Source of the DNA: a bacterium
GTDB taxonomy: Bacteria; Zhuqueibacterota; Zhuqueibacteria; Oceanimicrobiales; Oceanimicrobiaceae
Assembly (NCBI GenBank): GCA_046757025.1
Contig: JBHHXN010000136.1
Location: 1 to 14,407 of the forward strand
Direction: 5' to 3'
Length of the DNA: 14,407 nt
The notes below the pieces were generated by a model that worked only from the letters and a program-made list of their open reading frames with translations, was not told the origin of the DNA and searched no databases. The first letter of the stretch is position 1, and every line of letters starts with the position of its first letter. The position numbers were made by a program, and so were the translations under genes. Shown here in pieces: positions 1 to 14,407 of this stretch.

Positions 1-94
1 CGAAGGGCTCATGAAAGGCCCCGCTGAGCCAGGCAGGAATTCACTCTCGGCCAGGAGGCCTTCGGGAAGATTGGGTGGTTTTCGTTCAGTCTCT
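1..94. repeat. Probable right end of a MITE/REP-like element, truncated by the window edge
   Basis: CGAAGGGCTC (1-10) and GAGGCCTTCG (55-64) form a 9/10 inverted pair. TTTTCGTTCAGTCTC (79-93) resembles the right TIR TTTTCACACAGTCTG (9875-9889) of the element at 9711-9889. Confidence 0.35.
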
Positions 95-160
95 ATTTAT
101 ATACACCGTCTTCGGTTTGGTGCAGAATTATCAAGCTCAAAAGCCCATTTGGTAGCTTGT

Positions 161-1615
161 TCAATAATTGCCTTTTGGGGGTCTAAAAAAGTGCAGCACA
201 AAGATGAGCAGTCCATAAATTTCTAGTCGGCCCAACAGCATTGTAAAAGTCAGTATCCATTTTCCTGTGCCCGGTACGTGGCTAAAATTACTCATGGAAC
301 CCACCGTGCCCAGACCGGGCCCAACGTTGCCGGTGGTGGCCACGGAGGCGGAAAAAGCCGACAGCATGTCCATGCCGACGGCGATCAACCCAACTGAAGC
401 GATGAAAACGATTCCTAAATAGGCGATGATATACAGAATGCCCATGGATAGAACCTCATCCGGTACCGGATTGTTGTTGATGCGTACCGGAATCACCGCA
501 TGCGGATGCTGGATTTGCTTGATTTGTTTGGCCAGGGCTTTGAATAAAATAACCACCCGGTCGGTTTTTATGCCGCCGGAGGTCGAGCCGGTGCAGGCAC
601 ATTGCAGCGAAAAGAACAAAAGTAAAATTTGAGAGATTGGCGGCCATACCGATGAATCGCTGTTGGCAAAGCCCGTGGAAGTGCCTACCGAGACGATTTG
701 AAATGCGGAGTAGCGTAGCGCCTCTCCCCAGCTCTGGTAAGACGCCCCATGCACATCGATGGTTGCCATGAGCACGCCCACCATCATGGCTGCGAGGTAA
801 TATCTCACAACTGTGGATTTCCAGAGATTGCGGGATTTTTCGAAGACAGTGGCGAACAAGAGTGCAAAGTGAATTCCTGACAGTACCATAAAGATGAGGA
901 TGACGGTTTCCATGGCGAGATTGTTGTAATGCGCAATGCTGGTGTTTTTGGGTGAAAAGCCGCCGGTAGCGATGGTGGCAAACGAGTGCGTGACCGCATC
1001 GAACAGATTCATGCCGCAAAACATCAGGGCGATGGATTCCAGCACGGTTAAGCTGAGATAAATGGTCAACAAAACCTTCAATGTGGTCTTGGCGTTGTAG
1101 CGAAAATTTTCCCGCGCTAATTGCGACATTTCCATTCGGTATAAAACCAATCCCGCTATCCCTATGGAAGGCAGGACCGACAGCACAAACAGGATGATAC
1201 CGATGCCGCCGATCAGGTGTGTGGCGGAGCGCCAGAATAAAAGCCCAAGAGGCAGCGCCTCGATGTTGCTTAAAATGGTTGAGCCGGTGGTGGTGTAGCC
1301 GGAAACGCTTTCAAACCAGGCGTTAGTAAAAGTAAATTCGCCGCCCCAGAGCATATACGGCAGAGTGCCCGCAAGACAGGAAAGCAGCCAACTGGATACC
1401 ACAATAAACAATCCTTCGCGATTGGTAATGTAATCAGATGGCGGCACAAAGATGAGTGGAAACGCTCCGAACAACGCTGAAACCAGCGCGCTGTACAGCA
1501 GTGGAAAAGTGGAGGACTCGGAATTGAGAATCGAAATGATGGCGGAAATGAGCAAAAACAGCGCATTAAATAAAAGCACGAAGCCAACGTATCGTAAAAC
1601 GACATGCAATCTCAT
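161..1615 (-). CDS. trkH: Trk-system potassium uptake membrane protein TrkH
   Basis: 484-aa polytopic membrane protein with four pore-loop motifs (ESVSGYTTTG, FATIATGGF, VGTSTGF, TTGNVGPG), the GSTSGGIK..R intramembrane loop and a C-terminal MLLGRLEI. Confidence 0.95.
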   Translation of the reverse strand: MRLHVVLRYVGFVLLFNALFLLISAIISILNSESSTFPLLYSALVSALFGAFPLIFVPPSDYITNREGLFIVVSSWLLSCLAGTLPYMLWGGEFTFTNAWFESVSGYTTTGSTILSNIEALPLGLLFWRSATHLIGGIGIILFVLSVLPSIGIAGLVLYRMEMSQLARENFRYNAKTTLKVLLTIYLSLTVLESIALMFCGMNLFDAVTHSFATIATGGFSPKNTSIAHYNNLAMETVILIFMVLSGIHFALLFATVFEKSRNLWKSTVVRYYLAAMMVGVLMATIDVHGASYQSWGEALRYSAFQIVSVGTSTGFANSDSSVWPPISQILLLFFSLQCACTGSTSGGIKTDRVVILFKALAKQIKQIQHPHAVIPVRINNNPVPDEVLSMGILYIIAYLGIVFIASVGLIAVGMDMLSAFSASVATTGNVGPGLGTVGSMSNFSHVPGTGKWILTFTMLLGRLEIYGLLIFVLHFFRPPKGNY

Positions 1616-2376
1616 TGTTGCGCCTCAGGTGTTTCGAGAAGCGCACACAGCGTTTTGATGGCAAAAACTAAATCCTGAAACTCATCTTGGCTCTCGATCT
1701 CAATCTCGAAGGGCACCTTGCGTTCGACAAATTTCTTCACACGTTTGGTGATCTTGACGATGGGATCGGTTACATAGAAATGAACAAAATAATTGAAGAT
1801 CAGAGTAAAAATAAGCGCGGCGACGATGGCTACCACGCCGGGCATGATGGCACGGTTGGCGCGATTTTGCAGCTTAGAAGCGGTTCCGTAAATGCTTTGT
1901 TCGTTTAGAAGTAACAATTTATGGACCGCCGCCTTCACATCAGAGAAGGCGCGGTGCATTTGGGCAAAATACCAGTCCAGGTCGCCTTGCTTGTTCGTTC
2001 CAACGATTGGCCTATCCCAGAGCTCTTTGTAGATCTGGTAAGTTGCTTTTATGGAGTCGAGGTGTGCCGCTTCGCCTGGAATAGTGAGATTTTGTTGTGC
2101 ATTTTTGAATTCATCTTGAAAGGCGCTATCCGCCTGAGTTAGAATGTTGCGGCCCTGCTTCCAGTTTCCGGAGAGCAGCAATAAAATCGCGCTGTCCTCT
2201 CTTTCAAGCGCTGCCATCATCTTGTTGGCCATGTTGATGCTTTTATAGTTTTCATTCAGCAGTTTGGGCACAGAAGTGCCAAGCGAGGTGATTTCATAGA
2301 TTGACCAGACTCCGGCGATCAATAACATGGTGGCTAAAATCAGAAATCCAGATAAAATCTTTAAACGCAAGCCCAT
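1612..2376 (-). CDS. Membrane sensor-like protein: TM + extracytoplasmic four-helix bundle (4HB_MCP-like) + TM + HAMP, with no output domain
   Basis: 254 aa with two hydrophobic segments (ILSGFLILATMLLIAGVWSIY; IMPGVVAIVAALIFTLIFNYF) and a HAMP signature (VTDPIVKIT...IEIESQDEFQDLVFAI). The protein ends right after the HAMP domain. GGAG SD upstream; the stop overlaps the trkH start (ATGA, 1612-1615). Confidence 0.85.
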   Translation of the reverse strand: MGLRLKILSGFLILATMLLIAGVWSIYEITSLGTSVPKLLNENYKSINMANKMMAALEREDSAILLLLSGNWKQGRNILTQADSAFQDEFKNAQQNLTIPGEAAHLDSIKATYQIYKELWDRPIVGTNKQGDLDWYFAQMHRAFSDVKAAVHKLLLLNEQSIYGTASKLQNRANRAIMPGVVAIVAALIFTLIFNYFVHFYVTDPIVKITKRVKKFVERKVPFEIEIESQDEFQDLVFAIKTLCALLETPEAQQ

Positions 2377-2405
2377 GGAAATTCTCCGAAATAAATTAGA
2401 TTGAA

Positions 2406-2588
2406 TACGGCTATCCAGTTAGCTCAGCAAACCTCCAGAATGGTCATTCTGAGCGATCCCGCTCAGCGGGAGAGCGAAGAATCTCATGCTACTGAGCTTG
2501 ATTGAATGAATAAAGTTTGGTGGTCTGAGATTCTTCCGTCGCCTCGCTCCTTCAGAATGACATTTTCTGAGTAAATTGGATAACCGTA
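2406..2588. mobile_element. 183-bp MITE with 22-bp TIRs, a 9-bp target-site duplication and an internal REP-like palindrome
   Basis: Left TIR TACGGCTATCCAGTTAGCTCAG (2406-2427) matches the right TIR reverse complement TACGGTTATCCAATTTACTCAG (2567-2588) at 18/22. TAGATTGAA is directly repeated at 2397-2405 and 2589-2597. Internal perfect stems lie at 2443-2452/2552-2561 and 2476-2486/2526-2536. Confidence 0.85.
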
Positions 2589-2620
2589 TAGATTGAAACG
2601 GGCAATTAAATCAGCGCGCA

Positions 2621-2649
2621 AATGTAATAAATCAGAAAGCGATTTACAA
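2621..2649 (-). promoter_or_regulatory. Putative sigma70 promoter for the HAMP-trkH unit
   Basis: Minus strand TTGTAA (2649-2644) - 17 nt - TACATT (2626-2621). Confidence 0.5.
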
Positions 2650-2996
2650 CCTTATTTTGATTTTGTTGGCTCATTTTAAAGTTTCAAAATGGCCGAAGGG
2701 ACGGCGAGATTTCTGCAGTACCAAAGGATCATTGCAGACAGAAGCGCGGTCGATAAAGGTGGATGAGTTTTTTTGGGGGGGGCTTGCTTGAAATCCTGAT
2801 CACTCAAAACCGTGTTGGATTCGAAATGACAACCATTTTCATCGTTTTCGTCCAATCACTATTTAGAAATGGGTTATATGTAATTGGGAGATATTTACCC
2901 ATTCAGGAAGTCGGCCATTTTTATTGATGATAATTGGTGGAATCGTTCGGAATTTTTGGACAGCCACGCTATGCCCGCTTTGATCCGAATCCGATT

Positions 2997-5030
2997 TTAC
3001 ACAGCTTCCTGTATATTATCGCGGTCTAATTCCTTCCGAATGGCGTTGGCTAAATTTTTGGGTGAAATGGGCTTGGGCACGAAGCCGCCGGCGCCCAACG
3101 ATATGGCTTCTTCGACTCTTTGTGAAACCGCAAATCCGGAGAGAATGATGGCTTTCTGGGTGGAATTGTATTTTAATATCTGCCGGTAAGTCTCGGCGCC
3201 ATCGATGCCATCCATCACCATATCGAGGATGACCAGATCGTGGGGCGTATCCTGCACAATTTTCACCGCCTCTTCGCCGCTGGTCGCTACGCTCACCTGG
3301 TACCCCAGGCGCTGCAAAAGATGGCTGGCCACCTCTCTTTGCACGGGGTCATCATCCACAACCAGAATGCGTTCTCCCTTGCCTTCTAACATGGTCGAGC
3401 TTTCGGGTAGTTCGCTTTCTGCAGTTCGATAGACTGGGAAATACAGTGAAAAAGTCGTGCCTTTGCCGAGCTCGCTGTCGATGGTGATGTAACCTTCGTG
3501 ATCCTCTATGATACCATGTACGATACTCAAACCCAGCCCGGAACCGCGCATGCGATCCATCTTCTTTGTGGTGAAAAAAGGATCGAAAATTTTGTTAAAG
3601 ATTTTGGGTTCAATGCCAGTACCCGTGTCTGTTATTTCAGTTTTCACATATTCACCGCGATTGACCGTTTGATATCTTTGCAACGGTTCCTCCAGATAGA
3701 CATTTTGGGTTTTTACAGTCAGCACCCCCAGCCCTTGCATGGCTTCTTTGGCATTGATGATTAAATTGGTAAAGGCGCGTGTAAGCTGAGCTCCTCCCCC
3801 TTTTATCTTCAGAATTTCTGAGGTGAAATCCGTATTCACCACCATTCCGGGAGGCAGTTTCAGTGAATTCAAAATGGTCTGTAGCAGGTCGTTTAAATCG
3901 AGTACCTCCATGCTGTAATGACCGCGTCGGCCCAAAGCGAGCAATTGCTGATTTATTTCGGCGATTTTGTTGGCAGCGGCCTCGATGTCGTCCACCAGCT
4001 CCAGCGCGGAATGCCCTTTGGGCAAATCTTCGCGAATCAGAGTGGGGTAAGCTGTTAGAGGCGCTAGCAGGTTGTTAAAATCGTGGGCGATCTGGCCGGC
4101 GACCAATCCAGCCGTTTCCAAGCGTTGTGAGCGGGCGATTTCATTTTGCAAGCGTTTGCGTTCGGTGATGTCGCGCACCACCACTTGACCGGCGGGTTGG
4201 CCGTCGTAGATGATAGGGATGGCCACGACCTCCACCTCCACCTCCTTGCCATCTTGCTGCCGCACGATGTTATTTTCAAAATAAGAAACCTCGGTGCCTT
4301 TTTCCAGTATTTCTCGCACATGGGTTTTCAAGGCAGTTCTGGTTTCCGGTTTGATGAAATAGAAGACCGGCTTACCGATGATGGCTTTTGCGCTGCTGGC
4401 CCCGATGAGTTTGATGCCGGCTTCATTCACATAGACCCATTTGCCGCCGCTGTGCACCGCGATGGGAACAGGTGAAAATTTGATCAAACGGCGAAATCTT
4501 TCCTCGCTTTCTCGCAGTGCTTTCATGGCTGCTTTTTGCTCGGTGACATTGCGCGCGATTCCTCGCACAGCCGCGGCCTGGCCATTTTTCGTGATCAGGG
4601 AATTGCGAAATTCAAAAACAGAGTCCTGCCCATCCTTGCTCGTCAGGTGGAAATGTCCGCTGGTCTGACTTCTCTGGCTGATTTCTTTTAAATAAAGTTC
4701 CACATCTTTATGGTATTTTGGAGCGATGATATCTTTCAGTGTTTTACCGATCAAGTCTTTTTTGTCATAACCGAGAAATTGACTGAGGGCGGCATTGATT
4801 TTCAATATTTCGCCATCGAGGGAATGGATGTACACGATATCGGAAACGTTATCGAACAGGTCACTGTATTGTTTTTCGCTCTTGCGCAGCTCAGCCATCT
4901 TCTCTTTTTGTGCGGCAAGAAATCGACGTTGACTGGAAATAATGATGAGGATCATGCTGGTGCCCAGCATCAACAAAACTATAGTGCCGACGATAAAAGC
5001 CCACCATAATTCAAACGATGGTGAAAACAA
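2997..5030 (-). CDS. Hybrid sensor histidine kinase (1 TM, PAS, PAS, HisKA, HATPase_c, REC; NtrB/CckA-like)
   Basis: Single N-terminal TM helix; two PAS-PAC repeats ending RNVTEQK and RDITERK; H-box IAHDFNNLL; N-box NLIINAKEAM; G1 DTGTGI; F-box FDPFFTTK; G2 GSGLGL; receiver ILVVDDD...LVILDMVM...FVPKP. TTG start with AGGAGG 6 nt upstream. Confidence 0.95.
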   Translation of the reverse strand: MFSPSFELWWAFIVGTIVLLMLGTSMILIIISSQRRFLAAQKEKMAELRKSEKQYSDLFDNVSDIVYIHSLDGEILKINAALSQFLGYDKKDLIGKTLKDIIAPKYHKDVELYLKEISQRSQTSGHFHLTSKDGQDSVFEFRNSLITKNGQAAAVRGIARNVTEQKAAMKALRESEERFRRLIKFSPVPIAVHSGGKWVYVNEAGIKLIGASSAKAIIGKPVFYFIKPETRTALKTHVREILEKGTEVSYFENNIVRQQDGKEVEVEVVAIPIIYDGQPAGQVVVRDITERKRLQNEIARSQRLETAGLVAGQIAHDFNNLLAPLTAYPTLIREDLPKGHSALELVDDIEAAANKIAEINQQLLALGRRGHYSMEVLDLNDLLQTILNSLKLPPGMVVNTDFTSEILKIKGGGAQLTRAFTNLIINAKEAMQGLGVLTVKTQNVYLEEPLQRYQTVNRGEYVKTEITDTGTGIEPKIFNKIFDPFFTTKKMDRMRGSGLGLSIVHGIIEDHEGYITIDSELGKGTTFSLYFPVYRTAESELPESSTMLEGKGERILVVDDDPVQREVASHLLQRLGYQVSVATSGEEAVKIVQDTPHDLVILDMVMDGIDGAETYRQILKYNSTQKAIILSGFAVSQRVEEAISLGAGGFVPKPISPKNLANAIRKELDRDNIQEAV

Positions 5031-5617
5031 ACAAAGCCTCCTGCGTAAAATAAATTTGAAATGATATTCAACAAGGAATGGTGAAAGGACCAGTTACCGA
5101 TGAGGTTGCTGAGTGCGAACGAAAGCAAGTTGCCGGTGAAATAGATCAACACTGCGGAGGCCACCCAAAAACGCTCATCCCGAAAAAGGGATTTCATACT
5201 TTCTCTGTGCACCTCGTACATGGTTAGCGCCGCAATGCCCACCAGAAACACGCATTCGAGTGAGGCGGTGTAATTATCTGGTTGATCAAACTTCTCAAAA
5301 AATATCTTTGCAATGATCCAAATTACCGCAAACATCAGAATGCTCAACCGCAGCACTTTTTTAAACACGACGTTTTTCTGCCACGATGAAAAAATTAAAA
5401 CCAGAAAACAGTATTCACCCAAAGTGTAGAAATGATACAACCAGATATTGGGGGCTTTAAATAATATCAAATAATGGCCGATGGAATCGATGAAGAAACC
5501 GAAGATAAACATATAAAGAAGAAGCCTCAACTGCAAATTCAACCGAGGAAATTTGTACAGGCCACAGAATATGGGGATCAGGCAGGTTAAGGATGAAAAG
5601 TAATCAAAATAGCTCAT
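4979..5617 (-). CDS. Uncharacterised 7-TM integral membrane protein, probable receptor/accessory subunit of the adjacent kinase
   Basis: 212 aa with about 7 hydrophobic segments and intramembrane polar residues (D44, NIWLYHFY..GE68, FWVASAVLIYFTGN, LLNIISN). Its 3' end overlaps the kinase start by 52 bp. Confidence 0.8.
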   Translation of the reverse strand: MSYFDYFSSLTCLIPIFCGLYKFPRLNLQLRLLLYMFIFGFFIDSIGHYLILFKAPNIWLYHFYTLGEYCFLVLIFSSWQKNVVFKKVLRLSILMFAVIWIIAKIFFEKFDQPDNYTASLECVFLVGIAALTMYEVHRESMKSLFRDERFWVASAVLIYFTGNLLSFALSNLIGNWSFHHSLLNIISNLFYAGGFVCFHHRLNYGGLLSSAL

Positions 5618-5752
5618 TTTAACTACATTTATCTCGATTTAGCAACATTGTGCGACAAAAAATATAAAAAGCCTTTAGCGGTCGTAAAATGATTCCCACG
5701 AACAAATAAAATCTCAAGAATCTAACAATCTTCGCAACTTCTTCAAAGTTTC

Positions 5753-5781
5753 AATATACAATTTTCAGACCCATTTGTCAA
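5753..5781 (-). promoter_or_regulatory. Near-consensus sigma70 promoter for the 7TM-kinase pair
   Basis: Minus strand TTGACA (5781-5776) - 17 nt - TATATT (5758-5753), about 135 nt upstream of the ATG at 5617. Confidence 0.7.
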
Positions 5782-5856
5782 ATTAAATTAATGTTTTTTA
5801 CGCGGGGGGCATTCTGCGCAGAGCTGCGGTTATCAAAAAACTATCGAGATAAAGGT

Positions 5857-5973
5857 GCCTCCGATACACAAATACGACTAATTCTTTCTGCATCCAGCAC
5901 ATTTTTCAAAATGTCACTCTCAGCGAAACAATTGTTATTGAGTTAATTAGCAGTATTTATTGGCATCGGAGGC
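5857..5973. repeat. Degenerate MITE-like remnant
   Basis: GCCTCCGAT (5857-5865) and ATCGGAGGC (5965-5973) form a perfect inverted pair that extends imperfectly to AAATAC/GTATTT. The internal GTCACTCTCAGCGA (5913-5926) is 12/14 identical to GTCATTCTGAGCGA (2443-2456). Confidence 0.4.
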
Positions 5974-6040
5974 TTGAGCTAAATGTTAAAGTTATTTAAT
6001 TCAAATGTCCTCGTTATTTCCAATTTGATACAATGAACCA

Positions 6041-6496
6041 TTAGAAATTGGAAGACAATTCCATGCTCAGCAACGGACTGTTTAAATCGTTATCTTCCGG
6101 ACAGTAAGGTGGGCACATGGCGCTGCGCTGTGCCAGCAATCCGTTGATCATGTCGTTACCGTTTTTGTCCACACCCACTAATACGATATGCGGCAGTCCA
6201 TCCTTATCCAGACCGTAATAGTATCTCAGACCCACGGCGCCGTCTTGCTGTAAAATGTTGATGATGGCGTTTTTGCCAAAATAGCCGCCAATTACCTGGT
6301 TGGGAGTAATTTGTTTTTGAAAATTCGCGGTCAGCTCACTGGCCTCAGAAAGCGAAATCGAATGATCTTCCTCACCGTTAAATTTCACTTGCGGCATCTC
6401 TTCTTTTGTAAAAATGTCCGAATAGGTGAATACTAAAAAGGCACAGCTTACAACGATCATCAGATAAACGAAAATGGATTTTCTTGAAAATAACAT
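6041..6496 (-). CDS. 151-aa exported/membrane-anchored hypothetical protein with a C-terminal CPPYC motif
   Basis: GGAGGT lies 5 nt before the ATG at 6496, a better start than the TTG at 6556. The N-terminus is basic then hydrophobic (MLFSRKSIFVYLMIVVSCAFLVFTY). A compact alpha/beta domain follows (ISLSEA..., GYFGKNAI..IL.Q.G..GLRYYYGLD...IVLVGVD..GND), then SAMCPPYCP. Confidence 0.85.
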   Translation of the reverse strand: MLFSRKSIFVYLMIVVSCAFLVFTYSDIFTKEEMPQVKFNGEEDHSISLSEASELTANFQKQITPNQVIGGYFGKNAIINILQQDGAVGLRYYYGLDKDGLPHIVLVGVDKNGNDMINGLLAQRSAMCPPYCPEDNDLNSPLLSMELSSNF

Positions 6497-6554
6497 AACA
6501 CACCTCCAAAAGTTAAAATCTAAAACTGATTTAATATACTCCATTAATTTAGAC

Positions 6555-6596
6555 AAAAAACGTCATCGCCACCAAATGTCACCAACGGGCGGCGAT
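6555..6596 (-). terminator. Possible attenuator/terminator hairpin in the leader of the CPPYC gene
   Basis: ATCGCCGCC (6596-6588) pairs with GGTGGCGAT (6573-6565), including one G-U pair. It is followed by GACG and then TTTTTT (6560-6555); the U-run is offset 4 nt from the stem, which is imperfect for an intrinsic terminator. Confidence 0.35.
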
Positions 6597-6625
6597 TTGT
6601 TGAGAGTACGGAATGATTTTGACAT
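6563..6625 (-). CDS. Putative 20-aa leader/small peptide MSKSFRTLNKSPPVGDIWWR
   Basis: Read by hand: AAGGGAGGG SD, ATG at 6625, TGA at 6565-6563. It is below the ORF-track size cutoff. Confidence 0.4.
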   Translation of the reverse strand: MSKSFRTLNKSPPVGDIWWR

Positions 6626-6730
6626 GATGCCTGACCCTCCCTTGATTTTAAAGTGAAGTGAACTTAATGAAACGGAAACTCTAAATCATCCTGTAGTATA
6701 TGATTGTTTTTTAATATTTTTGCTCAATAA

Positions 6731-6754
6731 TCCACACGGATCAATCCTTGTGGA
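6731..6754. promoter_or_regulatory. 24-bp palindrome, candidate transcription-factor site
   Basis: TCCACACGGAT-CA-ATCCTTGTGGA, with arms 10/11 complementary. It lies about 30 nt upstream of a minus-strand TATACT (6700-6695) that has no well-spaced -35. Confidence 0.4.
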
Positions 6755-7149
6755 AAAACCTAGAATAAATCAAATAAATTTTAGAATAGAATTCGGTGAG
6801 CGGGCGAGATGAATGACTTCAGAAGAAAAACGAAACGATGGTTGCGATTGAATTTTTTCTAAAAACGAAAGTCGGAAACTCAGTGATCAAGATCTACTGA
6901 ATGCAAAAACGAGTCCGAAATAGTTTGTTCAAATTAATTTCAGTTGTGTGTGTCTGTTTATTAGACACTTTTGCGGCCTAAAAGTCTCCATCATTTTCAG
7001 CACTTTTTCAGTTTAAATTGAATATTCGGCATAACTCAATCAGACGAAATAAATAAATCGATTAATCAAAACCAGATTAAAAATGAATTCAAAAATTCCA
7101 CGGATTCGTTTAAAGAATAATGAACTACGTGCTTATTTAAGCTTGGGTT

Positions 7150-7803
7150 TTATTTTTCATTTACAGGGTAGCGGATGGCTTTCTTTAGCTCCGCCATAAA
7201 ATCCGCCCGGGGAATTTCTATGGCGCCAAAACTTTCTAACAGCGGTGAAATGATTTGAACGTCCATCCAGGTTACCCCTTTTTTCTTCAGATAATTTACT
7301 GTTTCAATGAGCACAAACTTGGAAGCGTGCGTTTCCTGGTAAAACATGCTTTCCCCGGCAAAATACTTTCCGATCAAAACGCCGTAGAGCCCCGCCACCA
7401 GCTCCCCATTTTCGTTGTAGGCTTCAAAACTGTGAGCGTAACCGTAGTTGTGAAACTCGATGTACGCCTGTATGATTTCGTCCGTGATCCAGGTGCCTTG
7501 CTGGCCCTTGCGACGTTTGCTCTGTGCACATGCCTTGATGACAGCGGCAAAATCTCGGTCCACCTGCCACTGGAATTTCGCCTGGCGCAAATATCTTTGC
7601 AGTCGGGACGGAATTCTAAAATCGGCAAATTTGATGATAGCTCGAAGCGGCGGCGCAAACCAGAGAATGGGCTCATTTTCATACGGCCATGGGAAAATAC
7701 CGCTGCAGTAGGCCAGCAGGAGCGTTTCCACGTCCAGATCGCCTCCCATTGCCAATAAGCCCGATTCGTCCGCCGATTCCACTGGCGGAAAATTCAAAAC
7801 CAT
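7150..7803 (-). CDS. aat: Leucyl/phenylalanyl-tRNA--protein transferase (N-degron pathway)
   Basis: Motifs GLLAMGGDL, LLLAYCSGIFPW, DFAAVIKACA, GTWIT, GYAHSFE, LVAGLYGV, FAGESMF, ASK and LESFGA. Confidence 0.95.
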   Translation of the reverse strand: MVLNFPPVESADESGLLAMGGDLDVETLLLAYCSGIFPWPYENEPILWFAPPLRAIIKFADFRIPSRLQRYLRQAKFQWQVDRDFAAVIKACAQSKRRKGQQGTWITDEIIQAYIEFHNYGYAHSFEAYNENGELVAGLYGVLIGKYFAGESMFYQETHASKFVLIETVNYLKKKGVTWMDVQIISPLLESFGAIEIPRADFMAELKKAIRYPVNEK

Positions 7804-7834
7804 ATAAAATTCAGATCAAATCAGATTGATTGTC

Positions 7835-9076
7835 TCATGCCTCGAGTGGCGTACCTTTTACCATCTTTTCATAAAAGTCGATACATTGGCGTACGTACAG
7901 GCGCTTAACAGAATATTTATCCGGGAAAAAACTGCGTTTAAATCCATAAACGATCATATTTTTTAAGTTTTTAGGTGTGATTTCAAAATTTTGCAATGCC
8001 TGCAAAATTTCATTGGTGACCGTGGTTTTGCTCACAGTACGATTGTCTGTGCAAAAACTGACGCTCAACCCCTTTTCCATCATTTTTTTAAAGGAGTGAT
8101 CCTTAATGCGCGTCAGAGACGGATTCGTCTGCAAGTTGCTGGTTAAACAAACTTCGATGGTCACCCGCCGGTCGGCAATATATTGGCACAGCTCATCCAC
8201 GTAGCGCTCCCGGTCGTTGGCGTCGCCGCTGTCAAATTTTGACGTATCGAACAGGTATAAGCCGTGCCCGATGCGGTCTGCGTGCAGTTCGGTGATCGCT
8301 TGAAAAATGGAGGGCGGTCCGTAATCTTCGCCAGCATGCACGGTTTTCGCCATGAAATTTTCGTGGGCGTATTGAAAGGCCCGCCAGTGGTCTTTGGCTG
8401 GATTGCCTTTTTCTGCACCCGCCAGATCGAATGCGACGATGGGAATGCCCATTTCATCGCGGATTTGCACGGCGCCTTTGGCCAATTCCAGGGAGCACAG
8501 GCTGACGATGGTTTTCATATCAGAATAGGATAACGAGTTGATAAAATTCGCATAATATTCTGAATACGCTCCGAATGAACGCAAGGCACATACGATGATG
8601 CCATAATTGAACTCCGGTTCCGAAGTTTTTGCAATTTCAGGGCGTTGGTTAAACTCTTTTTGTGCTTTCAGCAGACCCTTGTTAACGCTGTCCAAAACCG
8701 TTTTCATGCTCATGTCTTTGTTGATATGCAATTGCGGTGCAAACCGCACTTCCAGATACCTCACCCCTTCGTTTTGGTTGTCCAGGGCCAGCTCATAAGC
8801 GATTTGCTCGAGATATTCCGGTTTTTGCATCACCGCGCACGAGTAGGCGAAGGTCTTGAGATATTCCTCCAGATTATCGTATTTTTCTTTGAATAACAAA
8901 TCATTCAATCCCTCTACCGTGAAACTGGGAAGGTCGATATTTTCCTTTTTGGATATCTCGATAATGGTCTCCAGACGAATGGAGCCGTCTAAATGCAAGT
9001 GCAAATCGGTTTTGGGAATTTTTTTGATCAGGTCGCTTATTTCATCGTATTTATCATTTTGAACTTTTATGGGCAT
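7835..9076 (-). CDS. add: Adenosine deaminase family metallo-amidohydrolase
   Basis: Motifs PKTDLHLHLDGS, YLEVRFAP, FDLAGAE, TVHAGE, RIGHG, IEVCLTSN and CTDNR. AAGGA SD upstream. The exact substrate cannot be determined from sequence. Confidence 0.88.
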   Translation of the reverse strand: MPIKVQNDKYDEISDLIKKIPKTDLHLHLDGSIRLETIIEISKKENIDLPSFTVEGLNDLLFKEKYDNLEEYLKTFAYSCAVMQKPEYLEQIAYELALDNQNEGVRYLEVRFAPQLHINKDMSMKTVLDSVNKGLLKAQKEFNQRPEIAKTSEPEFNYGIIVCALRSFGAYSEYYANFINSLSYSDMKTIVSLCSLELAKGAVQIRDEMGIPIVAFDLAGAEKGNPAKDHWRAFQYAHENFMAKTVHAGEDYGPPSIFQAITELHADRIGHGLYLFDTSKFDSGDANDRERYVDELCQYIADRRVTIEVCLTSNLQTNPSLTRIKDHSFKKMMEKGLSVSFCTDNRTVSKTTVTNEILQALQNFEITPKNLKNMIVYGFKRSFFPDKYSVKRLYVRQCIDFYEKMVKGTPLEA

Positions 9077-9123
9077 AAAGATTCCTTCAATTAAAAATAA
9101 CCTCGCTTTTACCGCTACCTGGT

Positions 9124-9152
9124 AATGTAAAATATTTTTCTAAATGAAACAA
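9124..9152 (-). promoter_or_regulatory. Putative sigma70 promoter for add-aat
   Basis: Minus strand TTGTTT (9152-9147) - 17 nt - TACATT (9129-9124), the same -10 hexamer as at 2621-2626. Confidence 0.45.
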
Positions 9153-9393
9153 ATTGAATTTTTACTTTTTTAAAATTATTTTCTTACTGCTCCGCTGTTA
9201 GTCTTTAGCTTTTGAGCTTTATACTGATATCATCATTTATTGCAACTGTTCAATCTGTCAGCCCGCAATTGTGGGATATTTTTTGAGTCTGAGAATTATT
9301 TAACCAAACAAATGAGAGCTAAAAAACAAACAACATTCCTATAGGATGACAAAACCGGTTGAACCGTTACCATTTATTTTCTAAAGGTAATTT

Positions 9394-9540
9394 ATGGAAT
9401 TACAAATTCGAAAGATGGACGCAAAACCCTTGCCGGAAACCGTCAGAAACCTTTTGATTGCCTCGGTTGCCAATCACGCAATAGCTGTAAAATTTATTTT
9501 TATTATTGCACAAAATTCCTTATATTACATTACACGGTAA
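9394..9540 (+). other. 48-aa small ORF or 5' gene remnant (MELQIRKMDAKPLPETVRNLLIASVANHAIAVKFIFIIAQNSLYYITR)
   Basis: AAAGG upstream of the ATG at 9394; TAA at 9538-9540. The first ~30 codons are GC-richer than the surrounding spacer. Confidence 0.3.
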
Positions 9541-9710
9541 GAGTTTTAAAGATTTCAACTCACACTTTTGGGGTGGAGTGTTTCATTTCTAATAATCTCT
9601 AAAGCTCTTTCGAAAATTGCAACATAAACGCTTTATTCCAATTTTTTTAAAAAGTTACCTTTTAGAATTTTGCAAAACTACTTGTTCACCTTTACCTGCA
9701 GGAAGCTAAT

Positions 9711-9889
9711 GAGCCTGTGTGAAAAGTCAACTTCCGGGCTCTTGTCATTCCCCGCCTTGCGGGACAAGCAGGAGGATTCTTTTTAGTTTTTAAGTAACGT
9801 GCTGTTTATTAAAAATATCCCGCGGTTGCGAGATGACAATAATGGCGCATTGGGTTTTTAGCCACGATATCACTTTTTCACACAGTCTG
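9711..9889. mobile_element. ~179-bp MITE-like element with GAGCCTGTGTGAAAA-type TIRs
   Basis: CTGTGTGAAAA (9715-9725) and TTTTCACACAG (9875-9885) are a perfect inverted pair, extending imperfectly to GAGC/TCTG. Internal stems are TTGTCAT (9742-9748)/ATGACAA (9833-9839) and CCCGC/GCGGG. Flanks TAAT and TAAA give only an imperfect duplication. Confidence 0.65.
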
Positions 9890-9961
9890 TAAAGTCTGAA
9901 CACCTCTCCATCGTTGGATTTTGCAGAAGATAGATTTACCCGTTTGAAAGGAGCTGCCTAA

Positions 9962-12400
9962 TTGATCGTATCCAAACAAAAAACAGCCCAAGCAATTAAG
10001 CTGGATTTACAATATATTACCCTGACCAGAGACGCCATCCTGGCCGATTACCATCTGGCGTTTCAAAGCCGGCAGGCCAGTTTGCTGGGTCGCCGGGAGG
10101 TCATGAGCGGCAAAGCCAAATTTGGCATTTTCGGCGACGGCAAAGAATTGGCGCAAATTGCCATGGCAAAAGCTTTTCGAAAAGGCGATTTTCGTTCCGG
10201 TTATTACCGCGATCAAACCTTTATGTTTGCGGTGGGCATGTCGAATATTCGGGAATTTTTCGCGCAGCTCTATGCACATGCAGACCTTGCCGCGGATCCG
10301 GCCAGCGCCGGCCGCGCCATGAATTGTCACTTCGGTACCCGCAGCTTAGATGAAGAGGGAAACTGGCAAAATCTCACCGAGATGTTCAACTCCGCGGCAG
10401 ATGTTTCGCCCACTGGCTCACAAATGCCGCGTTTGGTGGGACTGGCTTACGCCTCGCGGCTGTACCGGGAAATCGACGCGTTAAAGGCATTTACACAATT
10501 TTCAAAAAACGGTCAGGAAGTGGCCTTCGGCACCATCGGCAATGCTTCCTGCGCCGAAGGTATGTTCTGGGAATCGGTCAACGCCATCGGCGTGCTCAAA
10601 GCGCCGGCCGTGATCTCCATCTGGGATGACGGCTACGGCATCTCGGTTTCCAACGAACACCAGGTAACCAAGCAAAATATCTCCGAGCTACTGACAGGTT
10701 TTCAGCGCAATTCGACCTCCAATGAAGGTTTTGATCTTTATACCGTCAACGGCTGGGACTATCCCGCTCTCGTAGAAACCTATTTGAAAGCCGTGGAACG
10801 GACGCGCATGGAACACGTTCCGTGCATCATCCACGTCATGGAAGTGACCCAGCCGCAGGGGCATTCCACCTCAGGCAGTCACGAACGCTACAAGCCCAAA
10901 GAAAGACTACGGTGGGAGCTCGAATTTGACTGCATCAAAAAAATGCGCGAATGGATGATCGCAGAAGGCATAGCCAATGGCGAAGAATTGAATGAGCTGG
11001 AAAAACAGGACGCCGCGCTGGTGAAGAAAATCCGAGACCAGGCCTGGGAGGCGTTTCAGGCGCCTATTCACAAAGAAAAAGCGACGCTGCTTGCCTTGAT
11101 CGAAGAGCTCACGGATGGCTCGTCCAATTCAAAATCCTTGCTGAGTGTAAAAAATAAACTCAAAAGCAAGTCCAGTCTTTTCCGTAAAGACATCATGATG
11201 AGTTTGCGGGAAACGCTGTTTTCGGTGAAAAATGACGCCACCGCAGCCAAACAAAAATTGTTAGACTGGAAAGCGCAACAGGAAGCCGTAAATCGCCAAC
11301 GATTCGGTTCCCATCTGTACAGTGAATCTGCGGAATCGCCCCTAAAGGTGCCGGAAGTGAAGCCTGTCTATTCCGAGCGCTCTCCAATCATGAACGGTTT
11401 CGAGCTCCTGAACGTGTTCTTCGATAAAGCCCTGACGCGCGATCCCCGGGTTATCGCTTTTGGTGAAGATGTGGGTCAGTTGGGCGGCGTTAATCAGGGG
11501 TTTCGGGATTTGCAAAACCGCTACGGCTCCCTGCGCGTGTCGGATACCGGCATTCGAGAATGCACCATTCTGGGGCAGGCCATTGGCATGGCCATGCGCG
11601 GCCTGAAACCCATCGCAGAAATTCAATATCTGGATTATCTTTTGTACGCGCTGCAGATCATGTCCGACGATCTGGCCACCCTGCACTGGCGCACCCGTGG
11701 CGGGCAAAAAGCACCGGTGATCGTGCGTACCCGCGGGCACCGGCTCGAGGGCATCTGGCACTCCGGCTCGCCCATGGCCAGCATCATACACCTGCTCAGA
11801 GGCCTGTATTTGTTGGTTCCCAGAAATATGACGCAAGCTGCCGGCTTCTACAACACTTTGCTGCAATCCGACAATCCCGGCATCATCATCGAAGTGCTGA
11901 ACGGGTATCGTCTGAAAGAAAGGCTGCCCGATAACATCGGTGAATTCACGGTGCCGCTGGGCGTTCCAGAAATATTGAGAAGCGGCCGCGATGTGACCAT
12001 CGTGACTTACGGTGCCTGCTGCCGCATCGTTCTGGAAGCGTCCGAGCTTCTCAGCCAGTGCCAAATCGATGCCGAAGTGGTGGATGTGCAATCCCTGCTG
12101 CCGTTTGACCTCCCCCAAACGCTGCTGGCGTCGCTGCAGAAAACCAACCGCATAGTGTTTGTGGACGAGGATATGCCCGGCGGCGCCACCGCCTACATGA
12201 TGCAGGAGGTGCTGGAAAAACAGGGCGGCTATAAGTGGCTGGATTCGGAACCCCGCACCGTTTCCGGCAAACCCCACCGACCGGCCTACGGCTCCGACGG
12301 CGATTACTTTTCCAAGCCAAATGTAGAAGAAATTTTCGAAGCCGTTTATGACTTGATGCACGAGAGCGATCCGGATAAATATCCCATCTTTTATCGATAA
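9962..12400 (+). CDS. Fused 2-oxoacid (probably branched-chain) dehydrogenase E1 alpha/beta subunit, TPP-dependent
   Basis: Alpha half: GDGKELAQ, SGYYRDQ, GRAMNCHF, SPTGSQMP, GTIGNAS..EG, QGHSTS. Beta half: FGEDVG..GG, DTGIRECTILG.AIG.A..G.KPIAEIQY.DY, GRDVTIVTYG, EVVDVQSLLPFD, KTNRIVFVDED. TTG start with AAAGGAG 8 nt upstream. Confidence 0.92.
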   Translation: MIVSKQKTAQAIKLDLQYITLTRDAILADYHLAFQSRQASLLGRREVMSGKAKFGIFGDGKELAQIAMAKAFRKGDFRSGYYRDQTFMFAVGMSNIREFFAQLYAHADLAADPASAGRAMNCHFGTRSLDEEGNWQNLTEMFNSAADVSPTGSQMPRLVGLAYASRLYREIDALKAFTQFSKNGQEVAFGTIGNASCAEGMFWESVNAIGVLKAPAVISIWDDGYGISVSNEHQVTKQNISELLTGFQRNSTSNEGFDLYTVNGWDYPALVETYLKAVERTRMEHVPCIIHVMEVTQPQGHSTSGSHERYKPKERLRWELEFDCIKKMREWMIAEGIANGEELNELEKQDAALVKKIRDQAWEAFQAPIHKEKATLLALIEELTDGSSNSKSLLSVKNKLKSKSSLFRKDIMMSLRETLFSVKNDATAAKQKLLDWKAQQEAVNRQRFGSHLYSESAESPLKVPEVKPVYSERSPIMNGFELLNVFFDKALTRDPRVIAFGEDVGQLGGVNQGFRDLQNRYGSLRVSDTGIRECTILGQAIGMAMRGLKPIAEIQYLDYLLYALQIMSDDLATLHWRTRGGQKAPVIVRTRGHRLEGIWHSGSPMASIIHLLRGLYLLVPRNMTQAAGFYNTLLQSDNPGIIIEVLNGYRLKERLPDNIGEFTVPLGVPEILRSGRDVTIVTYGACCRIVLEASELLSQCQIDAEVVDVQSLLPFDLPQTLLASLQKTNRIVFVDEDMPGGATAYMMQEVLEKQGGYKWLDSEPRTVSGKPHRPAYGSDGDYFSKPNVEEIFEAVYDLMHESDPDKYPIFYR

Positions 12401-12551
12401 CATCAGGAAATTCCCCAATTTGAATGATCTACCTGACATAATAAATTAATAATTTGGGAGTGATGCATTGAAAAAAGCTTGTAACTTACTTATAAAAAAT
12501 CCGGCCTTTGACATTTATTTCTGTAAATGATATTTATTCAGGAGAATGCGA

Positions 12552-14043
12552 ATGAAAAAGAGTCCAAGAAGACGGTTTTTCGAGAGAATGTTCCTGGTAT
12601 TTGTTGTGGCCTTTATTGTTATGTCTCTATGGTCGCATTCTCGATACGCGCCTCCAGAGGGCGTCGTACCGGAAGCGTTTGAGAAGACTTATGTGCCAAC
12701 CGCTTTGATTGCTGATCTGGACTATATGTTCGCAACCTTTGAAGCGGTGCATCCAGATCTCTATTTTTATACCCCGGCGGAAACGTTGCTGGCGTTGAAG
12801 AACCGACTGGCTACGATACTTGACCAGCCCATGACTCGGAAGGAATTCTATCCCGTGGTGGCCCGGCTGGCGGCCGCTGTCGGCGATGGGCATACAGTGG
12901 CCATTGCGCCGAGGGAGGAAATTGGACATGATTCCGACCAAGGCGGATTATGGTTCCCGTTCGAACCTGGCAACTTCAGCGAACGCGGTTTGCAGGTGGA
13001 AACCATTTATCTGGAGAATTGTCCGATTCGGCCCGGGGACTGGATTACTGCTGTCAACGGCATCCGGTGGATTCCCTGTTTCAGGTATTTCGGTTGACCA
13101 AGAGCGGAGAAAAGAGGTTCTACCGTGAGGATCGGACATTGCGAAATTTCGACCTCGACCTCACGCCTTTCCGGGTGAAATGACGCTCGCATGAAACCGC
13201 CACCTTGAACGACGTCACCACCGAACAGATCCGCAGCTTCCGGCAGCAAAAGAAAACCACAATTCCGGACTACGCTTTCCAGCGCCTTTCCGACAGCGTC
13301 GGCCATCTCGATTTCCGACGGATGCATGATCTGGAAAAGTTCGAAACCTTTCTCCAGGAGACGTTCGACGAAAAACAGCGCCGGCCGATTCAGGGCCTGA
13401 TCATCGATCTGCACAAAAGCGGCGGCGGTGCCACTTCGTTGGGGCACACCCTCCTGTCCTACATAACGGATAAACCGTATCGTATGATTGCCCGCATGGA
13501 AGTGAAAGTCAGCAAGCAAAAAGAAAGAGACCTTAGGAAATGATACCCACTTGGTTTCGCTGGATTCCGCTGCCGTATCTGCATCCCATGGGACGGAAAA
13601 TCTGGGGAACGCCGGAAGGGGACAACGTGGTGTGGTAAATTGAGCTCGAGCGACCGCCGGAAAATCCTTTACGATATCGCGGCCCAGTGTGCATCCTCAT
13701 CGGTACCCGTACATTTTCCAGCGCGCAAAAACTGACCAATGCCATCAAAGATTACCGGCTCGCCACGCTCATCGGTGGGGAAACCGGCGGCAACCCCTAT
13801 GCGTTTGGTGAAATGTATCTGTTTCGACTGCCCAATACACGGCTCGAACTGGGAATCTCGACCAAACGCGATGTGCGGGCCAACGGCGACGCCCACTGGC
13901 AGCGCGGCATTTTACCAGACATTGAAGTGAAGCCGACACTGGCGGATTTGCAGACGGGCGGAGACATGGTGTTGGAATTCGCCAGAGAATGGATTCGGCA
14001 GCGGGCGGCATCCAAAACCAGCCTCGCGTCCCTTGAGCCCTGA
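12552..14043 (+). pseudogene. Disrupted exported S41-family (tail-specific/CtpA-like) peptidase with a PDZ-like segment
   Basis: GGAG SD then ATG at 12552 and a signal/TM segment. Motifs HPDLY, GDGHT, IRPGDWITAVNG, LIIDLHKSGGG, TFSSA, IGGETGG and RGILPDIEV are spread over four pieces. Lesions: frameshift near 13064, in-frame TGA at 13181-13183, frameshift near 13540, in-frame TAA at 13636-13638. Confidence 0.85.
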
Positions 14044-14241
14044 AGGGTAATTTTATCAAGACCCGGCAAGCTACAGCGCAGTCGAACGATTCTTCCTGTA
14101 ACGGTCTGGAGGACTACTTAGCTGATGAGTTCACTTCTGTCATTTTATGACAAGATATTTTAGCAAATTAGGAACAAAGAATTAGGCGCTTAGCGCCAGA
14201 CATCGACAAAATTTTGTCGCAAATATTCAAAATAATTTTGC

Positions 14242-14321
14242 CACGGATGAACCCAGATTGACACGGATACAATTTTCGGATTATTTATTGTGCAGAATAA
14301 TTTTACAGCAGAATGATTTTA
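14242..14321. repeat. Two short degenerate tandem repeats
   Basis: Three 10-mers CACGGATGAA / CCCAGATTGA / CACGGATACA (14242-14271). GCAGAATAATTTTA (14292-14305) and GCAGAATGATTTTA (14308-14321) match at 13/14 with period 16. Confidence 0.55.
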
Positions 14322-14351
14322 ACACCATGGCAAATAATTGCAAAACATAAA

Positions 14352-14407
14352 GGACTCTGTTGATTAAGTCCATTTTTCCATCAAACTTCATGCTGAGCGG
14401 AGTCGAA
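14352..14407. repeat. Start of another REP/MITE-like element, truncated by the window edge
   Basis: TCATGCTGAGCGGAGTCGAA (14388-14407) matches the TCATTCTGAGCG core of the 2406-2588 element at 11/12. GGACTCTGTTGATTAAG (14352-14368) may be its left end. Confidence 0.4.

Follow-up and report, generated by a model that had tools for sequence, protein, structure and literature searches.

A putative allele-matched input module made up of a CPPxC protein, a stand-alone seven-helix membrane protein and a one-helix histidine kinase

The window is the whole stretch of DNA analysed, 14,407 nt of contig JBHHXN010000136.1 (assembly GCA_046757025.1). The three genes under study are all on the minus strand, at the place and in the common orientation given by an earlier note on this sequence. 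The genes and associated features are as follows.

6041..6496, minus strand: CPPxC protein gene (CPPYC here), ATG at 6496 and stop at 6041, 151 aa; candidate ligand or ligand carrier.
6101..6130, minus strand: variable tail, residues 123–132 including CPPYC; exchanged together with the 7-TM gene in relatives.
5753..5781, minus strand: sigma-70-type promoter match, TTGACA, 17 nt, TATATT; 11/12, a consensus match only.
4979..5617, minus strand: stand-alone 7-TM gene, 212 aa, N-out, predicted GPCR/rhodopsin-like fold; candidate receptor.
4979..5030, minus strand: overlap of the 7-TM stop and the kinase start, 52 nt; AGGAGG and TTG lie within the 7-TM gene.
2997..5030, minus strand: hybrid histidine kinase gene, 677 aa, start TTG at 5030.

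A GGAGG is present 6 nt 5' of the ATG of the CPPYC gene, and the AGGAGG of the kinase is 6 nt 5' of its TTG. The overlap between the 7-TM gene and the kinase start, also described in the earlier note, has counterparts in relatives: in 97 of 105 modules, at most 60 nt lie between the 7-TM stop and the start of the kinase helix. A single frameshifted fusion of 7-TM and kinase was rejected on account of the kinase's own ribosome-binding site and the conserved overlap. The CPPYC and 7-TM genes are separated by a 423-nt spacer that contains the sigma-70 match, 136 nt 5' of the 7-TM start. Two of six related spacers examined have such a match (L021 and L022, not L023, L024, L032 or L040). By this consensus match the 7-TM and kinase genes likely have their own promoter, so that the three genes may represent two transcription units here. 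Repeats sought in the spacers were short two-copy matches only, and tblastn for paralogues within the same genome found none.

The CPPYC protein consists of a hydrophobic segment (residues ~7–25), an alpha/beta domain (~37–140), the tail motif and a C-terminal extension. The motif is Q123-x4-C128-P-P-Y-C132. The Cys-x3-Cys loop of the earlier note is thus present, but near the end of the protein and not at it, as 19 residues follow. The protein models as a folded domain of ~105 residues (pLDDT 89.9) with the Cys motif inside it. C128, P129 and C132 are 97–99% conserved in the near family, and the residues inside the ring and next to it vary. Some clades do without the Cys pair and lack one or both Cys, also in intact modules. 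Of 99 aligned members, 82% carry a third Cys, where Ala87 stands here, and 66% have His45; the two are a possible metal or redox site. This protein has no Pfam or NCBIfam match, and the 99 family sequences likewise have none in Pfam. Fold searches of the PDB with the domain gave no clear match, with a best Z of 3.2 (rmsd 4.2, 51 aligned) and nothing in Foldseek at E 0.001. PDB sequence searches with the CPPxC and 7-TM profiles found nothing, nor did tblastn with one CPPxC domain each against plasmid and phage collections.

Segment ~7–25 is a candidate signal peptide or anchor. This protein and 39 of 162 relatives have a hydrophobic leader; 120 of the 162 CPPxC genes have none, and 74 show an in-frame stop within 15 codons. 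The label of exported protein may fit this member and is not supported as a property of the family. Some partners in the CPPxC position are lipoproteins. A [DEN]-x4-X-P motif near the C-terminus is found in 48 of the 56 partners detected by profile and in 14 of the 19 remaining upstream genes, against 40 of 345 control ORFs. Comparison of the family profile with one diverged lipoprotein-like partner (L172) gave a probability of 6% and E 0.006, and 10 of 19 diverged partners have E < 0.02 against the family profile (unfiltered search, Z 25). Common descent of all upstream partners is only suggested by these sequence comparisons.

The AlphaFold2 model of the 7-TM protein displays seven long helices and a short C-terminal helix (pLDDT 94.4, pTM 0.90), with no cytoplasmic domain, as the earlier note had read from the sequence. 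The topology is N-out, and the orientation is identical in 138 of 138 rows. Conserved polar residues are N57, E68, Y159, H180, N184 and N188. Among the 50 VIA matches listed, all are GPCRs, GPCR-like proteins or microbial rhodopsins save two with uninformative titles. The best is a designed GPCR-like fold (Z 13.5, rmsd 3.6, 193 aligned), and GABA-B is matched with Z 12.9 (rmsd 4.9, 207 aligned); these values, Z 10.6–13.5 over 187–209 residues, are near what helical bundles reach by arrangement alone. Foldseek gave E 0.05 or worse. The model predicts a GPCR-like fold of seven helices, N-out, which is a likeness of fold only. The family spans 14,767 clusters, and the top 150 of these 14,767 matches are stand-alone proteins of 179–262 aa. 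Fusion forms (458–2000 aa) were absent among 7,994 scored candidates, which is weak evidence. Neither Pfam nor NCBIfam includes the family (94 members scanned).

Three known identities were rejected for the 7-TM protein. A microbial rhodopsin does not fit, as there is no Lys in residues 176–196 here and none conserved in helix 7 in 94 rows. None of 94 members matches HisKA_7TM (PF16927) at E 0.01, and the Atlas structure row for this comparison (TM 0.42 over 95 residues) is below the bar. YhhN, the automatic name of one Atlas cluster, has a Pfam model that none of the 94 members matches at the same threshold.

The kinase has, in order, PAS, PAS, HisKA (His316), HATPase_c and REC (Asp603) domains, a CckA-like architecture. 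About 8 residues precede its single N-terminal TM helix, as first noted, and it has no sensor outside the cell. No regulator or Hpt gene adjoins it. Kinases behind the same two genes in other loci are varied: 61 were scanned, with HisKA_3 in 33, HisKA in 10, PAS in 17 and REC in 13. The regulators are mostly NarL-type (67 hand-picked genes, REC in 63 and GerE in 61). Two suggestions of the earlier note hold up here: a portable input cassette, as the same gene pair precedes HisKA_3, HisKA/PAS and hybrid kinases, and the usual presence of a NarL-type regulator, which is found in most loci.

Of 79 named genome loci, which were taken from the 80 best among 148 confirmed matches and are skewed to close relatives, 75 have the 7-TM gene behind the CPPxC gene. 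Detection of a kinase behind the pair succeeded in 59 of these 75, and 53 of the 59 kinases have a single TM helix. The gene-neighbourhood co-occurrence that had been proposed as a check is thus present. Gene order is also kept in 50 of 50 metagenome loci having at least 900 nt of room. Module hosts are Bacteroidota, Ignavibacteria, KSB1, Calditrichota and Gemmatimonadota. In a 301-genome sample from the phylum of a Fluviicola genome, with tables compared by eye, 39 genomes have the CPPxC gene and 68 the 7-TM gene (about 23%), and all 39 are within the 68; the other 29 have no profile-detected CPPxC gene. Loci L120 and L121 have receptor, kinase and regulator intact with the CPPxC gene decayed or missing, and in G011 this gene is recognisable only as a tail-like remnant. 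Among 71 flanking genes scanned there is no conserved protease, peptidase or exporter.

Comparison of near-identical loci reveals the exchange of a block consisting of the tail and 7-TM helices 1–5, sometimes reaching through the kinase helix. The 7-TM falls to as low as 15% identity between flanks of 95–99% identity. In L066 and L092, DNA identity is 95% in the CPPxC core, 67% in the tail, 44% in the 7-TM gene, 46% in kinase residues 1–60, 96% in the kinase core and 98% in the regulator. In L066 and L071 the tail and TM1–6 are swapped, with identity kept at 95% in TM7 and at 100% in the kinase helix. The same exchange is found in L104/L105/L118/L111, L079/L249 and L134/L151. In several independent clades the left edge of the divergent block is inside the CPPxC gene, just ahead of the tail. 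The exchange affects the variable positions of the tail, and C, P and C are retained. The clade of this window has a milder mosaic: L021 and L206 are 88–94% identical in the CPPxC leader and core and 100% in the tail, spacer and 7-TM residues 1–140; L021 and L207 differ by one tail change, with 85% identity in 7-TM residues 1–140 against 99–100% in the kinase.

In 20 close pairs, hand-thinned from 47 and not independent, tail identity tracks that of TM1–5 (rho 0.72) but not that of the protein's own core (0.21) or of the kinase core (0.13). The kinase helix in turn varies along with TM7 (rho 0.79), which supports the earlier assignment of the 7-TM protein as receptor and the kinase helix as transducer. 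Because the tail, the 7-TM and the kinase helix lie next to each other, part of these correlations is due to linkage alone. From this pattern the tail looks like a specificity element, and the gene overlap together with TM7/kinase-helix co-exchange suggests control of kinase activity by the membrane partner. Inter-protein coevolution, also proposed as a check, gave no residue-level signal detectable at this alignment depth: the best z for mutual information in 138 paired rows is 5.3, against 4.2–5.5 in shuffled pairings. The mirror-tree r is 0.40 and is confounded by shared descent. A complex prediction of the 7-TM protein with the CPPxC domain (138-row alignments) reached 0.02 where the mark was 0.32; its controls were not folded, and it carries no weight either way.

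The exchange could also arise if the 7-TM protein diversifies under outside pressure, for example from phage, a toxin or a ligand in the environment, while the tail is not its ligand and hitchhikes by recombination between the conserved flanks. This would agree with 7-TM divergence that extends over whole helices and is not focused on the outer half (45% against 40% in the inner half, 21 pairs), and with two counter-examples in which a near-constant tail is paired with a divergent 7-TM: L250/L262 (tail 89%, TM2–4 dropping to 16–50%) and L047/L048 (tail 89%, 7-TM 30%). The 29 sampled genomes with a 7-TM gene and no detected CPPxC gene also favor it. It is made quite improbable by the block edge inside the CPPxC gene before the tail in several independent clades with C, P and C kept, and by the tail motif in 14 of the 19 upstream genes that lack a profile match.

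A somewhat unlikely alternative is that the receptor permanently carries the CPPxC protein of its own cell as an accessory subunit or plug. LiaF/LiaS, SaePQ/SaeS and CpxP/CpxA are precedents. What is sensed would then be that this protein is displaced or degraded, or that its cysteines change in redox or metal state, and tail and 7-TM would co-vary only through a shared interface. The leader could anchor the protein beside the receptor in this and the 39 other leader-bearing forms; lipoprotein partners, the possible metal or redox site and the lack of linked processing or export genes are compatible with such a role. It gives no reason, however, for 15%-identical alleles between near-identical genomes, and it would put leaderless forms on one side of the receptor and exported forms on the other, although the receptor's topology is fixed. 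Cys-less tails also argue against it, as do L120 and L121, with an intact receptor system and no intact CPPxC gene.

The earlier note drew on agr quorum sensing; in such a version the CPPYC protein would be a precursor that is cut and cyclised to give a five-residue Cys ring autoinducer. The strong conservation of C128, P129 and C132 with variable residues in and around the ring is in keeping with this, a small peptide would ease membrane crossing, and G011 retains only the tail-like remnant. The motif is, however, within a confidently folded domain of 105 residues with a conserved core, and intact modules have Cys-less tails. A search of 5 genomes, among them this one (94.8% complete), turned up no AgrB (PF04647) in any, although 14 control genomes were also without an AgrB match over the cut-off, so the search had no positive control. 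No linked peptidase or PF04647 is present among the 71 flanking genes, and the kinases (HisKA_3/HisKA) and regulators (NarL) are not of the HPK10/LytTR type. A ring peptide of this type is thus very improbable, and this part of the earlier proposal is not borne out.

In polymorphic toxin loci, too, a gene with a variable C-terminus precedes another variable gene, and a pair resembling toxin and immunity protein, with the tail as toxic tip, the 7-TM as immunity partner and the kinase as passenger, would share this layout. Such a pair is extremely improbable here: the variable part is ~10 residues, the kinase helix is exchanged along with TM7, and a one-helix kinase and NarL regulator follow in most loci.

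The preferred explanation, which has about an even chance of being correct, is that an allele-matched protein ligand, a receptor and a one-helix transducer form a conserved input module. Recurrence of the trio across phyla and the joint swapping of tail and 7-TM make it likely that this is an undescribed matched signal-receptor system for self or kin recognition. The CPPxC protein would be the allele-specific ligand, with its variable Cys/Pro tail read by the stand-alone 7-TM protein at the outer face of the membrane. The 7-TM protein would act on the single helix of the kinase, probably through contacts with TM6–7, and switch autophosphorylation. Further inputs, from the cytoplasm, would enter through the two PAS domains, and the phosphoryl group would pass to the kinase's own receiver and from there to an unlinked relay. 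Alleles may act like pherotypes in recognising self or kin. With its Sec-type hydrophobic leader, the ligand here would reach the periplasm, free or anchored.

Most CPPxC genes are leaderless and the receptor orientation is constant, so most ligands would be made on the wrong side of the membrane. A folded protein of 11 kDa passes poorly through an intact outer membrane. Leaderless forms may reach the receptor by leakage or lysis, by an exporter, or by release of a clipped tail peptide. On one reading, a leaderless ligand would meet the receptor only when the cell's own membrane leaks or kin lyse, and would then represent an allele-specific damage alarm. A widespread diderm self-recognition system of this kind, with a new-fold ligand, a GPCR-fold receptor and a leaderless majority serving as alarm, is rather unlikely; the analogy to leaderless alarm cytokines, of which it would be a bacterial counterpart, has the same rather low probability.

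A full-text literature search, with subscription journals largely outside its coverage, found, among the papers listed, none that describes the module in its title or abstract start, and the string 'CPPxC' has 0 occurrences in 10 of these papers. Lists of 7-TM proteins in the supplements of PMC13581589 may include members, unnamed. Peptide or protein pheromone systems grouped by specificity are known mainly from Gram-positive bacteria. If correct, the present reading would add such a system in the five host groups listed above, from two very large unnamed families, and a minimal bacterial GPCR-fold receptor with a candidate ligand encoded next door. With this gene beside the receptor, ligand recognition and kinase coupling of prokaryotic 7-TM bundles would become directly testable; the natural allele sets L066/L071/L092, L104/L105/L111/L118 and L021/L206/L207 are ready cognate/non-cognate pairs.

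In agr (AgrBDCA) of staphylococci, the AgrD propeptide is ~45 aa, with the Cys four residues before the cut. The module resembles agr in having a multi-helix membrane sensor, a Cys-containing candidate ligand and allele groups. It differs in that no AgrB or short propeptide was found, the sensor is unfused and the Cys is dispensable in some clades. The kinases are not of the AgrC/ComD type and the regulators are NarL, not LytTR (family placement from PMC8895600). A separate membrane protein beside a kinase without an outside sensor is also found in UhpC-UhpB-UhpA, LiaF-LiaS-LiaR (PMC11237479) and SaePQRS, where it controls the kinase. Those systems often have a HisKA_3 kinase and NarL regulator, and UhpC is MFS transporter-like. 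We know of no allele-swapped ligand-receptor block in them. The proteins here are unrelated to UhpC, LiaF, SaeP and SaeQ, with no Pfam or NCBIfam match (94 7-TM members; 99 CPPxC members, Pfam only).

Sensory rhodopsin II/HtrII and Anabaena sensory rhodopsin are similar in having a stand-alone 7-TM receptor and separate transducer. The transducer is a separate helix in the former, or a small co-encoded soluble protein in the latter. The present protein lacks a retinal-binding Lys in TM7, and its output would be a directly coupled histidine kinase. HisKA_7TM (PF16927) and other prokaryotic GPCR-fold sensors (PMC13581589) also tie a seven-helix bundle to histidine-kinase signalling, but those bundles are fused to the kinase and the 7-TM here is stand-alone.

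In Bacillus, comQ, comX and the 5' end of comP form a polymorphic block that defines pherotypes (PMC6334282). ComQXPA of B. subtilis, as described there, differs in its fused ComP sensor, which here is a separate 7-TM protein of predicted GPCR-like fold. The candidate signal here is a folded domain of ~105 residues, the hosts are diderm and the kinase type varies. No ComQ-like isoprenyl transferase is present among the 71 flanking genes, and the gene order leaves no slot for one. The likeness is in the arrangement: in both, the gene of a self-made signal, here a candidate one, adjoins a membrane sensor and two-component pair, and a polymorphic block of signal and part of the sensor is found between conserved flanks.

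The three genes that the earlier note proposed as a candidate signalling system are all found in the window sequence, on the minus strand, as it described.

Genes of the module in the window
6496-6041, minus strand: CPPxC protein (C protein), 151 aa, with a hydrophobic N-terminal segment; CPPYC is at residues 128-132
5617-4979, minus strand: seven-helix membrane protein (7-TM), 212 aa
5030-2997, minus strand: hybrid kinase, 677 aa, start codon TTG; one helix at the N-terminus is followed by two PAS domains, a HisKA, a HATPase_c and a receiver

The first 52 nt of the kinase gene lie within the membrane gene, and AGGAGG stands 6 nt before the kinase start codon. The C gene is separated from the 7-TM gene by a 423-nt spacer with an 11/12 sigma-70 match, which is also present in related loci L021 and L022 and is absent from four further spacers looked at. 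The C and 7-TM genes are each present in one copy in the window's genome, and the named close homologues of the C protein are from KSB1 and Calditrichota. The window module is a leader-bearing, hybrid-kinase version with no linked regulator. The spacer downstream of the kinase has two imperfect hairpin-forming inverted repeats (2446-2543). A further stand-alone sensor piece is encoded at 1612-2376 (minus strand): the 254-aa product has two helices, a 4HB_MCP_1 sensor and a short end resembling HAMP, and it lacks an output domain. Its gene overlaps the beginning of a TrkH gene (161-1615). A peptidase S41-like gene at 12546-14043 (plus strand) is in three pieces, in differing frames or split by stops, and represents a pseudogene or assembly errors.

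Profile searches of 41 related genomes show the C gene in 19 and the 7-TM gene in 20; both are found in 18, and in the 19th the 7-TM gene is visible in the locus sequence. The order CPPxC to 7-TM is present in 75 of 79 named genome loci, which by record title represent Bacteroidota, Ignavibacteria, Calditrichota, KSB1, Gemmatimonadota and others. The remaining four are two contig edges, one reversed order and one locus without a 7-TM gene. A kinase is downstream in 59 of the 75 ordered loci (55 co-oriented, 4 convergent) and has one helix in 53 of the 59; of the other 16, eight have too little sequence left and eight show no kinase. Among metagenome loci the 7-TM gene is present in 50/50 with enough room and in 20/29 short ones, and 1/80 has no profile match. 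In a set of 301 genomes, all belonging to the same phylum as a Fluviicola genome, 39 carry the C gene and 68 the 7-TM gene, and every one of the 39 is within the 68.

The output side of the module varies between loci. A scan of 61 downstream genes shows HATPase_c in 53, HisKA_3 in 33, HisKA in 10, PAS in 17 and a receiver in 13, and 67 hand-picked following genes have a receiver in 63 and a GerE domain in 61. What flanks the module differs between loci, and the 71 flanking genes scanned include no protease or exporter that recurs. Because the order of C and 7-TM genes recurs while outputs vary and flanks are heterogeneous, the suggestion of a portable input cassette is borne out.

Gene arrangement varies as well. 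A tandem two-domain leaderless CPPxC subtype is found in L033, L034, L036, L037, L039, L070, L075, L086, L087, L094 and L103; in several of them the kinase and a NarL regulator are convergent, on the opposite strand to the CPPxC and 7-TM genes. Two to three consecutive CPPxC genes precede one 7-TM gene in L047, L048, L080, L093, L087 and L103, and in L080 one copy is leader-bearing and the other leaderless. One CPPxC gene precedes two to three consecutive 7-TM genes in L073, L139, L142, L147 and L161, which possibly represent receptors for several alleles. The kinase downstream of the 7-TM gene is split over two reading frames in L046 and L078.

The 7-TM protein has no credible Pfam or NCBIfam match in 94 members. 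Its profile matches 14,767 clusters (50% identity), the best 150 of which are all 179-262 aa, and a weak search found no longer, fused form. Prokaryotic kinases with fused GPCR-fold 7-TM sensors are known in general (PMC13581589). The AlphaFold2 model displays seven helices (pLDDT 94.4, pTM 0.90), and basic residues on the predicted cytoplasmic loops give an N-out topology in 138/138 rows. Structure comparison places the model near GPCRs, GPCR-like proteins and microbial rhodopsins; the best score (Z 13.5, rmsd 3.6, 193 aligned) is near what helical bundles can reach by arrangement alone, and such scores do not indicate function. Conserved polar positions are N57, E68, Y159, H180, N184 and N188 (64-82%), and the TM7 lysine is absent.

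For the C protein, none of 99 members gives a credible match to Pfam. The model shows a compact domain of the alpha/beta type (pLDDT 89.9), for which structure searches gave no clear fold match. R91 is invariant and C128, P129 and C132 are 97-99% conserved; a third Cys is present in 82% of members, where the window protein has Ala87. Tandem two-domain forms exist, and some loci hold two or three copies. In distant Bacteroidota the gene upstream of the 7-TM gene encodes up to about 316 aa, lipoproteins among them, and a qualifying upstream ORF is missing in 5/80 loci. A C-terminal [DEN]-x4-X-P motif is found in 48/56 profile-detected and 14/19 other upstream genes, and in 40/345 control ORFs. 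Tails without Cys occur; the clade of L238, L250 and L262 has the tail LPDPPNSS, with the acidic residue, prolines and NxLNS end retained. In an agr-like version of the earlier note's proposal the C protein would be the precursor of a ring peptide. An AgrD-type precursor is disfavoured because of the Cys-less tails, the kinase and regulator types, which differ, and AgrB, which was not found in five genomes in a search without a positive control; the folded domain argues likewise. A cut ring peptide as the signal is very unlikely, conserved as the two cysteines are.

The variable C-terminal segment of the C protein (the tail, residues 123-132 in the window) is exchanged in relatives together with the 7-TM gene. 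Loci L066 and L092 have DNA identities of 95% in the C core, 96% in the kinase core and 98% in the regulator, versus 67% in the tail, 44% in the 7-TM gene and 46% in the first 60 kinase codons; their 7-TM proteins are 15% identical. In this clade a ThsB TIR-like gene and DUF6088 genes flank the module (L066:5133-5708, L066:8531-9133, L092:8478-9080), a hint that the setting may be variable or a defence island. In L066/L071, L104/L105 and L104/L118 the tail and TM1-5/6 are swapped while TM7 stays at 95-100% identity and the kinase helix at 93-100%, and in L079/L249, L104/L111 and L134/L151 the swap extends through the kinase helix. The window's clade shows a milder form of this exchange, as read from L021, L206 and L207, the window having no relative close enough to compare. 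L021 and L206 are 88% identical in the C leader and 94% in the core, and identical in the tail, spacer and 7-TM residues 1-140; L021 and L207 differ by one tail residue, with 85% identity in 7-TM 1-140 and 99-100% in the kinase.

Of 47 pairs, those that were identical or redundant were removed by hand. In the 20 left, which are not mutually independent, tail identity tracks TM1-5 (rho 0.72), yet neither the core of the C protein (0.21) nor that of the kinase (0.13), and kinase-helix identity tracks TM7 (0.79) and TM1-5 (0.72). The tail, 7-TM and kinase helix are physically adjacent, and linkage adds to these correlations. Gene overlap, synteny and co-exchange suggest that the 7-TM protein very probably partners with the kinase through its single helix. 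Several observations tell against a pherotype-like reading of the exchange: the linkage, the non-independent pairs, the counter-cases L250/L262 and L047/L048 with similar tails and divergent receptors, and a 7-TM divergence with no concentration in the outer half. Residue-level covariation between the proteins, a check proposed in the earlier note, is likewise not detectable at the depth of the alignment. It is unlikely that the receptor diversifies and the tail hitch-hikes.

The best reading, with about an even chance of being correct, is that the tail would be an allele-matched ligand read from outside by the 7-TM protein. Delivery is its weak step, since the window protein is leader-bearing and most relatives are leaderless. 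Among 162 C genes, a hydrophobic leader is encoded by 39; in 74 an in-frame stop lies no more than 15 codons from the domain, in 46 the frame stays open without coding for a hydrophobic stretch, and the other 3 lie at an edge. A folded protein would also have the outer membrane in its way. It is possible, though rather doubtful, that the C protein is instead a standing accessory or a redox or metal plug. Genome G011 (96% complete) has reading frames for the 7-TM protein, the kinase and the regulator, but of the C gene only a tail-like remnant; the second module of genome G005 has no adjacent C gene, one being present elsewhere. Such orphan receptors fit either a signal that can come from others or an accessory that is dispensable. 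A CPPxC gene decayed or missing beside 7-TM, kinase and regulator genes is seen in L120:6600-6881 (minus strand), L121 and L039:8560-8844 (minus strand). A toxin/immunity pair is highly improbable.

Both input families, the C protein and the 7-TM protein, are unnamed, and no description of the module was found in the full-text literature searched, from which subscription journals are largely absent. An accessory membrane sensor, or a block in which signal and receptor are polymorphic together, is a logic already known from UhpC/UhpB, LiaFSR, agr and ComQXPA; the module is a member of none of these. The comQ-comX-5' comP block defines pherotypes, or specificity groups (PMC6334282), and the exchanged tail and 7-TM protein have the layout of that block.
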